Shown: in pieces, positions 1 through 64,000 of the stretch
Layout: the number at the start of each line of letters is the position of its first letter
Position numbering within the stretch: the first letter of the stretch is position 1
Origin: an uncultured Candidatus Saccharibacteria bacterium
GTDB taxonomy: Bacteria > Patescibacteriota > Saccharimonadia > Saccharimonadales > Saccharimonadaceae
Assembly (NCBI GenBank): GCA_938046735.1
Contig: CALIXF010000003.1
Location: forward strand, 16,463 to 80,462
Length of the DNA stretch: 64,000 nucleotides
Direction: 5' to 3'
The notes under the pieces: model-generated
Seen by the model: the letters and a program-made list of their open reading frames with translations, nothing else
Database searches by the model: none
Told to the model about the DNA's origin: nothing
Translations under genes and position numbers: made by a program

Positions 1-210
1 ATATAATTTTCTATTTTGGTGAATAAAATTTTGAAAAAAAGAAGAGATGCTGAGCGTAATTTAAATGGTTATGATTGAACTACTGGATAAATAGAGCTAT
101 GATGAGATTAAGTTTGAAATAGAAAAGTGGATGGATAAAAACATGAGTGTGAAGTTTTTAGCTAACTAGGTTAGTAAGTGATAAACAGGCTGAGAAAACT
201 ATGCTGAAAT

Positions 211-238
211 AAAAAATACCGCCGGAGCGGTATTTTAG
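211..238. terminator. Rho-independent terminator hairpin (ATACCGC-CGGA-GCGGTAT flanked by A/T runs) downstream of the Hsp20 gene
   Basis: Perfect GC-rich inverted repeat with a T-run on one side and an A-run on the other, sitting at the 3' end of the minus-strand Hsp20 CDS. Confidence 0.6.
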
Positions 239-255
239 GAAAGACTTCAGGGATT

Positions 256-765
256 TTACTGAATAGGAATTTTGGTTGGGGTTTCGGTCTTTTCCTTTTC
301 AAAGGAAATGGTTAGGACGCCGTCTTTTAGTTCAGCCTTTACGCTTCCTTCATCTTCGCGGACGGAAACTGGGAGTGCGATAGTGCGAGAAAACTCGCCC
401 CAGTAACATTCTTGAATATGCCAACGAGTGGTTTGCTCGTCTTCGCCGCCGCTAAGGATGCCTGAGATGGTTAAGATGTTGTCAGAGATGGTTACGTCGA
501 GGTCATTTTTGGAAATGCCTGCGGTGCGAGCTTTAACAACTAATTTATCAGCAGTTTCATAAACATCAACTGCTAATTGACCTGGAAAATCTTCCGGTTC
601 GTCCCACGCCTCTGGATCTTCTTCTGATGGAAAACTATTAGAAGTTTGAGCAGGGCTTTGCTCAACCTCTTCTTGGCTATCATTGTCCAGAAATGCAGCC
701 GCGAGTTCGTCTTCCATAAGCATGTCGTCGTCATTTGTACGAGCCATTGCTAAGTATTCCTCCAC
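256..765 (-). CDS. Hsp20/alpha-crystallin family small heat-shock protein
   Basis: 169 aa; alpha-crystallin-domain-like core (VDVYETADKLVVKARTAGISKNDLDVTISDNILTISG...) with an acidic N-terminal region. Confidence 0.75.
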   Translation of the reverse strand: MEEYLAMARTNDDDMLMEDELAAAFLDNDSQEEVEQSPAQTSNSFPSEEDPEAWDEPEDFPGQLAVDVYETADKLVVKARTAGISKNDLDVTISDNILTISGILSGGEDEQTTRWHIQECYWGEFSRTIALPVSVREDEGSVKAELKDGVLTISFEKEKTETPTKIPIQ

Positions 766-801
766 TTTTAACTATTGTTATGGTTAATTATAGGAGTGGT
801 T

Positions 802-1515
802 ATGTTAAAAAGCAAGAGAAAAGTGCCTTTTGATGTAAAAAGTACAATAATAAATATAATATTAGAATTGTTGGCACCAAAGAGATGTGAAAGATGTGGA
901 GTCATGGGGTCGGTACTTTGTGATTGTTGTAAAAAATATCTTAGAGAGACTAATCCTAGTTATATTATTAAGGAGATAAGGGGATTTTCGGAGATTATAG
1001 TGGGAGGGATAAAGGAAGGAATGTTATCTAAAATAGTGAAAATGTATAAATATGGGTGTAACCGGGAAATAGCACCAATACTGGCAGATATAGTGAAGGA
1101 TAGATTATTGGAGATAGTAGAAGATGAAAAAAGGTTAGGGCGTAAAGTAGTGATAGTTCCCTTGCCAACAATAACTAAGCATATCAGGGAGAGGGGTTTT
1201 GATCACATTAAATTAATTGCAAAGGAATTTGCAGGAATAGTTAGAGTTGAATATTTAATTTCTAGATATAGAAATACAGTGCAGGTTGGGAAGGGAGCAG
1301 ATGAGAGGTTAAAACAGGCAAAACTAGCTTATCAAATGAAGACTGGAGCGAAATGTGAACAAAATTGTAAATATATACTATTTGATGATGTTTGGACGAC
1401 TGGAGGAAGTATGTGCGCGGCACTAGAGACAATGAAGAAAAGTGGTGCAAAAGATGTTGGTGCACTTCTAGTGATGAGTAATGATTATATTGGGATATCA
1501 AAAAAACTACCCTGA
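802..1515 (+). CDS. comFC: ComF/ComFC-family competence protein (N-terminal 4-Cys zinc finger plus phosphoribosyltransferase domain)
   Basis: CERCG...CDCC zinc-finger motif near the N-terminus; C-terminal PRTase signature ILFDDVWTTGGSMCAALETM; ATG at 802 in frame with a possible TTG at 775. Confidence 0.75.
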   Translation: MLKSKRKVPFDVKSTIINIILELLAPKRCERCGVMGSVLCDCCKKYLRETNPSYIIKEIRGFSEIIVGGIKEGMLSKIVKMYKYGCNREIAPILADIVKDRLLEIVEDEKRLGRKVVIVPLPTITKHIRERGFDHIKLIAKEFAGIVRVEYLISRYRNTVQVGKGADERLKQAKLAYQMKTGAKCEQNCKYILFDDVWTTGGSMCAALETMKKSGAKDVGALLVMSNDYIGISKKLP

Positions 1516-1531
1516 GACAGGTTAGATGATA

Positions 1532-1924
1532 TTAACGGGTAGTATTGACGCCAATAACGGAATTAAGGACGAAATTGACGATGGCGAAGGCAAGAAGTGA
1601 GATAATGAGACCGATAATTGCATAAAGAACGGTATTTTTAGCATCGGTAACTTTTTTACTATCACCACCAGAAAGAATATAGCGGAGACCTCCATAAACG
1701 AGCATAATAACAGAGATGAGACCAACAATAAGAAGAATTGTATTGGTGATACGGCTAAAGACACCATTATCGCCAATCAACTCAGTTGGCATACCCTCAG
1801 CACGGGCAGCATCTGCACCTTCTTGAATAGAAATGGCGGAAGCAAGAGCGCGACTGGTTGAGAGGCAGATGAGTGCGCCAAGACCGGTTAAGGTTTGAGC
1901 TAAGGTTTTTGTAATTCTTTTCAT
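1532..1924 (-). CDS. VirB2/TrbC-like pilin-family small membrane protein (signal peptide plus two TM helices)
   Basis: 130 aa; N-terminal signal-like segment, then two hydrophobic helices separated by a short polar loop (SGGDSKKVTDAKN); same architecture as the paralog at 48715-49098. Confidence 0.5.
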   Translation of the reverse strand: MKRITKTLAQTLTGLGALICLSTSRALASAISIQEGADAARAEGMPTELIGDNGVFSRITNTILLIVGLISVIMLVYGGLRYILSGGDSKKVTDAKNTVLYAIIGLIISLLAFAIVNFVLNSVIGVNTTR

Positions 1925-2079
1925 AATAAACTATTGAATCTCGTAATTACTTAAATGATATGCTTATTTTACCACATATGGCCCAAAAAAGCAATTTCTA
2001 CGATTTGCATGGGGATTTTATAAGTATATGGAGAAGATATGCAGAAATGCATAAAAAAACCTCAACTGAGGCAATTTTA

Positions 2080-2172
2080 TGGCGGAGAGTGGGAGATTCG
2101 AACTCCCGCTGCAGGTCTCCCCACACTAGCGATTTAGCAAACCGCCCCCTTCAGCCACTTGGGTAACTCTCC
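2080..2172 (-). tRNA. tRNA-Ser (anticodon GCT), class II with long variable arm
   Basis: Reverse complement reads GGAGAGT...acceptor, anticodon stem GCGGT/ATCGC with loop TTGCTAA (anticodon GCT), long variable arm, T-loop GTTCGAATC and 3' CCA. Confidence 0.85.
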
Positions 2173-2272
2173 TTCTTTCCTATCTTAGCATATTTTATGT
2201 AATTAGAGAACGAATTTAAAGAAATATAGTGTTGTGATATAATTTAAAAAAGCTAATGAATATTGAGGTGAT

Positions 2273-2740
2273 ATGGGAAAAAATAATGAGATAATACAGT
2301 GGGAGGCTGAAGAGTATGTCTCGCACGATAAAAACATGGGCTGGTATCTTGGATTAGTAGTCGTTGGAGTTATTCTGTCACTTATTTCGATTCGCTTTGA
2401 GTGGTGGACATTTACAGCATTAATTATTGTGTCAGTAATTGCTTTGATAGTTTATTCAGTTCGTCCGCCGAGAAAAATTCAATACGCGCTTTCCGAAAAA
2501 GGGCTAACTGAGGGTGAGAGAATGTATCGTTTTGAAGAATATAAAGCTTTTGGAGTATTGCAAGATGATGTGCATTTTGCCATTATCCTGATGCCAAAAA
2601 AACGTTTTGCACCAGCGGTGACAGTTTATTTCCCTGAGAATAAGGGGGAGGAGATTGTGAATTTTTTTGGAAATCGTCTTCCAATGGAAGAAGTGCGACT
2701 AGACATGATTGATAAGTTAGTGAAAAAGTTACGATTCTAA
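2273..2740 (+). CDS. hypothetical membrane protein (two N-terminal TM helices plus cytoplasmic domain)
   Basis: 155-aa ORF with a GAGGTGA Shine-Dalgarno sequence upstream; two hydrophobic segments; no recognisable family. Confidence 0.5.
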   Translation: MGKNNEIIQWEAEEYVSHDKNMGWYLGLVVVGVILSLISIRFEWWTFTALIIVSVIALIVYSVRPPRKIQYALSEKGLTEGERMYRFEEYKAFGVLQDDVHFAIILMPKKRFAPAVTVYFPENKGEEIVNFFGNRLPMEEVRLDMIDKLVKKLRF

Positions 2741-2814
2741 GAGTTTTGTGTGTTTGAAAAAACAAAACAGTTATGTTAAACTTGGAAAAACATAGTAAAA
2801 AAGAAGGTGGGTAA

Positions 2815-3399
2815 ATGAATCAGAATGATGGCGCACCAATGGTGAGTGCAACGAATACAGCAGATTCAAATGCAGATTTTAACATTAATATTCAGGATCA
2901 GTTAGGGGTGCCACCAGCACCACCGATTCCGGATTTTTTGTCCAATGATCCGATTGATGCGACAAATACTTCAAGTGTAATGGCGGATTTGACAAATATG
3001 GAGCCGACGCCAATTACTAATGAACCTGTGGCGGGGTCAGAGCCGGCAGTAACTTCAGTAAATGAGCCAGTGATGCAAAACGGAAATACAGCAATTGAAG
3101 CTACGGCAGCGGTTACTCCTGTTGAGACTGCTCCTATTGAAACTGGTTCTTCGGTAACTGAAGAAATGAATGCTGATCAATTTGAAAATGTAAAAAAACA
3201 GATGTTACAGGATTTATACCCATTAATGGATAAAATTAAGATGCAGCCAGAGCAGAAATTTAAAGTTTTCAAGCAGATGATTGAATCGACTGGTTCAAAA
3301 GAAATGATTGCTTCTGCATATGAAGCAGTCAAAGGGATTGGCAATGAAGAGGCGCGAGCTGAGGCATTACTATTCCTAGTCGAAAAGGCTGATAGTTAG
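2815..3399 (+). CDS. hypothetical protein with disordered T/P/A/E-rich N-terminal half and helical C-terminal domain
   Basis: 194-aa ORF with a GGTGGG Shine-Dalgarno sequence; followed by a terminator hairpin. Confidence 0.45.
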   Translation: MNQNDGAPMVSATNTADSNADFNINIQDQLGVPPAPPIPDFLSNDPIDATNTSSVMADLTNMEPTPITNEPVAGSEPAVTSVNEPVMQNGNTAIEATAAVTPVETAPIETGSSVTEEMNADQFENVKKQMLQDLYPLMDKIKMQPEQKFKVFKQMIESTGSKEMIASAYEAVKGIGNEEARAEALLFLVEKADS

Positions 3400-3425
3400 T
3401 CTCAAGAAAGAAATAAACTGATAGA

Positions 3426-3451
3426 AATAATCGCTTTCGCGATTATTTTTA
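3426..3451 (+). terminator. Rho-independent terminator (AATAATCGC-TTTC-GCGATTATT followed by a T-run) after the 2815-3399 gene
   Basis: Inverted repeat followed by TTTTT on the plus strand. Confidence 0.6.
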
Positions 3452-3482
3452 ATGAAATTTGAGCGGAGATTTTAATAATTTA

Positions 3483-3516
3483 ATAAAAAAGCTAGAGAAG
3501 GTAAACCTTCTCTAGC
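3483..3516 (-). terminator. Rho-independent terminator for groEL (GCTAGAGAAGG-TAAA-CCTTCTCTAGC followed by a T-run on the minus strand)
   Basis: 11-bp perfect stem; the minus strand shows TTTTTTATTA immediately after the stem. Confidence 0.7.
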
Positions 3517-3532
3517 AAAGCTGAATTATATA

Positions 3533-5155
3533 TTAATACATGCCACCCATACCAGCATTAGCGGCGCTGGTGTCTTCCTTTTCCGGGATTTCAACGATAA
3601 GAGCGCCCATAGTAATAGCTGTGGCTGCAATGCTGATGGCATTTTGGACAGCTTCACGAGTAACGCGAGCAGGGTCGATGACACCAGCCTTTTTAAGGTC
3701 TTGGAGACCTTTCTCAGGTTCCATGACGTTGATTCCCTGACCTGGTTTGGCGTTTTCAACTGTAGCAAGAAGTGCTTGAGAATTGAGACCAGCATTTTCG
3801 AGAATATGAAGGAGAGGAGTTTTCAAAGCATTCTTGACGATCTTTTTACCAGCATTGTTGTCGGTGAGTTGGTTGGCGAGGTTAACAAGGGTAACACCGC
3901 CGCCAGCAACGATACCTTCATCGAGAGCGGCCTTAGTGGCAGCAACGGCGTCATCAACTCGATATTTCTTTTCGTCAATTTCAGTTTCGGTAGCCCCACC
4001 GACTTTAATGACGGCAACTTTACCAGAGAGGGCAGCAGCACGTTTTTCATACTGTTCACGATCATAATCGGAGGTGGCAAGATTGGCCTGAGATTTGATG
4101 AGATCAATACGTTCTTTAACGGCTTTTTGATCACCGGTACCACTAATAATAGTGGAATTATCTTTGGTGGCGATGATTTTCTTAGCGGAGCCCAGAGCGG
4201 AAATTTCAATGTCTTCAAGTTTCATACCTTTATCTTCAGAAATGACAACGGCGTTAGTGAGGACGGCAATATCTTCAAGGATTTCCTTACGGCGATCGCC
4301 AAAGGCTGGTGCCTTAAGAACGAGAGAGTTGAAGACTCCTTTTAGTTTGTTGAGGACGAGAAGTGAAAGAGCTTCACCGCTAACTTCTTCGGCAATAATA
4401 ACGAGATCTTTATGTCCAGACTGAGCGACTTTTTCAAGAATGGGGAGAATCTCATTACTGGTGGAAATTTTCTTGTCAGTGAGAAGAATTAATGGTTTAT
4501 CAAAAACGGCTTCTTGACGATTGACATCGGTGACGAAAAATGGTGAACTGTATCCCTTGTCATAGCTGAAGCCTTCAACGATTTCCTGCTCCATTTCGAG
4601 GCCTTGACCTGCTTCAACAGTAACAATGCCATCTTTGCCGATTTTACTGATTACATCTGCAATTAATTTACCGATTTCTGGATCACCGGCGGAAATAGTA
4701 GCGACTTCTGCAACTTTTTTATCATCTCCTGCGATTTTTTCAGCTGTTTGGTTGATTTTTTCAACAATTTCTTGGCCAGCTTTTTCGATACCTTTGCGAA
4801 GTTCCATGGGATTTATGCCAGCGGCAATTAGTTTGTTGGCTTCATTTAAGATATTATAAGTTAGAACAGTAACAGTGGTTGTACCATCACCAGCAACTTT
4901 GTTGAGTTTTTGAGCAGCAGATTTGATGAGTTTGGCACCGATTTGTTCGCCGAGATTAGTTTCGGTACTACCTAAGTCGACAGCTTCAGCAACAGTGACA
5001 CCATCATGAGTGATAGTTGGGTTACCGTAAGATTTTTCGATAACTACGTTTTGACCTTTTGGACCAAAGGTGACCTTGACTGCATCGTAGAGTTGTTTAG
5101 CTCCACTTAAGACTTTATCACGGGCTTGATCTGCGTAGAAAATTTTCTTTGCCAT
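3533..5155 (-). CDS. groL: chaperonin GroEL (Cpn60)
   Basis: 540 aa; N-terminus MAKKIFYADQARDKVLSGAKQLYDAVKVTFGPKGQNVVIEKSYG..., conserved GroEL core, C-terminal GGM-type tail. Confidence 0.97.
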   Translation of the reverse strand: MAKKIFYADQARDKVLSGAKQLYDAVKVTFGPKGQNVVIEKSYGNPTITHDGVTVAEAVDLGSTETNLGEQIGAKLIKSAAQKLNKVAGDGTTTVTVLTYNILNEANKLIAAGINPMELRKGIEKAGQEIVEKINQTAEKIAGDDKKVAEVATISAGDPEIGKLIADVISKIGKDGIVTVEAGQGLEMEQEIVEGFSYDKGYSSPFFVTDVNRQEAVFDKPLILLTDKKISTSNEILPILEKVAQSGHKDLVIIAEEVSGEALSLLVLNKLKGVFNSLVLKAPAFGDRRKEILEDIAVLTNAVVISEDKGMKLEDIEISALGSAKKIIATKDNSTIISGTGDQKAVKERIDLIKSQANLATSDYDREQYEKRAAALSGKVAVIKVGGATETEIDEKKYRVDDAVAATKAALDEGIVAGGGVTLVNLANQLTDNNAGKKIVKNALKTPLLHILENAGLNSQALLATVENAKPGQGINVMEPEKGLQDLKKAGVIDPARVTREAVQNAISIAATAITMGALIVEIPEKEDTSAANAGMGGMY

Positions 5156-5208
5156 AATTTCCTTTCTATGAAAATGAGATTTGTAATTTATAAAGTTAAA
5201 ATAATGAA

Positions 5209-5469
5209 TTATTTGATGGTTGCAAGAATATCTTCCTCTTTAACAATAAGATACTCTTGGCCGTCAATTTTAATATCAGTGGTAGTATATTCTTTGAAGA
5301 TAATTTTGTCACCGACTTTAATATTTTTGACGTCTGGGCCGACAGATTCTACAGTAGCATAGCTTGGTTTTTCTTTAGCGTCGCCAGGCATGAAAAAACC
5401 CGAGGCAGTTTTTTCTGCTGGAGTTTCTTTCTTTGCAACAACACGATCTTGTAATGGTTTTAGGGTCAT
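5209..5469 (-). CDS. groS: co-chaperonin GroES (Cpn10)
   Basis: 86 aa; MTLKPLQDRVVAKKE... typical GroES; lies immediately upstream of groEL on the same strand with a GGAGGAA Shine-Dalgarno sequence. Confidence 0.95.
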   Translation of the reverse strand: MTLKPLQDRVVAKKETPAEKTASGFFMPGDAKEKPSYATVESVGPDVKNIKVGDKIIFKEYTTTDIKIDGQEYLIVKEEDILATIK

Positions 5470-5532
5470 TTTCCTCCTTAGTTTGTTTAAAAACGATTTA
5501 GACGATTTCTATAATCTATTGTATCGAAAAAG

Positions 5533-5559
5533 TTAGCACTGTCAAGTGGAGAGTGCTAA
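5533..5559. promoter_or_regulatory. CIRCE operator (HrcA binding site) upstream of groES
   Basis: TTAGCACTG-N9-GAGTGCTAA matches the CIRCE consensus TTAGCACTC-N9-GAGTGCTAA with one mismatch; located about 65 bp upstream of the groES start. Confidence 0.9.
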
Positions 5560-5627
5560 TTATTTTTAATAAAATATGAATGAGAGGAGAAAGGAATAAA
5601 AATAATGAAAAATAACAGAGGTGATTG

Positions 5628-5636
5628 TGGTATAAT
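5628..5636 (+). promoter_or_regulatory. extended -10 promoter element (TGGTATAAT) upstream of the Mur-ligase gene
   Basis: TGnTATAAT match 17 nt upstream of the ATG at 5653, with a GTGAGG Shine-Dalgarno sequence between them. Confidence 0.5.
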
Positions 5637-5652
5637 GAAGAAAACGTGAGGT

Positions 5653-6969
5653 ATGAAAATGAGTGTAAAAACATTCTTAATGGATAGAGTTCCTAATTAT
5701 AATAACTTAGTTATTCCTTACCATAAGTTAAAAGCAATGGCGATGGCGTATAAGTATAAATTTCCAGGAAAACGAATGAAAGTGATTGGGGTGACTGGTA
5801 CTAATGGTAAAACGTCAACTTGTTTTTTGATCTGGGAAATGTTGAATATAGCAGGTTATAAAACAGGGTTAATGACGACGGTGGCTTGGGGAGTGGATAA
5901 ATTAGAAGAGCAGGTTGAACATATGACGACCGTGGATACTGAAACCTTGAATCAGCGGATGCAGAAGATAGCTGAAAGTGGGGCGGAATTTCTGGTGCTT
6001 GAGATTACTTCACATGCGTTGGCGCAAAATCGCATATTTGGTGTGCCAATTGAGGTTGCGGTAATGACGAATGTGACGCATGAACATCTAGACTATCACA
6101 AGACTTTTGAAAATTACCGTGATGCAAAGAGGAAGTTATTTAAAATGGCTAAATATGGTGTGATTAATGAGGATGATAAAAGTTGGTCTTATTTTGCAGA
6201 TGATGTAAAAGAATATATCACATATGGTATAAATGGTGGAATTCTGCGTGCTGAGAAAGTTGAGCTTTTGGCGGAAGGGGTGAAGTATCAAGTAGAAATT
6301 CCAAATGTGGATTTTGGAAATAATAAAAAGAAAACTAAGAATGAGATAGCTAAAATACGTACGCATATTCCAGGGAAGTTTACTGTTTATAATTCCCTGG
6401 CGGCAATGGCAGTGGGGTTAAGATTAGGGCTGAGCGTACCGGAAATTGAGACGGGTATTTTGGCGCTTGAGAGTGTTGAAGGGCGAATGAATCGAGTGAA
6501 CGAAGGACAGGATTTTGAAGTGATTGTAGATTATGCTCATACGCCAGATGCATTTTTGAAAGTATTTGAATCGGTGGTACCTGGGAAAAAGAAGCGAATT
6601 ATCTCTCTATTTGGGGGGGCGGGACGTCGTGACGAATCAACAAGAGCAGAACGAGGTGAAATTGGAGCAAAAAATTCAGATATTGTAATTGTGACAGAAG
6701 ATGATTCTCGTGATGAGGATCGCAAGATAATTGCAGAGGAGTTTGCTAAGGGTGCTGAAAAAGAAGGTAAAATTCTTGGTAAAGACTTGTTCGTTATCTT
6801 GGATCGTGAAGAAGCAATTCAAAAAGCAATTGATTTGGCTAAGAAAGATGATATTGTGTTGGTGCTTGGAAAAGGGCATGAAAAAACGATTTTGCGGGCG
6901 GAGGGGGCTGTACCATTTGAAGATTTGAAAGTGACACGGAAAATTTTAAAAAAGAAAATGCAGAAATAG
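5653..6969 (+). CDS. Mur ligase family protein, MurE-like central and C-terminal domains with a short N-terminus
   Basis: P-loop VIGVTGTNGKTST at residue about 45; C-terminal DYAHTPDA and GGAGRRDESTRAERG motifs resembling MurE; the DDSRDE segment replaces the DNPR motif typical of DAP-adding MurE. Confidence 0.7.
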   Translation: MKMSVKTFLMDRVPNYNNLVIPYHKLKAMAMAYKYKFPGKRMKVIGVTGTNGKTSTCFLIWEMLNIAGYKTGLMTTVAWGVDKLEEQVEHMTTVDTETLNQRMQKIAESGAEFLVLEITSHALAQNRIFGVPIEVAVMTNVTHEHLDYHKTFENYRDAKRKLFKMAKYGVINEDDKSWSYFADDVKEYITYGINGGILRAEKVELLAEGVKYQVEIPNVDFGNNKKKTKNEIAKIRTHIPGKFTVYNSLAAMAVGLRLGLSVPEIETGILALESVEGRMNRVNEGQDFEVIVDYAHTPDAFLKVFESVVPGKKKRIISLFGGAGRRDESTRAERGEIGAKNSDIVIVTEDDSRDEDRKIIAEEFAKGAEKEGKILGKDLFVILDREEAIQKAIDLAKKDDIVLVLGKGHEKTILRAEGAVPFEDLKVTRKILKKKMQK

Positions 6970-7054
6970 TTAATTAGTTTGGAAAATGGATTCTGGGACG
7001 AGGATATTAAAATACAACCCTTTGGGTTGTATTTTAGATGATAGAGCATTTGAA

Positions 7055-7813
7055 TTATCCGGCAATATGATCAGGATCGAAGTTACTGATGCCGTTTATG
7101 ATTTGATCTTCGGAAAGATGCATGAGATAGGCAATAGTGGCAGCAGCGGCCATGTAAGAGATGTTAGGTTCACCAGTAAGGAAGCTAGCAACGCTAAAGC
7201 GATGACCTTCAATATTTAGAGTGGCTTCGCTTCCCTTGCGGTAGAGAGTGCGGCGCTCAATCTTGGTATCACTATAATGATCGGAACCATAGGTGAAAGT
7301 GCCTTGCTTGCCTTTGAATTTAGAAAATTCAAGAAAGTTGCTATCATCACGATTTAGAACAACATATTCGGGATTGAGACTAAAGAGGGTATTTTCGGCG
7401 GCAGCATATTCTTCTGGGGTGAGATCAGAAAGTTTTGAGGGGACATAATCGGTGAGAGCGGCCAGGTAGACTGGTAATTGATAAAAGACGTCTTTTTTGA
7501 GAGAATGAGCCGGAGTAGTAATGATACAATAATCAGCACCGGCCTTCCAGGCATCACTAAAAAACTTATAGAGAGTACCAACTTTGATTTCGTCCTCTGA
7601 GGCTAGGATGGCAACTTTTTCGTTAGCTTCTTTGAGAATGTGGTAGACATAGTGAGCAACAACACTTTTACCAGTGGTACCGGTAATACAGATGATACGC
7701 ATATCTTTGAGAATATTCCCATAATAAGTCTTAAGAAGACGTACTTTTATACGACCTGCACGACTACCGGTGAGTTTTGAAGTTGTTTGTTTATGGTCGA
7801 AGTTGTTGTTCAT
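7055..7813 (-). CDS. Mur ligase family protein, central ATP-binding domain only (truncated or stand-alone; no C-terminal domain)
   Basis: 252 aa; P-loop ICITGTTGKS; ends about 85 bp from the convergent Mur-ligase gene, so no room remains for a C-terminal domain. Confidence 0.5.
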   Translation of the reverse strand: MNNNFDHKQTTSKLTGSRAGRIKVRLLKTYYGNILKDMRIICITGTTGKSVVAHYVYHILKEANEKVAILASEDEIKVGTLYKFFSDAWKAGADYCIITTPAHSLKKDVFYQLPVYLAALTDYVPSKLSDLTPEEYAAAENTLFSLNPEYVVLNRDDSNFLEFSKFKGKQGTFTYGSDHYSDTKIERRTLYRKGSEATLNIEGHRFSVASFLTGEPNISYMAAAATIAYLMHLSEDQIINGISNFDPDHIAG

Positions 7814-7834
7814 TATATAAATACCAATAATAAA

Positions 7835-8626
7835 TTAATAATTAAAGAGGTTGTTTAATGAATTGAACGGAAGATCGCTGCCACCAAGGCTTTGTTTGAG
7901 AAAAGAAGTGAAAAGAAGGATTGCAATGGCGTAGATCGCAATGGCGACTAGAGTGTTAGCAAAGATTCTTTGATCGTTTTGATAATCAATTTCTTGGTTG
8001 AAGCCTTCGTAGACCATGATGGAAGTATAAGAAAATCCGGTAAACATGATAATGAGACCAAGATTAACGGATAGCATAGAAACGAGTGGCATGAGGATGA
8101 AGGTAGTGGCGATGGCAGGAAAGCTGGAGACGGTGGCGATAGTGAGAAGACGGAAATAATTACTTTTTTTCTTGAAGATGAGTGAAATGACGTAATAAAT
8201 GGCGGTAATAGCTAGAAGTGGTATAAGATAGGCGATAAATTGTGAAAAAATAGTTTGAAGCCAGTCAATTCTGTCAAGTTTTTGCCAGTTCCAAGAAGCA
8301 GCAACTTGTTTACCGAAAAAAGATTTATGAGCTGGGGTGTAGACTTTGGAGGTAATAGTATTAATTAGTGAAAAGACAGTAAATAAAATGGTGGCAATTA
8401 AGGGAAGTTGCCAAGTATTTTTGAAAGTTGAGAAGCTAGAGAGTTGTTCTCTAAAAGTGGAAGAAGGTTTTTTGAGAGCGGAGATAGTAAATTTAACAAG
8501 ATGATTTTTAGAAACGTCTTGGAGTTTTTGTTTGATAGCGTTAGCGCCAGACGGAGTAGTGGTTTTAGTAGTATTTGTGGTATCCTTTGAAGATTGAGTA
8601 GTATTACTTGTGTTATTTTTTTCCAT
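7835..8626 (-). CDS. integral membrane protein (multi-TM, T/N-rich N-terminus), family uncertain (possibly Yip1-like)
   Basis: 263 aa; about 5 hydrophobic helices; no catalytic motif. Confidence 0.45.
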   Translation of the reverse strand: MEKNNTSNTTQSSKDTTNTTKTTTPSGANAIKQKLQDVSKNHLVKFTISALKKPSSTFREQLSSFSTFKNTWQLPLIATILFTVFSLINTITSKVYTPAHKSFFGKQVAASWNWQKLDRIDWLQTIFSQFIAYLIPLLAITAIYYVISLIFKKKSNYFRLLTIATVSSFPAIATTFILMPLVSMLSVNLGLIIMFTGFSYTSIMVYEGFNQEIDYQNDQRIFANTLVAIAIYAIAILLFTSFLKQSLGGSDLPFNSLNNLFNY

Positions 8627-8682
8627 AAGACTCCTTTTTATTAAATAAATTATAGCACACCTCTATGATTTTTAATTAAATA

Positions 8683-8691
8683 TGCTATAAT
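8683..8691 (+). promoter_or_regulatory. extended -10 element (TGCTATAAT) upstream of tRNA-Arg
   Basis: TGnTATAAT about 74 nt upstream of the tRNA 5' end. Confidence 0.35.
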
Positions 8692-8764
8692 ATGGATGTC
8701 ACGGAAACGTGATGCTCATTTAATTTCTAGGTGGGTATCATCTGAGTCCTTGGATTTGGATGAT

Positions 8765-8841
8765 ATTCACATCTGCACCCGTAGCTCAGCTGGATAGAGC
8801 GTTTGCTTGCGGAGCAAAAGGTCGTAGGTTCGAATCCTGTC
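8765..8841 (+). tRNA. tRNA-Arg, anticodon read as GCG
   Basis: Cloverleaf: acceptor GCACCCG/CGGGTGT, D-arm GCTC-AGCTGGATA-GAGC (A20), anticodon stem TTTGC/GCAAA with loop TTGCGGA, T-loop TTCGAAT, 3' CCA; overall resembles bacterial tRNA-Arg(ACG) but with G34. Confidence 0.75.
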
Positions 8842-8855
8842 GGGTGTACCAAATG

Positions 8856-8886
8856 AAATTTTTTAAAAACTCTTCTTTAGTAGGAA
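8856..8886 (+). terminator. Rho-independent terminator after tRNA-Arg (CTCTTC-loop-GAAGAG followed by TTTTTT)
   Basis: 6-bp stem followed by a T-run. Confidence 0.55.
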
Positions 8887-9005
8887 GAGTTTTTTGGTTA
8901 ATTCTTGTAAGTTATGTTTTGCAGTATGTTTGAACTAAAAATCTATAGTTTAAGGATGATTTGGTGAGTTTACGATACAGATTTATTTATGATAGAATGA
9001 GAAAT

Positions 9006-9093
9006 GGAAGCGTGGCCGAGTGGTTGAAGGCGCACGACTCGAAATCGTGTGGACAGAAATGTCTCGGAGGTTCGAATCCTCTCGCTTCCGCCA
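9006..9093 (+). tRNA. tRNA-Ser (anticodon CGA), class II
   Basis: GGAAGCG...CGCTTCC acceptor, anticodon stem CACGA/TCGTG with loop CTCGAAA, long variable arm, T-loop GGTTCGAATCC, CCA. Confidence 0.85.
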
Positions 9094-9129
9094 GAGATCT
9101 CAAATATGAATATTTGAGATTATTTTTTA
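9094..9129. terminator. bidirectional Rho-independent terminator (ATCTCAAATA-TGAA-TATTTGAGAT followed by a T-run) between tRNA-Ser and the convergent sugar-transferase gene
   Basis: 10-bp perfect inverted repeat followed by TTATTTTTTAT. Confidence 0.65.
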
Positions 9130-10608
9130 TTCGCTTCCCTTGCCGGTAAGAACGGCGGCAAAAGTTTTGAGGAGGATTTTAAGGTCGCCGGTGATACTCC
9201 AGTGATCAATGTAGAAACAGTCTAGACGGACAATTTCTTCAAAGTCGGTGATTTCGCTACGGCCGGAAACTTGCCAGAGACCGGTGATGCCAGGTTTGAT
9301 ACTAATACGACGCTTATGGTGGGCGGAATATTGTTGATATTCATTAACTGTCGGAGGACGAGTGCCGATGAGAGACATACTGCCCTCTAAAACATTGAAA
9401 AATTGAGGCAACTCATCAATGCTAGTTTTTCGAAGAAATTTACCAACTCTGGTAATGCGGGGATCATTTTTCATTTTAAACATAAAACCCTGCATTTCAT
9501 TTTGATTTTTGAGGGTTTGGAGTTTGGCTTCAGCGTCTTGATACATAGAACGGAATTTATAAATGTAGAAATATTTGCCATTACGACCTACACGTTTTTG
9601 TTTAAAAATAATGGGTCCGGGATCTTCAAGAAAAATAAGAGGAGCGACGATGATACCAAATAGAATGCAGATAAAACAGCCTACAAGAGCGCCAAGAATA
9701 TCCATTAGGCGTTTTAAAAGTAATTCCCCATCGGTGAAGAGACGAGGAGAAAGACGGATAACGTTGGTGGTGCCAAAGTCTTCAAGTTTGGTTTCAAGAG
9801 TTTCAATAGCAAAGCTGTCGATAGTAATAAGTGAATCGATACCCATTTCACTAAAAGCTTCAATGAGATGCTCGATTTTCTTACGGACGATATGATTAAC
9901 GTTGAAAATGACGAGATCGACTTGATGTCGTTTGGCATAATCAAGCATAGGGAGGGAGAATTCTTTTAATTCAATGGTAGCAAGAGGATCAGGGTTTTGG
10001 GGAGCTTCATCGGTATTTTTCTTTGAAGTAGATATCTTTTCTGTAAGAGCACGAATTTTTACTTTATAGAAACGTCCGTCTTGTTTATTAGAAAGTGAAG
10101 TGACACCAATGATTTCACAGTCCTCAGCGTTTAATTTTTGAATGTTATAGACAGCTTTTTCAAGGGAGCTACTATCGGTGATGACAATGGTTTTTTTGGT
10201 ATGATGTTCAAGGTATTGATGTTTGATTAGGTGAATAAGAAAAAGACAAGCAAAGGAAATGGAAAAATTAATAGAAAAGAAAGTGCCAAAGAAGAGACGC
10301 GGAATACTATCACTAATATGAGTGGTATAAACGATGGTGGAGAAAATGATAGCCATAAAAACATTAGTGAGGAAGGCAGACTTTAAATGCCTTAAAATAC
10401 CACGTTTAGCGGTGATGGGATTGTAATGATAAAAAGTAAATACGATGAAAAAAGAGAGGAGAAGATAAAGGAAGACAGTGGAGTCTTTAAGGTGGCGAAA
10501 GGCAACATCGGAAGGATCCCAGCCGAAACGTGAGAGGTAGGCAATTAGGAAAGAAATAATGATTGAAAAAAGATTTGCAAAAAATAACCCAACGCGATGA
10601 TTTGACAT
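9127..10608 (-). CDS. polyprenyl-phosphate sugar phosphotransferase (bacterial sugar transferase, WbaP/CpsE-like), initiating glycosyltransferase
   Basis: 493 aa; N-terminal TM helices; C-terminal conserved bacterial sugar-transferase domain (GPIIFKQKRVGRNGKYFYIYKFRSM...DELPQFFNVLEGSMSLIGTRP). Confidence 0.85.
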   Translation of the reverse strand: MSNHRVGLFFANLFSIIISFLIAYLSRFGWDPSDVAFRHLKDSTVFLYLLLSFFIVFTFYHYNPITAKRGILRHLKSAFLTNVFMAIIFSTIVYTTHISDSIPRLFFGTFFSINFSISFACLFLIHLIKHQYLEHHTKKTIVITDSSSLEKAVYNIQKLNAEDCEIIGVTSLSNKQDGRFYKVKIRALTEKISTSKKNTDEAPQNPDPLATIELKEFSLPMLDYAKRHQVDLVIFNVNHIVRKKIEHLIEAFSEMGIDSLITIDSFAIETLETKLEDFGTTNVIRLSPRLFTDGELLLKRLMDILGALVGCFICILFGIIVAPLIFLEDPGPIIFKQKRVGRNGKYFYIYKFRSMYQDAEAKLQTLKNQNEMQGFMFKMKNDPRITRVGKFLRKTSIDELPQFFNVLEGSMSLIGTRPPTVNEYQQYSAHHKRRISIKPGITGLWQVSGRSEITDFEEIVRLDCFYIDHWSITGDLKILLKTFAAVLTGKGSE

Positions 10609-10666
10609 ATTGCGTATATTATAGCATAAAATGTATTTTTTTAAAGAGAAGAGACTGGTAATTCTC

Positions 10667-10675
10667 TGTTATAAT
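10667..10675 (+). promoter_or_regulatory. extended -10 promoter (TGTTATAAT) for the HIT-valS operon
   Basis: TGnTATAAT 38 nt upstream of the HIT ATG, which has an AAGGGAG Shine-Dalgarno sequence. Confidence 0.5.
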
Positions 10676-10712
10676 AGTAAAAAGGTGTAATTTACATAAA
10701 TAAAGGGAGTTT

Positions 10713-11096
10713 ATGGGGAGTATTTTTTCGAAGATTATTGCAGGTGAGATTCCATGCTATAAAATTTACGAAGATGATAAAACTTTGGCTTTTTTGGATA
10801 TTCATCCAGAGACGCCGGGACATGCATTGGTGGTACCAAAGGTGGAAGTAGACAAGCTGTATGATCTTGAGATGGAAGATTATTTGGCGGTAATGAAGAC
10901 GGTGAAAATGTTGGCCAGACGAATGGAAAAAGTGCTTGGTGCGAGAACATTGATAAAAGTGATTGGTACTGATGTGCCACATGCGCATGTTCATCTGGTA
11001 ACATTTGATCCAAACTATAAATATGGACAAGAAGTAAAAATGACCGAAGCAGAGATGAAGAAAATGCAAACAAGACTAATGGAAGGAGTGGAATAA
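10713..11096 (+). CDS. HIT-family (histidine triad) nucleotide hydrolase
   Basis: 127 aa; C-terminal HAHVHLV histidine-triad motif; stop overlaps the valS start (TAATG). Confidence 0.8.
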   Translation: MGSIFSKIIAGEIPCYKIYEDDKTLAFLDIHPETPGHALVVPKVEVDKLYDLEMEDYLAVMKTVKMLARRMEKVLGARTLIKVIGTDVPHAHVHLVTFDPNYKYGQEVKMTEAEMKKMQTRLMEGVE

Positions 11097-13786
11097 TGAA
11101 ATTTTCACCATCTTATAATCCGGCGGATTTTGAGACGGATATTTACGCAGCTTGGGAGGCAGCTTCTAAATTTTTGCCTGCAAGAGAAGATCGTGGAGGG
11201 AGAACTGGACGAGAGTCTAAGCGTTATTCGATTGTGATGCCACCACCCAATGCAAATGGCAATTTGCACATTGGTCATGGCTTAACAGTGGCAATTGAGG
11301 ATGCCTTGACCCGATATTATCGCTTGCGGGGACGAAGAACTTGGTATATACCAGGGGCGGATCACGCTGGTTTCGAGACATGGGTGGTTTATGAAAGAGA
11401 ACTGGAGAAGCAAGGCAAAACACGTTTTATGTATTCTAGGGATGAACTTTATGCGCGTGTCTGGGATTTTGTGCAAGAAAAACGGGGCGCGATGGAATTG
11501 CAACTTCGTGCGTTGGGGGCTTCTTGTTCCTGGAAAGACTTAACTTTTACCTTGGATGAAAATGTAGTAAGACAGACGTATCGAACATTTGAAAGAATGT
11601 GGCAGGATGGGTTGATCTATAGGGGTGAAAAGTTAGTAAATTATTGCACAAAACATCAGACGGCATTTGCGGATATTGAAGTGGAGTATAAAGACGAAGA
11701 AGGCAAGTTATATGAAATTAAATATCCACTAGCAAGCACTGAAGGATATGTTGTTGTTTCTACAACACGTCCAGAAACATTGTTTGGCGATGTGGCTGTG
11801 GCAGTTAATCCAGCTGATGCGCGTTATGCTGAGGTTTTGGGTGAGCGCCTTTCCCTGCCGTTGACTCGACGAGAGATTCCAGTAATTGCCGATCAACATG
11901 CGGATATGGAATATGGAACTGGTGCGGTAAAAATTACTCCGGCACATGACGTGGATGATTTTGAAGTTGGTGAGAGACATGATCTGCCTAGGATTTCAGT
12001 AATTGGAACAGATGGACGAATGTTGCCAGTTTGTGGCTCAGAATATGAGGGGTTAACGGTTTTGGAGTGTCGTAAAAAAGTATTGAAAGACCTGGAAATG
12101 GCAGGACTTCTTCTATCAGAAAAGAAGATAAAACACTCGGTGGCACATTGTTATAAATGCGGTACGGTAATTGAGCCAATGTTGAAAGAACAATGGTTTG
12201 TGGACACTTCAAAATTAGCAAAAATGGCAATTGAGCATTTGAATAATAATGAGATAAAGTTTTATCCAGAAAATAAATTGAAGGTTCTGATTAATTATTT
12301 AGAGGGGTTGAAGGATTGGAATATTTCAAGGCAAATTCCTTGGGGGATTGCAATTCCAATGTTTAAAAAAGTGGACAAGAATGAGCCGGGACCGGAATGG
12401 CGATTTGACGTGCGAACACATCTATCTGAAATTGAGGTCGGGGGCGTGAAATATGTGCGAGACGAGGATACTTTTGATACATGGTTCTCTTCTTCGCATT
12501 GGCCAATTGTTTGTACGAATTGGGAAGAAGGTGTGGGAAGTGAGTTTTATCCTCTAAATACGATGGAGACTGGTGCAGATATCTTATTTGCCTGGGTAGC
12601 GAGAATGATTATGGTGGGAATTTACGTGACTGGAGAGGTACCATTTAAGGAAGTTTATCTTCACGGACTGGTTTTGGATGCACATGGGAAGAAAATGTCA
12701 AAATCAAAAGGCAACGTAATTAATCCAATGGACATGATTATGCAATACGGTTCGGACGCCTTTAGGCTAGGAATTTTACGTGGACGTTCGGCTGGCTTAA
12801 ACCAGGCATTTTCTGAGAATTCGGTGATATCTGGGCGTAATCTTTGTAATAAACTTTGGAATATCTCTCGTTTTATTCAAGGAGTTGTAGACACGGAGGA
12901 GAAAGAGAAAGGTTTTTCGGAGGCGGATGTTTCTGTGGTACTCGGGGAGGAAATAGATTCTGCGGTTCATCAGACTGGTAGTGATTCGATTAATCCTGAA
13001 GTATATCAATATACAACGAATAATATGGGTGAGGATTGGATTTGTCGCGAAATTAATCGTGCTAGAGGGGTGCTTGAACAATGTATGGTTTCATATCGAT
13101 TTTCAGAAGCTGTCGAAACAATTTATGAACTGATTTGGAATAAATATGCTGATTGGTTTCTTGAGAGTCAGAAGATTTATAAGAATATTTCCCTGCTTAA
13201 AGTTACTCTTGAGTCGATTTTAACAATGCTACATCCATTTGCACCATTTATAACAGAGGCGATTTGGCAGAATCTGTCATGGACGGACGGGATGATTATT
13301 GATGCAATGTGGCCATCAGAGATGAGCTATGATGTGATATCTGCAGAGAATTTTGAGCGTTTAGCCGAGGTGGTTTCAGAAATTCGTGGAACTGAGGCTG
13401 CACTCGCAAAGTTTAACAGAGGTAAAAAATTCGGATTATTAGTGGGCGAAGATATCTTAGTGAACGATAATTTGTTGCTTGTAAAGTTTCTGTCGAGAGT
13501 TCCTTCAATTGCCTCGACCAACGGTTCCCCTAGGGGTCTCAGGCTTGCAGTGCTTAATCATGAATTATATCTTGACGTTCCGGAAAAAATTGTGGTTGAT
13601 TTTAAAGATGAGCTGGAGGCGAAGATATTAGCGATTGGGCGTGAACTTGATGGGCTTAATGCAAGGATGATGAACCCACGATATGTGGAAAAAGCTCCTC
13701 AACAGTTAGTTCGGGAAACAAGAAATTGTATTGACGAGAAAAATGAGCAGATTGAGAGGCTAAAACAACAACTTTCTGTGATCTAG
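11096..13786 (+). CDS. valS: valine--tRNA ligase
   Basis: 896 aa; class I HIGH (PPNANGNLHIGHGL) and KMSKS motifs; editing and anticodon-binding regions; C-terminal coiled coil. Confidence 0.95.
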   Translation: MKFSPSYNPADFETDIYAAWEAASKFLPAREDRGGRTGRESKRYSIVMPPPNANGNLHIGHGLTVAIEDALTRYYRLRGRRTWYIPGADHAGFETWVVYERELEKQGKTRFMYSRDELYARVWDFVQEKRGAMELQLRALGASCSWKDLTFTLDENVVRQTYRTFERMWQDGLIYRGEKLVNYCTKHQTAFADIEVEYKDEEGKLYEIKYPLASTEGYVVVSTTRPETLFGDVAVAVNPADARYAEVLGERLSLPLTRREIPVIADQHADMEYGTGAVKITPAHDVDDFEVGERHDLPRISVIGTDGRMLPVCGSEYEGLTVLECRKKVLKDLEMAGLLLSEKKIKHSVAHCYKCGTVIEPMLKEQWFVDTSKLAKMAIEHLNNNEIKFYPENKLKVLINYLEGLKDWNISRQIPWGIAIPMFKKVDKNEPGPEWRFDVRTHLSEIEVGGVKYVRDEDTFDTWFSSSHWPIVCTNWEEGVGSEFYPLNTMETGADILFAWVARMIMVGIYVTGEVPFKEVYLHGLVLDAHGKKMSKSKGNVINPMDMIMQYGSDAFRLGILRGRSAGLNQAFSENSVISGRNLCNKLWNISRFIQGVVDTEEKEKGFSEADVSVVLGEEIDSAVHQTGSDSINPEVYQYTTNNMGEDWICREINRARGVLEQCMVSYRFSEAVETIYELIWNKYADWFLESQKIYKNISLLKVTLESILTMLHPFAPFITEAIWQNLSWTDGMIIDAMWPSEMSYDVISAENFERLAEVVSEIRGTEAALAKFNRGKKFGLLVGEDILVNDNLLLVKFLSRVPSIASTNGSPRGLRLAVLNHELYLDVPEKIVVDFKDELEAKILAIGRELDGLNARMMNPRYVEKAPQQLVRETRNCIDEKNEQIERLKQQLSVI

Positions 13787-13807
13787 CACCTCTGTTTGAT
13801 AAAGAAA

Positions 13808-13833
13808 AAATAGGCTAATGGCCTATTTTTTAA
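13808..13833 (+). terminator. Rho-independent terminator after valS (ATAGGC-TAATG-GCCTAT followed by a T-run)
   Basis: Inverted repeat followed by TTTTTT about 20 nt after the valS stop. Confidence 0.6.
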
Positions 13834-13994
13834 TAATTTTGGTTTGATATGAGGCGAAATAAAAAGTGCATGAAATTTATGGATAATTCCCTCTTTGATA
13901 TATGTGATTTAGATGAAAATGCAAATAAAAAACAGTGTTTCCCTGTTGGACACGTGAAAATACTTGTGCTAAATTGTAAAATAAAAACTAATGC

Positions 13995-14023
13995 TTGACA
14001 TTATCAAGTTCTTATTTTATAAA
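13995..14023 (+). promoter_or_regulatory. near-consensus sigma70-type promoter (TTGACA-N17-TATAAA) inside a non-coding gap
   Basis: Perfect -35 TTGACA, 17-nt spacer and -10 TATAAA; no canonical CDS follows within 300 nt. Confidence 0.5.
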
Positions 14024-14321
14024 ATGTACGATATTTTGATATGACCAATTACTGTATTTTTTTGATTTTTAGAAAAATTAAGAGCCAGTAATTGTTATGT
14101 TTATAATACCGCTTGTGGGTTGCTAAGTCAATAGGATGTCAATGACAGGTGAGTAATAAAAGGTGGAATGGGGAATTATCAAAAATTGTGGATATTAAGT
14201 ATATTTTTGTAACTTTGATTATTTTGTAGGTTGTTTGTTTTTCAAGTCAAAAAATATGTTAAGTTGATTAACTTTCTGGTTATTCAAAAAGGGCAGGGAA
14301 CTATGGTAGAATTTAGATGTG

Positions 14322-14516
14322 GCTTATATTAGAAAATTCAAAACTGCTTCGGGGGCGATTGGGGTGCAAGTTTGTTATAAAGAGCACAGTAAGATTGTGA
14401 AAACAATACATGTTGGCTCGGCAAATTCACCGGAAGGGTTGAATAAACTTCTAATTAAGGCGCAAGCAATTATTGATAAAGGGAAGAATTCGCTTTTTAA
14501 TTTGAGCGATTTTTGA
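14322..14516 (+). pseudogene. possible remnant of a tyrosine recombinase/phage integrase (N-terminal arm-binding-like fragment only)
   Basis: 65-codon GTG-initiated ORF; VAYIRKFKTASGAIGVQVCYKE resembles the N-terminal IRKR-G-x-WQ-x-V arm-binding segment of phage integrases; no catalytic domain follows. Confidence 0.3.
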
Positions 14517-14560
14517 TCTTTCTTTTTTGGACGTATAGGCCTTTGTTTTTGATTGCGTAT

Positions 14561-14593
14561 TTTAACTAATGCATTTTATGCACTAGTTAAAAA
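14561..14593. repeat. palindrome copy 1 (TTTTAACTAATGCAT-TTT-ATGCACTAGTTAAAA)
   Basis: Near-perfect inverted repeat; second copy 141 bp downstream. Confidence 0.7.
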
Positions 14594-14704
14594 ATGTAGT
14601 AATTATAAGATTATTATAAGAAGCTTAATTTTGAGATTGGATTAAAAATTTCCTGTATTGATTATATCTTTTATTATATTGATTGTTTGTAAGTCAATAA
14701 AAAT

Positions 14705-14729
14705 AACTAGTGCATTTTTTGCACTAGTT
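14705..14729. repeat. palindrome copy 2 (AACTAGTGCA-TTTTTT-GCACTAGTT), perfect; possible terminator for the convergent NUDIX gene
   Basis: Perfect 10-bp arms; T-rich flank on the minus strand, 126 bp beyond the NUDIX stop. Confidence 0.7.
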
Positions 14730-14854
14730 CGGAATTTACGTAATGTTATATTAGATTTTTGTGGAGGTGGGTTTTTGTTCTTGTAGATTTTTAAATATTT
14801 TTTATTTTGAATTTTTGTGTGTAAAATATTGTGCGACTTTAGGGGTTTGGGATT

Positions 14855-15466
14855 TTAATGATTGATTTTACGTGTTTTTAAAAAATATTGAAGAAGTTCT
14901 AGAAATCGGTAGCTGATGAATGCGCCTTTATAAGAGGGGAAATTGTGTAATTGTTGTTCATGACAGGTTGTTTGAAAAATTTGAAGAGCTTTGGATAGAG
15001 GTAACCATTTTAGAATATAGTCTTCTTCAAGCTCATCTGGCATATAATTTGAATGAAGGATTTTGTCTGGAAGAGCAGAGAAGAAAAAGGTGGTAGTGAT
15101 AAGATCGTGGCGTTGTTCGTAAATATTACCGATTGGTTTTGGGTCTTTGAGTAAAAAACCGGTTTCTTCTAATGTTTCGCGATTGAGGGTTTGAAGAAGA
15201 GATTCACCGGGTTCGATACCACCACCGGGGATGGCGTAATAATCTTTGGCCCGAGAATAGAGTAGACAGAGTTCTTGATTGTGATTAATTAGTAAGCAAC
15301 GTACGGAATTTCTAATATTGGGATGTTTGACAATTGGTTTCAAAAAATCTGGGTGAGCTGGTTGAGAAACTTTGGCTAAGAAAAAAACTTGATTTAGATT
15401 TTGGATAGTATGATTTATAATTTGAATTTCTTGAACTTTGAGATCGGAATAAAAACTATCTTGCAT
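14855..15466 (-). CDS. NUDIX hydrolase
   Basis: 203 aa; Nudix box GGGIEPGESLLQTLNRETLEETG. Confidence 0.8.
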   Translation of the reverse strand: MQDSFYSDLKVQEIQIINHTIQNLNQVFFLAKVSQPAHPDFLKPIVKHPNIRNSVRCLLINHNQELCLLYSRAKDYYAIPGGGIEPGESLLQTLNRETLEETGFLLKDPKPIGNIYEQRHDLITTTFFFSALPDKILHSNYMPDELEEDYILKWLPLSKALQIFQTTCHEQQLHNFPSYKGAFISYRFLELLQYFLKTRKINH

Positions 15467-15517
15467 AATAAATATATTATACTTTATAAAAAAATGGATT
15501 CTCTTGAACTCTTTTGT

Positions 15518-16600
15518 TTATTGAATAATTGAGCGGGGCATAATATTAAGAGTGAACGGATCGGTTGGTGAAATTTGAGATGTAATTTCGTAATAAGCTG
15601 CGGAGGCAACCATGGCTCCATTATCTCCTGAAAAACGAGGTTCTGGAAAATATAGATTAATTTTGTTGTGCAGTTTGGAATTTTGTTGTTCGATAAAAAT
15701 ATTTAGATCATGACGTAGGCGTTGATTAGCAGAAACACCACCTGCAACGATGAGGGATTTAGTCTCGGGATTTTGCCGTAAGGCTAGAGTAATTTTCTCT
15801 AATAAAATATCAACAGTGGTTTGTTCAAAAGAGGCTGCGAAATCGGCGCGTTGTTGATTGGTTAGAAGTGGGGCTAGTTTAGAAGAGGGGAAAGAGATGG
15901 GTTGTTTCGTGGCTTTTTGAACTTCACGAAGGACGGCAGTTTTAAGTCCTGAAAAAGAAAAATCAAGAGTACCTGGCATAGGATGGGGAAAAATGTAAGC
16001 CTTTGGATTACCAGTGATTGCTGCCTTAGTGATAGATGGGCCTCCTGGGTATGGTAAACCAAGGATTTTAGCTATTTTATCAAAACATTCACCAACTGCA
16101 TCGTCACGAGTGGTGCCAATAATCTCAAACTGTTGATGTGCAGACATTTTAACGATTTGAGTATGGCCACCTGAGATGATTAGAGCAATAAGAGGAAAGC
16201 AAGGTTCAGTTTGACTTTGGAGCCAGTTAGCATAGATGTGAGATTTGAGGTGGTGAACTGCATAGAGTGGTTTATGTCGTAAGATGGCAAGGGTACGAGC
16301 GGTGAGTGTGCCAACGAGAAGAGGGCCAAGAAGACCGGGGGTATGGGTGACGGCAATAGCATCAATTTTCGACCAATCGTCTTGGCTATGGTTTATTAGT
16401 TTTGCCTCGTGAAAAGCTTGATGGATGGCGGGTAGAATAGCTTCAAGATGTGATCTGGCTGCGATTTCAGGAATTACGCCACCATAGGCGGCAAAAATAT
16501 CAATTTGTGAAACAATAATATTACTAAGGATCTTTTGTCCGTCCTCAACAATGGCAACAGCAGTTTCATCACAAGATGATTCAATTCCCAAAATTCTCAT
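15518..16600 (-). CDS. tsaD: tRNA N6-adenosine threonylcarbamoyltransferase TsaD (Kae1/Gcp family)
   Basis: 360 aa; MRILGIESSCDETAVAIV N-terminus and conserved HxxxH metal-binding region. Confidence 0.9.
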   Translation of the reverse strand: MRILGIESSCDETAVAIVEDGQKILSNIIVSQIDIFAAYGGVIPEIAARSHLEAILPAIHQAFHEAKLINHSQDDWSKIDAIAVTHTPGLLGPLLVGTLTARTLAILRHKPLYAVHHLKSHIYANWLQSQTEPCFPLIALIISGGHTQIVKMSAHQQFEIIGTTRDDAVGECFDKIAKILGLPYPGGPSITKAAITGNPKAYIFPHPMPGTLDFSFSGLKTAVLREVQKATKQPISFPSSKLAPLLTNQQRADFAASFEQTTVDILLEKITLALRQNPETKSLIVAGGVSANQRLRHDLNIFIEQQNSKLHNKINLYFPEPRFSGDNGAMVASAAYYEITSQISPTDPFTLNIMPRSIIQ

Positions 16601-16666
16601 AGAGTAATTATAGTATGAGTGTTATATTTTGTTAACCTTAGGCTGATGAAGTAATTTAAATTGGAA

Positions 16667-17887
16667 TTAGCTAGAAAATTTAAGAGAGTCAATTGGTTTT
16701 TGCTTGGAGGCTTTGATGGCAGGGAATAAACCAAAGAGAATACCCGTAACGAAGGCGAAATAGAAGGCGACAAGACAAATTTCTAAGCTAATAAAGGGCT
16801 TGAAGGGAGTAAAGGTTGAGCAAAAGATGGCGATTAGATAGCCAAGAAGAAAGCCACCGATGCAGCCGACAAGGACGAGAATGATGCTTTCAAAAAGAAA
16901 TTGCATGAAAATATGAGTATTAGTGGCGCCGATGGCTTTGCGAATACCGATTTCGTGGGTTCGTTCGGTGACAGAAACAAGCATAAGGTTCATAACACTA
17001 ATACCGCCAATGAAGAGTGAAATGGCAGCAATACTACCAAGCATAATGGAAATTATAGAAAAGAAATTACTGGCGGGATGGGTGATATGTGAACCGTAAT
17101 TTACAGTAAAATTACTGGATGAGCCTTTAAGATCGGTGAGGGATTTTGTGATTTTTTCGGCAGTAGATTCTAATTGCTTGTCGTCCTTAACTGTGATATT
17201 GATTTGTTGGATTTGAGGATTGAGATTTTTGATTTGATTAAGGTCAACAATGACGGCTTGATCAAAATCTACACCGTTAAAATTGACAGGATTTTCAGTT
17301 TTTTGCAGAGTACCAATAATGATAAATTTGTGGCCTGCAAAAGAAAATGTTTTGCCGATCGGTTCACTCGAGCCAAAAAGTTGGAGTGCAAGAGAGTGGC
17401 CAATAACAGCAGATTTTAAATCATTATCTTGAATAAAATTACCGGATTTAAGATCTAGGTTTAAGATCGGCTTTAGATCAGAATTAGTGGCTAGAATTGT
17501 GGCTGACTCAACTGTGTGATCACCAGTGGCCGTTTCATGAAGAATAGCAATAGGGGCGATATTCTTGATATTATCGCTAGATTCTTTTATTTTGATGAGA
17601 TCTTCTGCGGTTAGATTTGAATTATTGAAATGATTGGAATTTGTGAGTTCGTCGATGATATTATTTAGATTATTTTTATTATTAGCAGGACGGACTAAAA
17701 TTAGTTGTTGATTGAGAGCTTTGACTTGTGAAGAAATTAATTGTGATATACTCCCAGCGAGACTGAGGATAAGAATAATGCTGCCGATACCAACGGAAAT
17801 ACCAAAGCAAGTGAAAAAACTACGAAATTTATGTTTTTTGAGAGAGTTTTTGGCGATCTCAAAATTAGTACGAAGAAGTAGTGACAT
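16667..17887 (-). CDS. ABC transporter permease, FtsX/MacB family (TM1, large extracytoplasmic domain, 3 C-terminal TMs)
   Basis: 406 aa; FtsX-like topology; start overlaps the upstream ATPase stop (TAATG). Confidence 0.8.
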   Translation of the reverse strand: MSLLLRTNFEIAKNSLKKHKFRSFFTCFGISVGIGSIILILSLAGSISQLISSQVKALNQQLILVRPANNKNNLNNIIDELTNSNHFNNSNLTAEDLIKIKESSDNIKNIAPIAILHETATGDHTVESATILATNSDLKPILNLDLKSGNFIQDNDLKSAVIGHSLALQLFGSSEPIGKTFSFAGHKFIIIGTLQKTENPVNFNGVDFDQAVIVDLNQIKNLNPQIQQINITVKDDKQLESTAEKITKSLTDLKGSSSNFTVNYGSHITHPASNFFSIISIMLGSIAAISLFIGGISVMNLMLVSVTERTHEIGIRKAIGATNTHIFMQFLFESIILVLVGCIGGFLLGYLIAIFCSTFTPFKPFISLEICLVAFYFAFVTGILFGLFPAIKASKQKPIDSLKFSS

Positions 17888-19212
17888 TATTTGCGGCGTC
17901 CTTTCGCTTGTTTTTTATTAGTTTTTGCGACTTTGGTTTTGGCCTTTTGTTTGGTTGTTGACCTTTCTAATTCTTCAAGGATTGTAGTTTTTTTAACAAT
18001 ACGAATGGAACTGTCGTTGGAATTTGACGATACGACGGGGAAGGTTGACTTAGCTGTGCTAGCCTCAGACTTTGAAGACGATTTTGATTGTATGGATGAA
18101 GTGGATTCGTCAACGGAAATTTCTGTACTAGTCGGATATTTATAAGAAAGATTTGGAGTCTTTGACTCTGGTTTTTTATTTTTTTCAATGTTTTGAAGAG
18201 TGGGGTCGGGCGGACCGATTGGTGGGTGACTAGACTCGATTGATTCAGATGCTTGATCGGTGGATAGAAAATTATTCTTACTTGATGAGTCGAGAGTTTC
18301 TTGAGGTGTAAGGTTAAAATTACGGTAAGAGTCAGGGTTCTTGAATCCAACTTTTTGGATAGGACGGACGTGAATGGTGTGAATTTCAGGTTGTTCGATT
18401 TTTTCGGATTCTTGGGTATTAATTATGTCCTGAATAGACTCTGAGAGTTTTTTCGATTGAAAATTAACTTTTATACGTTCAGGAAGGTCTTCATCGGCAA
18501 CAGTTTTAATATCGGTGGCGATGCGACCGTCAAGCATGTGAATAACGCGAGTGGCATAAGATGTAAGATTTGGATTATGAGTAACCATAATGATGGTGTT
18601 GCCTTTTGAATGGATACGACGAAGTTCTTCCATGACAAGATGAGCGTTATGGCTATCAAGATTACCAGTGGGTTCGTCAGCAAGGATGATTTCTGGTGAA
18701 GAAACTAGAGCGCGGGCGATGGCAACGCGTTGTTTTTGACCTCCGGAAAGCTGATATGGATAATAATATTCACGTTGTTGCATATTGAGATAGGCAAGCA
18801 TTTCAGAAGATTTGATGAGGCGTTTGGTTTTGGACACGCCGGCGTAAAGTAGGGGGAGGGAAACGTTTTCAAGAATAGTCATTTTAGGGATAAGATTAAA
18901 ATCTTGAAAAATAAAGCCGATTTTTTGTGCACGAATATGAGCTTGATGTGATTTAGAAAATACCGTAGTGCGTTCGGAGTCGAGATAGTAGCTACCGGAA
19001 GTAGGAAAGTCAAGAAGTCCAATAATGTTTAATAATGTAGTCTTACCACAGCCGGAAGGGCCCATAATCATAATAAACTCGCCAGGCTTAACTTCAAGAT
19101 TAAAATCATTGAGTGCGAATGACTCAGCTTCACCGTAACCAAAGCTGCGTGTGATGTTCTTTAATTCAATTAAAAGTGAATTGTCTTTTCTAATATTACC
19201 CTTTTGACTCAT
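17887..19212 (-). CDS. ABC transporter ATP-binding protein (FtsE/MacB-type NBD) with a roughly 210-aa disordered S/T/K-rich C-terminal extension
   Basis: Walker A GPSGCGKTT, signature LSGGQKQRVAIARAL, Walker B ILADEPTGNLD; start placed at MSQKGN (19212) rather than the ORF-track 19314; long low-complexity tail ending in a KQAKGRRK basic patch. Confidence 0.8.
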   Translation of the reverse strand: MSQKGNIRKDNSLLIELKNITRSFGYGEAESFALNDFNLEVKPGEFIMIMGPSGCGKTTLLNIIGLLDFPTSGSYYLDSERTTVFSKSHQAHIRAQKIGFIFQDFNLIPKMTILENVSLPLLYAGVSKTKRLIKSSEMLAYLNMQQREYYYPYQLSGGQKQRVAIARALVSSPEIILADEPTGNLDSHNAHLVMEELRRIHSKGNTIIMVTHNPNLTSYATRVIHMLDGRIATDIKTVADEDLPERIKVNFQSKKLSESIQDIINTQESEKIEQPEIHTIHVRPIQKVGFKNPDSYRNFNLTPQETLDSSSKNNFLSTDQASESIESSHPPIGPPDPTLQNIEKNKKPESKTPNLSYKYPTSTEISVDESTSSIQSKSSSKSEASTAKSTFPVVSSNSNDSSIRIVKKTTILEELERSTTKQKAKTKVAKTNKKQAKGRRK

Positions 19213-19275
19213 TAATTTAATTATAGCATGCAAGAGAAAAACCAGTGATTTATGTGATAAAATTATTAAAGAAAA

Positions 19276-20724
19276 GTGGAGAAAAAATCGATGCCAAAAA
19301 GAAAAACAAAGCATTCGAGAAAAACGATAAAGAAACGAGTGGGGAAGAAGATTCTAGTGTCTGAAAAAAGCATGACCGAAGATGTTTTGGTAAAAAAAAT
19401 GGCGGAGAATAAACTCGAAAAGACCGAAATGGTTGATAAGAGTGAAAAAGAAGATGAGAGCTCGACGAAAACAGCAGAGGCTAAGCCAGATCAAACTGTG
19501 AAAGTTGAGCCAGAGCCTGTAGTTAAAAAGATTGTTCAAGAAAGAAATATTCAGGAGGAGTCAGCTGAAGAAAAGCGAAAGAAAGTAAACGCAATCCTGA
19601 AGTTTGAGAAAGAATTGGCCAAGGATAGGAAACGTTTAAAACGAAAAGTAAAAAAAGAAAAGACTAGTATTCCGCTTTGGACAAAGATTTTGATTGTAGT
19701 GCTAAGTTCAATTATTGTACTGATGGTTGCTGCTGCAATTTTTGGTTATATGCTATTGTCTCATACGGCAAATGTATTCAAGGGGAATCCGATGGATATT
19801 TTGATTGGTACAGAACTTGCAAAAGATGAAAATAATTTGACTAATGTGTTGATTTTTGGAACAAGTGAAGATGCTGAAGGGCATGGTGGTGGACTTTTGA
19901 CAGACTCGATCTTAGTTGCTTCAATTGACCAAGAAAAGAAAACTTCAAAGATTTTTAGTATTCCGAGAGATCTTTGGGTGAATTACGCGGTACCGGGTGG
20001 GGAAACAATGAATTGTGTGGTGGGAACACAGGGCAAGATTAATGCCACTTATATGTGCGCGCTAGGTGAATATAAAAATAATAAAGATCGGGCTTCAAGA
20101 TATTTTGCAAAGAAAGTTTCAGAAATTACAGGGCTGAACTTGCAATATTATATTTCGTTAGATTGGAATGCATTAAAAACTGTGGTAGATGAACTGGGGG
20201 GAATCGATGTGGATGTTTATGCAGATGATGAGTCGGGAATTCATGATTCTTGCCAGCATTTGGATCTTGCTAAGGGGATGAATTATGGTTTAAACGGTAG
20301 TACGGCGTTGAAGCTAGCCAGGGCACGTAATGCTGGGTGTGACGAAGGTGGAGATTTTGGTTTATCACGTAGCAACTTTGATCGTGAGATTAATCAGCAG
20401 AGAATTTTTAGTGCAATCAAAAATAAGGCATTTTCTATTGGAATATTAACGAAACCAACTAAAGTGATTAGATTGATTGATTCATTGGGAGATAACGTGA
20501 AGACAAATATTACGATGGCAGAAGTGCGTACTTTGATTGATATTGCTACGCATTTGGAAGAGGAAGTAGAATCGGTATCAACAGTGGATCAGTTCGGCGT
20601 GGGAAGAATTGGAATACAGAGTGTGGTTTTGCCACGAGGGGCCTCAACTTATAATGAAAGTTCAATGTTCAGCTATGGTGATTTTCAAAGATATTTGAGA
20701 AAAAAATTAATTAAAGTTGAATAA
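19276..20724 (+). CDS. LytR-CpsA-Psr (LCP) family cell-envelope polymer transferase with a lysine-rich cytoplasmic N-terminus and one TM
   Basis: 482 aa; LCP core (NVLIFGTSED...TDSILVASID...IPRDLWVNY). Confidence 0.8.
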   Translation: MEKKSMPKRKTKHSRKTIKKRVGKKILVSEKSMTEDVLVKKMAENKLEKTEMVDKSEKEDESSTKTAEAKPDQTVKVEPEPVVKKIVQERNIQEESAEEKRKKVNAILKFEKELAKDRKRLKRKVKKEKTSIPLWTKILIVVLSSIIVLMVAAAIFGYMLLSHTANVFKGNPMDILIGTELAKDENNLTNVLIFGTSEDAEGHGGGLLTDSILVASIDQEKKTSKIFSIPRDLWVNYAVPGGETMNCVVGTQGKINATYMCALGEYKNNKDRASRYFAKKVSEITGLNLQYYISLDWNALKTVVDELGGIDVDVYADDESGIHDSCQHLDLAKGMNYGLNGSTALKLARARNAGCDEGGDFGLSRSNFDREINQQRIFSAIKNKAFSIGILTKPTKVIRLIDSLGDNVKTNITMAEVRTLIDIATHLEEEVESVSTVDQFGVGRIGIQSVVLPRGASTYNESSMFSYGDFQRYLRKKLIKVE

Positions 20725-20835
20725 AATAATTGTGCAGGATTATAAGATACTGTTTTTAGTATTTTGTGGTCCTCGAACCCTCACTTCTTTTTACGGAGAA
20801 ATAAAAATAACTCTACCGAGTTATTTTTCACTTCC

Positions 20836-20924
20836 TGGCGGAAGCGAGAGGATTCGAACCTCCGATACATTGCTGTATACACGCGTTCCAGGCGTGCTCC
20901 TTCAACCACTCGGACACGCTTCCG
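20836..20924 (-). tRNA. tRNA-Ser (anticodon GGA), class II
   Basis: Reverse complement gives GGAAGCG acceptor, anticodon stem CACGC/GCGTG with loop CTGGAAC, long variable arm, T-loop GGTTCGAATCC, CCA. Confidence 0.85.
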
Positions 20925-20963
20925 TCTTGAACGATTATAACAGATAAAATGTAAAAATTAAAA

Positions 20964-22127
20964 TTAACAATTGGTTTGACGTTGTTTTTTGGAAATTAAA
21001 TAATTAAGAACAATAAAGAGCAGTGAGAAAAAAAGTAACATTAGAAAATTTGGTAAGACTGCTGAAATTGAGTCAAGATTTAGATTTTTTACTGATTCAA
21101 TTTTTGAATTAGCATTAATATACCAATACGAAGGAAGAACGTGGGCAATATTTAAAACCAGGGGTGGGAGGAATGATGCAGAAATGAAGGCACCAGAGAG
21201 GAAGGCCGAACCGAGTGAAATTAGATTAACAATACCTGAGACTGCATCTCTTGAAATTACGATGGTGGAGATGAGTTCGGCTAGTGTGAGACAGCAAATG
21301 GCGAAGAGAAGAGTGTTTGACAAGTATAAAACGAGGAGAGGGGTGAAAATAATGTTGCCGAGAACAAAGTAACTAATAGATGAGATGAAAATAAAGAAGA
21401 GAAAAGAAAAGATTGAATTAGCAAGGAGTAGATATAGATTATATTTTTTTAGATGAAGACTTGAAACTAAAGTGCGTTTTTTGATCTCAGTTTTATTGAA
21501 AGTAGCGTTAATAAGACAGGTGATATAGAGAATAATTGCCATGATTGTGTAGCTGGCGGCGTTAAAATAAGCGGAAATTTTTCTTAAATTAGTTATATTA
21601 TTAGTCGTTAGATGAACTTCTGGTGAAACGGCTAGTTTTTGATTAATAGAATTAATTAGGGAATTAATTTGCTGATGACTAGGATTTTGAGTATGCAAGA
21701 GATTGGTCTCTGATTTTTGAAGTTCAAAATAGCGTGAAATAAGATTTTTAGCTAATTCGGCTGAATAATTTCCCGAGGTACGGTAATCGAGAGTGATTTT
21801 TTGACCAGAAAGAATCTGTGTTTCAAGATTTTCAGGCAGAAAAACAACTAGGCTAGTTCTTTGATAGAAAAGCGCATCAGTGATTTGTGATTCATCGAGT
21901 TTAACTAACTCTGCTGTTTGACTTAGATAATTAAGAAAATTATTGGTAAGCGGTTGATGTGTGGTTTTGTCTACGATGGTGATTTCTGGTTTTTCATCAG
22001 TGAATGTTGTTTGATTAGAATTTGATCTTAAGTTGAGGATTGAAATAGAGGTGAGTATGACTACATAGAGAGCGACAATCCACCAGTATCTTTTCATAAT
22101 TCGCCAAAAAGTTTTGAAAATAATCAT
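20964..22127 (-). CDS. ABC-2 family transporter permease
   Basis: 387 aa; N-terminal TM, extracytoplasmic domain, 5-6 C-terminal TM helices; same operon as the ATPase at 23413-24174. Confidence 0.7.
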   Translation of the reverse strand: MIIFKTFWRIMKRYWWIVALYVVILTSISILNLRSNSNQTTFTDEKPEITIVDKTTHQPLTNNFLNYLSQTAELVKLDESQITDALFYQRTSLVVFLPENLETQILSGQKITLDYRTSGNYSAELAKNLISRYFELQKSETNLLHTQNPSHQQINSLINSINQKLAVSPEVHLTTNNITNLRKISAYFNAASYTIMAIILYITCLINATFNKTEIKKRTLVSSLHLKKYNLYLLLANSIFSFLFFIFISSISYFVLGNIIFTPLLVLYLSNTLLFAICCLTLAELISTIVISRDAVSGIVNLISLGSAFLSGAFISASFLPPLVLNIAHVLPSYWYINANSKIESVKNLNLDSISAVLPNFLMLLFFSLLFIVLNYLISKKQRQTNC

Positions 22128-22136
22128 AGAACTCCT

Positions 22137-23420
22137 TTATAGCTGTGCATATTTTTGTTTCCTGATGACAATAACGGAAATAATAAGACAGAAAGCTGAA
22201 AAAAGGATGAGACTGATAATATTGAAGTTATAGCGGTTGAGATTATCATAAATTTGTAATGAATAAAGACCGTCTACAATCATATTGGCTGGATTTAAAT
22301 GATTGATGAGGGGAAAATTGGTATCAACAAGATATTTAATCGATGGCCCCATCATGCCGGACAGGAAACAGCAGAAAAGTTGGAAAAAGGTAGTAAGATT
22401 AATTTTGATTTCATAACTAGTTTTAATGAGAGAGCCAATGAGTAGACCAAAAGAGATTCCTGCGATAGAACCAAGAATCGAGATGAAGATAATTTCGGGA
22501 AGATTTCGTCCATAATCGACTTTGAGTATGAAGATATTAAAACTGAAAATCAAACAGAGAAGAATGAGGTGTGTAATAAATGCACTAAGCATACTACTAA
22601 GAACTAAGGTGCGTTTCTTGGCTGGGGAAACTGAAATGCGTTTGCCGTGTTCACTCATATTGGCGAGGATGGAACTGATGAGAAAGATGGAGAAATAAGC
22701 ACTGGAGAAACAGGACATGGCGATAAGAGTAAAGTATTCGATGATTGTATAATCTAATTTTTTTGAGGATACAGAGTTGAATGAAAGAATATTTTGATTT
22801 AGTTCTTTGATTTTAGAATCGATACTTTGGTCAATTTGTTGGGTAATTTGTGACTCGATTTGTTTATAATCTACTTTATTTGGGTTTTTAATGCTTTGCT
22901 TTATTTGTTGTGTAATTTGTGGTCGAATCTCAGAGAGGAGATTATTGTAGAGAGTGCGTTTATCGAGAAGCTCTTCAATGATCTTTTTGAGAATCGTTTC
23001 TCTAATACCGGTTGATTTAAATTTAAGAATTGGTTGTAGATTTTTGATCTCTATAGTACCGATGACTTGTTTATTCTCCAAAAGAGCGTCGGCTTCTTTT
23101 ACTGTATTGACATATGAGATTTGTAGAAGTTTTTGTGGATTTGTAGTATCTTTCTCGGTATCAATAGTGCTACTACCGAGGTTGATTTTTTCTAGTTTTG
23201 AGATTACATGCGAAAAATATTGATCTTTTTGATATTCATCATTTTTAATAACAGCAACATTTAGCGTGGAGAAAGTTTCAGTGTTATAGACATTGGAAAA
23301 AGTTAGTCGGAAAAAAATACTCATAGCGATAATGAAAATAAAATTCCAGAAGAGAAGAGGTTTGTTATGTGTAAGAATTTTAAAATTATATTTTAAATTA
23401 TGAAGAAACATTTTAATCAT
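22137..23420 (-). CDS. ABC-2 family transporter permease (second subunit)
   Basis: 427 aa; same topology; 8-nt overlap with the upstream ATPase gene. Confidence 0.7.
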   Translation of the reverse strand: MIKMFLHNLKYNFKILTHNKPLLFWNFIFIIAMSIFFRLTFSNVYNTETFSTLNVAVIKNDEYQKDQYFSHVISKLEKINLGSSTIDTEKDTTNPQKLLQISYVNTVKEADALLENKQVIGTIEIKNLQPILKFKSTGIRETILKKIIEELLDKRTLYNNLLSEIRPQITQQIKQSIKNPNKVDYKQIESQITQQIDQSIDSKIKELNQNILSFNSVSSKKLDYTIIEYFTLIAMSCFSSAYFSIFLISSILANMSEHGKRISVSPAKKRTLVLSSMLSAFITHLILLCLIFSFNIFILKVDYGRNLPEIIFISILGSIAGISFGLLIGSLIKTSYEIKINLTTFFQLFCCFLSGMMGPSIKYLVDTNFPLINHLNPANMIVDGLYSLQIYDNLNRYNFNIISLILFSAFCLIISVIVIRKQKYAQL

Positions 23421-24174
23421 CTCGTAGATCTTTACCGGTTAATTCTAGAAAAACATCATTGAGAGTTGGACCTGTCACGATCTTGGTCTGATTTTTGGCC
23501 AATTTTTTTAATTCATCGACAGTGCCTTTTGCGATGATTTTACCATTATCAAGAATAATGATGCGATCACAGAGCTCTTCGACTTCTTCCATGTAATGGG
23601 TAGTATAGATAACGGTGGCACCTTGGTTACGGAGTTTTTTGATGTCATTTAAAATATTATTGCGACTCTGAGGATCGACGGCGACGGTCGGTTCATCAAG
23701 AAAAATTAATTCAGGTTTATGAGCGATGCCACAGGCGATATTAAGGCGACGAAGTAAGCCGCCAGAGAGTTGTTTTGGACGATATTTTTGAAATTTTTCA
23801 AGGCTAACTAACTTGAGTGCGTCGGTGATATATTGCTTACGTGTGTTTTTATCTGAAATATATAGACCACAAAAATAATCAATATTTTCATAGACGGTGA
23901 GTTCATTAAAAACGGCAACTTCCTGAAAGATAACACCGATTTTTTGCTTAATGTCATAGGCACTGGGGCGCATGGTTTCGCCGAAGATTTTGATTTGACC
24001 TGAATCAAATTGAAGAAGGGAAAGAATACAATTAATTGTGGTGGTTTTACCGGATCCGTTGGGACCGAGAAGACCTAGGATTTCACCTTTTTTGACGTCG
24101 AAACTGAGATCGTTGACAGCATAATTATTTTTATATTTTTTAACAAGATTTTGAACTGAAACCACGGTATCCAT
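23413..24174 (-). CDS. ABC transporter ATP-binding protein (ABC-2/DrrA-like)
   Basis: 253 aa; Walker A GPNGSGKTT, signature LSGGLLRRL, Walker B IFLDEPT. Confidence 0.9.
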   Translation of the reverse strand: MDTVVSVQNLVKKYKNNYAVNDLSFDVKKGEILGLLGPNGSGKTTTINCILSLLQFDSGQIKIFGETMRPSAYDIKQKIGVIFQEVAVFNELTVYENIDYFCGLYISDKNTRKQYITDALKLVSLEKFQKYRPKQLSGGLLRRLNIACGIAHKPELIFLDEPTVAVDPQSRNNILNDIKKLRNQGATVIYTTHYMEEVEELCDRIIILDNGKIIAKGTVDELKKLAKNQTKIVTGPTLNDVFLELTGKDLRDD

Positions 24175-24221
24175 GGCTATATTTTAACAGAAAATTTGAA
24201 ATTGGATTTTAGAAAAATATT

Positions 24222-25136
24222 TTATCCAACAATATGAATACTAGAATATAATCTGTTTATATCTTTGAGAGATATTTTTTCCCAATATTTATCCGTAACA
24301 ATGAAGCCACTTGAAGTAAGTAGTTCTTCGTTTGTGAGAAGCTGCGATTTAAGCTGGATTTTTGATAAGAGTTTTTCTGAAAACTTTAATTGTTTGATTT
24401 TTGATAACTGGTTATTTAAATAGTTTGTTAAGGTTTTTATATTAATTTGGGATTGATTGGAAGTGCGAAGTTGTAATTTGAGGCCAATATATGTTGGGTC
24501 GCATTGATAATCTGACCATTGTTCGTGATAAACATAGCTTGTAAAATTTGGCATCGTGTAAATATAAGATTCTAAGATATTGGAAAGAGCATTTAAGACT
24601 ATCGAGGCCAATGGTTTTAGGAAGTCATCTGTTAGATTAATTTCTAAAATAATGTCTAAATCTATAAGATTATGGTTAATTTTATTGGATAATGAAAAAT
24701 ATGGAGTCTTAAGAGTACATGATGCTGGGCTGATTGGGGCTGTAATAAAATGTTGTAAAGAAGGTTGTTGATGTAGGTTGATGAGTTCTTGAGTGGTTCT
24801 TCCTATATCGTAAGAGGGGTTGCGCTTTTTGTTGTAACTGGTTCGTAGAATGGCTCGGAGAACGTCTGATTGCTTGATTAAAAAATTCTTTATGATTTCT
24901 GAAAAATTTAAATTAAACGACGAAGAAAAAATAATGATACCATCGTAGCTGTCTGCACTATATTCTCCATCAAGATAATTTAATAGATTGTTGTTTTGCA
25001 AAAAAATGTAAAAATATTCACTTATAAGATGTAAGTATAAATTTCCTAAAAGTCGATTGTTAGCTTGTTTGATTAAAGTATTCATATTTAATAGAGACCC
25101 GCAATTATGTGAGCCAAATTGGTTAACAATTTCCAT
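24222..25136 (-). CDS. hypothetical protein (304 aa, N/L/S-rich, no TM), first gene of the ABC-2 exporter operon
   Basis: Long ORF in an AT-rich segment; no recognisable motifs; a 9-bp inverted repeat (ATAAGAAAT...ATTTCTTAT) lies in its 5' leader at about 25155-25190. Confidence 0.5.
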   Translation of the reverse strand: MEIVNQFGSHNCGSLLNMNTLIKQANNRLLGNLYLHLISEYFYIFLQNNNLLNYLDGEYSADSYDGIIIFSSSFNLNFSEIIKNFLIKQSDVLRAILRTSYNKKRNPSYDIGRTTQELINLHQQPSLQHFITAPISPASCTLKTPYFSLSNKINHNLIDLDIILEINLTDDFLKPLASIVLNALSNILESYIYTMPNFTSYVYHEQWSDYQCDPTYIGLKLQLRTSNQSQINIKTLTNYLNNQLSKIKQLKFSEKLLSKIQLKSQLLTNEELLTSSGFIVTDKYWEKISLKDINRLYSSIHIVG

Positions 25137-25362
25137 AATTACTTTCTAACGAATCTTACAGAAATAAGAAATAGATCTGCATGATTTCTTATATGTTATA
25201 CTAATGTTTTTGTCAATATTCTTATGTCGGCTGGTTCGCTTAAACAATTCAGGAATGGATCAAGAAAAATTAGGGCATAAAGAATTTAACATTGTGGACA
25301 AGGATAGGAATATGGATTAACAGAATATATCTAAAGAAGATATTTAGGAGTATGATAGAAAC

Positions 25363-26097
25363 ATGATAGAATATGATCCAGAACGAAAAACAGTCTTTGG
25401 TCCGTGTGATCTAAAGCTAGATGGTAAGCCACGTGGGTGTCTTTTAATTTTTGATGATGAGATTTGGGAAGATTACGTCCTGCCAAATAAGAATTTCGAG
25501 ACTTTTCCAGTCACGAATGCTTTTGGCAGAACTTTTGATACTTATCGTTATATAAAAACAGACGGAGAAAAAGTCTTATTAGTCTACCCCACAACAGGTT
25601 CAGCCGGTAGTGTTTGTGATATGGAATTACTAATTGCTAGCGGTATTGAAAAATTTGTTGCTTTTGGTACTTGTGGACGGCTAGATAAAAATATTGCTAA
25701 AAATACAATCATCTTACCAACTGCTGCTTATCGTGAAGAGGGCACAAGTTATCATTATTTACCAGATTCTAATAAGATTGATGTAGATGAATCAGTTCTG
25801 AAGATAACAAAAACACTTTTCGATGAGGAAGGTTTTACTACTTTAGAAGGTAAAATTTGGACAACTGATGCTGTTTATCGTGAAACTTTTGGTAAGGTTA
25901 AATTAATGAAAGAACGTGGTTGTGTTGGCGTTGATATGGAGTTGTCTGCATTGCTTGCTCTTGCTCAGTACCGAGATGTTAAGTTTATTGAATTTTTAAT
26001 TGGTGAAGATACGGTAGATGGTGAGACGAAAAAACCACTCGAACGCAATAATGAAAAAATCTTTAGCGCGGCTATTGAATTATTAAAAAGAATTTAA
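25363..26097 (+). CDS. nucleoside phosphorylase, PNP/UDP family (uridine-phosphorylase-like)
   Basis: 244 aa; TTGSAGSVCDMELLIASGIEKFVAFGTCGRL and GVDMELSAL resemble uridine phosphorylase/MTA nucleosidase motifs. Confidence 0.65.
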   Translation: MIEYDPERKTVFGPCDLKLDGKPRGCLLIFDDEIWEDYVLPNKNFETFPVTNAFGRTFDTYRYIKTDGEKVLLVYPTTGSAGSVCDMELLIASGIEKFVAFGTCGRLDKNIAKNTIILPTAAYREEGTSYHYLPDSNKIDVDESVLKITKTLFDEEGFTTLEGKIWTTDAVYRETFGKVKLMKERGCVGVDMELSALLALAQYRDVKFIEFLIGEDTVDGETKKPLERNNEKIFSAAIELLKRI

Positions 26098-26263
26098 GAA
26101 AAGGAAAACAATGTATTTGTGCTAACATTCTAAACACCTACTAGATGTTTCTACAGAAAGATACCATAGATATCATATATAGTATTGCATTTTTGTTAAT
26201 ATTCACGTTAAGGTTTGAGGTCTCAACGGTTGGGTTTTATTTAAATACGGTATAATTATTCTA

Positions 26264-26914
26264 ATGAATAAGGTGAATATATTACTTACCGAAGCTAATG
26301 GTAATCTCTCTAATGAAAAAGAGATGATTGAAAATGCCATAAAAATGGCAGAAGAATATGCATTTTCAAAACTTAATATTGATTGGGATATTGATGTTCT
26401 AGTAACTAACCGCTTATACGATATCATTATTCCGGAAGATGGAGTCGGCGGGCGTACTAGGACTTCCGATTTTATTGAATTTGCCATCAATGAAGAAAAA
26501 GCAACCAAAAACCTGATTTCCGAAATGGTGGCGCATGAACTTTGCCACGCCGCTCGCTGGGGCAAAAATGATGAGTGGATTAACTCTTTGTTCGATGGCA
26601 TGATTAGCGAGGGTATTGCAACTTATCTTGAAGCAGAGTTTGTCAAAGATCGAGAAGAAAAAACATTTTTTATCAAAACAATTCTTGAACGAACAGATGA
26701 AAAGAATAAAAAGATTCTTGAAGAGCTTCGCGACCAATTAGATTCCAATCATTACGATTACGATACTATATTCTTTAATGGTAATGATAAACTATCACGC
26801 TGGTCGGGTTATTCCTTAGGCTACTATCTTGTAAAGAAATATCTCGAGAAAACTGGTAAGAAAATCGAAGAAGCGTTTGCTGATAAATATGCAGATTTCA
26901 GAATTATTTTGTAA
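26264..26914 (+). CDS. putative zinc metalloprotease-like protein (HExxH), DUF2268-like
   Basis: 216 aa; HELCHAARWG motif. Confidence 0.45.
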   Translation: MNKVNILLTEANGNLSNEKEMIENAIKMAEEYAFSKLNIDWDIDVLVTNRLYDIIIPEDGVGGRTRTSDFIEFAINEEKATKNLISEMVAHELCHAARWGKNDEWINSLFDGMISEGIATYLEAEFVKDREEKTFFIKTILERTDEKNKKILEELRDQLDSNHYDYDTIFFNGNDKLSRWSGYSLGYYLVKKYLEKTGKKIEEAFADKYADFRIIL

Positions 26915-26954
26915 ATTGTTGCTAAAAATAGATTTTAAAGTCTAAAAGGAGAAA

Positions 26955-27542
26955 ATGGATAAACTTACATATAAATATTATAGAAAGAATGGCGGAGAAA
27001 AGGCGTATATTGTTATACATGGTAGTGGTCCAGTTGGCGTGGAGACTGGTTTTATTACATCTATTTTTGATGCTATTGCAATGACAAAGAATAGTGTCAT
27101 TTGTTTTAATTTCCCCTATTGTGATCGCGGAGAAAATAATTCGAGCGGAGCAGAACTAAAAGAAGAAGTGACCTCTCTAAAATGCGTGGTAGATTTTATC
27201 CGTTCTGAGGGATATAAAAATATAGGGATTATAGCGAAATCACTCGGCGGTATTGTTACTAGTTATTACCTAGAGCGATATCCAGATAACAAAATAGATT
27301 TAGCAATTCTTGGTTATATACCTGATGATATTGAGCGAGCTGTGATTAAAAATAATCTAAAACTTGTTATTCAAGGAGAGAATGATCGTTTTGCATCACC
27401 ATCCGAAATTGAAAAAATTGTTAGTAATTCAGCTAAGGTTGTTGAGATCAAAAATGCAGATCATAGTTATAGAAATGATAAAAAAGAACCTATATACCAG
27501 AATCTTGCAATAGAGAAACTAATCGAATGGATTGAAAAATAA
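26955..27542 (+). CDS. alpha/beta-hydrolase fold protein (dienelactone-hydrolase/esterase-like)
   Basis: 195 aa; nucleophile elbow GIIAKSLGG (GxSxG) and a C-terminal His. Confidence 0.65.
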   Translation: MDKLTYKYYRKNGGEKAYIVIHGSGPVGVETGFITSIFDAIAMTKNSVICFNFPYCDRGENNSSGAELKEEVTSLKCVVDFIRSEGYKNIGIIAKSLGGIVTSYYLERYPDNKIDLAILGYIPDDIERAVIKNNLKLVIQGENDRFASPSEIEKIVSNSAKVVEIKNADHSYRNDKKEPIYQNLAIEKLIEWIEK

Positions 27543-27613
27543 CTTCAATAAACCTAGCAAATAAGTACGAGGTTATTAGAGAAGTGAATTAAGAAGATAG
27601 TATACTAGAAATA

Positions 27614-28294
27614 ATGCAACGAATTTTATTAGTTGAGGATGAAAGAACTGCAAGAGAGGGGGTGCGAGATTTTTTGTCTTCCAGAGGATATTCAGTGACG
27701 GAGGCTGTAGATGGGGAAGAAGCAGTAAAAAAATTTTGTGATTCTTCGCAGGGTGCGTTTGATTTGGTAATTTTGGATGTGATGTTGCCAAAAATGAATG
27801 GAATTTTGGTTTTGAAGGAAATTAGAAGAATAAGCAAAACACCAGTTTTGATGTTGACGGCGCTGAGTGATGAGGGTACACAACTAGCTAGTTTTGACAA
27901 TTTGGCGGATGATTATTTATGTAAACCATTTTCTCTATTAATTTTGGAGAAAAGGATTGAAGCATTACTACGTCGGACAAAAGCTAAAGAAGAAAAAGCA
28001 GAGAATTCCAAGTGGGTGCGAGGGGATGTAGTGGTGGATTTCTTAGAATATAAGGGATATCTTCATGGATCTGATGTGGATTTAAAACCAAAGGAAGTTG
28101 AACTATTAAAGATGTTGGTAGAAAATCCAAAAATAGTGTTGAGGCGTGAACAAATTTTGGAAGAATTATGGGACGATGATTTTCCATATGATCGTGTAGT
28201 GGATGTTTATATAAAAAACTTACGAAAAAAATTGGAAATAAATTGTATCGAGACTGTGAAAGGGGTGGGATATTGTTATGATGATGAAAAATAA
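27614..28294 (+). CDS. OmpR-family two-component response regulator
   Basis: 226 aa; receiver domain (LVEDE...DLVILDVMLPKMNG...K) plus winged-helix trans_reg_C. Confidence 0.9.
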   Translation: MQRILLVEDERTAREGVRDFLSSRGYSVTEAVDGEEAVKKFCDSSQGAFDLVILDVMLPKMNGILVLKEIRRISKTPVLMLTALSDEGTQLASFDNLADDYLCKPFSLLILEKRIEALLRRTKAKEEKAENSKWVRGDVVVDFLEYKGYLHGSDVDLKPKEVELLKMLVENPKIVLRREQILEELWDDDFPYDRVVDVYIKNLRKKLEINCIETVKGVGYCYDDEK

Positions 28295-29657
28295 GAAAAC
28301 TGTTTTTAGTAAGTTAAGGATTTTCCCAAAAACGTTTCTTAGTATGTCTCTAGTTTTTTTGATTTTAATTTTGATTGTACATGGACTTATCTATGTATTA
28401 ATGAATCAAACTTATGCGGCTGAGAAACAGTTACTAGCGGAAAAGAATTTAGAAGAACTTCGTGTGAGAATTTCGGAGAAGCCAGCTGACCAAATTCGTG
28501 AGATTTGTGAAAAATTTGCGATACAAAAAAATGTAAATTTGAACTTGAAGATTGATGGGAAAGTACAACATTTACAGGGATTTTCAGAAGCTGATATTGT
28601 GACGGAAGATCTTTTGGGAAGCGATACAGTACCGCTTGTTAATAATGAGCAGTTGGGGTCAATCTTGGTATCAAAGTTGGAAGTAAAAGACGCAAAGGGG
28701 GGGAAAGTATTGGTGCAAATGTTGTCGAATGTAGAATCTTTGAATGAGGCTAGAAATGCGACCTTGAAGATTTTGCCACTGTCGTTTTCGGTATCGATGC
28801 TGATGGCTTTGGTATTTTCGTATTTTTATACGAGACTTTTTGTAAAACCAATTGAAAGAATGGCAAAAACGACACGAAGAATGCAGAAAATGGAAGAAGT
28901 CTACTGTGAAGAACGACGAAATGATGAGATTGGTGAGCTTGCGAGAGATGTAAATGAGCTATATATGAACTTAAAGATAACAATTGAGAAGCTAGAGTCA
29001 GAGAAAGAATTGATCTCAAAATTGGAACGGGAAAAAGTTGATTTAGTAAGAAGTGCTTCACACGAGCTAAAAACGCCTTTATCTAGCTTACATATTATGC
29101 TGGAGAATATGTTGATCGGAACAGTAAAACCAAAAAATTATAAGGAGAAAATTGAGGATTCACTTTTGATAGTAGAGAAAATGTCTAAAATGATTCAAGA
29201 TATTTTGAATGCGGACATAGTGGAACGGGGAGATGAAGATAAGGAGATTAACGTAAAGAAGGTGATTTTAGAGGAGTTAAAGGAGTATGAGCTAATTGCG
29301 AAAACTAGAAATTTGCAGTTTGAAGAAAAGATAGATGATTTTAAAATAAAAACTAATGATGTGGCGATGAGAGAAGTACTATCTAATTTAATTTCGAACG
29401 CAGTAAAATATGCAGAAGTGGGATCAACAATTGTAGTGAAATGTGAACGAGGAAAATTTTCAATCTGGAATCAAGGGGAGAGGATAGCAGAAGATCAGAT
29501 TTTGGATCTGTTTAATCCTTTTTATAGAATAGATGGAGAAGGTGAGGGTAGTGGAATGGGGTTGTACTTCGTGAAAAATATATTAACGGAATTAGGATTT
29601 AAATTTCGCTTGGCAGCATATAAGAATGGAATGAGATTTGAGATTTGGTTTAAGTAG
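28278..29657 (+). CDS. sensor histidine kinase (2 TM, about 125-aa extracytoplasmic domain, HisKA plus HATPase_c)
   Basis: 459 aa; H-box SHELKTPLSSL; N/G1/G2 boxes (NLISNAVKYA, GSGMGLYFV); overlaps the response-regulator gene by 17 nt. Confidence 0.9.
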   Translation: MMMKNKKTVFSKLRIFPKTFLSMSLVFLILILIVHGLIYVLMNQTYAAEKQLLAEKNLEELRVRISEKPADQIREICEKFAIQKNVNLNLKIDGKVQHLQGFSEADIVTEDLLGSDTVPLVNNEQLGSILVSKLEVKDAKGGKVLVQMLSNVESLNEARNATLKILPLSFSVSMLMALVFSYFYTRLFVKPIERMAKTTRRMQKMEEVYCEERRNDEIGELARDVNELYMNLKITIEKLESEKELISKLEREKVDLVRSASHELKTPLSSLHIMLENMLIGTVKPKNYKEKIEDSLLIVEKMSKMIQDILNADIVERGDEDKEINVKKVILEELKEYELIAKTRNLQFEEKIDDFKIKTNDVAMREVLSNLISNAVKYAEVGSTIVVKCERGKFSIWNQGERIAEDQILDLFNPFYRIDGEGEGSGMGLYFVKNILTELGFKFRLAAYKNGMRFEIWFK

Positions 29658-29726
29658 AGTGAAATAATATTTCTATCTAGTCTATTAGTCTAGTGTTTTT
29701 TTGTGAATTAATTATAATGGTGACAT

Positions 29727-30665
29727 ATGAATATATGTCCGAAGGTAAATATAGTAGTTGTTTGTTGGAATGCATTACGATATACAATTTATACATTAAA
29801 TAGTTTATTAAAAACTATTAATATTGATGTATATTTGACAATTATAGATAATGGATCTGAAGTTGAAACTAGGAATTACTTATCTTCTTTGCCTGTGCCA
29901 TTTTTTGTAAAAGGTTTTTCCTATATTAGGAATGAAAAAAATTTAGGCATAGGTGCAGCTTATAACCAAGGATATTTCCAGTCGATTATAATTGGTTGTG
30001 AATATACGGTTTTTTGTAATAATGATTTGTGTTTTTCCACTAACTGGTTATTAAAGATGTTAGATTTTATGGATAATAATAAAGAAGTTGCTCTGTTAAA
30101 CCCATTGCGTCCATCTTGTAATGATTATTTTGATGAAAATTTTTATACAACTATGGATAAATTAATGAATGTAAAAGGGGATGGCCCTGACGAAGAACTG
30201 AGGCAGTTTATTGATCCGTATCAAAAGTTTGAGGATTTCTGTAATGCTACATGTTTAATAAATACTAGTATTTTTGGAGAATGTAGGTATGTTAAATTTC
30301 CGGATAGCTTAAGCTCATGTATTTGTATAGCAAGAATGTCTAGTTTGGCAAAATATAATTATTTTGCAAATAACTTATTTTCTCAGTATGGTAGTGAGGA
30401 TATAGATTTATGTTGGACAATCCTTAAGGACGGATATAAATGTGCAATTCTAAATAATACTTATATACATCATTTTAGACACAAATCAGTTGAAGATAAT
30501 AGTTTAGATTATATGTCTAGTCTAAAGCATACCAATACAATTTTATACCTAAAATGGAAGCGAGATATTTTAGAATATATAAAAACTGGAAGAAAAGACA
30601 CATTAATTCCAAAACCTGATTGGATTTTAGATAAAATACTGGGTAATAAGTATGAAGAACAATGA
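29727..30665 (+). CDS. family 2 glycosyltransferase (GT-A fold)
   Basis: 312 aa; N-terminal IVVVCWNALRYT...IIDNGS GT2 signature; markedly AT-rich codon usage. Confidence 0.7.
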   Translation: MNICPKVNIVVVCWNALRYTIYTLNSLLKTINIDVYLTIIDNGSEVETRNYLSSLPVPFFVKGFSYIRNEKNLGIGAAYNQGYFQSIIIGCEYTVFCNNDLCFSTNWLLKMLDFMDNNKEVALLNPLRPSCNDYFDENFYTTMDKLMNVKGDGPDEELRQFIDPYQKFEDFCNATCLINTSIFGECRYVKFPDSLSSCICIARMSSLAKYNYFANNLFSQYGSEDIDLCWTILKDGYKCAILNNTYIHHFRHKSVEDNSLDYMSSLKHTNTILYLKWKRDILEYIKTGRKDTLIPKPDWILDKILGNKYEEQ

Positions 30666-31410
30666 ATTCTTAGTAATAAGACATAGTTATGATGATCATA
30701 GCTATATTGATGGAAAGAATGATACGAGTCTAACAAAAGAGGGGATTGAAATAGCTAAGAAGATGGCAATAAATGTATTACCTAAAATTGATTTGAATAG
30801 AAATGTTCGTTTGCGACATAGTATTAAAAAGCGTGCAGTTGAAACTGCAGAAATATTAAATGAAGAGCTTTATAAACATTCTATTGATCATGATATCGAA
30901 TCGGAACCTAATCTAACTGAATTGTTCCAAGGGAATTTTCGAAATTTTGATTTGATGAGTCATGATCAAAAAGTTAATTTTTTACAAACATGTTGGGAGG
31001 AATTTGATTCTCATCGCCGTGATGGTGATATAGATTATAGATTTGGAGACAATTATAACGCTCATGGAAAAAATATAGATGGCAATTTTGTAGCTTATCC
31101 ATATGGCGAGAGTCAACGTGAATTTTCTATTAGGATAGGTAAATCGCTTATTAATATTTGTAATTTTTTGATGGAGAACGAACAGTCGATTAATATTACA
31201 CATAGAGGTGCAACTAGAGAAATAAAAAACTTAGTTCATTCAATTAATACGCATACACCGGTAGAACAGGTAAAGGATTATGAGATAGTTGGCATGAAGT
31301 ATGGTGAAATAATAAATTGTTCTATAGATGATTTATTTGAGGCTAGAAGAATACTTAAAGAATATATTAGTACACAGATAAGGATTAATAATGAAAGAAA
31401 TAATCATTAA
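30652..31410 (+). CDS. histidine phosphatase superfamily (phosphoglycerate-mutase-like) protein
   Basis: 252 aa; N-terminal LVIRHSYDDHSY (RHG-type catalytic His motif); overlaps neighbouring genes. Confidence 0.6.
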   Translation: MKNNEFLVIRHSYDDHSYIDGKNDTSLTKEGIEIAKKMAINVLPKIDLNRNVRLRHSIKKRAVETAEILNEELYKHSIDHDIESEPNLTELFQGNFRNFDLMSHDQKVNFLQTCWEEFDSHRRDGDIDYRFGDNYNAHGKNIDGNFVAYPYGESQREFSIRIGKSLINICNFLMENEQSINITHRGATREIKNLVHSINTHTPVEQVKDYEIVGMKYGEIINCSIDDLFEARRILKEYISTQIRINNERNNH

Positions 31411-32491
31411 TCAACCCAGAGTCTCTTATTATATTGGTGGAGCTGAAATGTTATCGATGGATCATGCTAGATTTTTGTGTTTAAAAGGTTATAAAGTTAG
31501 ATTATTCACTATTAATCCATATTCGGTCAAACTGCAATATTCTAAGAGATATCTTAAATTTAAAAATGATTTTGCGGATAAAATAAAATTTATTGAAATA
31601 AACTTAAAGCCCAAACATTGGTCTATTTATAATACGTTACCTGGAGAAGATCGATATCGTTGGAATTATGAATCAATTGTTTATAGTAGTATATTTAGTA
31701 ATATAGTAAATAAATTTAAGATTAAAATTACAATAATTTCTTATTATATATTGGATGCAATTGGAGTTAATTCTGATTTAATAACAAACTGTTTGTATTT
31801 GTGTGGTGTCCCGCGTGAAATAGATATTTTTCAGGGTAGTTTTTTATACCCATACAATAGGTTAATTGCTATTACCAATGAAGTTAAAACGTATTGGCAG
31901 CAATTTACATCTAGGATTATATCGGTGGTTTCTAGTGGAGTTGATATAGAGCGATTTTATTTTTATAATAGTAGAAAAGAGATAAATAAAATCTTATATC
32001 TTGGTCGGATACTAAAAAGAAAAGGGATTGAAGCGTTCTTAGACTTGGCATGTTTATTTGGAGATAAAAATAATAATTTGAGATTTGAGGTTGTAGGAGA
32101 TGGACCGAATTTAGAGAGATATAAGGCTGGATTTAATGAAAAGATCAAGTTTGTTGGTAATGTAGATGATCCTGAAAAATATCTTATGGAAAATGATGTA
32201 ATAATTTGTTTTTCTGAATATGGTGAAGGATTACAGGGGGTTATTTTGGAGGCAATGGCTACTGGGTGTTTGGTTATAGCGACACGGACAGAGATAAATT
32301 CTAGTCTATTATCTAATGGAGGTGGAATTCTCGTTGATTATGATTTTGATGATTTAGTTAAAAGTGTGAGGGGTATATTAAATATGAAAATAAGTTATGT
32401 AAATCAAATGAGGATTAATGCGAGAAAAATTATTGAAGACAAATACTCTTGGGATGTTAAAATAAATGAATTAATTGAGGTTATAGAATGA
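31391..32491 (+). CDS. family 1/4 glycosyltransferase (GT-B fold)
   Basis: 366 aa; C-terminal EGLQGVILEAMATGCLVIATRTE (E-x7-E motif). Confidence 0.75.
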   Translation: MKEIIINQPRVSYYIGGAEMLSMDHARFLCLKGYKVRLFTINPYSVKLQYSKRYLKFKNDFADKIKFIEINLKPKHWSIYNTLPGEDRYRWNYESIVYSSIFSNIVNKFKIKITIISYYILDAIGVNSDLITNCLYLCGVPREIDIFQGSFLYPYNRLIAITNEVKTYWQQFTSRIISVVSSGVDIERFYFYNSRKEINKILYLGRILKRKGIEAFLDLACLFGDKNNNLRFEVVGDGPNLERYKAGFNEKIKFVGNVDDPEKYLMENDVIICFSEYGEGLQGVILEAMATGCLVIATRTEINSSLLSNGGGILVDYDFDDLVKSVRGILNMKISYVNQMRINARKIIEDKYSWDVKINELIEVIE

Positions 32492-34095
32492 AGCTGATTT
32501 TTATGAGGCATGGTGAGGCAAACGATAATGTTGAACAGATTTTTTCATCAGATAATTTATCTTGTTCGTTATTGACGAAGCATGGGACTAAACAAGTTAG
32601 GCAAACTGCAAAGAAGTTAGGCAAAATAGATAAAGTATATTATTCACCAATTTTTAGGGCAGTACAAACTGCTAATTTAATTAAAGAAAAAATACCTAAT
32701 GTAGAATTTGTATCTGAAGATAGGATTACTGAAATAAATTATGGTATTTATAACCAGCAGAAGAATGACCCTATGCTAAATGAAGTACGTGAACGTCAGA
32801 AAGACGGAGATTTTTTTATAAGATTTGGTAGATACGGAGAAAATAAGTTTGAGATTTATAATAGACTATTAAGTTTTATAAAGGATTTAGAGGAAAAAAA
32901 TTTTAACAATAATTCTATTTTGATTATTTCGCATGGAAGTATTATTGCTTTTTTGATGAGAATCTTAAATATTAGATCTAATCACTTGAGGAAAGGTGAT
33001 TTTATATGTATTAACGATGTTGATTTTAATGAAGTAAATAAAACTAGACTTCATTTTGAAGAGGCAGTCCGTGATGTTATAAAACAAAGAGAAAAAGTAG
33101 TTAGCATAGTCAATAACGATAACTTAAAGTCTTATCTTTTCTCTATAGCTGGTAATTATTATAATGATATTAATTTTGATGAATCTGTTCTAACTGAATT
33201 ATGCCAAGGATTTAATGATAAATTGACGCTAGTTTCTAGTAATACGAATATTGATAATAGCTTGAACGGAAATATTATATGTGTTTGTATTTTTAGAAAC
33301 TTTATTGATTTTTTTCAGAAGTGGATATTTCACTATAATGAATTAGGGGTGACTAAATTCGCATTAATTAATTGTGGGTCTCCCAAAGAAATCAATATTA
33401 TTAAAAAGTTTGCTAATAGTTTTGATGTCGATATCGATTTTTGGTTATGGTCTGGAATGTTTAGCTGTAACAAAGAATGTGCAATAAAACAAAGAATTAT
33501 TGATTTTTATGGAAAAAATAACTGGTATTTACTTGTAGATTCTGATGAATTATTTATTTTTCCAAACTTTAAGGAGAGGAAAATTTATAACTATGTAAGT
33601 GAGCTGGAGAGTCGTCAAACTTATATTACCAAAAGTTTGATGATTGATGTTTATCCTAAAGGTAATATATTGGTAAAAAATAATATAGATGATTGGAAGT
33701 ATATTGACAAGGATGGATATTGTCGTGAATCGAAATTTGATAAAATACCGAGATATTATGGAGGGATGAGAAGTAGAGTGTTTGGAATTAAATCAAGTAT
33801 TCAAAAGATTTCACTTTTCAAATATACGGGAAAAGAATTTATAGCTAATGATCATTTTTTATTCCCTTACATATTAAATAATGCGCCATTAAGACATATT
33901 CTTTTACATTATAAGTTTCAACCGGGCTTTTTAAATTTTTATAAAGCCTTAGTTGATGAGAAAATACACTGGAACGACTCTTCTGAATACAGGAAATATT
34001 TAAAATTAATCGAAAAAAGTAACAAGATAGATTTATTTAATGATGAAATTTCTGTAGAGATTAATTATGATAAGATTTTTGATATTTTAAAATAA
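32488..34095 (+). CDS. fusion protein: N-terminal histidine phosphatase (PGAM-like) domain plus C-terminal putative glycosyltransferase-like domain
   Basis: 535 aa; N-terminus MKLIFMRHGEANDN (RHG motif); C-terminal about 330 aa with a DSDE (DxD-like) motif, uncharacterised. Confidence 0.55.
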   Translation: MKLIFMRHGEANDNVEQIFSSDNLSCSLLTKHGTKQVRQTAKKLGKIDKVYYSPIFRAVQTANLIKEKIPNVEFVSEDRITEINYGIYNQQKNDPMLNEVRERQKDGDFFIRFGRYGENKFEIYNRLLSFIKDLEEKNFNNNSILIISHGSIIAFLMRILNIRSNHLRKGDFICINDVDFNEVNKTRLHFEEAVRDVIKQREKVVSIVNNDNLKSYLFSIAGNYYNDINFDESVLTELCQGFNDKLTLVSSNTNIDNSLNGNIICVCIFRNFIDFFQKWIFHYNELGVTKFALINCGSPKEINIIKKFANSFDVDIDFWLWSGMFSCNKECAIKQRIIDFYGKNNWYLLVDSDELFIFPNFKERKIYNYVSELESRQTYITKSLMIDVYPKGNILVKNNIDDWKYIDKDGYCRESKFDKIPRYYGGMRSRVFGIKSSIQKISLFKYTGKEFIANDHFLFPYILNNAPLRHILLHYKFQPGFLNFYKALVDEKIHWNDSSEYRKYLKLIEKSNKIDLFNDEISVEINYDKIFDILK

Positions 34096-34131
34096 AAAAA
34101 TTTCATATTAATTTCACATTGAAATGATATT

Positions 34132-35535
34132 TTGATAGTGAAAGGAATTAATATGGAAGTAATACAGAGAGCGTGGCATTTTATCACGCGAAAAAAAATA
34201 AAGACATTGATCATGATGGTGATCTTAATTTTGATCTCAACAGTGATTTTGAGTGGTCTTGCAATTAAAAATGGAACGGATCAAGCGGCGAGTAAGATCG
34301 GTGAGAAAGTTCAGAGTGCTTTTGTACTCGAGAATAATGCAAGGTATAACATGGGAACACCAAGAGGTGCCGGTACGGTTAAAAATAAAGATATCGAGCA
34401 AATCACAAAACTTGATGGTGTAACTGGTAGTGTAAGACGAATGGATGCGCTAGTAGATCTGAAGAATGCGAAGCAGGCGAGGTTACCTGGTGGAGTAACC
34501 GATTATGATGCTAAAAAGGAAAAAGAATACGGCGAAGCGGTGAATTTTATGGGTGTAAATGATTCTAGCCGTGAGCTAAAATTTAGAACTGAGACATTTA
34601 AATTGGTGGCTGGTAGGCACATCAATGAAAATGATAAGTTTAAGGTGTTAGTACATGAAGATTTTGCAAAAATGAATAAATTGCAGCTTGGTAGTAAAAT
34701 CAAAGTACAGGCAAATCCACATGATCCGGACAATTTACAAAAATCTCATGAATCGGCTGAAGTGGAAATTGTGGGAATTTTTAGCGGAAAAAATTCGCGA
34801 AAAGCGGGAGTACGCTCTGAACTATTTGAGAACATTTTCTATACAGATCTTGCAACGACAAGAAAAGTAAATAAAGTGAATTTGGATAACGAGATTTATC
34901 AGAATGTAACCTTCTTTGCAAAAGATGTAAATACGATGGGGAAGGTGTTAGAACAAGCAAAGAAATTACCAGTGAACTGGAAGATGTATCAATTAACAAA
35001 GAGTGAGCAAGAACTTGCTGGTATCACGAGTACAATTAGTGGAATTTATGGATTAGTATTTGGAGTAATGGTACTTGGAATGGTGATCGGTATTGGGGTA
35101 TTAGCACTTGTATTATTCTTGTGGATTAACGAAAGAAGAAAAGAAATTGGTGTATTGCTAGCAATTGGGGTTTCAAAATTTAAAATTATATTGCAGTTTA
35201 GTTTAGAAATCTTAATGATCTTTGTAGTAAGTTTTGGTTTGTCATATTTTACGGCAAAGGCAGTTTCACAAAATATAGGAAATGATTTGGTGGCTCAAGC
35301 TTCAAAGAATACGACAAAAGAAATTAATAAATCACTGAAGGGTGGTAACTTTGGTGCAGATGCAGATTCTTCAGTATCAACAAAGACTATCGATCATATT
35401 GATGTGAATGTAGAGCCTAAGTTATTGATCGGAACTGGTATTTTCGGAGTGATTGTGATCATTGCAGCGGTACTAGTTGCTTCCTCGCCGACTTTGAAGC
35501 TAAAACCAAAGAAGCTATTGATGGAAATGGAATAA
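34132..35535 (+). CDS. ABC transporter permease, FtsX/MacB family
   Basis: 467 aa; TM1, large extracytoplasmic domain, 3 C-terminal TM helices; an alternative start MEVIQ at 34153 is possible. Confidence 0.8.
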   Translation: MIVKGINMEVIQRAWHFITRKKIKTLIMMVILILISTVILSGLAIKNGTDQAASKIGEKVQSAFVLENNARYNMGTPRGAGTVKNKDIEQITKLDGVTGSVRRMDALVDLKNAKQARLPGGVTDYDAKKEKEYGEAVNFMGVNDSSRELKFRTETFKLVAGRHINENDKFKVLVHEDFAKMNKLQLGSKIKVQANPHDPDNLQKSHESAEVEIVGIFSGKNSRKAGVRSELFENIFYTDLATTRKVNKVNLDNEIYQNVTFFAKDVNTMGKVLEQAKKLPVNWKMYQLTKSEQELAGITSTISGIYGLVFGVMVLGMVIGIGVLALVLFLWINERRKEIGVLLAIGVSKFKIILQFSLEILMIFVVSFGLSYFTAKAVSQNIGNDLVAQASKNTTKEINKSLKGGNFGADADSSVSTKTIDHIDVNVEPKLLIGTGIFGVIVIIAAVLVASSPTLKLKPKKLLMEME

Positions 35536-35539
35536 GAAA

Positions 35540-36778
35540 ATGAATATTGTGTGGCGAGCTGGTTTGGCAGTAAGACGAAAATGGGCAAGAAGTTTGACGT
35601 TATTTCTGATCATGGGTTTAATCTTTGCAGCCTTAATTGCTGGGGCGGTAGTAAAAAAATCAATTGGGGGGATGAGAGAGGCTTTGAATAAAAATTTCCA
35701 TGCTGGTTTTACGGTGAGCGCAGGATCTGGACTATTGAAAGAACGGGATGCGCAAAAGATTCTGAAAACAGAAGGAATTAAAAAAGCAAATTTTCAAGCA
35801 AATGAATTAGTGGAAACTGGATCACTTAAATTAGTTGAGGGGGGTGGAGGCGTAACTTTGGATAAGACTGATGAGAGTAAAAATCTGGTAGCTAGTTTTG
35901 TTAATGAAAGTACTGAAATTGAAGAATTTTTAAATGGTAAATATGAAATGCGGGAGGGGCGTGGAATATTAAATGAATCGGATAATGAAGTGCTAATACA
36001 TGAGGAATTTGCAAAGTTAAACCAAATCAAGGTTGGTGATGAGATTGGGATAAGTTTGCTAAAGAAAAAAATGAAGTTGAAAGTTGTTGGAATATTTTCT
36101 GGAAAGGACAGCAAACAAACATTCGCTTCAGAGATGATAGAAAATAGATTTTTCGTAAGTATGAAGACGCTTGCGAAAATAAAAAGCAAAATGGAATATA
36201 CGACAGCAAAATATTTAGTGAAGGATCCAAAGCAGGTCGATGCGGTGATGGGGGCAGTAAAGAAGTTGGACATTGATTTTGGAAAACTAAATATTGAAAA
36301 TAATTTTGCAAAAAAGGCAGGAATCTATCAAACTGCAGAAAATGTCGAAAAGATATTAATGAAGATGCTACTTGGTGTCAGTGTGATTGGAATCTTGATT
36401 TTGGGGTTTGTGTTGTTGTTCTGGTTCAGAGGGAGAGTGCATGAAATTGGAACGTTACTGGCAATTGGAAAAACGAAACTGGATATATTTTTGCAAATTT
36501 TGGCAGAACTTTTGATTATTGCATCGCTTTGTTTTATGCCAGCAATAATGGTAGGAAATTTATCCGCAGGGGCTTTAACAGAACGAATTATGAGTGATGC
36601 GAATCCGGATCAAACAGGGAATACAACGGATATGGTACTTACTAGAAAAAGTTTAGACTTACCAGATTATGTTGAAGTATATTTAAGTGGAATGTCGGTA
36701 ATTTTACTTTCAATCAGTGGAGCTTCAGTTTCGGTAATGAGGCTAAAACCTAAAGAAATTTTAACGAAGATGAAATAG
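35540..36778 (+). CDS. ABC transporter permease, FtsX/MacB family (second subunit)
   Basis: 412 aa; same topology. Confidence 0.8.
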   Translation: MNIVWRAGLAVRRKWARSLTLFLIMGLIFAALIAGAVVKKSIGGMREALNKNFHAGFTVSAGSGLLKERDAQKILKTEGIKKANFQANELVETGSLKLVEGGGGVTLDKTDESKNLVASFVNESTEIEEFLNGKYEMREGRGILNESDNEVLIHEEFAKLNQIKVGDEIGISLLKKKMKLKVVGIFSGKDSKQTFASEMIENRFFVSMKTLAKIKSKMEYTTAKYLVKDPKQVDAVMGAVKKLDIDFGKLNIENNFAKKAGIYQTAENVEKILMKMLLGVSVIGILILGFVLLFWFRGRVHEIGTLLAIGKTKLDIFLQILAELLIIASLCFMPAIMVGNLSAGALTERIMSDANPDQTGNTTDMVLTRKSLDLPDYVEVYLSGMSVILLSISGASVSVMRLKPKEILTKMK

Positions 36779-36785
36779 GAGGAAT

Positions 36786-37418
36786 ATGTCAATTTTAAAG
36801 ATGAATAATGTGGAATTTACTTATGATAATACAGGAGTGCAGGTACTTAAGAAGACTAATGTAGAATTTGAAGAAGGAAAATTTTACGCGGTAGTGGGGA
36901 AATCTGGATCGGGAAAATCAACTTTCTTGGGACTTTTAGCGGGGTTAGATACACCAACGGCTGGGGAAATATTGGTAAATAAAATAGATATTGCTGCGAT
37001 GGGCTATTCATATCACAGAAAGAATAATATTGCGTTAGTATTTCAGAGTTACAATTTGATCGATTATTTAACACCATTAGAAAATTTAAGACTAGTAAAC
37101 CAAAAAGCGGATAGTGCAATTTTGGAGAGGATGGGGCTTGATAAAACAATTGCTAATCGAAATATTATGCATCTTTCGGGAGGGCAACAACAACGAGTAG
37201 CGATCGGGCGAGCGTTGGTATCAAGTGCGCCAATCGTACTTGCAGATGAGCCAACTGGAAATTTGGATGAAGAAACAACTGATGAGATTATTCAAATTTT
37301 AAAGGATGTGGCACATAAAGATAATAAATGCGTGATTGTGGTAACGCACAGCGACAGATTGGCAAAGGCAGCAGATATCGTATATCAGTTGAAGGAAAAA
37401 ACTTTGATAAAGAAGTAA
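36786..37418 (+). CDS. ABC transporter ATP-binding protein (MacB/LolD-type NBD)
   Basis: 210 aa; Walker A GKSGSGKST, signature LSGGQQQRVAIGRAL, Walker B LADEPTGNLD. Confidence 0.9.
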   Translation: MSILKMNNVEFTYDNTGVQVLKKTNVEFEEGKFYAVVGKSGSGKSTFLGLLAGLDTPTAGEILVNKIDIAAMGYSYHRKNNIALVFQSYNLIDYLTPLENLRLVNQKADSAILERMGLDKTIANRNIMHLSGGQQQRVAIGRALVSSAPIVLADEPTGNLDEETTDEIIQILKDVAHKDNKCVIVVTHSDRLAKAADIVYQLKEKTLIKK

Positions 37419-37527
37419 CATAGAAGATGCTAGATATTTTTAGTGTTTATGTTAAAATGAGGGTATTGATTCAGAGGTGAATCTTGATTAATCAAAGTTA
37501 AAGCGTGGGCGAAAGGAGAGGTGTCCC

Positions 37528-39159
37528 ATGGTAAATAAAAATATCGAAACAAAAAAAGAGGGATTAAGAAAAAATAGTGATAAACCTTGTAAATATATTT
37601 TTGTAACAGGTGGTGTATTGTCGGGCGTTGGTAAGGGAATTACTGCGGCCTCGATAGGAGCGATCTTGAAGGCAAAAGGGTACAAGGTGACTATGCAGAA
37701 ATGCGATCCATATCTTAATGTGGATGCAGGGCTTTTAAATCCGGTAGAGCATGGTGAATGCTATGTGACGCATGACGGAGTAGAAACAGATCTTGACCTG
37801 GGACATTATGAACGTTTTTTGGATTTTGAAACTAATCGTTATTCGATTACTTTATCAGGTTCTATTTTTAAAGAGTTAATTGAAAAAGAACGAGCAGGTG
37901 GTTTCCATGGAAAAACTGTACAATTAGTGCCACATTTTACGAATTTAGTACAAGAAAAAATTATGAAAGCTTCGCTTGATTCAGATATCCACATTGTGGA
38001 AGTTGGGGGAACAGTGGGGGATTATGAGGGACTATCTTTTATTGAGGCGATTAGGTTGTTTGCAAACAAAGTTGGACGACGTAATTGTTTATATGTGGAT
38101 GTAGTATATGTGCCTTGGATTAATACCTCTAAAGAGCTAAAAACAAAGCCAGCGCAGAATGCTTTGAAAGATTTGCGGGGATTTGGGATTATTCCAGACG
38201 TGGTAGTGTGTCGTACAGAAAAACCAGCACCAAGAGAAATTTGTGAGAAAATTGCACGTTTTTCAGGAATTTCGGACACTGCAGTTTTAAACTTGCCAGA
38301 TATTGACTCGGTTTATGATGTACCATTTAATGTATTAAAATCGGGGGTACTTGAAATTTTGAATGATTTTGTAGGTGATGATTCAGAACCTGATATGACA
38401 AAGTGGTTGGAATTTTCTAAGCGGCGAGCAGAAAAATATGAAAAAACAGTGACGGTGGGGTTGGTGGCTAAGTATGTAGGAAACGAAGATACTTATATCT
38501 GTGTGACGGAAGCTTTGAAAGCAGCGGCGGCATGGAGTGGGGTGAATCTTGTGATTAAATGGATAAATGCTGAAAAAGCTGAAGCGAAAGATTTTGCGAC
38601 GGTGGATGGATTAGTAGTGCCAGGTGGATTTGGTGCAAGAGGGATTGAGGGGAAAATCATGGCGGCGAAGTATGCGCTCGAGAATGATAAACCTTATCTT
38701 GGATTATGTCTTGGCATGCAGGTGGCTTGTATTGCGGCGGCAAGAAGAGCGGGATTAAAAAAGGCAAACTCGGAAGAATTTGAACCGGAAACGACTGAAA
38801 ATGTAATCTATATTATGGATGGTCAAAAGGGGAAGGAGTCAACTGGTGGGACGATGAGATTAGGCGACTATAAAGCTAAACTTGTGAAGGGGAGCAAAAC
38901 AGCAGAGATTTACGGATCAGAAGAGATTGTTGAAAGGCATCGCCATCGTTTTGAGGTTAATCAAAAGTTTTTGAAGGAAATTGAGAGAGGTGGGATTGAA
39001 GTTTCTGGAACATCACCAAATGGTAAATTGGTAGAGTTTGTAGAGGCCCCGGGTTGTAAATTCTTTCAAGCGACACAGGCGCATCCAGAATTTAAATCAC
39101 GACCACTTAAGGTACATCCTTTATTTCAGGCCTTTATGGATGTATTAGCCAAGAATTAG
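37528..39159 (+). CDS. pyrG: CTP synthase
   Basis: 543 aa; N-terminal synthase domain (YIFVTGGVLSGVGKGI) plus C-terminal GATase (GLCLGMQ, H...E). Confidence 0.95.
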   Translation: MVNKNIETKKEGLRKNSDKPCKYIFVTGGVLSGVGKGITAASIGAILKAKGYKVTMQKCDPYLNVDAGLLNPVEHGECYVTHDGVETDLDLGHYERFLDFETNRYSITLSGSIFKELIEKERAGGFHGKTVQLVPHFTNLVQEKIMKASLDSDIHIVEVGGTVGDYEGLSFIEAIRLFANKVGRRNCLYVDVVYVPWINTSKELKTKPAQNALKDLRGFGIIPDVVVCRTEKPAPREICEKIARFSGISDTAVLNLPDIDSVYDVPFNVLKSGVLEILNDFVGDDSEPDMTKWLEFSKRRAEKYEKTVTVGLVAKYVGNEDTYICVTEALKAAAAWSGVNLVIKWINAEKAEAKDFATVDGLVVPGGFGARGIEGKIMAAKYALENDKPYLGLCLGMQVACIAAARRAGLKKANSEEFEPETTENVIYIMDGQKGKESTGGTMRLGDYKAKLVKGSKTAEIYGSEEIVERHRHRFEVNQKFLKEIERGGIEVSGTSPNGKLVEFVEAPGCKFFQATQAHPEFKSRPLKVHPLFQAFMDVLAKN

Positions 39160-39227
39160 AGCGTATTTAAGGCGGATCTTGTGAGAAGTTATAAGGGGTG
39201 ATGGTTTTTGTGTGATAAAATATAGGT

Positions 39228-41036
39228 ATGGAAAAAATCAGAGAGTTATTAAGGGCAGTAATCTCAAGCTTGTATCATGTTGAGGCGGAAATTAATTTAG
39301 TGGAAGCACCTAAAGATACGGGGGCTGATTTTGCCACAAATATAGCAATGAATTTGGCAAAGAACTTAAAAAGAAACCCTATGCAGATTGCCGAAGAGAT
39401 TCGAGAGAAGACTTTAGAGCTAGATGCGGCGAATGAAAGGAAAATTTCAGAGATTGAAATTGCGAAACCGGGTTTTATTAATATTAAACTAAGTGATGGT
39501 TTTTACAAGCTAGAGCTTGAGAAATATCAGAAGAATTTTCTGGAAAATATATCACAGGATGAATATTTAGAAAAGACGGTGATTTGTGAGTTTTCTGATC
39601 CTAATCCGTTTAAGATTTTGCACGTAGGACATTTATACACTTCAATGGTGGGGGATGCGATTTCACGAATTGTGGAATTTGCTGGTGGTAATGTAGTGCG
39701 GGCTAATTTTGGCGGTGATGTGGGGCTACATGTCGCAAAAAATATGTATGCACTTTTGCAACATAAAGATGAGATTAATGATTTGATGACGACGACGGAG
39801 AAAGCTGAATTATTGTCTAAGACTTATGTAGAGGGGGCGACGGCTTATGAAGAAGATGAGATTGCAAAAGAGAAAATTGTGGAGATTAATAAGAAAATCT
39901 ACAGAATTGCAGAGGCAGGAGACTCGATTGTGGCTGAGTTGGAGGGATTAATCGAACGTGATGCGAGCCGGGCGACACTGAATGAATTAGAACTCGCCAA
40001 GGTTTATTCCTGGGGAAGAAAGGCTAGTTACCAATATTTTAAGGATTTCTATAAGAAGATTGGCGTAAAATTTGATCGATATTATCCAGAATCAACGGTG
40101 GCAGCGAAGGGACTTGAGATGGTAACAAAGGGCCTTGGAGACGGAGTGTATGAAGAGTCAGATGGAGCTATCGTGTTTAAGGGGGAGAAGTATGGATTAC
40201 ATACTAGAGTATTCATTAATAAGAACGGTTTGCCAACTTATGAAGCAAAAGACGTTGGTTTGATTTTTACAAAATGGGAAGATTATCATTTTGATAAATC
40301 AATTATTATTACCGGTAACGATATTATTGATTATATGAAAGTGGTATTAAAATCGGTTGAGCAGTATGCTCCAGAGTTGTCTAAAAGGACATTACACTTA
40401 ACTCATGGACAGGTGAAACTGCCAGGAAGAGAAAAAATGTCTTCAAGAAAGGGAAACTTTTTGAAGGCAGTGGACGTAATTGAACTAATTCGTGAAGAAT
40501 TAATAAAGGTTCAGGAGGAATTAAGTCAGAATAAAGGTGAGCCGAATCCAGAAGAAGTAGATTTAAGGATTTTACTAGGTGCAATTCGTTATGCTTTTTT
40601 GAAATATAAGGTGGGTGGTGACATCGTCTTTGATGTTAAAGAATCTGTATCGATGACAGGTAATTCAGGCCCCTATTTACAATATTCGGCAGTGCGTGCA
40701 CAAAAAGTACTCGGAAAAATTTTAGAGTCTCAGGTCGAAAAAACGAACAAAAAAGTTGAACAAAAAGAGTGGACTTTAGTAGTTGTTGAAAAGAATTTGA
40801 TCAAAAAAATTATGCAATATAAAAATGTATTAGGTGAGGTTGTTGGTGAATTATCTCCAAGTAAATTATGTACTTATTTATATGAGATAGCGCAGGATTT
40901 TAGTCGTTTCTACGAGAACGTACAGGTGGTCGGGAGTGAGTATGAGGTAGAGCGTGGCGCGATAGTATTGGCTTACTTAAAAGTTTTAACACATGGGCTT
41001 AGTATTTTGGGAATTGAAATTCCGGAGAAGATGTAA
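39228..41036 (+). CDS. argS: arginine--tRNA ligase
   Basis: 602 aa; class I motifs (HVGHL; KMSSRKGN region), DALR anticodon-binding C-terminus; no Shine-Dalgarno sequence, TGATAAAAT 6 nt upstream of the ATG. Confidence 0.9.
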   Translation: MEKIRELLRAVISSLYHVEAEINLVEAPKDTGADFATNIAMNLAKNLKRNPMQIAEEIREKTLELDAANERKISEIEIAKPGFINIKLSDGFYKLELEKYQKNFLENISQDEYLEKTVICEFSDPNPFKILHVGHLYTSMVGDAISRIVEFAGGNVVRANFGGDVGLHVAKNMYALLQHKDEINDLMTTTEKAELLSKTYVEGATAYEEDEIAKEKIVEINKKIYRIAEAGDSIVAELEGLIERDASRATLNELELAKVYSWGRKASYQYFKDFYKKIGVKFDRYYPESTVAAKGLEMVTKGLGDGVYEESDGAIVFKGEKYGLHTRVFINKNGLPTYEAKDVGLIFTKWEDYHFDKSIIITGNDIIDYMKVVLKSVEQYAPELSKRTLHLTHGQVKLPGREKMSSRKGNFLKAVDVIELIREELIKVQEELSQNKGEPNPEEVDLRILLGAIRYAFLKYKVGGDIVFDVKESVSMTGNSGPYLQYSAVRAQKVLGKILESQVEKTNKKVEQKEWTLVVVEKNLIKKIMQYKNVLGEVVGELSPSKLCTYLYEIAQDFSRFYENVQVVGSEYEVERGAIVLAYLKVLTHGLSILGIEIPEKM

Positions 41037-41038
41037 TA

Positions 41039-41569
41039 ATGAAAAAAGCAAAATTGTTATGGATGGATCTGGAAATGACAGGATTGGATCCAGAAAAAGA
41101 TAGAATCCTTGAGGTTGCGGCAATTGCAACGGATTGGCAATTTAATATTATAGATAAGATGACAGCGGTAGTGAGAGTACCTGAACAGTTGATTGAAAAG
41201 AGGATGGTGGGGAAATTTTGGGAGATACATAAGGAGGCTCGTGAAGCGTTGGTGAAGCAAAACGTGGATGGACTGGAGTCTTCTATGGTTGAAAAACAAA
41301 TTTTAAAGTTTATCGAAAAAAACTTTGGTAAAGAGGTTTATCTTGCAGGGAATTCAATCCATCAGGATAAAAGATTTATTGTGAAAGAATGGCCAGAGTT
41401 AGATCACAGATTACATTATCGAATGTTTGATGTGTCGGCTTGGAAGATTTATTTTGAGAATGTGCTGAACAAAAAATTTACGAAAAGAGAGGCACATCGA
41501 GCACTTGATGATATTGAGGGGTCAATTGAAGAAATCAAATATTATTTAACTTTTTTAAAGAAGGCTTAG
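41039..41569 (+). CDS. orn: oligoribonuclease (DEDDh 3'-5' exonuclease)
   Basis: 176 aa; LLWMDLEMTGLDP...H...D motifs typical of Orn. Confidence 0.85.
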   Translation: MKKAKLLWMDLEMTGLDPEKDRILEVAAIATDWQFNIIDKMTAVVRVPEQLIEKRMVGKFWEIHKEAREALVKQNVDGLESSMVEKQILKFIEKNFGKEVYLAGNSIHQDKRFIVKEWPELDHRLHYRMFDVSAWKIYFENVLNKKFTKREAHRALDDIEGSIEEIKYYLTFLKKA

Positions 41570-41884
41570 ATGGAATTTTTGATTGATGAAGTAGGGGGGA
41601 TAGGGAATTTTACGGAAAAAGCTTTAGTGACTCGTGATGGCGGGAATGAGGAGAAGCTATTTTTAGCGCCGAATGGAAAAGTTTTTTTGGTTGATCGAGT
41701 AAAAACTGTTGAAATAAGAACGGATAAAAATTTATCAAGACTACTAAGAGAACGGTATGAGTCTGTAATGGTATCACGTTATTTTGGTAATGGGGGAATT
41801 GAGATTGTAATGAGCGGACAAATTCCTCTAGATGAGATTTATGATATGGTGAGATTAAGTTACAATTTGACTAAAGACCTTTAA
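41570..41884 (+). CDS. hypothetical protein (104 aa), start abuts the orn stop
   Basis: ORF start immediately follows the orn TAG; followed by a terminator. Confidence 0.45.
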   Translation: MEFLIDEVGGIGNFTEKALVTRDGGNEEKLFLAPNGKVFLVDRVKTVEIRTDKNLSRLLRERYESVMVSRYFGNGGIEIVMSGQIPLDEIYDMVRLSYNLTKDL

Positions 41885-41914
41885 AAATAGTCACCGACTG
41901 GTGGCTATTTTTAA
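41884..41914. terminator. bidirectional terminator hairpin (TAGTCACC-GACT-GGTGGCTA) between the orn operon and convergent mscL
   Basis: Inverted repeat with T-runs on both sides. Confidence 0.55.
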
Positions 41915-41928
41915 AGAAAAGTTTTGAA

Positions 41929-42372
41929 TTATTTTTTGCGTTGGTCACGAATTTCTTCAAGAACAGTAAGAATTTTATCATCAGTAGTTGGTTCTTTTTC
42001 GGCTTCTTTCTTAGCAGAAAGTTTGTTGATAAGACGTACGAAAACAAAAATACAGAAAGCAACAATTAGAAAATCAACGATATTTTGAATAAAATTGCCG
42101 TAACGGATATGTGCTGCACCGTTGCCGCCGAAGAAATTTGGGATGGTAATCTCTAATTTAGTAAAATCAATACCGCCAAGTATAACGCCGACGACTGGCA
42201 TAATGAGATCGTTAACTAGTGAGCTGATAATTTTATTAAAAGCACCGCCAATAATGACACCTACAGCTAGGTCAAGGACGTTACCATGGTTGATGAAATC
42301 ACGAAATTCTTTAAGTATGGGATTTACTTTTGTAATACTTTTCTTTAGTTTCTTTAAATCAGGATTTTTCAT
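41929..42372 (-). CDS. mscL: large-conductance mechanosensitive channel
   Basis: 147 aa; FINHGNVLDLAVGVIIGGAFNKII consensus MscL TM1. Confidence 0.9.
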   Translation of the reverse strand: MKNPDLKKLKKSITKVNPILKEFRDFINHGNVLDLAVGVIIGGAFNKIISSLVNDLIMPVVGVILGGIDFTKLEITIPNFFGGNGAAHIRYGNFIQNIVDFLIVAFCIFVFVRLINKLSAKKEAEKEPTTDDKILTVLEEIRDQRKK

Positions 42373-42418
42373 GTGTTTAATTATAAACGAAAATAAAAAA
42401 TATACTACTAGGGGCGGA

Positions 42419-43063
42419 TTATACGGCTTTAGCGTTGAAAGTGGCGTAATTGTTTTTAAGATTAGTGAGGCTTTTTATCTCAGTATCAGTGGCAGCTTTG
42501 GCGTTTGGTTTTTTGGTACGTTCATTGGCTTCAGATTGATAATTGATGAGGTAAGTAAGTTGGAGAGTAAATTCGCGAATAAGGACACGGTCAAGATGAG
42601 CTGAGAGATGAGCGGTTTCAAGAGTGGAATTTAGGGTTGCATTTTTAGTCTTTTCTTCTTGACTGATAGTGTCTTCGTCGAGGTTCGAGACATCTTCAAT
42701 GCCAAATTCTTCAGCTAGAGATTTAGCTTCAGTAATCATTAATTCATTGAGAATGGCTTTTAATGAGGCGGTATAGGCGCGAAGATCGGAAGATTTAAGA
42801 AGATCTCCATATTTTGAAATAGTTTCATCTTTTAGATATTTTGACATGAAATAACTACGGATAAGAAGGTCACGGTCGCGGGTATCAATAGTTTTTTTGG
42901 TGTTGAAGAGAAGAGAAGTGCCAATGAGAAAAAAGAGAGCAATAATGGCAATAATGATGTTTTTGGGGGTTAAAAATTCACGGATGTTAAAATGGGATCC
43001 GGAAGACTTGTGGTTATGTTTATTTTCGCTTGCAATTTGTTGCAAATAGGCCATTTTATCCAT
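42419..43063 (-). CDS. hypothetical single-pass membrane protein
   Basis: Start placed at MDKMAYL (43063) to avoid overlap with dnaG; one TM helix then a helical domain. Confidence 0.45.
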   Translation of the reverse strand: MDKMAYLQQIASENKHNHKSSGSHFNIREFLTPKNIIIAIIALFFLIGTSLLFNTKKTIDTRDRDLLIRSYFMSKYLKDETISKYGDLLKSSDLRAYTASLKAILNELMITEAKSLAEEFGIEDVSNLDEDTISQEEKTKNATLNSTLETAHLSAHLDRVLIREFTLQLTYLINYQSEANERTKKPNAKAATDTEIKSLTNLKNNYATFNAKAV

Positions 43064-43092
43064 AGGAATATTATAGCATAACAGATTTGAGA

Positions 43093-43101
43093 TGGTATAA
43101 T
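43093..43101 (+). promoter_or_regulatory. extended -10 promoter (TGGTATAAT) for dnaG
   Basis: TGnTATAAT 68 nt upstream of the dnaG ATG, which has a GGAGGA Shine-Dalgarno sequence. Confidence 0.5.
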
Positions 43102-43169
43102 TTAAGAAAGACGAGGAGGATAATTTTTCTGATGCAGATGGGCGAACGGGAGTGGAGGAAAGAGTTTTA

Positions 43170-44807
43170 ATGCAGGACGCCAAAGAAGAAATTCGAGCAA
43201 GACTGCCAATTGAGGATGTGGTTTCTCAATATATTGAGCTAAAGAGAGCCGGAAGAACGTTGAAGGGACGTTCGCCTTGGGGTGTGGATAAAACACCTTC
43301 GTTTATGGTGTCGCCTGAGAAAGGTATTTGGCATGATTTTTCCGCAAATAAGGGCGGTGATATTTTTAGTTTTATTATGGAAGTAGAGGGAATTACTTTT
43401 AGGGAGGCTTTGGAAAAGTTAGCAGCGCAGGCCGGAGTGGAGTTAAAAAAATATGATAAGAGTGACGAAAAAAATGCGCGACTAAAAATGCGAGCAAAAG
43501 AAGCAAACGAACTGGCTTGTAAATACTATCAAGTGTGTCTTGCAAAGAATAAAGCGGTTTGTGAATATGTTTTTTACGGTCGAAAACTGAATAGAAATAC
43601 GATTGTAGAATTTCGAATTGGTTATGCGCCGAATACAAAAAATAGTCTGGTGGAGTTTTTGAAAAAGCGTGGTTATTCGGTTGATGAAGCAAAGGAAGCT
43701 GGATTAATAAATCGTTTTAATGGTGATTTATTTAAGGGGAGAATGATGATTCCTTTTCTTGATGCAAACACTGGAGAAGTGATTGGATTTACAGGAAGAA
43801 TTATTGAGAAGGGAGAACCAAAGTATTTAAATACACCAGAAACGAGGTTATTTAATAAAGGGCGTTTTATTTTTGGTCTGTCACAGGCAAAAGAAGCAAT
43901 TCGAAAAAATAATTTTGTAGTGATTGTGGAAGGTAATATGGATGTGATTTCTTCGCATCAGGCCGGTGTAAAGGAAGCAGTAGCAACGTCGGGTACAGCA
44001 ATGACGGAAAATCATTTGAAGATTTTATCAAGATTTACAACGGATATTCGTCTAGCATATGACGGAGATGAAGCAGGGATTAAGGCGGCAGAACGAGCGA
44101 TCATGTTGGCTGGAAAAATAGGTATTTCATTGTCAGTAATTTCTGATTATGGAAAGGCGAAAGATCCGGACGAGTTGATTAAAATTGATCCAAAATTATG
44201 GCAGGAATGTGTAGAGAATCGAATGCCGGCGGTGGATTGGATTTTGAAGAAATACGAAAATAAATTGAATTTGATGACAGGGCCAGGCAAGAAGGAATAT
44301 TCTGATATGGCAATGAAGATTATTTCGTACATCGAGGATCCAGTTGAGAAAAAACATTATGAGCAACTGGTCGCGAGAAAACTGGATGTGACAGTAGAGG
44401 ATTTACAGGCAAAGAAAATTACGACAGAAACTATTAGGCTAAAGCCAGTAGTGACTCGTGATCAAGGCAAAACTGAATTAGCTGAATCAATGATGGTGAT
44501 GAAAAATCTGGAAGATAGTTTACAGGCAATTCTGGTTTACGGTGGAGTAGTGGGACAGGAAATCGCGCTTGAGGTACCGGAGGATGAAACGAGATTAGAA
44601 GAGTTATCGCTGATTTTTGAGGAAAAATATGCGAGGATGAAGGAAGAGGTTTTGGCGCAAGAAGTCGTAAGTTTAAATAGACGGTATAAGGAAGAATTAA
44701 AAAAACAAAGGATTGTGAAATTAACTGAAGAGTTGGTGAAATTTGAAAATGATGAAGAAAAAACAATTGAGATTTTGAAACAGATTGAGCAGTTGCGACG
44801 AGAATGA
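43170..44807 (+). CDS. dnaG: DNA primase
   Basis: CHC2 zinc-finger region (SPWGVDKTPSFMV...), TOPRIM domain (EGNMDV...DGDEAG). Confidence 0.9.
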   Translation: MQDAKEEIRARLPIEDVVSQYIELKRAGRTLKGRSPWGVDKTPSFMVSPEKGIWHDFSANKGGDIFSFIMEVEGITFREALEKLAAQAGVELKKYDKSDEKNARLKMRAKEANELACKYYQVCLAKNKAVCEYVFYGRKLNRNTIVEFRIGYAPNTKNSLVEFLKKRGYSVDEAKEAGLINRFNGDLFKGRMMIPFLDANTGEVIGFTGRIIEKGEPKYLNTPETRLFNKGRFIFGLSQAKEAIRKNNFVVIVEGNMDVISSHQAGVKEAVATSGTAMTENHLKILSRFTTDIRLAYDGDEAGIKAAERAIMLAGKIGISLSVISDYGKAKDPDELIKIDPKLWQECVENRMPAVDWILKKYENKLNLMTGPGKKEYSDMAMKIISYIEDPVEKKHYEQLVARKLDVTVEDLQAKKITTETIRLKPVVTRDQGKTELAESMMVMKNLEDSLQAILVYGGVVGQEIALEVPEDETRLEELSLIFEEKYARMKEEVLAQEVVSLNRRYKEELKKQRIVKLTEELVKFENDEEKTIEILKQIEQLRRE

Positions 44808-44937
44808 AAATATAAATTGCGCGTTCTTTGCATAGCAGAGGATGACGATGGTTTTTAAGTTTGTGGATCTAGACATTTGTAAGAATAAGCGGTATATTTA
44901 TGTAAAAGTCATATTTTAAATTTGAAAGGGTGTTTGC

Positions 44938-45258
44938 ATGAAAGACGAGGGTAAAGATCTTACCGCATCTCAAAAAGAGGTTCTTGCAAAATTTGTCGAT
45001 CAGATGATTGACGAAAAGAGAATGCCAAAAACTGATCGGCTTAGAGCGGAGCTTGAAGAGAAGCTAAGCGATGCCGTGATGACGGAGATTTTAATGAATC
45101 TACCAGATTATTTATTAGATAAGATTAATGCCGCTTATGATGAAGATAGAGCTAGTGATGAATTGATTGAGGAAATCGTAAGAGAAGCTGGAATAGATAC
45201 CACCCAAATTGCACGAAAAGCGATGTTAAATTTTCGTGAGGAATTTTTAGCTAAATAA
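44938..45258 (+). CDS. hypothetical small acidic protein (106 aa)
   Basis: Helical, acidic; directly precedes the 754-aa charged protein. Confidence 0.45.
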   Translation: MKDEGKDLTASQKEVLAKFVDQMIDEKRMPKTDRLRAELEEKLSDAVMTEILMNLPDYLLDKINAAYDEDRASDELIEEIVREAGIDTTQIARKAMLNFREEFLAK

Positions 45259-45296
45259 AAAAATATGACAAGTCTTGAGGGATAGGAGAGCAGATA

Positions 45297-47561
45297 ATGA
45301 AAAATATGAATAGTCTTGGGGGCGGAAATAACAATACTGAAAGTGTTGTCGATAATGATGAAAATAAAAATATCGAAAAAAACAGCGAGCAGGAGAAGAA
45401 ATCGTTAGAATTTTCGAAAGAGGATATTAATAACGGTAAAAAACGCCAGGCAATTGTAAATTTCTTGAATGGTGAGCTAGCTGCACAGATGAAGCAGGAA
45501 GTTGGCCTTGGATTTGCGGATGAGCAGTGGGCAAAAAAGCAGATTTTTTCTGTACAGGATCGTTTAAAGAATGCAAGTAATAATTATAATGCTGATCATA
45601 ATGATGATGCATTCTTGTATGTCGTAAATGACATTATGGACAAAATCAATCAGGGAGCTGAGGTGGTTGATGGTGATGAAACTAAGACTAAGAAACTCGA
45701 AAATACTGCAAAAATTAAGGAATCGATTATATCGAGAAATAAAAAAGGTGAAATTAGCGATTCGCTAATGAACCATAAATTGAATTCGCTTGAGAAAGTG
45801 AATGAGAATATTAATAAAGATTTTGATTTACGTCGATATGGCTTTTTGGCGGAAAAGCAGATAAAGGAAGAAAACGAGAAATATGCTGAGACCGTCAAGA
45901 GTTTTGATCAAAAAGATGAAGAGTTTCGTAAAAAGCGTAGTGAATATGAAGCCATGAATGGTGGTAAGTTGACGAGCGAACAAAGAGAAGAGTTGAAAAA
46001 ATTACGTGGTGAAGCTGATTCGTTATGGGATGAAAGATCAAAACTCGAAGAAGTGATAGGTGAATCAGATGAGACTAGGAAAGCGAAGTTAGCTAGTGAA
46101 ATTGCACAGCAAGAGAAACAAAAGGCCGAAGAACGCAAGAAACAGCTAGAAACTGTACTTGGATTGAATAAAAAAGAATCGGAAACTGTGGGGGATAATG
46201 AGAAAAATGAGGTTCGTGAAGCTGGAGATGATGAGAACAGGGAAGGTGTGACTGCATTTCAAATGAGACAGTTTATGAGAACCGGAGTTGCTGGTCATCA
46301 CAATCTGCCAAAAAATAGTGTTGAAAAAAATGAAAAAGAAAAAGACCCAGAAGAACAAAAGCGTGAGGAATTGAAGAAGTATTATGAATCGTTAGTGCCA
46401 AAACCTGACAGTGTTGAAGCTGCAAGCTTCGGCAACGGTGAGTATATTTGTGAAGCTATACTTGATACTGACGCTAGTAAGCAAAGAAGTGTTGAGAAAG
46501 TAATTGAAAAAAGAGAAGAATACTTGAGCCAAGTTGATAAGAACGAGATCTCAGCTGACAAGTTTAACTTCCTGAGGGGGTCTAATTTGGGTGCAAATCT
46601 TCTATTGAATTACTGCAAGATCGATAATGGTTTGATGTATGCGGCAGAGATGGGTAATGAAAAAGTACTTTACACAAAGATGTTCAATAATCTCTTTGGC
46701 GCAAAGAATAAGCTGCTTTCTTTATATGATCCAATGGCCGCTGAAGAAAAATTATGTAAAGCAACTGGAAAACCATTTGACTCGGATAAATTTAAGGATG
46801 CTAAGGGTGAAATCTCTAAAGAGCAATATGAGATAGCATTAAATGTTTTGAATGGTTTCCAAGTTAATATCGTGAACAAGGCAGGAAAAGAGATCGGCTC
46901 AAATGACCCTAACGATGTAATTGAGATGTTTAATAATGAGCGAAAATCTGATGCATATAAGGAGTTTGAGGAGAGGATCCGAATGAACGACTTTAACAGG
47001 AGTGAAATGGGGAGAGTCTATAATGAAAAGAGGGCTGTTGCTGATGATTTTGTGAAAAGTTTCTTTGATAAAGAGGCAGATAAAAAAGTGAAGGCATACA
47101 TGAATGGTGCAAACCCTTATCAAAAGGAGTCCGGGAGTGGTTTGTCGACAGAAATGAAGGAGACACAAGCAGAAAATAGTGCAGAAATTGCAAAAGATTT
47201 ACGAGAACTAAATCTTGAAGGAATGTTTAAGCGTTTTAGCAAGGATATGGCCGGAGATGATGAAAACAAATTGTTTGGTGCTTCATACTTATATAGAGAG
47301 CTTAACAGCGAATTTATGAAACTAAAGAAGAAAATTGAAGATAGTAGTTTTAGAAAATTGCCAGCAGAAGAACAACGTGAAGCTGAAACAAAACGGGATT
47401 TACTGTATAATATTTCGGATAGTCTAAATGATTTTTGTAGCGAAGCATTTCAGAAACAGAAGTATAATATTAGGCAGTCTTTACTAAATTATGCGAAAAG
47501 TACTAAGAAGAATATAATAAGAACTCTTGTGCGTAATTTAAGTTTTATGCGTAAACGCTAA
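45297..47561 (+). CDS. hypothetical large K/E-rich protein (754 aa) with predicted coiled-coil segments, no TM or signal peptide
   Basis: Long uninterrupted ORF with a GGAGAG Shine-Dalgarno sequence; very high charge; no catalytic motifs. Confidence 0.55.
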   Translation: MKNMNSLGGGNNNTESVVDNDENKNIEKNSEQEKKSLEFSKEDINNGKKRQAIVNFLNGELAAQMKQEVGLGFADEQWAKKQIFSVQDRLKNASNNYNADHNDDAFLYVVNDIMDKINQGAEVVDGDETKTKKLENTAKIKESIISRNKKGEISDSLMNHKLNSLEKVNENINKDFDLRRYGFLAEKQIKEENEKYAETVKSFDQKDEEFRKKRSEYEAMNGGKLTSEQREELKKLRGEADSLWDERSKLEEVIGESDETRKAKLASEIAQQEKQKAEERKKQLETVLGLNKKESETVGDNEKNEVREAGDDENREGVTAFQMRQFMRTGVAGHHNLPKNSVEKNEKEKDPEEQKREELKKYYESLVPKPDSVEAASFGNGEYICEAILDTDASKQRSVEKVIEKREEYLSQVDKNEISADKFNFLRGSNLGANLLLNYCKIDNGLMYAAEMGNEKVLYTKMFNNLFGAKNKLLSLYDPMAAEEKLCKATGKPFDSDKFKDAKGEISKEQYEIALNVLNGFQVNIVNKAGKEIGSNDPNDVIEMFNNERKSDAYKEFEERIRMNDFNRSEMGRVYNEKRAVADDFVKSFFDKEADKKVKAYMNGANPYQKESGSGLSTEMKETQAENSAEIAKDLRELNLEGMFKRFSKDMAGDDENKLFGASYLYRELNSEFMKLKKKIEDSSFRKLPAEEQREAETKRDLLYNISDSLNDFCSEAFQKQKYNIRQSLLNYAKSTKKNIIRTLVRNLSFMRKR

Positions 47562-47662
47562 ATTAGTAAATGCTTCATTTGGAAAATTGATGGGGCATTA
47601 CTTTAATTTTTTGTCAACTAAGAATTTGTGTAAAATTATTTTTTATGTTATAAATTGATGTA

Positions 47663-48670
47663 ATGAAAAAAGCGATCGTGGAAGAAAATAATAAGATAAG
47701 TAGTGAAGACGAGGAGCTTTTTGCTGTTCGCGATACAGATATGGGGCCACAGGAACCTGGGGTCGATGACCTTTCAGAAGATGAGGAGTTGTCAGATGAG
47801 GATCTGGAAATTACCGCTGAGAATGTGGATCAGTTTGCTGATGACTCGGTGAGATTATATTTAAGAGAAATTGGTAAAATTCCGCTCCTTTCAAACGAGG
47901 AAGAAACTGATCTTGCTTATCGTGTTGTGAAAGGTGAAAAGAAAGCCAAGGATAAAATGGTGGAGGCTAATATGCGTCTCGTGGTGTCGATTGCGAAACG
48001 TTATTCTGGTCGTGGTTTAGATTTTTTGGATTTGATTCAAGAAGGGAATACTGGTCTGCTTCGTGCAGTAGAGAAATTTGATCCGGATAAGGGTTTTAAA
48101 TTCTCTACTTATGCCACTTGGTGGATTAGGCAAGCAATTACGCGTGCAATTGCTGATCAGGCAAGAACGATTCGTATTCCTGTGCATATGGTGGAAACTA
48201 TTAATAAAGTTCTACGAGCAACTAGGAAATTAACAAATGAGTTAAATCGTGAGCCGACCACGGAAGAAGTAGCTAAAGAGATGGGTATGGAGCCGGATAA
48301 GGTCGACTATGTGATGAAGATCAAGCAAGATATTGCATCGTTAGACGCGGCGGTAGGTCATGATGGCGAGGATGAGGATTCAGTACTGGGAGACTTTATT
48401 GAGGATGAGGGGCGAGTCTCGCCTGAGGATGCAGCAGCGGCTCAAATGTTAAAGGAGCAGATTGCGGAAATTTTAGGATCTTTGTCTGAACGTGAACAAA
48501 AAGTAATTAAATTACGTTTTGGAATTGGTGGTGGACGTCCGCACACTTTGGAAGAAGTGGGGGCGGAGTTTGCTGTAACGAGGGAACGCATTCGTCAGAT
48601 TGAGGCAAAGGCTTTGTCTAAATTGAGAAAACATAAGGATACAAAGAAGTTACACGAATATCTACATTAA
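47663..48670 (+). CDS. rpoD: RNA polymerase sigma factor RpoD (sigma-70, short form)
   Basis: 335 aa; regions 2-4 ([19 protein letters not shown]; C-terminal HTH); acidic N-terminus. Confidence 0.9.
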
Positions 48671-48714
48671 ATAAGTAAAAATATAGGTAAATAATAGAAA
48701 GAGCGGATAGGGAG

Positions 48715-49098
48715 ATGAAAATATTAAACAAAATATTTCGAGGGATGGCAACCTTTATTTTAAGTTTGAGTTTTATTTATGCTCTAGGGGCTTTTTCGCA
48801 ACCAGTTTTTGCGGATTGTGGTGGTGTAAAAACTTCGATTATTAATTGTAGCGAGACTGATCCTAAGTCAGGAATTTTTGCAGTACTTGGTATGGTATTA
48901 AATATCTTGACAGTTGGCGTTGGAATTGCAGCGACGGCAGGCCTTATCTTTTGTGGTTATCAATATATGACTTCTAAGAATGAGCCAGCAGTAATAGCAA
49001 AAATTAAAATGCGTATACTAAATATTGTAATTGGGTTAGTTATTTATGCGATGTTTTGGGGTGTGATTGCACTACTACTTCCGGGTGGTATTAATTAA
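48715..49098 (+). CDS. VirB2/TrbC-like pilin-family small membrane protein (paralog of 1532-1924)
   Basis: 127 aa; signal-like N-terminus, two TM helices separated by a short loop. Confidence 0.5.
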   Translation: MKILNKIFRGMATFILSLSFIYALGAFSQPVFADCGGVKTSIINCSETDPKSGIFAVLGMVLNILTVGVGIAATAGLIFCGYQYMTSKNEPAVIAKIKMRILNIVIGLVIYAMFWGVIALLLPGGIN

Positions 49099-49129
49099 AG
49101 GAGAACATAATCTGGGGCGGTGAAGTAAA

Positions 49130-50125
49130 ATGACGCAAAAAGGAAGAGAGACTGAGTTATATTACATTTTGGATAGAGTTACGGAAGAAGCAACAAAGGG
49201 ACGTACGCGAGTGGTGATCGTGATTAATTCAAGGTCAAGTCAGGCCAAAAGGATTGAAACGGAAGTCTTAACGCCAATTAAAAATGCAATTTTTAAAAGA
49301 AATAGTATACAAGATGCAAACATTCAGAATGTTACTTTAATGCAGTATGAGGTGGCACCAACAAATGTGGATGACAATGCTAAAAAATTAGCAGAGTGTT
49401 TAATGGATGGTGATATTTTGATAACTTTGGGTGGTGACGGGACGGCAACGATCGGCGTAAATGCCGCTTTTTTGTCTGGTAAAAAAGTAAAATATTATAC
49501 ATTGCCGTTCGGAAATTTTAATGATATTGCACGAACGGTAAGAGAGGCTCGTGGAAATAGAGTGTATGGTTTGGAAGCGAAAGTAGATGATGAGCATTTT
49601 CGTTTTGCGCTATGTTATTTTACCGTGGGAATGCTTGCGGAGTCGACAGAAATTTTTGATGAGAGTAAGATTCGTAAGAAGCTAAGAAGAAAGCATGGAA
49701 GGTTGTGGTATTCACTGATAGTATTATTTAAATGGTTTATGAAAAATCATCATAAAAAATTTATTCCGAGGTTTTACTATGAGATAGATGGTAGCCGAAC
49801 AAAGGTAGAAAAAAAGCAGGTTTCGGATGTGATTATATTGAACGGAGCTAGTATGGCAAAGGTACTTCGAGGAGGAGATTATTATCTTGGTGACAAATTC
49901 TTGATGAGGTGTGCATCTTTACAGAGTCTTTTTTTGATGAGTTGGTTTATGTTGCGCGGTTTTTTTGGAGTGAAGGGCGAACAATGTAGGCTAATGAGGT
50001 TGATTTTTGAAGAAAAAGAGGAACTGCAGCAGGTTGAAATACAGGCAGAGGGGGAATATAAAAGAATTAAGAAAATGCAAAGCATTGAATTTAAAAAAAC
50101 AAAAGATGCTTTACAGATTTTATAA
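49130..50125 (+). CDS. lipid kinase, diacylglycerol-kinase catalytic-domain family (YegS/DgkA-like)
   Basis: 331 aa; GGDGT motif (ILITLGGDGTATIGVNAAF) typical of DAGK_cat. Confidence 0.65.
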   Translation: MTQKGRETELYYILDRVTEEATKGRTRVVIVINSRSSQAKRIETEVLTPIKNAIFKRNSIQDANIQNVTLMQYEVAPTNVDDNAKKLAECLMDGDILITLGGDGTATIGVNAAFLSGKKVKYYTLPFGNFNDIARTVREARGNRVYGLEAKVDDEHFRFALCYFTVGMLAESTEIFDESKIRKKLRRKHGRLWYSLIVLFKWFMKNHHKKFIPRFYYEIDGSRTKVEKKQVSDVIILNGASMAKVLRGGDYYLGDKFLMRCASLQSLFLMSWFMLRGFFGVKGEQCRLMRLIFEEKEELQQVEIQAEGEYKRIKKMQSIEFKKTKDALQIL

Positions 50126-50149
50126 TGCTTGTGTTATAATTACGTTAAT

Positions 50150-51196
50150 ATGAGTCTATTGCATGGAGTGGGCGATTTCTTCGCATTGGATATTGGGACA
50201 AATTCGATCAGAATGATCCAGCTTTCTGGTAATGTGGAAAAGGGCTGGGTGCTTGAAAAATTTGCGTATGTACCAATTGATTCTAAGTTAACTCAAGATG
50301 ATTCGGAAACCGGAAGAAGGAGGTTAGGGGAAATTATTTTGGGTGCTAGGCAACAGGCAGGGATTAGGACAAAAAATATTGCGGTCGGTATGCCAGCAAG
50401 AAAAACATATACGGCTATTATTGAGGTGCCTAATGCCCCTAAGCGAGAAATTGTGAATACAGTTAAATATGAGGCTGATCAATATGTGCCAATGTCGGTA
50501 GATGATGCAAAAGTAGATTTTGCGGTGCTTGGAATTAGCCCAAATGACGCAAAGAAAGCTGAAATTTTGCTTTCATCAGTCGATAATGCTTATGCAGAGT
50601 CGCTACTTGAGAGAATTGAAGCTTTAGGTTTGAACGTAATCGCACAAGAACCTGAGCCAATATCTATGGTAAGGGCGTTGGCGCCAGTGGGTGTTCAGGA
50701 CGCAAGAATGATTATCGATCTTGGTGAGACCTCAACTGATCTAGTGGTGATGTATCAAGATTCACCACGCTTGGTACGTTCGATTCCTGGAGGGCTTGCG
50801 AGCTTTGTGAAAGTGGTGGAAAGTTCCTTAAAGGTACGTGAAGATCAAGCAAGGCAATTTATTTTAAAATTTGGTTTGGCTCAAGATAAACTGGAAGGAA
50901 AGGTTTATAATGCTTTAAGTTCTACTCTGGAAAATTTTGCACTAGAATTGACAAAATCAGTAAGATTCTTTCAGAATCGTTACACTGGAGCGCAGGTGGG
51001 CGGAATTGTACTATCTGGTTTTTCTGGTATTATTCCGTTTATTGCGGAATATATTGAAATGAAGACTGGAGTTGCAACAATTCAGGGTAATCCTTGGCAA
51101 TATGTAAAAGTGACACCTCAACAACAACAGCTACTTTTGCCAGTAGCATCAGAATTCGCGGTAGCGATTGGGCTCGCTGAGAGGAGTAATGACTAA
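50150..51196 (+). CDS. pilM: type IV pilus assembly protein PilM (actin-like ATPase fold)
   Basis: FALDIGTNSIRMIQL N-terminal actin-fold motif; ATG at 50150 preferred over TTG at 50129. Confidence 0.8.
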   Translation: MSLLHGVGDFFALDIGTNSIRMIQLSGNVEKGWVLEKFAYVPIDSKLTQDDSETGRRRLGEIILGARQQAGIRTKNIAVGMPARKTYTAIIEVPNAPKREIVNTVKYEADQYVPMSVDDAKVDFAVLGISPNDAKKAEILLSSVDNAYAESLLERIEALGLNVIAQEPEPISMVRALAPVGVQDARMIIDLGETSTDLVVMYQDSPRLVRSIPGGLASFVKVVESSLKVREDQARQFILKFGLAQDKLEGKVYNALSSTLENFALELTKSVRFFQNRYTGAQVGGIVLSGFSGIIPFIAEYIEMKTGVATIQGNPWQYVKVTPQQQQLLLPVASEFAVAIGLAERSND

Positions 51197-52701
51197 TGAA
51201 GAAATATACTTTTAAGAATATGACTTTTTCAGATATCCCTAAATTCTTTAAGGATTTAGTTGCTGGGAAAAAGGATGATTCGGCCATGATGACTGGTCAG
51301 ACTGGCAAATACGAAGTGAATTTGGTGCCAGATGTAAAACTGGAGATGATTCGTTTGCAAAAAATTCGTAATCTTGTATTTTTTGTTTGTATTGTGGTTT
51401 CGATTGTTTCGGTTTCAACATTGGTGGTGTTGGGTGGAATTAAGGGAACACAAGACCTTCTAATTTCAGGTCAAGAAAGTCATATAAAGAATCTGAGTGA
51501 TAAAATTACAAATTATAAAGAGCTGCCAGATTTTTTGACAATTCAAGATCAATTGAAGAAATTGTCGGAAATTAATAAGAACCGTCCAGTATTGTCGCGG
51601 GTATTTCCAATTTTGAAAAATTTGTTCCCGACTGGTGCAGATACTATAACTATGTCGGAACTAAATGTAAATCTTGAGACGGCAACTTTAAACTTTGATG
51701 CTCAGGCAAACGCAGGTGAGGAACCGAAAATTGATTATCGCGTGCTGGAATCATTTAAGAAATCAGTCAATATGATGAAATACGATTTTGGGCGTTTCGT
51801 GACGGCGAGTGGCGATCAAATTCCGACTAGATGCATTCAAGAGACGGATGACAAGGGAAACTTATTGTCTGAAAACGGTAATGTGTATGTAATTTGGAAA
51901 AGAGGTAAGGTTGACTGTGATCCTGGACGTAATGATCATGTCAATAAAACGGAAGAAAATAATACAATAGGTAACAAAAGGACTGATTCCTCAATTGATA
52001 ACACTAACTTAAATAATGGAAGTCTTGGTCAAGTAAATGATCAAGAGAAGAAGGAAGAGAAAAAAACAGTTACAAAGATTGAGACAATTATTCCCGATGA
52101 GAAAATTTGGCGTACACCACAGTTTGACACTTGGAGTAAAGGAACGGAAGTAAAGACTTCTGAGGATGGAGTGGCAGATGATTTAGCTTCAAGTCGCGAA
52201 AGTAATACACAGACTGAAAATGGCACAGAAATTGAGACTGTGACGATTAAAAATGTGAAAAACTCGATTTATAAGCCAGTAATGGATCTAAAGGGGAAGG
52301 TTACAGGGGTGCCACATTTTGAGAGTGAATGCATTAAATATTCTGGTACTAAGGTAAATGAAAATAATGCAGAAACGATAAAATGGAGTGCAGAAAATAG
52401 CTGTAAGATGGTGCCTGAGGGAATTCAGATTACTGATTCATCAAATGGTCGTGATGCAAATAATAATTTAGTCTTAAGATTTTCGGCAGCGTTATCGATT
52501 GATCCTGTGATCTTTGCTTATAATAACAAACATATTATGACGATTGGTCCAACAGGCCAGAATGTAACGGACTCATATCAGCAAATTAAGGGAATGTTTG
52601 CAGCGCCGGCTAATGATTGTAAGGCTGACGATGCAGAATGTAGTACGCAAAATACAAAGCAAGCGGATAGTAAAAATAGCGGAAGTGAGAACAAAAAATG
52701 A
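51196..52701 (+). CDS. PilN-like type IV pilus assembly protein with a roughly 300-aa Cys-containing C-terminal extension
   Basis: N-terminal cytoplasmic segment plus single TM (LVFFVCIVVSIVSVSTLVVLGG) plus periplasmic coiled-coil region, as in PilN; operon position after pilM. Confidence 0.55.
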   Translation: MKKYTFKNMTFSDIPKFFKDLVAGKKDDSAMMTGQTGKYEVNLVPDVKLEMIRLQKIRNLVFFVCIVVSIVSVSTLVVLGGIKGTQDLLISGQESHIKNLSDKITNYKELPDFLTIQDQLKKLSEINKNRPVLSRVFPILKNLFPTGADTITMSELNVNLETATLNFDAQANAGEEPKIDYRVLESFKKSVNMMKYDFGRFVTASGDQIPTRCIQETDDKGNLLSENGNVYVIWKRGKVDCDPGRNDHVNKTEENNTIGNKRTDSSIDNTNLNNGSLGQVNDQEKKEEKKTVTKIETIIPDEKIWRTPQFDTWSKGTEVKTSEDGVADDLASSRESNTQTENGTEIETVTIKNVKNSIYKPVMDLKGKVTGVPHFESECIKYSGTKVNENNAETIKWSAENSCKMVPEGIQITDSSNGRDANNNLVLRFSAALSIDPVIFAYNNKHIMTIGPTGQNVTDSYQQIKGMFAAPANDCKADDAECSTQNTKQADSKNSGSENKK

Positions 52702-53591
52702 CAGAAAAAAGTTTTGGAAAACGATTTCGGATGAATAAGCTACAACAGCAGATGATGATGGCTGCACTGGGGGCTTCGTTGCTTTTGGGTGTGAGTGTTG
52801 TGGTATCAATTTACCTCATTAAATATATGAATTTTAATGCAAAGGTGATTAAGAGACGTGATGTGGCAATTGCGAATTATGATCTTGCAATTAAAAATGT
52901 TGGTATTTGTAAAGATAGTGATGGGGATGGTAAATTTTCGGAAAAGGAACTAAAAAGTTGTAATCCGCAGGCGATTGATGTTTCAAGTATACCGGGTACT
53001 TTGCGTTATAACGTAATGGTGGGAATGGCTGCAAATACCAATTTGGAATCGGTGGCAAGAACTAGCCAGAAAAAATGCTACGATGAAAATGGGAAGCGAA
53101 TTAATTTTACAACTGCTTACTCAAAGGCAACTAGTGATGATGAGAGATCATATGATCTTAAAATGATGAAAATGTGTTCAGCGTTACGTGTGGTGCCAGA
53201 TGCGTTGCCGGCTCAGAAAAACGATGAGGCATTGTTGGGTTCTTTGAACCAGATTTTCTTATTGTCTGGTTTTGAGCCTGAACAACTTTCACCGGGAACT
53301 AATTATAGACAGAGCCGTGTGTCTGGTGTATCGACGATTCCAGTGTCTTTGACGGTAAAAAGAAGTGAAGCTGAGACGATGTCAATTATTTCAAATATTG
53401 AGAAGTCGATACGCGCTTTCAGTATATCTTCCGCCCAGATTAAATGGGGTAGTAATTTAGGAAATGGTAATACAAAACTAGAGTTATTAGCACAGGGTGC
53501 AGCGTTTTACAGTGCGGAGACAACGGTACAAGAAAAAACTGAGATAGTAAAAGCTAAGGAAGATAAAACTAAAGATAAGAGACAAAAATAG
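52698..53591 (+). CDS. PilO-like type IV pilus assembly protein
   Basis: 297 aa; single N-terminal TM; operon position; contains a Cys-bracketed EF-hand-like loop. Confidence 0.45.
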   Translation: MTEKSFGKRFRMNKLQQQMMMAALGASLLLGVSVVVSIYLIKYMNFNAKVIKRRDVAIANYDLAIKNVGICKDSDGDGKFSEKELKSCNPQAIDVSSIPGTLRYNVMVGMAANTNLESVARTSQKKCYDENGKRINFTTAYSKATSDDERSYDLKMMKMCSALRVVPDALPAQKNDEALLGSLNQIFLLSGFEPEQLSPGTNYRQSRVSGVSTIPVSLTVKRSEAETMSIISNIEKSIRAFSISSAQIKWGSNLGNGNTKLELLAQGAAFYSAETTVQEKTEIVKAKEDKTKDKRQK

Positions 53592-53603
53592 GAAGAAAGT
53601 AAT

Positions 53604-54077
53604 ATGAAGCAATCAGATATTTTCACAATAATTATTATCGCCTCGATCGGGATGGTGGGTGCTTTCTTTGCTTCAAATGCTATTTTGGGAAATCCAGACG
53701 AATTAACGATGAAACATAAAAATATTTCACCGATTTCAACCGAAGTGGTAGAACCAGATCCTGAAACGTTTAACCGGGATGCAATTAATCCGACGGTCGA
53801 GGTTTATGTTGGTCAATGTGAGGATGTGGACCAGAATGGTATCTTGGATCGTGCTGAGTTGGTAGCTTGCGGTAAGGCAAGTCCAGAAGAGTCAAAAGAG
53901 GAACAAAAGACAGAAGATAAACAGAAGAAGGACGAAGGGCAGACGGGGGGGCAAACTAATAATAATTCAAATAGTACAGGTGGACCGGCAACCGAAAATC
54001 AAAATAGTAACACAGGTAACTCGAATAATGCAAGTAGCTCATCAAGCAGTCAAAATAGAGCAGGTTCAACTGAATAG
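53604..54077 (+). CDS. small membrane-anchored pilus-cluster protein with an EF-hand-like loop and an N/S/Q-rich tail (PilP-like by position)
   Basis: 157 aa; one TM; DVDQNGILDRAE loop between two cysteines. Confidence 0.4.
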   Translation: MKQSDIFTIIIIASIGMVGAFFASNAILGNPDELTMKHKNISPISTEVVEPDPETFNRDAINPTVEVYVGQCEDVDQNGILDRAELVACGKASPEESKEEQKTEDKQKKDEGQTGGQTNNNSNSTGGPATENQNSNTGNSNNASSSSSSQNRAGSTE

Positions 54078-54079
54078 TT

Positions 54080-55840
54080 ATGACATTACTGACGCAGGAA
54101 GCACAAGAAAAAGTAGTATCCCTTTTAATCTCAGAGGGGTTGGTTTCTAGTGAAAAAGTTCAGGAAGTAGTTGAGGAAATAAAAAAGACAAAACAGCCAC
54201 TTCTTGCGACTTTAATTGCGAGAAGAGTGACAGATGCGGAGACCGTAACGCATGCAACGGCGGTGATAATTAATGTGCCGTATGTAAGCTTAAGAAATGT
54301 GATGTTTGATCCGGAAATTTTATCACTCTTGCCGTATGACGTGGTTTCAAGGTCAATGGTAGTACCGCTCGGGGAAAAGAATGGACAATTGTATGTGGCG
54401 ATGCTTGATGTGTCAAACGTACAACAGACGGATTATTTGTCACAGTTAACGCAGAAACCAATAAGAATTATGATGGCTTCTGAAAAAGGTCTAAAAGCCG
54501 CAATCTCGCAATATAGAGGAGACTTCACGGCAGTAGAAAAGGCGGTGAAGACTTCAGAGGCAGATGAAGCTTCACATGGGGCAAATGTGAAGATTATTAC
54601 GCAAGATTCGCCAATCTCAAAAGCATTATCAACGATTTTGACTTTTGCGACAAAATCAAAAGCTTCGGATATTCATATTGAGCCATTAGAAAAAACTTTG
54701 ATTGTGAGATGCCGAATTGATGGCGTACTTCGTAAGGTAATGGAGTTGCCTAAAACGATTGAGCCAGCCCTAGTATCTCGTGTGAAAATTTTATCAAACC
54801 TAAAGATTGACGAACATCGTATACCACAGGATGGACAATTTACGGTACTTGTGGATGGAAAAGAAGTAGATTTGCGTATTGCTATTTCGCCGGTAATTTG
54901 GGGGGAACAGGTAGTGATTCGTATCTTGGATAAAAGTGGAACAACGCTTGATATTGAACAAATGGGAATGACTGGTCATGCGTTGAGGATGGTGGAGCGA
55001 GGAATTGCAAAGCCAAATGGTATGATTTTAACTTCAGGTCCAACTGGTTCTGGAAAATCGACAACGTTGTACGCTCTGATTCGTAGGATTAGGACAGACG
55101 GTATTAATATCGTGACGCTGGAAGATCCGGTGGAGTATAAGATGGATGGAGTGAATCAGATTCAGGTGAATGTGGATGCTGGTTTGACTTTTGCAACTGG
55201 TTTACGTAGTATTTTGCGTCAAGATCCGGATGTGGTGATGGTAGGAGAAATTCGTGATGCGGAAACGGCAAATTTAGCAGTTCAGGCTGCACTGACTGGG
55301 CATTTGGTGTTTTCGACATTACATACTAACTCGGCGGCAGGTATTTTGCCAAGGCTTCTTGATATGGGAATTGAACCATTTTTATTAGCCTCAACACTAA
55401 ATACGGTTATTGGACAGAGATTAGTAAGACGAGTGGCGCCAAAGAGAGAGGCTGTTCATTCAAATGAAATGGAAACGAAGCAAATTAATGATTTGGTGGG
55501 AAACATTCTACCACAAAATCAACAGCAAGTTGCAATCGTATCAGACGACTTAGGTTATACGGGTTTGCCAGTGGTGAATCCAAATGGCTACACTCTAGTT
55601 AGGGGAATTGATGAGCGAGAAACGCCTGGAGGGTATAAGGGGAGGGCAGGTCTTTATGAAACTATTGAAGTGGATGACGATATACAAAAAATGATTATTT
55701 CACACGCAACATCAAGCGAAATTATGAAGTTAGCTAAGTCGAAGGGGACATTGACGATGCGGCAGGACGGGATGATGAAAGCTTTAACAGGTATAACAAC
55801 GGTGAGTGAAGTGAATCGTGTGGCGTCGGATTTAGCTTAA
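54080..55840 (+). CDS. pilB: type IV pilus assembly ATPase PilB (GspE family)
   Basis: 586 aa; N-terminal T2SSE_N domain, Walker A LTSGPTGSGKSTTLYAL, Asp box, His box. Confidence 0.9.
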   Translation: MTLLTQEAQEKVVSLLISEGLVSSEKVQEVVEEIKKTKQPLLATLIARRVTDAETVTHATAVIINVPYVSLRNVMFDPEILSLLPYDVVSRSMVVPLGEKNGQLYVAMLDVSNVQQTDYLSQLTQKPIRIMMASEKGLKAAISQYRGDFTAVEKAVKTSEADEASHGANVKIITQDSPISKALSTILTFATKSKASDIHIEPLEKTLIVRCRIDGVLRKVMELPKTIEPALVSRVKILSNLKIDEHRIPQDGQFTVLVDGKEVDLRIAISPVIWGEQVVIRILDKSGTTLDIEQMGMTGHALRMVERGIAKPNGMILTSGPTGSGKSTTLYALIRRIRTDGINIVTLEDPVEYKMDGVNQIQVNVDAGLTFATGLRSILRQDPDVVMVGEIRDAETANLAVQAALTGHLVFSTLHTNSAAGILPRLLDMGIEPFLLASTLNTVIGQRLVRRVAPKREAVHSNEMETKQINDLVGNILPQNQQQVAIVSDDLGYTGLPVVNPNGYTLVRGIDERETPGGYKGRAGLYETIEVDDDIQKMIISHATSSEIMKLAKSKGTLTMRQDGMMKALTGITTVSEVNRVASDLA

Positions 55841-55913
55841 TAAGAGAGAATCATTGAGACAAAAATATAATAAATGATTAAGCTTATGTTAGAATAATAG
55901 GAAAGAGGATAAA

Positions 55914-57155
55914 ATGCAGGGAAATACACAGCCACAAACAAATATGACAGCTATGCCGACTTCAACAGCGGGAGTGGCTCCACAGGTGAATCTGGCAAAT
56001 GTGACAGCTTCACCACAGCCTGTGGCGACAGCGGTTAAGACAACAGCAGCTAGTCAAGCAGCGGCAGCTTCGACTCCGACTAGCTTGCCAACCTCAATTA
56101 AGATTGAAACACTGCTTGAAGAGTGTATTAAACGTAGTGCATCCGATTTGCATATTCAGGTTGGATTGCCGCCAATTTTACGCATTGACGGATCTTTAGC
56201 TCCTATCCCAAATACACCAGCATTAACGAGCGAAATGGTGGATAAGCTGATTTTTTCAACTTTGGACTCAATGCAACGTGAAGTTTTGTCAAAAGACAAA
56301 GAGTTTGATTATTCATTTTCTTTTGGTGAGATTGCACGTTTTCGTGTAAATGCATTTAATGAAAAAGGTAATTTGGCTGCAGCATTTCGTCTAATTCCCA
56401 CAAAGATGCCAACAATTGAAGAGTTGGGAATGCCACAAATTATTTCTTCATTTGCAGATTATCCACGTGGATTGGTTCTAGTAACTGGTCCAACTGGATC
56501 AGGTAAATCAACAACTTTAGCGGCAATTATTAATAAGATTAATTCTGAAAAGGCGATGCATATTTTAACGATTGAGGACCCAATCGAATTTACGCATAAA
56601 TCAATTCGTTCAGTGGTGGCACAGCGAGAAGTGCATTATGATACGTACTCTTTTTCGAGGGCGTTAAAGTCGGCTCTCCGTGAAGATCCGGATGTGGTGT
56701 TGCTCGGTGAAATGCGTGATCTTGAGACGATTTCATCGGCAATTACGATTGCGGAGACTGGACATTTGGTTTTTGCGACGCTTCATACTAATTCAGCAGC
56801 TCAGTCAATTGATCGTATGATTGATGTTTTTCCAGCAGAACAACAACCACAGATTCGTTCGCAGTTAGCTGGAATTTTAATGGCGGTTTGTTCGCAGAGA
56901 CTTGTGCCTGCAATTGGAGGAGGGCGCGTTGTGGCAGCGGAGATTATGATTGCTAATTCGGCGGTGCGTTCAATTATTCGTGAGGGAAAAACACATCAAC
57001 TGGATAATACTATCCAAACTGGTGCAAATGAGGGGATGCAGACAATGGACCGAACTTTGGCAAAACTTGTACAGCAGGGAACAGTGACTTATGATAGCGC
57101 TAGAGATTATGCAGTAGATACGCGTGAATTTGATAGATTAGTGAAGGGGATCTAA
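55914..57155 (+). CDS. pilT: type IV pilus retraction ATPase PilT with a roughly 60-aa disordered N-terminal extension
   Basis: Walker A VLVTGPTGSGKSTTLAAII; AIRNLIRE-like motif (AVRSIIREGK). Confidence 0.85.
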   Translation: MQGNTQPQTNMTAMPTSTAGVAPQVNLANVTASPQPVATAVKTTAASQAAAASTPTSLPTSIKIETLLEECIKRSASDLHIQVGLPPILRIDGSLAPIPNTPALTSEMVDKLIFSTLDSMQREVLSKDKEFDYSFSFGEIARFRVNAFNEKGNLAAAFRLIPTKMPTIEELGMPQIISSFADYPRGLVLVTGPTGSGKSTTLAAIINKINSEKAMHILTIEDPIEFTHKSIRSVVAQREVHYDTYSFSRALKSALREDPDVVLLGEMRDLETISSAITIAETGHLVFATLHTNSAAQSIDRMIDVFPAEQQPQIRSQLAGILMAVCSQRLVPAIGGGRVVAAEIMIANSAVRSIIREGKTHQLDNTIQTGANEGMQTMDRTLAKLVQQGTVTYDSARDYAVDTREFDRLVKGI

Positions 57156-58372
57156 TGAAACGTTTTATATACAAGGCAAGAGATAGCAAGACTGGAGAGA
57201 TTATGAAGGGGGTGATCCAGGCGGAAAACGAGAGAACGGCGGGAAAACTTTTGATTGAGCAGGGGATGACACCAGACCGAATTGATGAAGATATGTCTGG
57301 GGTCGGGCTATTTCAACGTTTTCGAAATAAAGTTACAATGAAAGATAAGATTGTCTTTACAAGACAGTTTGCGACTTTAATCGGTGCAGGTTTGCCGTTA
57401 TCTAATTCACTAAGAACGGTGATTGAACAGACGGAAAGTAAGCCAATGCAGAAAGTGGTTGAATCGATCTTGGTAGATGTTGAGGCTGGTAAAACTTTAA
57501 CACAGGCTTGTGAAAAATATCCTGATGTATTCAATAAAGTTTATATCGCCTTACTTAGGGCGGGCGAAGCTTCAGGTAGTTTGGATGTGTCACTTAAACG
57601 ATTAGCTGAACAGCAGGAAAAAGATCATGCGATGATCTCTAGAATTCGTGGAGCGTTGATTTATCCAGCAATTATTTTAATGGTAATTATTGCGGTTTTA
57701 GTATTTATGGTATTAATGATTGTGCCACAAGTACAGTCTTTATATAAGGATATAGGTAAAGATTTACCTTGGGCGACGATGGTTTTGGTGTCGTTCGCGA
57801 ATTTTCTAGTAGCATTTTGGTGGCTAGTGACAATTTTACTTGGTATAGCCATCTATTTCCTTTTGCAATTCAGGAAGACGACGACGGGTATTGAGTGGTC
57901 GGCGATGATAAAGCTGAATGTGCCAATATTTAAAACGATGTTTTGGCGATTATATAATGCGCGATTTGCAAGAACGGCGTCAAATTTAATGTCGGCTGGC
58001 GTGTCAATTCAGGATACCTTACAGATTTCGGCTGAAGCGATGAATAATGTTGTGCTTGAGAAGGAAATTAAAGATGTTTCTGAAAAAGTAAAACAGGGTA
58101 AGACTTTGTCGTCGTCTTTGAAGAATTTATCGTATATTTTACCATTAGTACCGCAGATGGCTTCGATTGGTGAGGAATCTGGTAAAATAGATGAGATGTT
58201 GGCGAAGGCTGCACAGGTGTACGAGGATGAGTTGGAAGAGCAGATTCGTACGATTTCAACGATGATTGAACCAGTTCTAATGGTGGTCATGGCAATAATG
58301 GTTGGTTTTATTATCGTAGCAGTACTATTCCCAATATATTCAATCGTAAATGATGTACAAGGTAATATATAG
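57155..58372 (+). CDS. pilC: type IV pilus platform protein PilC (GspF family)
   Basis: 405 aa; two GspF repeats with 3 TM helices. Confidence 0.85.
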   Translation: MKRFIYKARDSKTGEIMKGVIQAENERTAGKLLIEQGMTPDRIDEDMSGVGLFQRFRNKVTMKDKIVFTRQFATLIGAGLPLSNSLRTVIEQTESKPMQKVVESILVDVEAGKTLTQACEKYPDVFNKVYIALLRAGEASGSLDVSLKRLAEQQEKDHAMISRIRGALIYPAIILMVIIAVLVFMVLMIVPQVQSLYKDIGKDLPWATMVLVSFANFLVAFWWLVTILLGIAIYFLLQFRKTTTGIEWSAMIKLNVPIFKTMFWRLYNARFARTASNLMSAGVSIQDTLQISAEAMNNVVLEKEIKDVSEKVKQGKTLSSSLKNLSYILPLVPQMASIGEESGKIDEMLAKAAQVYEDELEEQIRTISTMIEPVLMVVMAIMVGFIIVAVLFPIYSIVNDVQGNI

Positions 58373-58375
58373 ATA

Positions 58376-58825
58376 ATGAAAACTTTATGGACCGATGGCA
58401 GTGCTTCGCCGAATCCGGGGCCTGGTGGTTTTGCGGTAATCTATGATGGAAAGCCAGTAAGACTGGGTAGAGAAGAATCTTCAACAAATATAAGAATGGA
58501 AGGCGCGGCAATGCGAGCGGCAATGCAATTTTTAGATGGAGAGGAAGGGGAAATTTATTCGGATTCAGAATTTTGGATCAATGTACTAACTAAATGGGCG
58601 CCAATTTGGCAAAAGAATGGTTGGAAGAAAAAAACTGGTTCGATCAAGAATTTGAATTTGGTAAAAGAATTATACGGATTATATTGCGATTCAAAGGTGA
58701 AATTAAACTGGGTGAAGGGGCATGATGGAATCGAGATGAATGAATTAACGGATTTTTGGGCGAATAAGGCAAGAGAGAATGAGGGGTTGGGTGAAGTAGC
58801 GGTAGAATTGGTGTCAACGGAGTAG
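58376..58825 (+). CDS. rnhA: ribonuclease HI
   Basis: 149 aa; MKTLWTDGSASPNPGPGGFAVIY... DEDD-type RNase H fold motifs. Confidence 0.85.
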   Translation: MKTLWTDGSASPNPGPGGFAVIYDGKPVRLGREESSTNIRMEGAAMRAAMQFLDGEEGEIYSDSEFWINVLTKWAPIWQKNGWKKKTGSIKNLNLVKELYGLYCDSKVKLNWVKGHDGIEMNELTDFWANKARENEGLGEVAVELVSTE

Positions 58826-58828
58826 AAA

Positions 58829-59368
58829 ATGCGAAAAATTATTTATAAGAGCAAGATAGATAGTCGTGACGAATTTGAGGCGAAACTTTCTAGTTTGGAT
58901 TATGATTTTGGGCCAGTATATTGGCAACATAATAGAGTTTTTATTCCAAAAAACTATCAGAATCATAGTAATTATCCGAGAATGATTCTAAGGATTGAAA
59001 TGAAGGCAGTGGATCGACCGGCGAAATATGAGCTTATTTGCAAACGGCATATCGAAGATTCAGGGGTAACGATTTCACATGCGACGCAAGTGAAGGACTA
59101 CTCGGAGGCAGCAAGTATTTTATTGCAACTTGGGTTTGTGATGCAGGCGGAGATTTCAAGAAGAAGACAAGCTCTTGAGATAGATAAATATACAATGGTT
59201 TATATCGACCAGATTGATAATCAGGAGGAAAATTTTGTAAAAATTGAGATTACTTTGGAAGATGACGAAAAAGTGGGAGAGGCACAACGAAAATTAGAAA
59301 GTTTGTTAGCCGAGTTTGGTCTCACTGGAAATATACGACTAAAAGAAACCTACGCTGAACTAGTCTAG
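58829..59368 (+). CDS. CYTH-like domain protein (triphosphate tunnel/class IV adenylyl cyclase fold), N-terminal ExExK motif not conserved
   Basis: 179 aa; RMILRIEM and FVKIEITLEDDEKVGEAQRKLESLLAEFGL align with the CyaB/CYTH core (MVLREMN; FAEIAIMTDD...FGL), but the N-terminal sequence is IIYKSKI instead of ExExK. Confidence 0.5.
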   Translation: MRKIIYKSKIDSRDEFEAKLSSLDYDFGPVYWQHNRVFIPKNYQNHSNYPRMILRIEMKAVDRPAKYELICKRHIEDSGVTISHATQVKDYSEAASILLQLGFVMQAEISRRRQALEIDKYTMVYIDQIDNQEENFVKIEITLEDDEKVGEAQRKLESLLAEFGLTGNIRLKETYAELV

Positions 59369-59411
59369 TTAAACTTTTTTGTGTTAAACTAGTTAGAAAA
59401 AGAGAGGAAGT

Positions 59412-60431
59412 ATGGAGTCGGAAGATAGACCAGTATTTACAAATTCTGAGATTAAAAAAATTAATGATTTTGATGTATTTTTGTGGGCAAATGAAATTGA
59501 TGAAGTAAAGAATAATGTTTCTTGTGAACTTTTTTTATTCAATAAAAACTATACTCCATTTAAGATTCGCTATTCAGAGAAGTTAACTAATTCGGTAAAA
59601 CAAATGTTTATGGGTGAAGCTGTGGCATTTGTGATTAAGGAGGCGGATAAAGGACTGGAATGTCGCGAGTATGAAAAATCAGATGGAGAAAACAAAGTAA
59701 TTTATCGTACAGATTTAGATAAAGTAATACGGGCGGAAAGCTTGATCAGATTAGTCGAAAAAGAATATAAAGATATTGATTACTTTACGGATAACGAGCA
59801 TCAATTTAAGAAAGTAAAAGGTATTTTAGCGCGATTTACTTATCCTGGCGGTGAGGGGATGAAGACGTTTTATGTTGCAAAAGCAATTTCAGCTGCTTCG
59901 GCTCTAAATGCAAAATCGTCTTGGGAATTGAATGGTGAGAGCTTTGAGCCGTTTAGTGCGGAAGTGGCTTTGAAAATGCCTGATGACAATCAAGTGGCGA
60001 TTATTGATGAAAATGTGATAATTTTTAACCAAAGTAAATTTGAAAATCTTTTCCAATATGATTTTAAGGCACAGATGCTAGCGGAAGCAAAGGCGAAAGA
60101 AATTGAGGAGAAATATCAGTTATCTTTTGCGGAGGGATTAACTTTAAATGCTTTGCTTCAAGATAAAAAACCGTTGGTGAAAAAATTGCAAGACATGGAT
60201 ATTCAAGAACAGATGTCACAGGAACAGCTAGTTGATTACTCAGATGAGATGAAATTGGATCTAATGACCGATGATGACGGTAAAATTATTATTATGGACG
60301 ACAAAGATTTGACGATGTTTGTCAATTTATTGAACGAGGATTATTATGTATCTCCAGTGAATGGTAAACGATATGAAATTAAGTCTAAGAAATTACTAAA
60401 TGAACCGGAAGGTGAACCACCAAGAGGTTAG
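59412..60431 (+). CDS. hypothetical cytoplasmic protein (339 aa) with an acidic C-terminal region
   Basis: Long ORF with a GAGAGGAAG Shine-Dalgarno sequence; no recognisable catalytic motif. Confidence 0.5.
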   Translation: MESEDRPVFTNSEIKKINDFDVFLWANEIDEVKNNVSCELFLFNKNYTPFKIRYSEKLTNSVKQMFMGEAVAFVIKEADKGLECREYEKSDGENKVIYRTDLDKVIRAESLIRLVEKEYKDIDYFTDNEHQFKKVKGILARFTYPGGEGMKTFYVAKAISAASALNAKSSWELNGESFEPFSAEVALKMPDDNQVAIIDENVIIFNQSKFENLFQYDFKAQMLAEAKAKEIEEKYQLSFAEGLTLNALLQDKKPLVKKLQDMDIQEQMSQEQLVDYSDEMKLDLMTDDDGKIIIMDDKDLTMFVNLLNEDYYVSPVNGKRYEIKSKKLLNEPEGEPPRG

Positions 60432-60432
60432 A

Positions 60433-60663
60433 ATGCCAAGAATTTATATTAAATGTTTGCACTGTGGAGAAATTAAAGCAACTTCTGTAGGGGAGAGGGG
60501 CTTTTTTATTGATGAGGCTTGTAATAAAGAAGAGAGATCTAAGCTTGTAATTTTGGTTGGTGTTTGTTCGTTTTGCCAGTGTAAGAATATAAATACTGGA
60601 AGAAGTCTAATTTTGAAAAATGAATTAACACAAGTAGCACTAAAAGATCAAATTGATGATTGA
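60433..60663 (+). CDS. small 4-Cys zinc-ribbon protein (76 aa), translationally coupled to the upstream gene
   Basis: CLHCG...CSFCQC motif; ATG 2 nt after the upstream stop. Confidence 0.45.
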   Translation: MPRIYIKCLHCGEIKATSVGERGFFIDEACNKEERSKLVILVGVCSFCQCKNINTGRSLILKNELTQVALKDQIDD

Positions 60664-60728
60664 ATAAATAATTTGTATATTTTTGACTGTTAGAAATTTT
60701 GTATAAATTAGTTATCCAAGGAGATAGA

Positions 60729-61745
60729 ATGAAAAAAATTTATAAGGTTGCGGTCTTTATTTTACTGCTAGCCGGTTTGACTTTTGGTGGAATAAAACTC
60801 GCTAATATATTAAAGAAGAAGAATACGAGTAAGAAATATTCAATTGTGAGTACGAGTTTTCCTGGTTATGACTTTGCACGAGCGGTGGTGGGAAATAATA
60901 CTGATATTTCAGTAAAAATGTTATTAAAACCAGGTGCAGAGTCCCATAGTTTTGAACCAACCCCACAGGATATTTTGGCAATTAAAAATAGTAACTTATT
61001 TCTTTATGTGGGGGGAGATTCAGACGAATGGGTAAAGAAGGTAATAAGTGAAATTGACCCCAAAAAGACCAAGGTTTTGAAATTGATTGACTTGGTGAAG
61101 ACTAAAAATGAAGAAGTGGTTGAGGGGATGCAAGAAGATGAGGAACATGATCACGATCATAAGGATGATCATGAACATGATCATAAACATAGCCATGACC
61201 ACAAAGAAGAGGCTGAGGTTGATGAACATGTATGGACGAGCCTAAAAAATGCTAAAGAGATCACGAATAAAATTTTAGAGGCAGTAGCTGATTTTGATCA
61301 GGCAGAAAAGAAGATGTTGTCAGAAAATGCAAAAAAATACACAGAGAAAATTTCTGAAGTAGATGAAAAAAATGCATCAATGGTAAAACAGGCTAAGCGC
61401 AAAGAAATTATTGTTGGTGACCGTTTCCCATTAAGATATTTTGTAGATGAATACGGTTTGAAATATTATGCTGCATTTCCAGGGTGTTCTGAACAAACAG
61501 AAGCAAATGTTAAAACAGTAAGCTTTTTGGCAAAGAAGATAAAGGAAGATAAGATCCCAGTGATCTTTAAAATTGAGCTTTCAAATGGACTGATTGCGGA
61601 AACATTGTCAAAGGAAACCGGTGCAAAAGTGAGAGAAATACAAACTGCACATAATATTTCCGAGAAAGATTTTGAGGCAGGAGTGACATATGTTGATTTA
61701 ATGAAACGTAACCTTGAAGTACTAAAGGAAGCTTTAAATAGCTAA
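60729..61745 (+). CDS. znuA: zinc ABC transporter substrate-binding protein (ZnuA/TroA family) with a His-rich loop
   Basis: N-terminal lipoprotein-like signal peptide; HDHDHKDDHEHDHKHSHDHKEE flexible loop; cluster-9 solute-binding protein fold. Confidence 0.8.
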   Translation: MKKIYKVAVFILLLAGLTFGGIKLANILKKKNTSKKYSIVSTSFPGYDFARAVVGNNTDISVKMLLKPGAESHSFEPTPQDILAIKNSNLFLYVGGDSDEWVKKVISEIDPKKTKVLKLIDLVKTKNEEVVEGMQEDEEHDHDHKDDHEHDHKHSHDHKEEAEVDEHVWTSLKNAKEITNKILEAVADFDQAEKKMLSENAKKYTEKISEVDEKNASMVKQAKRKEIIVGDRFPLRYFVDEYGLKYYAAFPGCSEQTEANVKTVSFLAKKIKEDKIPVIFKIELSNGLIAETLSKETGAKVREIQTAHNISEKDFEAGVTYVDLMKRNLEVLKEALNS

Positions 61746-61770
61746 AAATATTTAGTTATTTTTAAAAACA

Positions 61771-62517
61771 ATGAAGACGATATCAAAGACAAAGGAAAAA
61801 CTGGATAAGAGAGAAGTGGAGCTTATCGAGATGAGAGATAAGCCGATTGTGACTGTAAAAAAGTTACAAGTAAACTATGATAAGACAATAGTGTTTTCTA
61901 ATTTGAGTTTTGAAGTTTGCGAGAGGGACTTCGTCTGTATTGTTGGACAAAACGGGGCTGGAAAATCAACATTAATCAAAACTCTACTTGGACAAATCAA
62001 ACAAAATAGTGGTGAAATTATTTTTCACGATTTACAACAAAAAATGATTGGTTATATGCCGCAAGAGAGTAAGGTGGATAAAAATTTTCCGGCCTCGGTT
62101 TCCGAAATTGTGTATTCAGGTACTTTAAACCGTATGGGGTTTAGACCATTTTATAGAAGCGCAGAGAAGAGGATAGTTGAGAGATGCTTGAAAGAATTGA
62201 AAATTGTGGATTTAGCTAGACGTCATTTTGCGGATCTTTCGGGTGGACAGAGACAAAAGGTACTACTGGCGAGGGCCTTAGCCGCAACATCGAAACTATT
62301 AATCTTGGACGAACCATCGAATAACTTGGATTTTAAGTCAAAAATGGAATTATACGATAATTTGTCGAAGCTAAACAAAAAAGGAATTACGATTCTGATG
62401 GTGACTCATGACCTTGATCACAAGAATTTAATTGGCAATAAAATATTAGCATTGTCAGGGGAACAATATTTCTTTGGAGAAACTAATGAGTACGTAGAAA
62501 GGATTCATGATGTTTGA
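61771..62517 (+). CDS. znuC: zinc/manganese ABC transporter ATP-binding protein
   Basis: Walker A GQNGAGKSTL, signature LSGGQRQKVLLARAL. Confidence 0.85.
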   Translation: MKTISKTKEKLDKREVELIEMRDKPIVTVKKLQVNYDKTIVFSNLSFEVCERDFVCIVGQNGAGKSTLIKTLLGQIKQNSGEIIFHDLQQKMIGYMPQESKVDKNFPASVSEIVYSGTLNRMGFRPFYRSAEKRIVERCLKELKIVDLARRHFADLSGGQRQKVLLARALAATSKLLILDEPSNNLDFKSKMELYDNLSKLNKKGITILMVTHDLDHKNLIGNKILALSGEQYFFGETNEYVERIHDV

Positions 62518-63313
62518 TTTGTTTGAGCAAGGGTTTTTAATGAGGGGGTTTATTTCTGGGCTTTTGATTTCGATTTCGGCGGCTTTAATTGGTACATCTC
62601 TAGTTTTAAGGCGAAATGCGATGATTGGAGACGGACTATCACATGTAGGATTTGGCGCTTTTGCTATTGCAACGGTAATGAATTTTGCGCCGCTTGAATT
62701 TGCGATGCCGGTAGTGATTTTGACATCATTTTTAATCTTGAGATTGAATGGACAAAGTAAGGTTCAGCCGGATGCAGCAATAGCGATGGTGTCGGCAGGG
62801 GCTTTAGCGCTAGGTACTTTTGCGATTTCAATAACGCGTGGAGTAAATACAGACATAAATAACTATTTGTTTGGTAGCATTTTGTCGATTTCTGAAGCGG
62901 ATCTTGTTTTAAGTTTGATTTTTTCAATACTAGTGATTGTTATTTTTTTGAGTTGTTATAATAAGATTTTTGCATTAACTTTCGATGAAAATTTTGCAAA
63001 ATCAATTGGGATTAAAACAAACTTTTATAATGCAATATTTGCGGTGCTTTGTTCGATTGTGGTGGTACTGGGAATGAGACTAATGGGAGCGTTGTTAATC
63101 TCAAGTTTAATTATCTTCCCAACAATGTCAGCGATGCAAATGGTGAAGTCGTTTAAGAGAGTAATAATCTTATCAATTTTAGTTTCCATAATTTGTTTTA
63201 TGTCAGGAATGTGGATATCTTATGGTTTATCTACACCGACGGGTTCGACGATCGTTTTAGTAAACGTAATCTTGTTTATGGTGGTTAGACTGATTCGATG
63301 GATACAGAAATAA
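62507..63313 (+). CDS. znuB: zinc/manganese ABC transporter permease (ABC-3 family)
   Basis: 268 aa; 8-9 TM helices; 11-nt overlap with znuC. Confidence 0.85.
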   Translation: MMFDLFEQGFLMRGFISGLLISISAALIGTSLVLRRNAMIGDGLSHVGFGAFAIATVMNFAPLEFAMPVVILTSFLILRLNGQSKVQPDAAIAMVSAGALALGTFAISITRGVNTDINNYLFGSILSISEADLVLSLIFSILVIVIFLSCYNKIFALTFDENFAKSIGIKTNFYNAIFAVLCSIVVVLGMRLMGALLISSLIIFPTMSAMQMVKSFKRVIILSILVSIICFMSGMWISYGLSTPTGSTIVLVNVILFMVVRLIRWIQK

Positions 63314-63410
63314 GATTTGAAAAAATAAAAAAATTAAGATAAACTTGTTCAGTAAAGAAGTGTCTTTTTTGAAAATTAAGAGTTCTAAAAATATCACGGG
63401 AGGTGATGGA

Positions 63411-64000
63411 TGCTGAAATTATTGAAATATATGAGGCCATATTTTTGGCAATGTTTGATATTGGTATTAGCTGTTGGCTTACAGGTTTTTGGTACATTAA
63501 TGTTGCCAACAATGATGGCTGAAATCGTGAATAGTGGTATTGTTAAAAACGATACTCATTTTATTTTTGTAAGAGGTATCTTGATGTTTTTAGTAACAAT
63601 AGTGTCGGCAGTGGGAACTTTAATCTCCTCTTATTTTTCAGCAAAAGTGAGTGCAGCAATTAGTCGAGACATGAAACGAGATTTGTTTGCTAAAGTATTG
63701 TCTTTTTCTATTTCGGAGACCGAACAGTTTTTAACAGCTTCTTTGGTAACGAGAACGACAAATGATGTTTCGCAGGTGCAACAAACTATGGTAATGTGTT
63801 TGTCGATGCTGGTGCGAGCACCATTAATGGCGGTGGGGGCGATGGTGCAGGCTTTTGTGGTAGCGCCAGACATGACTTGGATTATTGCGCTTGCAATTGG
63901 AATACTCTTAGTTTTTTCAATTGTGATTATTGGGCTAGTGATGCCAAAATTTGTGATCTTTCAGAAGATGATGGATAAGATTAATTTGTTAACCAGGGAG
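63411..64000 (+). CDS. ABC exporter (type I, fused TMD-NBD) - N-terminal part only, continues past the window end
   Basis: ATG at 63411 with a GGGAGGTGA Shine-Dalgarno sequence; six-TM exporter-domain pattern; open reading frame runs to position 64000 without a stop. Confidence 0.7.

Follow-up and report, generated by a model that had tools for sequence, protein, structure and literature searches.

Gene organization of the pilus locus

The analysed stretch of DNA, called the window here, covers 64,000 nucleotides of an oral Nanosyncoccus-like Saccharibacterium (TM7) and contains a T4P-1-type type IV pilus operon with the gene order pilM-pilN-pilO-small-pilB-pilT-pilC. Saccharibacteria need type IV pili in order to twitch, bind their hosts and grow as episymbionts (PMC11623550). 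Annotation of the pilus machinery in this group has so far relied on distant homology alone. The operon comprises the following genes:

50129..51196, plus strand: PilM, the actin-like alignment protein of the cytoplasm, encoded by the operon's first gene (Pfam PilM_2, E=1.9e-34)
51196..52701, plus strand: PilN-like bitopic protein, 501 aa (encoded after pilM and before pilO)
52698..53591, plus strand: PilO-like protein, 297 aa (AF2 model, Foldseek, weak Pfam PilO)
53604..54077, plus strand: small bitopic protein, 157 aa, unannotated (kept between pilO and pilB)
54080..55840, plus strand: PilB assembly ATPase (Pfam T2SSE 4.9e-121 and MshEN)
55914..57155, plus strand: PilT-type retraction ATPase (Pfam T2SSE 4.1e-51, short form)
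57155..58372, plus strand: PilC platform protein (Pfam T2SSF 2.9e-63)

The 501-aa protein has no Pfam match. It carries the segment YEVNLVPD at its N-terminus, one transmembrane (TM) helix at aa 54-85 and six cysteines in a large extracytoplasmic part; its place in the gene order and an N-terminal motif resembling INLLP suggest that it is PilN. The extracytoplasmic cysteine count is even in each of the PilN-like, PilO-like and small proteins. Neither a secretin gene nor a PilP gene is present in the operon, and the term extracytoplasmic is therefore used here in place of periplasmic.

Structural identity of the PilO-like protein

The PilO-like protein consists of a TM helix at about aa 18-46, a long helix extending to aa 68, a cysteine-bracketed loop, and an alpha/beta core. 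Hydropathy indicates a single N-terminal TM helix. The AF2 model places a helix at residues 14-68, a loop at 69-81 and a further helix at 82-87, with pLDDT of about 80. The relevant features of the protein are:

52908..52961, plus strand: cysteine-bracketed module C71-KDSDGDGKFSEKELKS-C88, with a putative C71-C88 disulfide (sequence, homologue alignment)
52914..52949, plus strand: 12-residue EF-type loop D73-E84, DSDGDGKFSEKE, with D1, D3, D5, G6, F8, S9 and E12
53076..53177, plus strand: second cysteine pair, C127 and C160, a putative second disulfide (invariant in the PilO-like alignment)

Pfam PilO (PF04350) scores 16.1 bits on this protein (E=0.012), below the 22-bit gathering score, and three of its homologues have a precomputed PF04350 match. 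The top PDB matches of the AF2 model in Foldseek are the PilO structures 2rjz (E=7e-6) and 3jc8_O, and the sole PDB match by sequence is M. xanthus PilO. The N-terminal TM helix, helical stalk, alpha/beta core and gene placement after pilM and pilN expected of PilO are all found. The fold is shared with PilO of P. aeruginosa (2rjz/5uvr), PilO of M. xanthus (3jc8 chain O) and Akkermansia Amuc_1100, and the operon position is that of known PilO genes.

A conserved small membrane protein between pilO and pilB

The small protein matches no Pfam and no NCBIfam family, and 883 homologues were found. A small ORF lies downstream of pilO in 146 of 158 related loci, including loci whose PilO lacks the loop. 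The protein is a conserved, unannotated fourth membrane component of the pilus machinery, with the following features:

53610..53690, plus strand: N-terminal TM or signal-anchor helix, aa 3-29 (hydropathy; AF2 helix 4-27)
53754..53813, plus strand: invariant segment PDPETFNRDAINPTVEVYVG, aa 51-70, which serves as signature of the family (invariant alignment columns)
53817..53870, plus strand: cysteine-bracketed module C72-EDVDQNGILDRAELVA-C89, with a putative disulfide (sequence, homologues)
53823..53858, plus strand: 12-residue EF-type loop D74-E85, DVDQNGILDRAE, matching the PROSITE EF-hand pattern PS00018
53886..54074, plus strand: low-complexity, variable acidic/polar tail, aa 95-157 (unconserved; AF2 pLDDT below 50)

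Past its TM helix the small protein is modelled as unstructured by AF2 (pLDDT 50), so that a helix-loop-helix geometry is unsupported for it. Both loops, one in PilO and one in the small protein, follow the only TM helix of their protein, which is N-terminal, and are thus extracytoplasmic. The preliminary description of this DNA had reported two cysteine-bracketed peptides in two consecutive pilus-assembly proteins, in the predicted periplasmic part just after the TM helix. Both peptides are present, and their placement after the helix stands; 'periplasmic' does not, given the lack of secretin and PilP genes in the operon. The first host protein is PilO-like by Foldseek (with weak Pfam support), whereas the 157-aa protein does not belong to the known pilus-assembly proteins.

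Motif significance and conservation of the EF-type loops

A search of all six frames across the window for the pattern D-x-[DNS]-x-[DNS]-G-x-[hydrophobic]-x3-[ED] returned the PilO loop and the small-protein loop alone, one per protein. Residues were shuffled within the 64 ORFs that reach 100 aa or more (2000 shuffles); this gave an expectation of 0.099 EF-pattern loops and 0.0005 cysteine-bracketed loops per shuffle, and two or more cysteine-bracketed loops occurred in 0 of 2000 shuffles. Both loops show the canonical EF features, namely 12 residues, oxygen ligands at positions 1, 3, 5, 9 and 12, glycine at 6 and a hydrophobic residue at 8. The 12-residue pattern first proposed for them fits both, and the conserved columns in homologues agree with it. 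The small-protein loop is the sole match in the window to the PS00018 pattern, which the PilO loop misses at position 8 alone, with F in place of LIVMC. Position 8 of the PilO loop is F or Y, a choice uncommon among canonical EF-hands; the pattern is passed by 13/120 PilO homologues in its strict form and by 85/120 with F/Y allowed. It is matched by 118/120 small-protein homologues, CEDVD[QR]NGILDRAELVAC is present in 111/120, and the small-protein loop is found at 79/80 GTDB loci.

Profile scores are lower. Neither loop reaches the 25.4-bit gathering threshold of Pfam EF-hand_1 (PF00036), and the matching fragments cover model positions 10-25. The PilO loop fragment matches EF-hand_1 (13.6 bits) and EF-hand_6 alone, both below threshold, and EF-hand_1 is the sole family on the small-protein fragment (12.2 bits, below threshold). 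No EF-hand Pfam match was obtained on either full-length protein. Excalibur (PF05901; DxDxDGxxCE) and dockerin (duplicated F-hand repeats) were rejected as candidate families, there being no Pfam match at E up to 10 with loop fragments; their cysteine spacing differs, and each protein here has one loop. Thrombospondin type 3 and the PilY1-type calcium blade were likewise set aside, with no HMM match and a different spacing or host fold.

Among 120 homologues per protein, D1, D/N5, G6 and E12 are nearly invariant, and both cysteines occur in every homologue covering the site. The conserved loop positions are 1, 3, 5, 6, 8, 9 and 12, the variable ones 2, 4, 7, 10 and 11, and every synonymous codon is in use at the conserved positions and at both cysteines. 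This pattern shows purifying selection on the loop ligand positions. Conservation in homologues also excludes a chance origin of the loops. Across 114 PilO representatives, C71 and C88 are both present in 29, both absent in 85 and never found singly; C127 and C160 are both present in 77, with one alone in a single case. The flanking cysteine pairs, put forward earlier as possible disulfide clamps, are thus co-conserved, and it is because of this conservation in pairs that C71-C88 and C72-C89 disulfides are proposed.

D1 and E12 of the PilO loop are also coupled. Among 164 unique PilO loops, E12 accompanies D1 in 100 of 102, whereas position 12 in loops lacking D1 is E in 29, D in 29 and another residue in 4; CKPSSKDGRFSDKDLEKC is an example of a degenerate PilO loop found in nature. 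These data bear on the reading that the loops bind no metal, being disulfide-closed surface loops with an EF-like acidic composition by coincidence and conserved for packing or protein-protein contact. The subthreshold Pfam EF-hand scores favour it, as do the non-EF disulfide loops found at the same sites in relatives and the retention of E12 and the Y/F-[ST]-x-x-E-L segment in PilO loops of another type (PKG-type) without the Asp ligands. Against it, conservation falls exactly on the EF ligand positions while the intervening ones vary freely and synonymous sites are saturated, D1 and E12 covary, and the same pattern recurs in two independent proteins, which makes chance very unlikely. We consider this reading improbable. 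The retention of E12 in PKG-type loops does indicate that part of the conservation is not due to calcium.

Evolution of the two loops

PilO relatives outside the EF-type group carry a C..PKG..Y[ST]..EL..C loop or no loop, and the more distant PilO-like relatives found by profile search are without the cysteine-bracketed insertion of about 18 residues. PilO can thus be arranged as a ladder from no loop, through a disulfide loop, to an EF loop. The non-EF relatives of the small protein keep the segment PDPETFNRDAINPTVEVYVG; small-protein relatives keep NPTVEVYVG.C, and their cysteine loops are 8 or 12 residues long, giving loops of 8, 12 and 16 residues at one site across the family. Both EF-type loops are elaborations, specific to this lineage, of older loops that were closed by a disulfide at these two sites. 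The preliminary description would have been abandoned had the loops proved cytoplasmic or membrane-embedded, or the motif unconserved; they are extracytoplasmic, and the motif and cysteines are kept in orthologues.

The two proteins differ in the stability of the EF state. State changes were counted by parsimony on a UPGMA tree of identity distances with the loop masked, and such counts are approximate. Close relatives with a retained operon gained or lost the PilO ligand set about ten times, a count made without species-tree correction, and the EF state of the small protein is stable. The combined PilO/small-protein states, also without species-tree correction, are 55 EF/EF, 18 non/EF, 60 non/non and 0 EF/non, so that EF-type PilO is confined to loci with an EF-type small protein. 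Residue covariation between the two loops gave clade-level patterns alone, with none clear beyond these.

The nested distribution raises the question of a trans-paired EF-hand, in which the PilO loop would dock on the small-protein loop through a short position-8 beta-bridge and Ca2+ would drive or stabilise their hetero-association in the alignment complex. EF-hands normally fold as pairs and need a partner; a pair within one chain is absent here, PilO and the small protein each carrying exactly one loop. Their genes are neighbours in almost every related locus, the modules are equally far from the N-terminus (C71 and C72) and are the sole region aligning between the two families in profile-profile comparison, and AF2 does not fold the small protein on its own. 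The asymmetry between 0 EF/non and 18 non/EF loci also resembles EF pairs with one degenerate site. The nested distribution is, however, explicable by phylogeny alone, loop-loop covariation is not clear beyond clade effects, and a PilO homodimer could provide pairing equally well. Trans pairing is regarded as rather unlikely, and the same doubt attaches to its extension, an intermolecular EF-hand acting as an assembly switch by which extracellular Ca2+ might gate the alignment complex in host-associated Saccharibacteria while the PilO half may decay to a pseudo-site. The 'paired' loops of the preliminary description are accordingly kept as a hypothesis across two proteins, with one loop in each.

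A separate proposal, which made the small protein a shortened paralogue of PilO, was rejected: BLASTP found nothing, and hhalign aligns the 24-residue module alone (E=4e-4, probability 34%). A common origin of this module in PilO and the small protein is possible.

Comparison with known calcium-binding systems

Judged by the arrangement of cysteines around the loop, the closest analogue is the disulfide-stapled EF-hand 2 of SPARC. The EC domain of SPARC/BM-40 (osteonectin) contains an extracellular 12-residue loop, ETC-DLDNDKYIALDE-WAG-C (sequence in PDB 1sra), and the disulfide stabilises EF-hand II (PMC9531499). The C-terminal cysteine lies at +16, as in both pilus proteins, whereas the N-terminal cysteine is at -1 in SPARC and at -2 in PilO and the small protein. 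SPARC EF-hand 2 shows that there is no steric bar to a Cys-Cys staple on an EF loop loaded with Ca. SPARC is nevertheless a eukaryotic matrix protein whose loop pairs with a second EF-hand of the same chain inside a globular domain, while the pilus loops are single and located in bacterial bitopic membrane proteins. Neither protein has a Pfam match to SPARC or its EC domain, and the similarity is confined to the Cys-loop-Cys arrangement.

The loops also resemble the Dx[DN]xDG class, which shares a linear motif and a downstream acidic ligand in a loop inserted into unrelated host folds. The PilO loop conforms to this pattern (DSDGDG...E84), and the small-protein loop, DVDQNG, is a variant with N at position 5, a residue permitted in EF-hands and excluded from the strict Dx[DN]xDG motif. 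The disulfide bracket of the pilus loops is not part of the class, and PilO and the small type IV pilus protein are absent from the structural contexts listed by Rigden et al. 2011. According to these authors, Dx[DN]xDG loops arise repeatedly and homologues often differ in the presence of the motif; they further suggest that high extracellular Ca2+ eases the fixation of newly evolved motifs (PMC3123361).

Within pili, calcium binding at an EF-hand-like Dx[DN]xDG loop of PilY1 governs pilus biogenesis and twitching in Pseudomonas aeruginosa (PMC3123361). The likeness lies in an EF-hand-like loop of a type IV pilus protein outside the cytoplasm; PilY1 differs as a pilus-associated beta-propeller adhesin with a 'calcium blade' free of cysteines, whereas the present loops are in inner-membrane alignment-complex proteins. 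A regulatory calcium sensor of this kind, which is the reading of the preliminary description, with loop occupancy following external Ca2+ and switching pilus extension, retraction or assembly, would have PilY1 as precedent (PMC3123361). It would agree with the location of the loops in a complex that links PilM, on the motor side in the cytoplasm, to the exterior, and with a near-invariance of the small-protein loop stronger than a generic stabilising site requires. Such a sensor is unlikely, since PilO ligands are repeatedly lost in close relatives with an intact operon, related lineages have non-binding loops, and the searchable literature holds no experimental link. Canonical EF loops, moreover, usually bind at micromolar Ca2+, and the millimolar Ca2+ found extracellularly would saturate them.

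Calcium and disulfides also stabilise comparable sites in type IV filament systems, where the C-terminal loop is held by Ca2+ in major pseudopilins of T2SS or by a disulfide in type IV pilins. The two thus serve as interchangeable structural staples. Those sites lie in filament subunits with one stabiliser each, while the loops described here lie in alignment proteins and putatively combine both.

A proposed disulfide-locked calcium staple in the alignment complex

On the evidence of ligand conservation and paired cysteines, the favoured reading, at a probability of roughly 0.55, is that each loop binds one Ca2+ and acts as a disulfide-locked structural staple stiffening the stalk of the alignment complex. 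In each loop, Ca2+ would be coordinated by side chains at positions 1, 3, 5, 9 and 12 and by the backbone at 7, and the loop would be closed by the cysteines at -2 and +16, locked by a disulfide. Together, the two loops would rigidify the membrane-proximal stalk of an alignment complex made of PilN, PilO and the small protein. Given the high calcium content of saliva and rumen fluid, the sites would be filled most of the time. The repeated switching of the PilO ligand set while the operon persists, together with the non-binding loops of sister clades, is easier to reconcile with a structural Ca2+ site that is optional than with a regulatory switch that is essential. A more specific role, possibly in regulation or interaction, would also agree with how little the small-protein loop varies.

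No cysteine-bracketed EF loop in PilO is reported in the searchable literature, and a putative disulfide-stapled loop of the Ca2+ type is previously undescribed for these pilus proteins. Current views of type IV pili are not overturned by this finding. Across the Nanosyncoccus-like clade of mouth and gut, PilO as well as the small protein carries a calcium-type loop that is putatively locked by a disulfide. If Ca2+ binding holds, the two families would offer a natural case study of the birth and loss of Dx[DN]xDG sites, and these episymbionts would need extracellular Ca2+ and oxidative folding to assemble their pili, two factors that can be manipulated in co-cultures.

Two cysteine-bracketed EF-type loops in adjacent genes

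Two consecutive products of the pilus operon, a PilO-like protein and a 157-aa protein (the small protein), each carry a 12-residue EF-hand pattern (EF-type loop) bracketed by a Cys pair:

52698-53591, + strand: ORF of the PilO-like protein, 297 aa
52908-52961, + strand: PilO-like Cys-bracketed loop, C71-KDSDGDGKFSEKELKS-C88
53604-54077, + strand: ORF of the small protein, 157 aa, starting 12 nt downstream of the PilO-like ORF in the same frame
53817-53870, + strand: small-protein Cys-bracketed loop, C72-EDVDQNGILDRAELVA-C89

A six-frame scan of the entire 64-kb window with D-x-[DNS]-x-[DNS]-G-x-hydrophobic-x3-[ED] matches these two loops only. When residues are shuffled within the 64 ORFs that reach 100 aa, each shuffle yields 0.099 EF-pattern loops and 0.0005 Cys-bracketed ones, and none of 2000 shuffles contained two or more of the latter. 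With the PROSITE PS00018 EF-hand pattern, the small-protein loop is the sole match in the window, and the PilO-like loop misses at position 8 alone (F). Loop-containing fragments recover EF-hand_1 and EF-hand_6 as the sole Pfam families, both far below threshold (EF-hand_1 at 13.6 bits on the PilO-like and 12.2 bits on the small-protein fragment, against 25.4). The two loops of the preliminary description are confirmed.

Operon context and protein identity

The operon runs pilM, PilN-like, PilO-like, small gene, pilB, pilT, pilC, its other members being:

50129-51196: pilM (PilM_2, E=1.9e-34)
51196-52701: PilN-like gene, 501 aa, at the PilN position of the operon
54080-55840: pilB
55914-57155: pilT
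57155-58372: pilC

Homologues bear Candidatus Saccharibacteria names, with genomes of Candidatus Nanosyncoccus nanoralicus (TM7 group G3, HMT-351) closest at 88-89% identity. The gene set, including the retraction ATPase, matches the T4P-1 locus type of strain TM7x, whose components are named PilM1/N1/O1 in a paper that makes no mention of the small protein, calcium or EF-hands in PilM1/N1/O1 (PMC11623550).

Pfam PilO matches the PilO-like protein below threshold (E=0.012). Its AF2 model (mean pLDDT 64, about 80 for residues 30-100) has a TM-plus-stalk helix (14-68) joined by a loop (69-81) to a short helix (82-87), followed by an alpha/beta core, with P. aeruginosa PilO 2rjz (E=7e-6), M. xanthus PilO 3jc8_O and PilO-like Amuc_1100 as top Foldseek PDB matches; the sole PDB sequence match is M. 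xanthus PilO. No Pfam or NCBIfam family was found for the small protein, in which a TM helix (aa 3-29) precedes the invariant segment PDPETFNxDAINPTVEVYVG, the Cys loop and an acidic, low-complexity tail that varies. AF2 predicts the protein alone to be unstructured past the TM helix (pLDDT 50). Across the compared loci (L001-L163), its signature F-N-x3-[IL]-N-P-T-V-E-V-Y-V-G-x-C leads into a putative disulfide loop of 8, 12 or 16 residues between Cys. Encoded between pilO and pilB, this bitopic protein is a part of the type IV pilus operons of Saccharibacteria that is conserved yet lacks annotation.

Since each protein has one N-terminal TM segment, both loops are placed outside the membrane, as known PilO topology also indicates for the PilO-like loop. 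The term periplasmic, used initially, is less accurate than extracytoplasmic, since the operon has no secretin or PilP gene and the general view is that Saccharibacteria have no outer membrane.

The protein at the PilN position is unusually large and has no Pfam PilN match; its N-terminal part has a motif resembling INLLP (YEVNLVPD), a single TM helix covers aa 54-85, and the spacing of its six extracytoplasmic Cys suggests three local pairs (213/241, 379/403, 475/482). Between the sigma-70 gene and the operon, a 127-aa ORF (48715-49098) with near-threshold Pfam matches to T4SS_pilin (25.0 vs 26.6 bits) and TrbC/VirB2 pilin looks like a conjugative-type pilin beside a type IV pilus operon. On the upstream side of the sigma-factor gene, a 754-aa ORF (45297-47561) matches no Pfam family at E<=0.01. 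Downstream of the operon, past RNase H and CYTH-domain genes, a 339-aa ORF (59412-60431) contains a KwaB-like domain (Kiwa anti-phage defence, E=6e-10).

Conservation and putative disulfides

The loops are conserved in orthologues: the comparison covered the 120 top-scoring homologues for either protein (identity at least 44-47%) and 80 GTDB species representatives. Among the former, both Cys occur in every sequence covering the site; small-protein D1, D3, N5, G6, L8, D9 and E12 are essentially invariant, with CEDVD[QR]NGILDRAELVAC in 111/120, and PilO-like D5, G6, K7, F/Y8, S/T9 and E/D12 are strongly conserved. The small-protein loop is present in 79 of the 80 representatives and the canonical PilO loop in about 65. 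At the DNA level, invariant ligand, Gly and Cys positions use every synonymous codon, and positions 2, 4, 7, 10 and 11 vary freely; this is the constraint classically seen in EF-hands, and it shows the positions to be kept by purifying selection and not by recent shared descent. Among 164 unique PilO loops, E12 accompanies D1 in 100 of 102, and in loops without D1 position 12 is E in 29, D in 29 and another residue in 4 (Fisher p=3e-15, without phylogenetic correction).

Of 114 full-length sequences representing 50%-identity clusters, 29 have both C71 and C88, 85 have neither and none has one alone; C127 and C160 co-occur likewise (both in 77, one alone in 1). Together with even extracytoplasmic Cys counts (PilN-like 6, PilO-like 4, small protein 2), this supports putative C71-C88 and C72-C89 disulfides. 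Disulfide-bracketed extracellular EF-hands are already known in the SPARC family: SPARC/BM-40 EF-hand 2 reads ETC-DLDNDKYIALDE-WAG-C (PDB 1sra sequence), its C-terminal Cys at +16 as in both pilus loops, and a clamp round a Ca-loaded EF loop is thus sterically feasible. The SPARC disulfide is reported to stabilise EF-hand II (PMC9531499).

Evolution of the loops

An exhaustive profile search recovered 538 PilO relatives in four classes: EF-type loops; a Cys loop at the same place that lacks Asp ligands and typically reads C-x-x-P-K-G-x-x-Y-[ST]-x-x-E-L-x-x-C-x-P (PKG-type); the C127/C160 pair alone, with the insertion of about 18 residues missing; and Cys-free. In PKG-type loops Pro-Lys-Gly replaces positions 3-6 and Glu at 12 is invariant; speculatively, the lysine side chain could stand in for the calcium ion through a salt bridge to E12. 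A PKG-type query recovered 80 metagenomic loci, most of them PKG-type, in which the small protein is still downstream and retains ...ALNPTVEVYVG.C; its Cys loop there is short, with 8 residues (e.g. CDEYNEYGEC).

Where PilO relatives are loop-less, the locus is pilM-pilN-pilO-small-pilB with no pilT, and the Cys loop of the small protein is 12 residues long and contains W-D (e.g. CRSGYTWDEDLNSC). These loci (L161-L163) resemble the retraction-less second system of TM7x, T4P-2, so the PilO EF or Cys loop may be specific to the T4P-1 paralogue. A YchF-like GTPase gene stands ahead of pilM in L161-L163. A 3.6-kb contig from a MAG labelled 'uncultured Bacteroides sp.' (L072, CAZNGJ010000155.1) bears a typical Saccharibacteria pair of pilO and small-protein genes with both EF loops and is probably mis-binned.

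Joint loop states in 133 unique loci
PilO EF, small protein EF: 55
PilO non-EF, small protein EF: 18
PilO non-EF, small protein non-EF: 60
PilO EF, small protein non-EF: 0

Parsimony on a UPGMA tree of PilO, loop masked, gives about 10 changes of PilO state and about 2 of small-protein state. Degenerate PilO loops occur even among the nearest relatives (77-82% identity), e.g. CKPSSKDGRFSDKDLEKC, beside which the small-protein loop is unchanged. The sole profile-to-profile alignment between the two families comprises the loop modules (24 residues, E=4e-4).

The most economical reading of these sequences is that both sites began as loops closed by a disulfide, located in the alignment complex in its extracytoplasmic stalk region, that both would have become Ca2+-binding EF-type loops in the Nanosyncoccus-like, animal-associated clade, and that the small-protein site is stable while the PilO site is labile. 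This history is consistent with the convergent origin of Dx[DN]xDG loops proposed by Rigden et al., homologues often differing in motif presence, and with their suggestion that high extracellular Ca2+ eases fixation of newly evolved motifs (PMC3123361).

Functional interpretation

Calcium control of the pilus, as initially proposed, would make the loops an essential regulatory switch; repeated loss of PilO ligands with the operon kept argues against this, as does the saturation expected at millimolar external Ca2+ from general EF-hand affinities. Alternatively, both loops might pair in trans, making association of the two proteins Ca2+-dependent: EF-hands as a rule work in pairs, the small-protein loop is near-invariant, and its protein is predicted unfolded alone.

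Ca2+ binding, disulfides and a structural role are what we infer for both loops. Pilins and pseudopilins are known to be stapled by a disulfide or by calcium, and the known route of type IV pilus calcium control, PilY1, uses a beta-propeller calcium blade. The searchable literature ties no EF-hand to PilO or PilN except via PilY1, and its Saccharibacteria pilus papers mention none in PilO/PilN. What appears new is a known motif, single-handed and putatively disulfide-stapled, in a new structural context, PilO and an unannotated partner; repeated ligand loss while the operon persists argues for an optional structural role.

What the first reader, a model, noticed from the sequence alone, without database searches (positions are those of the whole stretch)
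58829..60663. Uncharacterised three-gene module (divergent CYTH-like protein, 339-aa protein, coupled 4-Cys zinc-ribbon protein) between rnhA and znuA
Three tightly packed same-strand genes with no housekeeping assignment lie between a conserved RNase H gene and the zinc-uptake operon. Gene 1 aligns with the CYTH (triphosphate tunnel) core in its central and C-terminal parts. Its N-terminal region does not carry the ExExK catalytic glutamates, so it may be an inactive or repurposed CYTH domain, or use a different nucleotide chemistry. Gene 2 (339 aa) has no recognisable motifs. Gene 3 is a 76-aa CxxC...CxxC zinc ribbon whose ATG lies 2 nt after the gene 2 stop, which suggests stoichiometric co-expression. 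The combination of a nucleotide-signalling-type domain, an unknown partner and a zinc ribbon is the pattern seen in many anti-phage or signalling modules. From sequence I cannot assign it to any described system. A DUF4868/KwaB-type assignment for gene 2 was considered but could not be verified.
Basis: partly seen in the sequence, partly recalled or inferred. Interest (0 to 1): 0.65.

Follow-up and report, generated by a model that had tools for sequence, protein, structure and literature searches.

The report
KwaA-less KwaB homologue with degenerate CYTH partner
In this Saccharibacteria (TM7) genome the middle gene is a full-length relative of KwaB, the DNA-binding effector of the Kiwa anti-phage system, but it has no KwaA membrane partner, is inherited vertically and changes very slowly, so it looks more like a resident DNA-handling protein than a classical defence gene.

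Summary
The three ORFs are real and lie at the stated coordinates.

- **Gene 1 (179 aa)** has a confident CYTH/triphosphate-tunnel fold. In 23 aligned homologues ExExK is K-x-(I/V/L)-x-K, and a C-terminal acidic position is an invariant Lys.
- **Gene 2 (339 aa)** is not motif-less. It passes Pfam KwaB-like (DUF4868), and its only significant PDB fold and sequence matches are full-length KwaB.
- **No KwaA** is adjacent or detected in the window.
- **Conservation.** Gene 2 is the slowest-evolving gene of the locus (dN 0.017, against 0.048 for pilT). It is syntenic in 80 related species and also occurs in G1 Saccharibacteria. Its Southlakia orthologue is non-essential in published Tn-seq.
- **Relatives.** Homologues at 32–51% identity sit in phage or mobile-element replication and recombination modules, or beside rnhA and a PIF1 helicase. 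Canonical KwaA–KwaB appears only at about 23% identity.
- **Gene 1–gene 2 adjacency** holds in 76 of 80 loci, in two orientations, and in one distant lineage. It is absent in G1.
- **Gene 3** is a fast-evolving Zn ribbon restricted to the oral clade.

The locus is therefore not a conserved three-gene module. Best reading: a KwaA-independent DNA-binding protein with a lineage-specific CYTH-like accessory. The function is inferred, not shown.

The parts
58376..58825 (+). rnhA (RNase HI), a recurrent neighbour of the gene 1/gene 2 pair
   Evidence: Pfam RNase_H E 1.7e-27. It lies directly upstream of gene 1 in 40 of 80 related species loci. rnhA is also near the KwaB-like gene in G1 Saccharibacteria, in Southlakia and in L096.
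58829..59368 (+). Gene 1: CYTH/triphosphate-tunnel-fold protein (179 aa) lacking the ExExK glutamates
   Evidence: Pfam CYTH 24.5 bits (GA 23.2). TIGR00318 cyaB 31.9 bits, below its 57.95 cut-off. AF2 pLDDT 91.4. Foldseek top hits are 1yem, 2een, 2fjt and 7nsa at TM 0.74-0.80. Strand 1 is M-R-K-I-I-x-K, with K3, I/V/L5 and invariant K7. The canonical (D/E)-I-E is K138-I-E140.
59401..59409 (+). Shine-Dalgarno-like AGAGAGGAA upstream of the gene 2 ATG
   Evidence: Read directly from the sequence.
59412..60431 (+). Gene 2: full-length KwaB homologue (N-terminal Rossmann-like domain plus C-terminal DUF4868), with no KwaA partner
   Evidence: Pfam PF16162 39.9 bits (GA 26.3). NCBIfam KwaB 44.5 bits over positions 10-305 of 306, far below the 200 cut-off. 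Six PADLOC KwaB models hit. The only significant PDB fold hits are KwaB (9mrx, 9mtn, 9nyu; E 2e-12 to 2e-10; 315-329 columns). The family profile hits KwaB at E 2.8e-9 over its full length. Lowest dN in the locus.
60422..60427 (+). Shine-Dalgarno AAGAGG for gene 3, inside the 3' end of gene 2
   Evidence: Read directly from the sequence.
60433..60663 (+). Gene 3: 76-aa lineage-specific zinc-ribbon protein, probably translationally coupled to gene 2
   Evidence: No hit in Pfam, NCBIfam, PHROGs or PADLOC. Positional orthologues of 61-75 aa keep both CxxC pairs in the loci inspected (L001, L009, L016, L020, L026). It is undetectable from L039 onward, where infB, a tsaC-like gene, rpsU/adk or secY follow gene 2. 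dN is 0.28-0.64, against 0.017-0.044 for gene 2.

Best explanation
Gene 2 is a KwaA-independent member of the KwaB (DUF4868) superfamily. It probably binds DNA without sequence specificity, as KwaB does. Unlike KwaB, it is not tethered to a membrane sensor.

**Evolutionary behaviour.** In Saccharibacteria it is a resident, vertically inherited chromosomal gene. It belongs to a loosely conserved DNA-metabolism neighbourhood with RNase HI, a PIF1/RecD-like helicase in many lineages, and a CYTH-like gene in this lineage. Homologues of the same subfamily are carried by phages and mobile elements inside their recombination and replication modules.

**Most likely role (inferred).** It binds or holds DNA ends, forks or incoming DNA during replication, recombination, repair or transformation. 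It is dispensable for routine growth.

**Gene 1.** It is a CYTH-fold protein that has lost the metal-binding glutamates and gained lysines in the tunnel. It is more likely a binder of a phosphate-rich ligand or a regulatory partner than a cyclase or triphosphatase. Its link to gene 2 is specific to this family.

**Gene 3.** It is a recent, rapidly evolving Zn-ribbon add-on of the oral clade.

**Shown:** homologies, folds, motif loss, synteny, substitution rates, phage contexts, Tn-seq non-essentiality of the Southlakia orthologue.
**Inferred:** DNA binding by gene 2, ligand binding by gene 1, any physical interaction between the proteins, and the cellular process.
For: **Identity.**
- Pfam KwaB-like above threshold.
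- KwaB is the only significant PDB fold hit, over the full length.
- The family profile hits KwaB at E 2.8e-9 over positions 24-317 of 321.

**DNA-contact positions of KwaB** (R167, R233, K187, R142; paper 10.1101/2023.02.26.530102) align with:
- K188;
- the invariant K257;
- S208, next to invariant K209;
- N166, which is Lys in the wider family.

**No KwaA.** Gene 1 is soluble with a CYTH fold. Gene 3 is a Zn ribbon. Their scans and those of the neighbouring genes returned no KwaA hit. The summarised scan of 46 other window ORFs listed none either.

**Vertical and constrained.**
- All 80 species-level loci retrieved lie in a conserved chromosomal neighbourhood. Their identity tiers (97, 94, 87, 75-82%) parallel those of the neighbouring genes.
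- dN against L001: gene 2 0.017, pilC 0.043, pilT 0.048, rnhA 0.070, gene 1 0.098, gene 3 0.283.

**Wider presence.** TM7 HMT-349, HMT-955, Saccharimonas and Southlakia SEML1_0265.

**DNA-metabolism contexts.**
- Southlakia: rnhA, then X, then PIF1-like helicase, then DUF4868.
- L086: CYTH-like, then KwaB-like, then PIF1.
- L096: rnhA, then KwaB-like, then PIF1.
- Phage L102: RecT, then RecE-like exonuclease, then KwaB-like, then helicase.
- L087 and L088: SSB, VRR_NUC, RusA, terminase and portal nearby.
- L092: PDDEXK-FtsK, then KwaB-like.
- BFVD: a Siphoviridae protein at 41% identity.

**Gene 1-gene 2 linkage.** Adjacent in 76 of 80 loci, in two orientations; 34 of these lack rnhA beside gene 1. 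The pair recurs at 31% and 42% identity in L086.

**Tn-seq.** SEML1_0265 is called non-essential at all three time points (PMC10633639 Table S1).
Against: - No experiment or complex prediction supports DNA binding or a gene 1-gene 2 contact here.
- The residue mapping rests on an alignment at 13-15% identity.
- The AF2 model of gene 2 is only moderate (pLDDT 70.8).
- Non-essentiality in phage-free co-culture is exactly what a defence gene would also show.
- Phages often carry defence or superinfection-exclusion genes, so phage homologues do not exclude immunity.
- Neighbourhood with rnhA and PIF1 in very compact genomes could be inherited gene order without functional meaning.
- Between G3 and G1 clades gene 2 is only 43% identical, against 60% for rnhA. 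The extreme constraint is therefore clade-specific.
- In 36 loci genes 1 and 2 are convergent, so they are not co-transcribed there.
Confidence: 0.5

Rival explanations
1. A non-canonical Kiwa-like anti-phage or anti-plasmid system. Gene 2 is the effector that clamps invading DNA and blocks its replication. The CYTH-like gene 1, and in oral lineages the Zn-ribbon gene 3, replace KwaA as sensor or regulator. One possibility is that they make or bind a nucleotide or polyphosphate ligand recognised by the Rossmann-like N-domain of gene 2.
For: - Gene 2 is a full-length KwaB homologue.
- The Kiwa paper describes the KwaB N-domain as a Rossmann-like fold of the kind that binds nucleotide messengers.
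- CYTH proteins act on nucleotides and triphosphates, and gene 1-gene 2 linkage is conserved.
- The Southlakia orthologue is dispensable in phage-free co-culture.
- Gene 3 evolves fast, as arms-race components do.
- Phages carry homologues, as they often do for defence genes.
Against: - KwaA is absent, whereas in Kiwa both genes are required for defence.
- Gene 1 lacks the catalytic glutamates needed to make a signal.
- Gene 2 is the slowest-evolving gene of the locus and is inherited vertically in a housekeeping context. Kiwa is shaped by horizontal transfer and about half of its loci sit on mobile elements.
- G1 Saccharibacteria keep gene 2 without gene 1 nearby.
- Phage homologues sit inside RecT/exonuclease/helicase modules, not in accessory or moron positions.
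Confidence: 0.27
2. There is no module. Three functionally unrelated genes simply lie next to each other in a compact, operon-dense reduced genome. The gene 1-gene 2 adjacency is inherited gene order.
For: - Spacings of 0-4 nt also join pilT-pilC, pilC-rnhA and rnhA-gene 1, and short gaps are usual in the window.
- Promoter-like and terminator-like sites in the region do not exceed the numbers found in shuffled sequence.
- Gene 3 is not conserved beyond the closest clade.
- Gene 1 is not near gene 2 in G1 genomes.
- The convergent arrangement in 36 loci rules out co-transcription there.
Against: - Gene 1 stays next to gene 2 through an inversion that separated it from rnhA in 34 loci.
- The pair recurs with overlapping stop and start codons in a far more distant, 30%-GC lineage (L086).
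- The C-terminal EPPRG tail of gene 2 was seen only in the lineages inspected that also have gene 1.
Confidence: 0.15

Closest known systems
KwaB, effector of the Kiwa defence system (PDB 9mtn, 9nyu, 9mrx, 9o0i; Pfam PF16162)
   Same: - Same two-domain architecture over the full length.
- Similar size (339 aa against 315-321).
- Basic residues are kept at several positions aligned with KwaB DNA contacts.
- A DNA-binding mode is therefore plausible.
   Different: - Only 13-15% identity in the structure-based alignments.
- Fails the NCBIfam KwaB equivalog cut-off (44.5 against 200).
- No KwaA partner.
- Vertical inheritance and extreme sequence constraint, instead of horizontal transfer and mobile-element association.
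- Neighbours are rnhA, a CYTH-like gene and PIF1, rather than defence-island genes.
- Canonical KwaA-KwaB operons appear only among relatives at about 23% identity.
Southlakia epibionticum SEML1_0265 and the 'DUF4868 domain-containing protein' of TM7 HMT-349 and HMT-955
   Same: - Same subfamily: HMT-349 is 43% identical over 312 residues and shares the DIFLWAN and IIIMD...LLNDDY motifs.
- Also KwaA-less, chromosomal and near rnhA.
   Different: - In G1 and Southlakia the neighbours are a PIF1-like helicase upstream and GH1, CofD/YvcK and rsmH downstream.
- There is no CYTH-like gene and no Zn ribbon next to it, and the EPPRG tail is missing.
- It was annotated only as hypothetical/DUF4868 and called non-essential in Tn-seq.
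CYTH / triphosphate tunnel metalloenzymes (class IV adenylate cyclase YpAC-IV 2fjt, PH1819 2een, SaTTM 7nsa)
   Same: - Same eight-stranded tunnel fold (TM 0.74-0.80).
- Same length.
- Many basic residues are conserved (R36, R51, R73, H74, R113, K138).
   Different: - ExExK is K-x-(I/V/L)-x-K in all 23 aligned family members.
- The first acidic residue of the C-terminal (D/E)-I-E strand is an invariant Lys.
- Scores below the NCBIfam cyaB cut-off.
- Metal-dependent catalysis of the known type is unlikely.
End-binding accessory proteins of phage recombination modules (lambda Gam, Mu Gam/Ku). Analogy from general knowledge only.
   Same: In viral contig L102 the KwaB-like gene follows RecT and a RecE-like exonuclease. 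This is the kind of position an end-protection factor occupies in Red-type modules. The Kiwa paper models KwaB as a dimer with DNA threaded through a central channel.
   Different: There is no sequence or fold relationship to Gam or Ku. No Ku or Gam entry was among the significant PDB fold matches. End binding is untested.

Membership tests
Kiwa defence system (KwaA + KwaB) | A KwaB protein with a DUF4868 domain | tested here: met
   Pfam PF16162 39.9 bits against GA 26.3. Six PADLOC KwaB models hit. Full-length fold and profile matches to solved KwaB.
Kiwa defence system (KwaA + KwaB) | KwaA, a four-TM membrane protein encoded immediately upstream and required for defence | tested here: not met
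   - The upstream gene is a soluble CYTH-fold protein. The downstream gene is a Zn ribbon.
- Genes 1 and 3 have no Pfam or PADLOC KwaA hit.
- No PADLOC hit for nearby small membrane ORFs or for the G1 neighbours.
- No KwaA among the top hits for 46 other window ORFs. Only 25 of 47 matched families were listed, so a weak hit with E above 4e-5 cannot be excluded.
- Positive control: KwaA (PF28043) is present upstream of the distant relative P0233.
Kiwa defence system (KwaA + KwaB) | Equivalog-level similarity to characterised KwaB (NCBIfam NF041623) | tested here: not met
   44.5 bits against a cut-off of 200.
Kiwa defence system (KwaA + KwaB) | Defence-island or mobile-element context and horizontally transferred, patchy distribution | tested here: not met
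   - Conserved chromosomal synteny across 80 species-level loci.
- Identity tiers parallel those of the neighbouring housekeeping genes.
- Lowest dN in the locus.
- The Kiwa paper reports strong horizontal transfer and about 54% mobile-element association.
Kiwa defence system (KwaA + KwaB) | Protection against phage or plasmid | not testable with these tools
   Needs an experiment. The only functional datum is Tn-seq non-essentiality of the Southlakia orthologue without phage.
Pfam PF16162 KwaB-like / DUF4868 superfamily | Score above the Pfam gathering threshold over the DUF4868 domain | tested here: met
   39.9 bits, residues 148-317 against profile positions 13-186 of 186. Nine of ten distant family representatives tested also pass; P0183 falls just below at 23.7 bits.
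CYTH / triphosphate tunnel metalloenzyme (PF01928) | Tunnel-shaped eight-stranded beta-barrel fold | tested here: met
   AF2 pLDDT 91.4. Foldseek hits 1yem, 2een, 2dc4, 2fjt and 7nsa at E 2.5e-11 to 4e-9, TM 0.74-0.80. Pfam 24.5 bits against GA 23.2.
CYTH / triphosphate tunnel metalloenzyme (PF01928) | N-terminal ExExK motif (metal-binding glutamates) | tested here: not met
   - Strand 1 reads M-R-K-I-I-Y-K.
- The two Glu positions are Lys (Thr or Gln in two sequences) and Ile/Val/Leu. Neither is ever Glu in the 23 aligned homologues.
- K7 is invariant.
- The register is supported by a weak alignment to 2aca and by the strand position in the model.
CYTH / triphosphate tunnel metalloenzyme (PF01928) | Acidic pair on the C-terminal strand ((D/E)-I-E) | tested here: inconclusive
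   The strand aligns with IEIE, VDIE and LDIE of 2een, 1yem and 2dc4, but reads A/V-K-I-E. K138 is invariant and E140 nearly invariant. One acidic residue is kept and one is replaced.
Class IV adenylate cyclase (NCBIfam TIGR00318 cyaB) | Score above the equivalog cut-off | tested here: not met
   31.9 bits against 57.95.
Zinc ribbon (4-Cys) | Two CxxC pairs conserved among orthologues | tested here: met
   The window protein and the orthologues shown for L001, L009, L016, L020 and L026 all keep both pairs despite low identity. No profile family matches. Metal binding itself is untested.

The most novel reading that the evidence does not exclude
The KwaB fold may not be primarily an immune effector. 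On this reading, Saccharibacteria and their phages share a KwaA-independent KwaB-like DNA clamp that works with RNase HI, PIF1-type helicases and RecT/exonuclease modules on DNA ends or forks. In the Nanosyncoccus-like family it would be gated by a catalytically dead, lysine-lined CYTH tunnel protein that senses a phosphate-rich ligand. Kiwa would then be a membrane-tethered derivative of this older DNA-handling protein.
Probability: 0.2. Interest if true: 0.7.

Novelty: new variant of a known kind. Interest (0 to 1): 0.5.

Why it matters
Kiwa has so far been analysed only as complete KwaA+KwaB operons.

This locus shows a distinct KwaB subfamily that:
- works without KwaA;
- is fixed and strongly constrained in an entire lineage of ultrasmall epibiotic bacteria;
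- is shared with phages, inside their recombination and replication modules.

This bears on where the immune effector came from and what its DNA-binding activity does outside defence. It also gives a tractable test case. Southlakia is genetically manipulable and its orthologue is dispensable. The conserved pairing with a CYTH protein that has lost its catalytic glutamates is a second open question.

The practical lesson is that a KwaB hit alone should not be scored as a defence system in Patescibacteria.

Tried and rejected
- **Kiwa membership.** Rejected. Scans of genes 1 and 3, small membrane ORFs, G1 neighbours and 46 other window ORFs gave no KwaA hit.
- **Operon boundaries.** Promoter-like and terminator-like sites were no more frequent than in shuffled sequence, so no boundaries could be drawn.
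- **G1 gene at the gene 1 position.** I tested whether the 168-170-aa gene after rnhA in G1 Saccharibacteria is a diverged CYTH. hhalign probability was 0.1% and there was no Pfam hit. The 168-aa ORF next to the KwaB-like gene in L090 is unrelated to both.
- **Zn-ribbon partner in phages.** None was found downstream of the phage-borne homologues.
- **Deposited phage genomes.** tblastn of gene 2 and of P0173 against INPHARED gave no match. A single-protein scan of IMG/VR also failed. An alignment-based scan succeeded.
- **dN/dS.** dS is saturated (1.2 or more, often undefined) even against the closest species. Only dN is compared.
- **Rfam.** Only three distant tRNAs were found in the window.
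- **PADLOC MzaA hit (3.2e-65).** It belongs to the ORF at 47663-48670, two ORFs downstream of the ORF I read as dnaG. I read it as a shared sigma-factor-like domain, not as defence. That reading is unverified.
Full report
**Observation.** The region holds the three ORFs described, all on the + strand.
- Gene 1: 58829-59368, 179 aa.
- Gene 2: 59412-60431, 339 aa.
- Gene 3: 60433-60663, 76 aa.
- They lie between rnhA (58376-58825; Pfam RNase_H E 1.7e-27) and znuA (from 60699; Pfam ZnuA E 5e-64).
- The gene 3 ATG follows the gene 2 TAG after one base and is preceded by AAGAGG.
- Gene 2 has an AGAGAGGAA site upstream of its ATG.
- Tight spacing is not peculiar to these genes. pilT/pilC overlap, pilC-rnhA and rnhA-gene 1 are 3 nt apart, and the whole 43-63 kb stretch is one densely packed same-strand block that I read, from the ORF table and partial annotation, as dnaG, a type IV pilus cluster, rnhA, genes 1-3 and znuACB.
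- Promoter-like and terminator-like sites do not exceed the numbers in shuffled sequence.
- The window comes from a Saccharibacterium (TM7) of the G3/Nanosyncoccus group. The closest genome loci include Candidatus Nanosyncoccus nanoralicus, at 97% identity for gene 2.

**Gene 1 is a CYTH fold with a degenerate active site.**
- Pfam CYTH scores 24.5 bits, with a gathering score of 23.2.
- NCBIfam cyaB aligns end to end but scores 31.9, below its 57.95 cut-off.
- A profile of 23 homologues hits the Pyrococcus CYTH proteins 2een and 1yem at E 1.6e-8 and 1e-7.
- The AlphaFold model is confident (pLDDT 91.4).
- Its best PDB neighbours are all CYTH/TTM proteins at TM 0.74-0.80: 1yem, 2een, 2dc4, class IV adenylate cyclase 2fjt/3n10 and Sulfolobus TTM 7nsa.
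- Strand 1 reads M-R-K-I-I-x-K in the family alignment. K7 is invariant and takes the place of the Lys of ExExK. This register is supported by a weak alignment to 'ELKYRV' of 2aca and by the strand position in the model.
- The two glutamate positions are Lys (Thr or Gln in two sequences) and Ile/Val/Leu. Neither is ever Glu in the 23 aligned sequences.
- On the C-terminal strand, where 2een, 1yem and 2dc4 have IEIE, VDIE and LDIE, the family has A/V-K-I-E with an invariant Lys138.
- Many basic residues are invariant: R36, R51, R73, H74, R113 and K138.
I infer that the protein binds a phosphate-rich ligand rather than catalysing a metal-dependent reaction. That inference is untested.

**Gene 2 is a full-length KwaB homologue.**
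- Pfam PF16162 'Kiwa protein KwaB-like' scores 39.9 bits against a gathering score of 26.3.
- Six PADLOC KwaB models match.
- NCBIfam KwaB aligns over positions 10-305 of 306 but scores far below the equivalog cut-off, 44.5 against 200.
- The AlphaFold model is moderate (pLDDT 70.8).
- Its only significant PDB matches are KwaB structures 9mrx, 9mtn and 9nyu, at E 2e-12 to 2e-10 over 315-329 columns. The next hit has E 0.02.
- A profile built from gene 2 and relatives at 21-44% identity hits KwaB at E 2.8e-9 over residues 24-317 of 321.
- The Kiwa study (10.1101/2023.02.26.530102) reports several points about KwaB:
  - KwaB has a Rossmann-like N-domain and a DUF4868 C-domain.
  - It binds ss- and dsDNA without sequence specificity.
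  - It is modelled with DNA threaded through a dimer channel, contacted by R142, R167, K187, R233, N134 and D169.
  - It is held at the membrane by KwaA tetramers.
  - Both genes are needed for defence.
- In the profile alignment, KwaB R167, R233, K187 and R142 fall on K188, the invariant K257, S208 (next to invariant K209) and N166 (Lys in the wider family).
- DNA binding is thus plausible, but it rests on a low-identity alignment.

**No KwaA.**
- The flanking genes are a soluble CYTH protein and a Zn ribbon. Neither hits KwaA in Pfam or PADLOC.
- Small membrane ORFs in the window and the genes next to the G1 homologues give no PADLOC hit.
- A scan of 46 further window ORFs lists no KwaA among the top families. 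Only 25 of 47 families were shown, so a hit weaker than E about 4e-5 is not excluded.
- As a positive control, the distant relative P0233 (23% identity) has a Pfam KwaA gene directly upstream, beside an HNH nuclease and a DNA methylase.

**Evolutionary behaviour.**
- A scan of one genome per species found 276 species that encode close relatives. The best 80 loci were analysed.
- Gene 2 is the most conserved gene of the locus:

| Gene | Identity to the window gene (%) |
|---|---|
| Gene 2 | 75-97 |
| pilC | 69-93 |
| rnhA | 57-88 |
| Gene 1 | 44-84 |
| znuA | 51-78 |

- Against the nearest species (L001), dN is as follows. dS is saturated, so only dN is compared.

| Gene | dN |
|---|---|
| Gene 2 | 0.017 |
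| pilC | 0.043 |
| pilT | 0.048 |
| rnhA | 0.070 |
| Gene 1 | 0.098 |
| Gene 3 | 0.283 |

- The identity tiers of gene 2 parallel those of its neighbours, as expected for vertical descent.
- This contrasts with Kiwa, whose phylogeny is dominated by horizontal transfer and whose loci are about 54% associated with mobile elements.
- The constraint is clade-specific. Against TM7 HMT-349 (G1), gene 2 is 43% identical while rnhA is 60%.

**Is it a three-gene module?**
- Gene 3 has positional orthologues of 61-75 aa that keep both CxxC pairs in the loci inspected (L001, L009, L016, L020, L026), and tblastn matches in L010-L015 and L037.
- It is not detected from L039 onward. There infB, a tsaC-like gene, rpsU/adk or secY follow gene 2.
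- Gene 1 is adjacent to gene 2 in 76 of 80 loci:
  - 40 loci have rnhA, then gene 1, then gene 2, all co-directional.
  - 36 loci have gene 1 downstream on the opposite strand (convergent).
  - In 34 of those 36, rnhA is no longer beside gene 1.
- Gene 1 therefore stayed with gene 2 rather than with rnhA.
- The pair also recurs on a 2.2-kb contig of 30% GC (L086). A 179-aa gene 1 homologue (hhalign 99.1%, again K-x-S-x-K and K-I-E) overlaps the start of a 42%-identical gene 2 homologue. A PIF1 helicase follows.
- In G1 Saccharibacteria the gene 1 profile finds nothing near gene 2. The 168-aa gene after rnhA is not related to gene 1.
- Overall, gene 2 is the conserved core, gene 1 is a family-specific partner, and gene 3 is a clade-specific addition.

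**Wider family and contexts.**
- An exhaustive search of 1.84 billion cluster representatives finds only 201 clusters at E up to 1e-3. The subfamily is small.
- It includes proteins that NCBI names DUF4868 in TM7 HMT-349, HMT-955 and Saccharimonas.
- In G1 the order is rnhA, a 168-aa unknown, PIF1-like helicase, 0-2 inserted genes, KwaB-like, GH1, CofD/YvcK, rsmH, PBP.
- Southlakia epibionticum has the same order, SEML1_0262 to 0267. SEML1_0265 (DUF4868) is called non-essential at all three Tn-seq time points, with 48-58 insertions (PMC10633639 Tables S1 and S2).
- L096 has rnhA, then KwaB-like, then PIF1.
- Relatives at 32-51% identity lie in phage or mobile-element DNA:
  - L088 and L089 have SSB, VRR_NUC, a methyltransferase, terminase and an SPP1-type portal.
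  - L087 has RusA nearby.
  - L092 has a PDDEXK-FtsK protein upstream.
  - L091 has Fic and ParB.
  - IMG/VR contig L102 has RecT, then a RecE-like exonuclease, a 75-aa ORF, KwaB-like, a 146-aa ORF and a D5-like helicase.
- BFVD holds a Siphoviridae protein that is 41% identical (TM 0.82 on the target).
- None of these loci has KwaA or a Zn-ribbon partner.

**Interpretation.**
- Shown: gene 2 is a KwaA-less KwaB homologue. It is fixed and strongly constrained in this Saccharibacteria family. It is shared with phages, inside their DNA replication and recombination modules. On chromosomes it lies repeatedly near RNase HI and a PIF1-type helicase.
- Inferred: it binds DNA as KwaB does and serves DNA replication, recombination, repair or the handling of incoming DNA. 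Saccharibacteria are naturally competent. It would be conditionally useful rather than essential.
- The defence reading remains possible, with gene 1 in place of KwaA as regulator. Non-essentiality without phage, KwaB homology and phage carriage all fit it.
- Against the defence reading are the loss of catalytic residues in gene 1, vertical inheritance, extreme constraint, and the position of the phage copies inside core DNA-metabolism modules.
- A third possibility is that adjacency in a compact genome has no functional meaning. The persistence of the gene 1-gene 2 pair through an inversion and in a distant lineage argues against this.

**Novelty.** The individual domain assignments exist in databases: NCBI names the homologues DUF4868, and the Southlakia table lists it. 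In the library searched, DUF4868 appears in only four papers, and the Kiwa study analysed only complete KwaA+KwaB operons. I found no description of a KwaA-independent, vertically inherited KwaB subfamily in Patescibacteria and their phages, nor of its pairing with an ExExK-less CYTH protein. I rate it a new variant of a known kind, of moderate interest.

Noticed in passing
window 60394-60431 (gene 2 residues 328-339): The disordered C-terminal tail of gene 2 ends in E-P-x-G-E-P-P-R-G. R338 and G339 are invariant across the G3 family. The tail is also present in the distant L086 homologue (P0164). It is absent from the homologues aligned that are not known to have gene 1. Both tail-bearing lineages have gene 1 next door, so it could be a docking motif.
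   Followed up: partly
window 59907-59957 (gene 2 residues 166-182): This segment is predicted disordered (pLDDT below 50), yet its sequence is almost invariant (S170, W171, E172, G175, E176, F178, E179, P180, F181). It aligns with the KwaB DE loop, which contacts KwaA TM2 and DNA. It is a likely partner- or DNA-binding loop.
   Followed up: partly
L102:6312-11161: This IMG/VR viral contig carries RecT-like annealase, then a RecE-like exonuclease, a 75-aa ORF, KwaB-like, a 146-aa ORF (PHROG 17260) and a D5-like helicase. The KwaB-like gene sits where an end-protection factor might be expected in a Red-type module. The 146-aa ORF has a 57%-identical copy in L101.
   Followed up: partly
L081:3725-4729 and L085:4623-5945: Two unannotated proteins (334 and 440 aa) share a 'FPSGTFLFHG(A/S)TT..IVKIL.SGYLMNAHA' motif. 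In L081 the protein lies between the PIF1 helicase and the KwaB-like gene; in L085 it lies between an FtsX permease and the KwaB-like gene. In L081 a 313-aa protein with about two predicted TM segments follows. None has a Pfam or PADLOC hit.
   Followed up: partly
PMC10633639 Table S1, SEML1_0192 and SEML1_0193: Southlakia has two short adjacent ORFs (234 and 345 bp) annotated as class IV adenylate cyclase/CYTH. They look like a split CYTH gene, lie far from its DUF4868 gene, and are both non-essential. I did not test whether they are orthologues of gene 1.
   Followed up: no
window 47663-48670: This 335-aa ORF, two ORFs downstream of the ORF I read as dnaG, matches PADLOC MzaA at E 3.2e-65 over the model's C-terminal 250 positions. 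It is probably a housekeeping sigma-70-type factor that shares a domain with MzaA, not a defence gene. I did not verify this with Pfam.
   Followed up: partly
window 17887-19314 (- strand): This 475-aa ORF hits PADLOC mad3 (E 1.8e-31) and mad8. Two other window ORFs hit the same models. These are probably generic domain matches in transporter-related or kinase-like genes.
   Followed up: no
window 61110-61230 (znuA residues ~137-177): ZnuA carries a long His/Asp/Glu-rich loop (EDEEHDHDHKDDHEHDHKHSHDHKEE). This loop accounts for several weak Pfam side hits (ZrgA, SelP_N).
   Followed up: no
window 54080-58825: Three ORFs read as the type IV pilus genes pilB, pilT and pilC (by sequence inspection; not profiled) run straight into rnhA with 0-3 nt spacing. 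In the oral G3 lineage rnhA, gene 1, gene 2 and gene 3 may therefore be co-transcribed with the pilus motor genes. In the gut and rumen relatives, pilT and pilC were not detected within the ±6 kb flanks of gene 2.
   Followed up: partly
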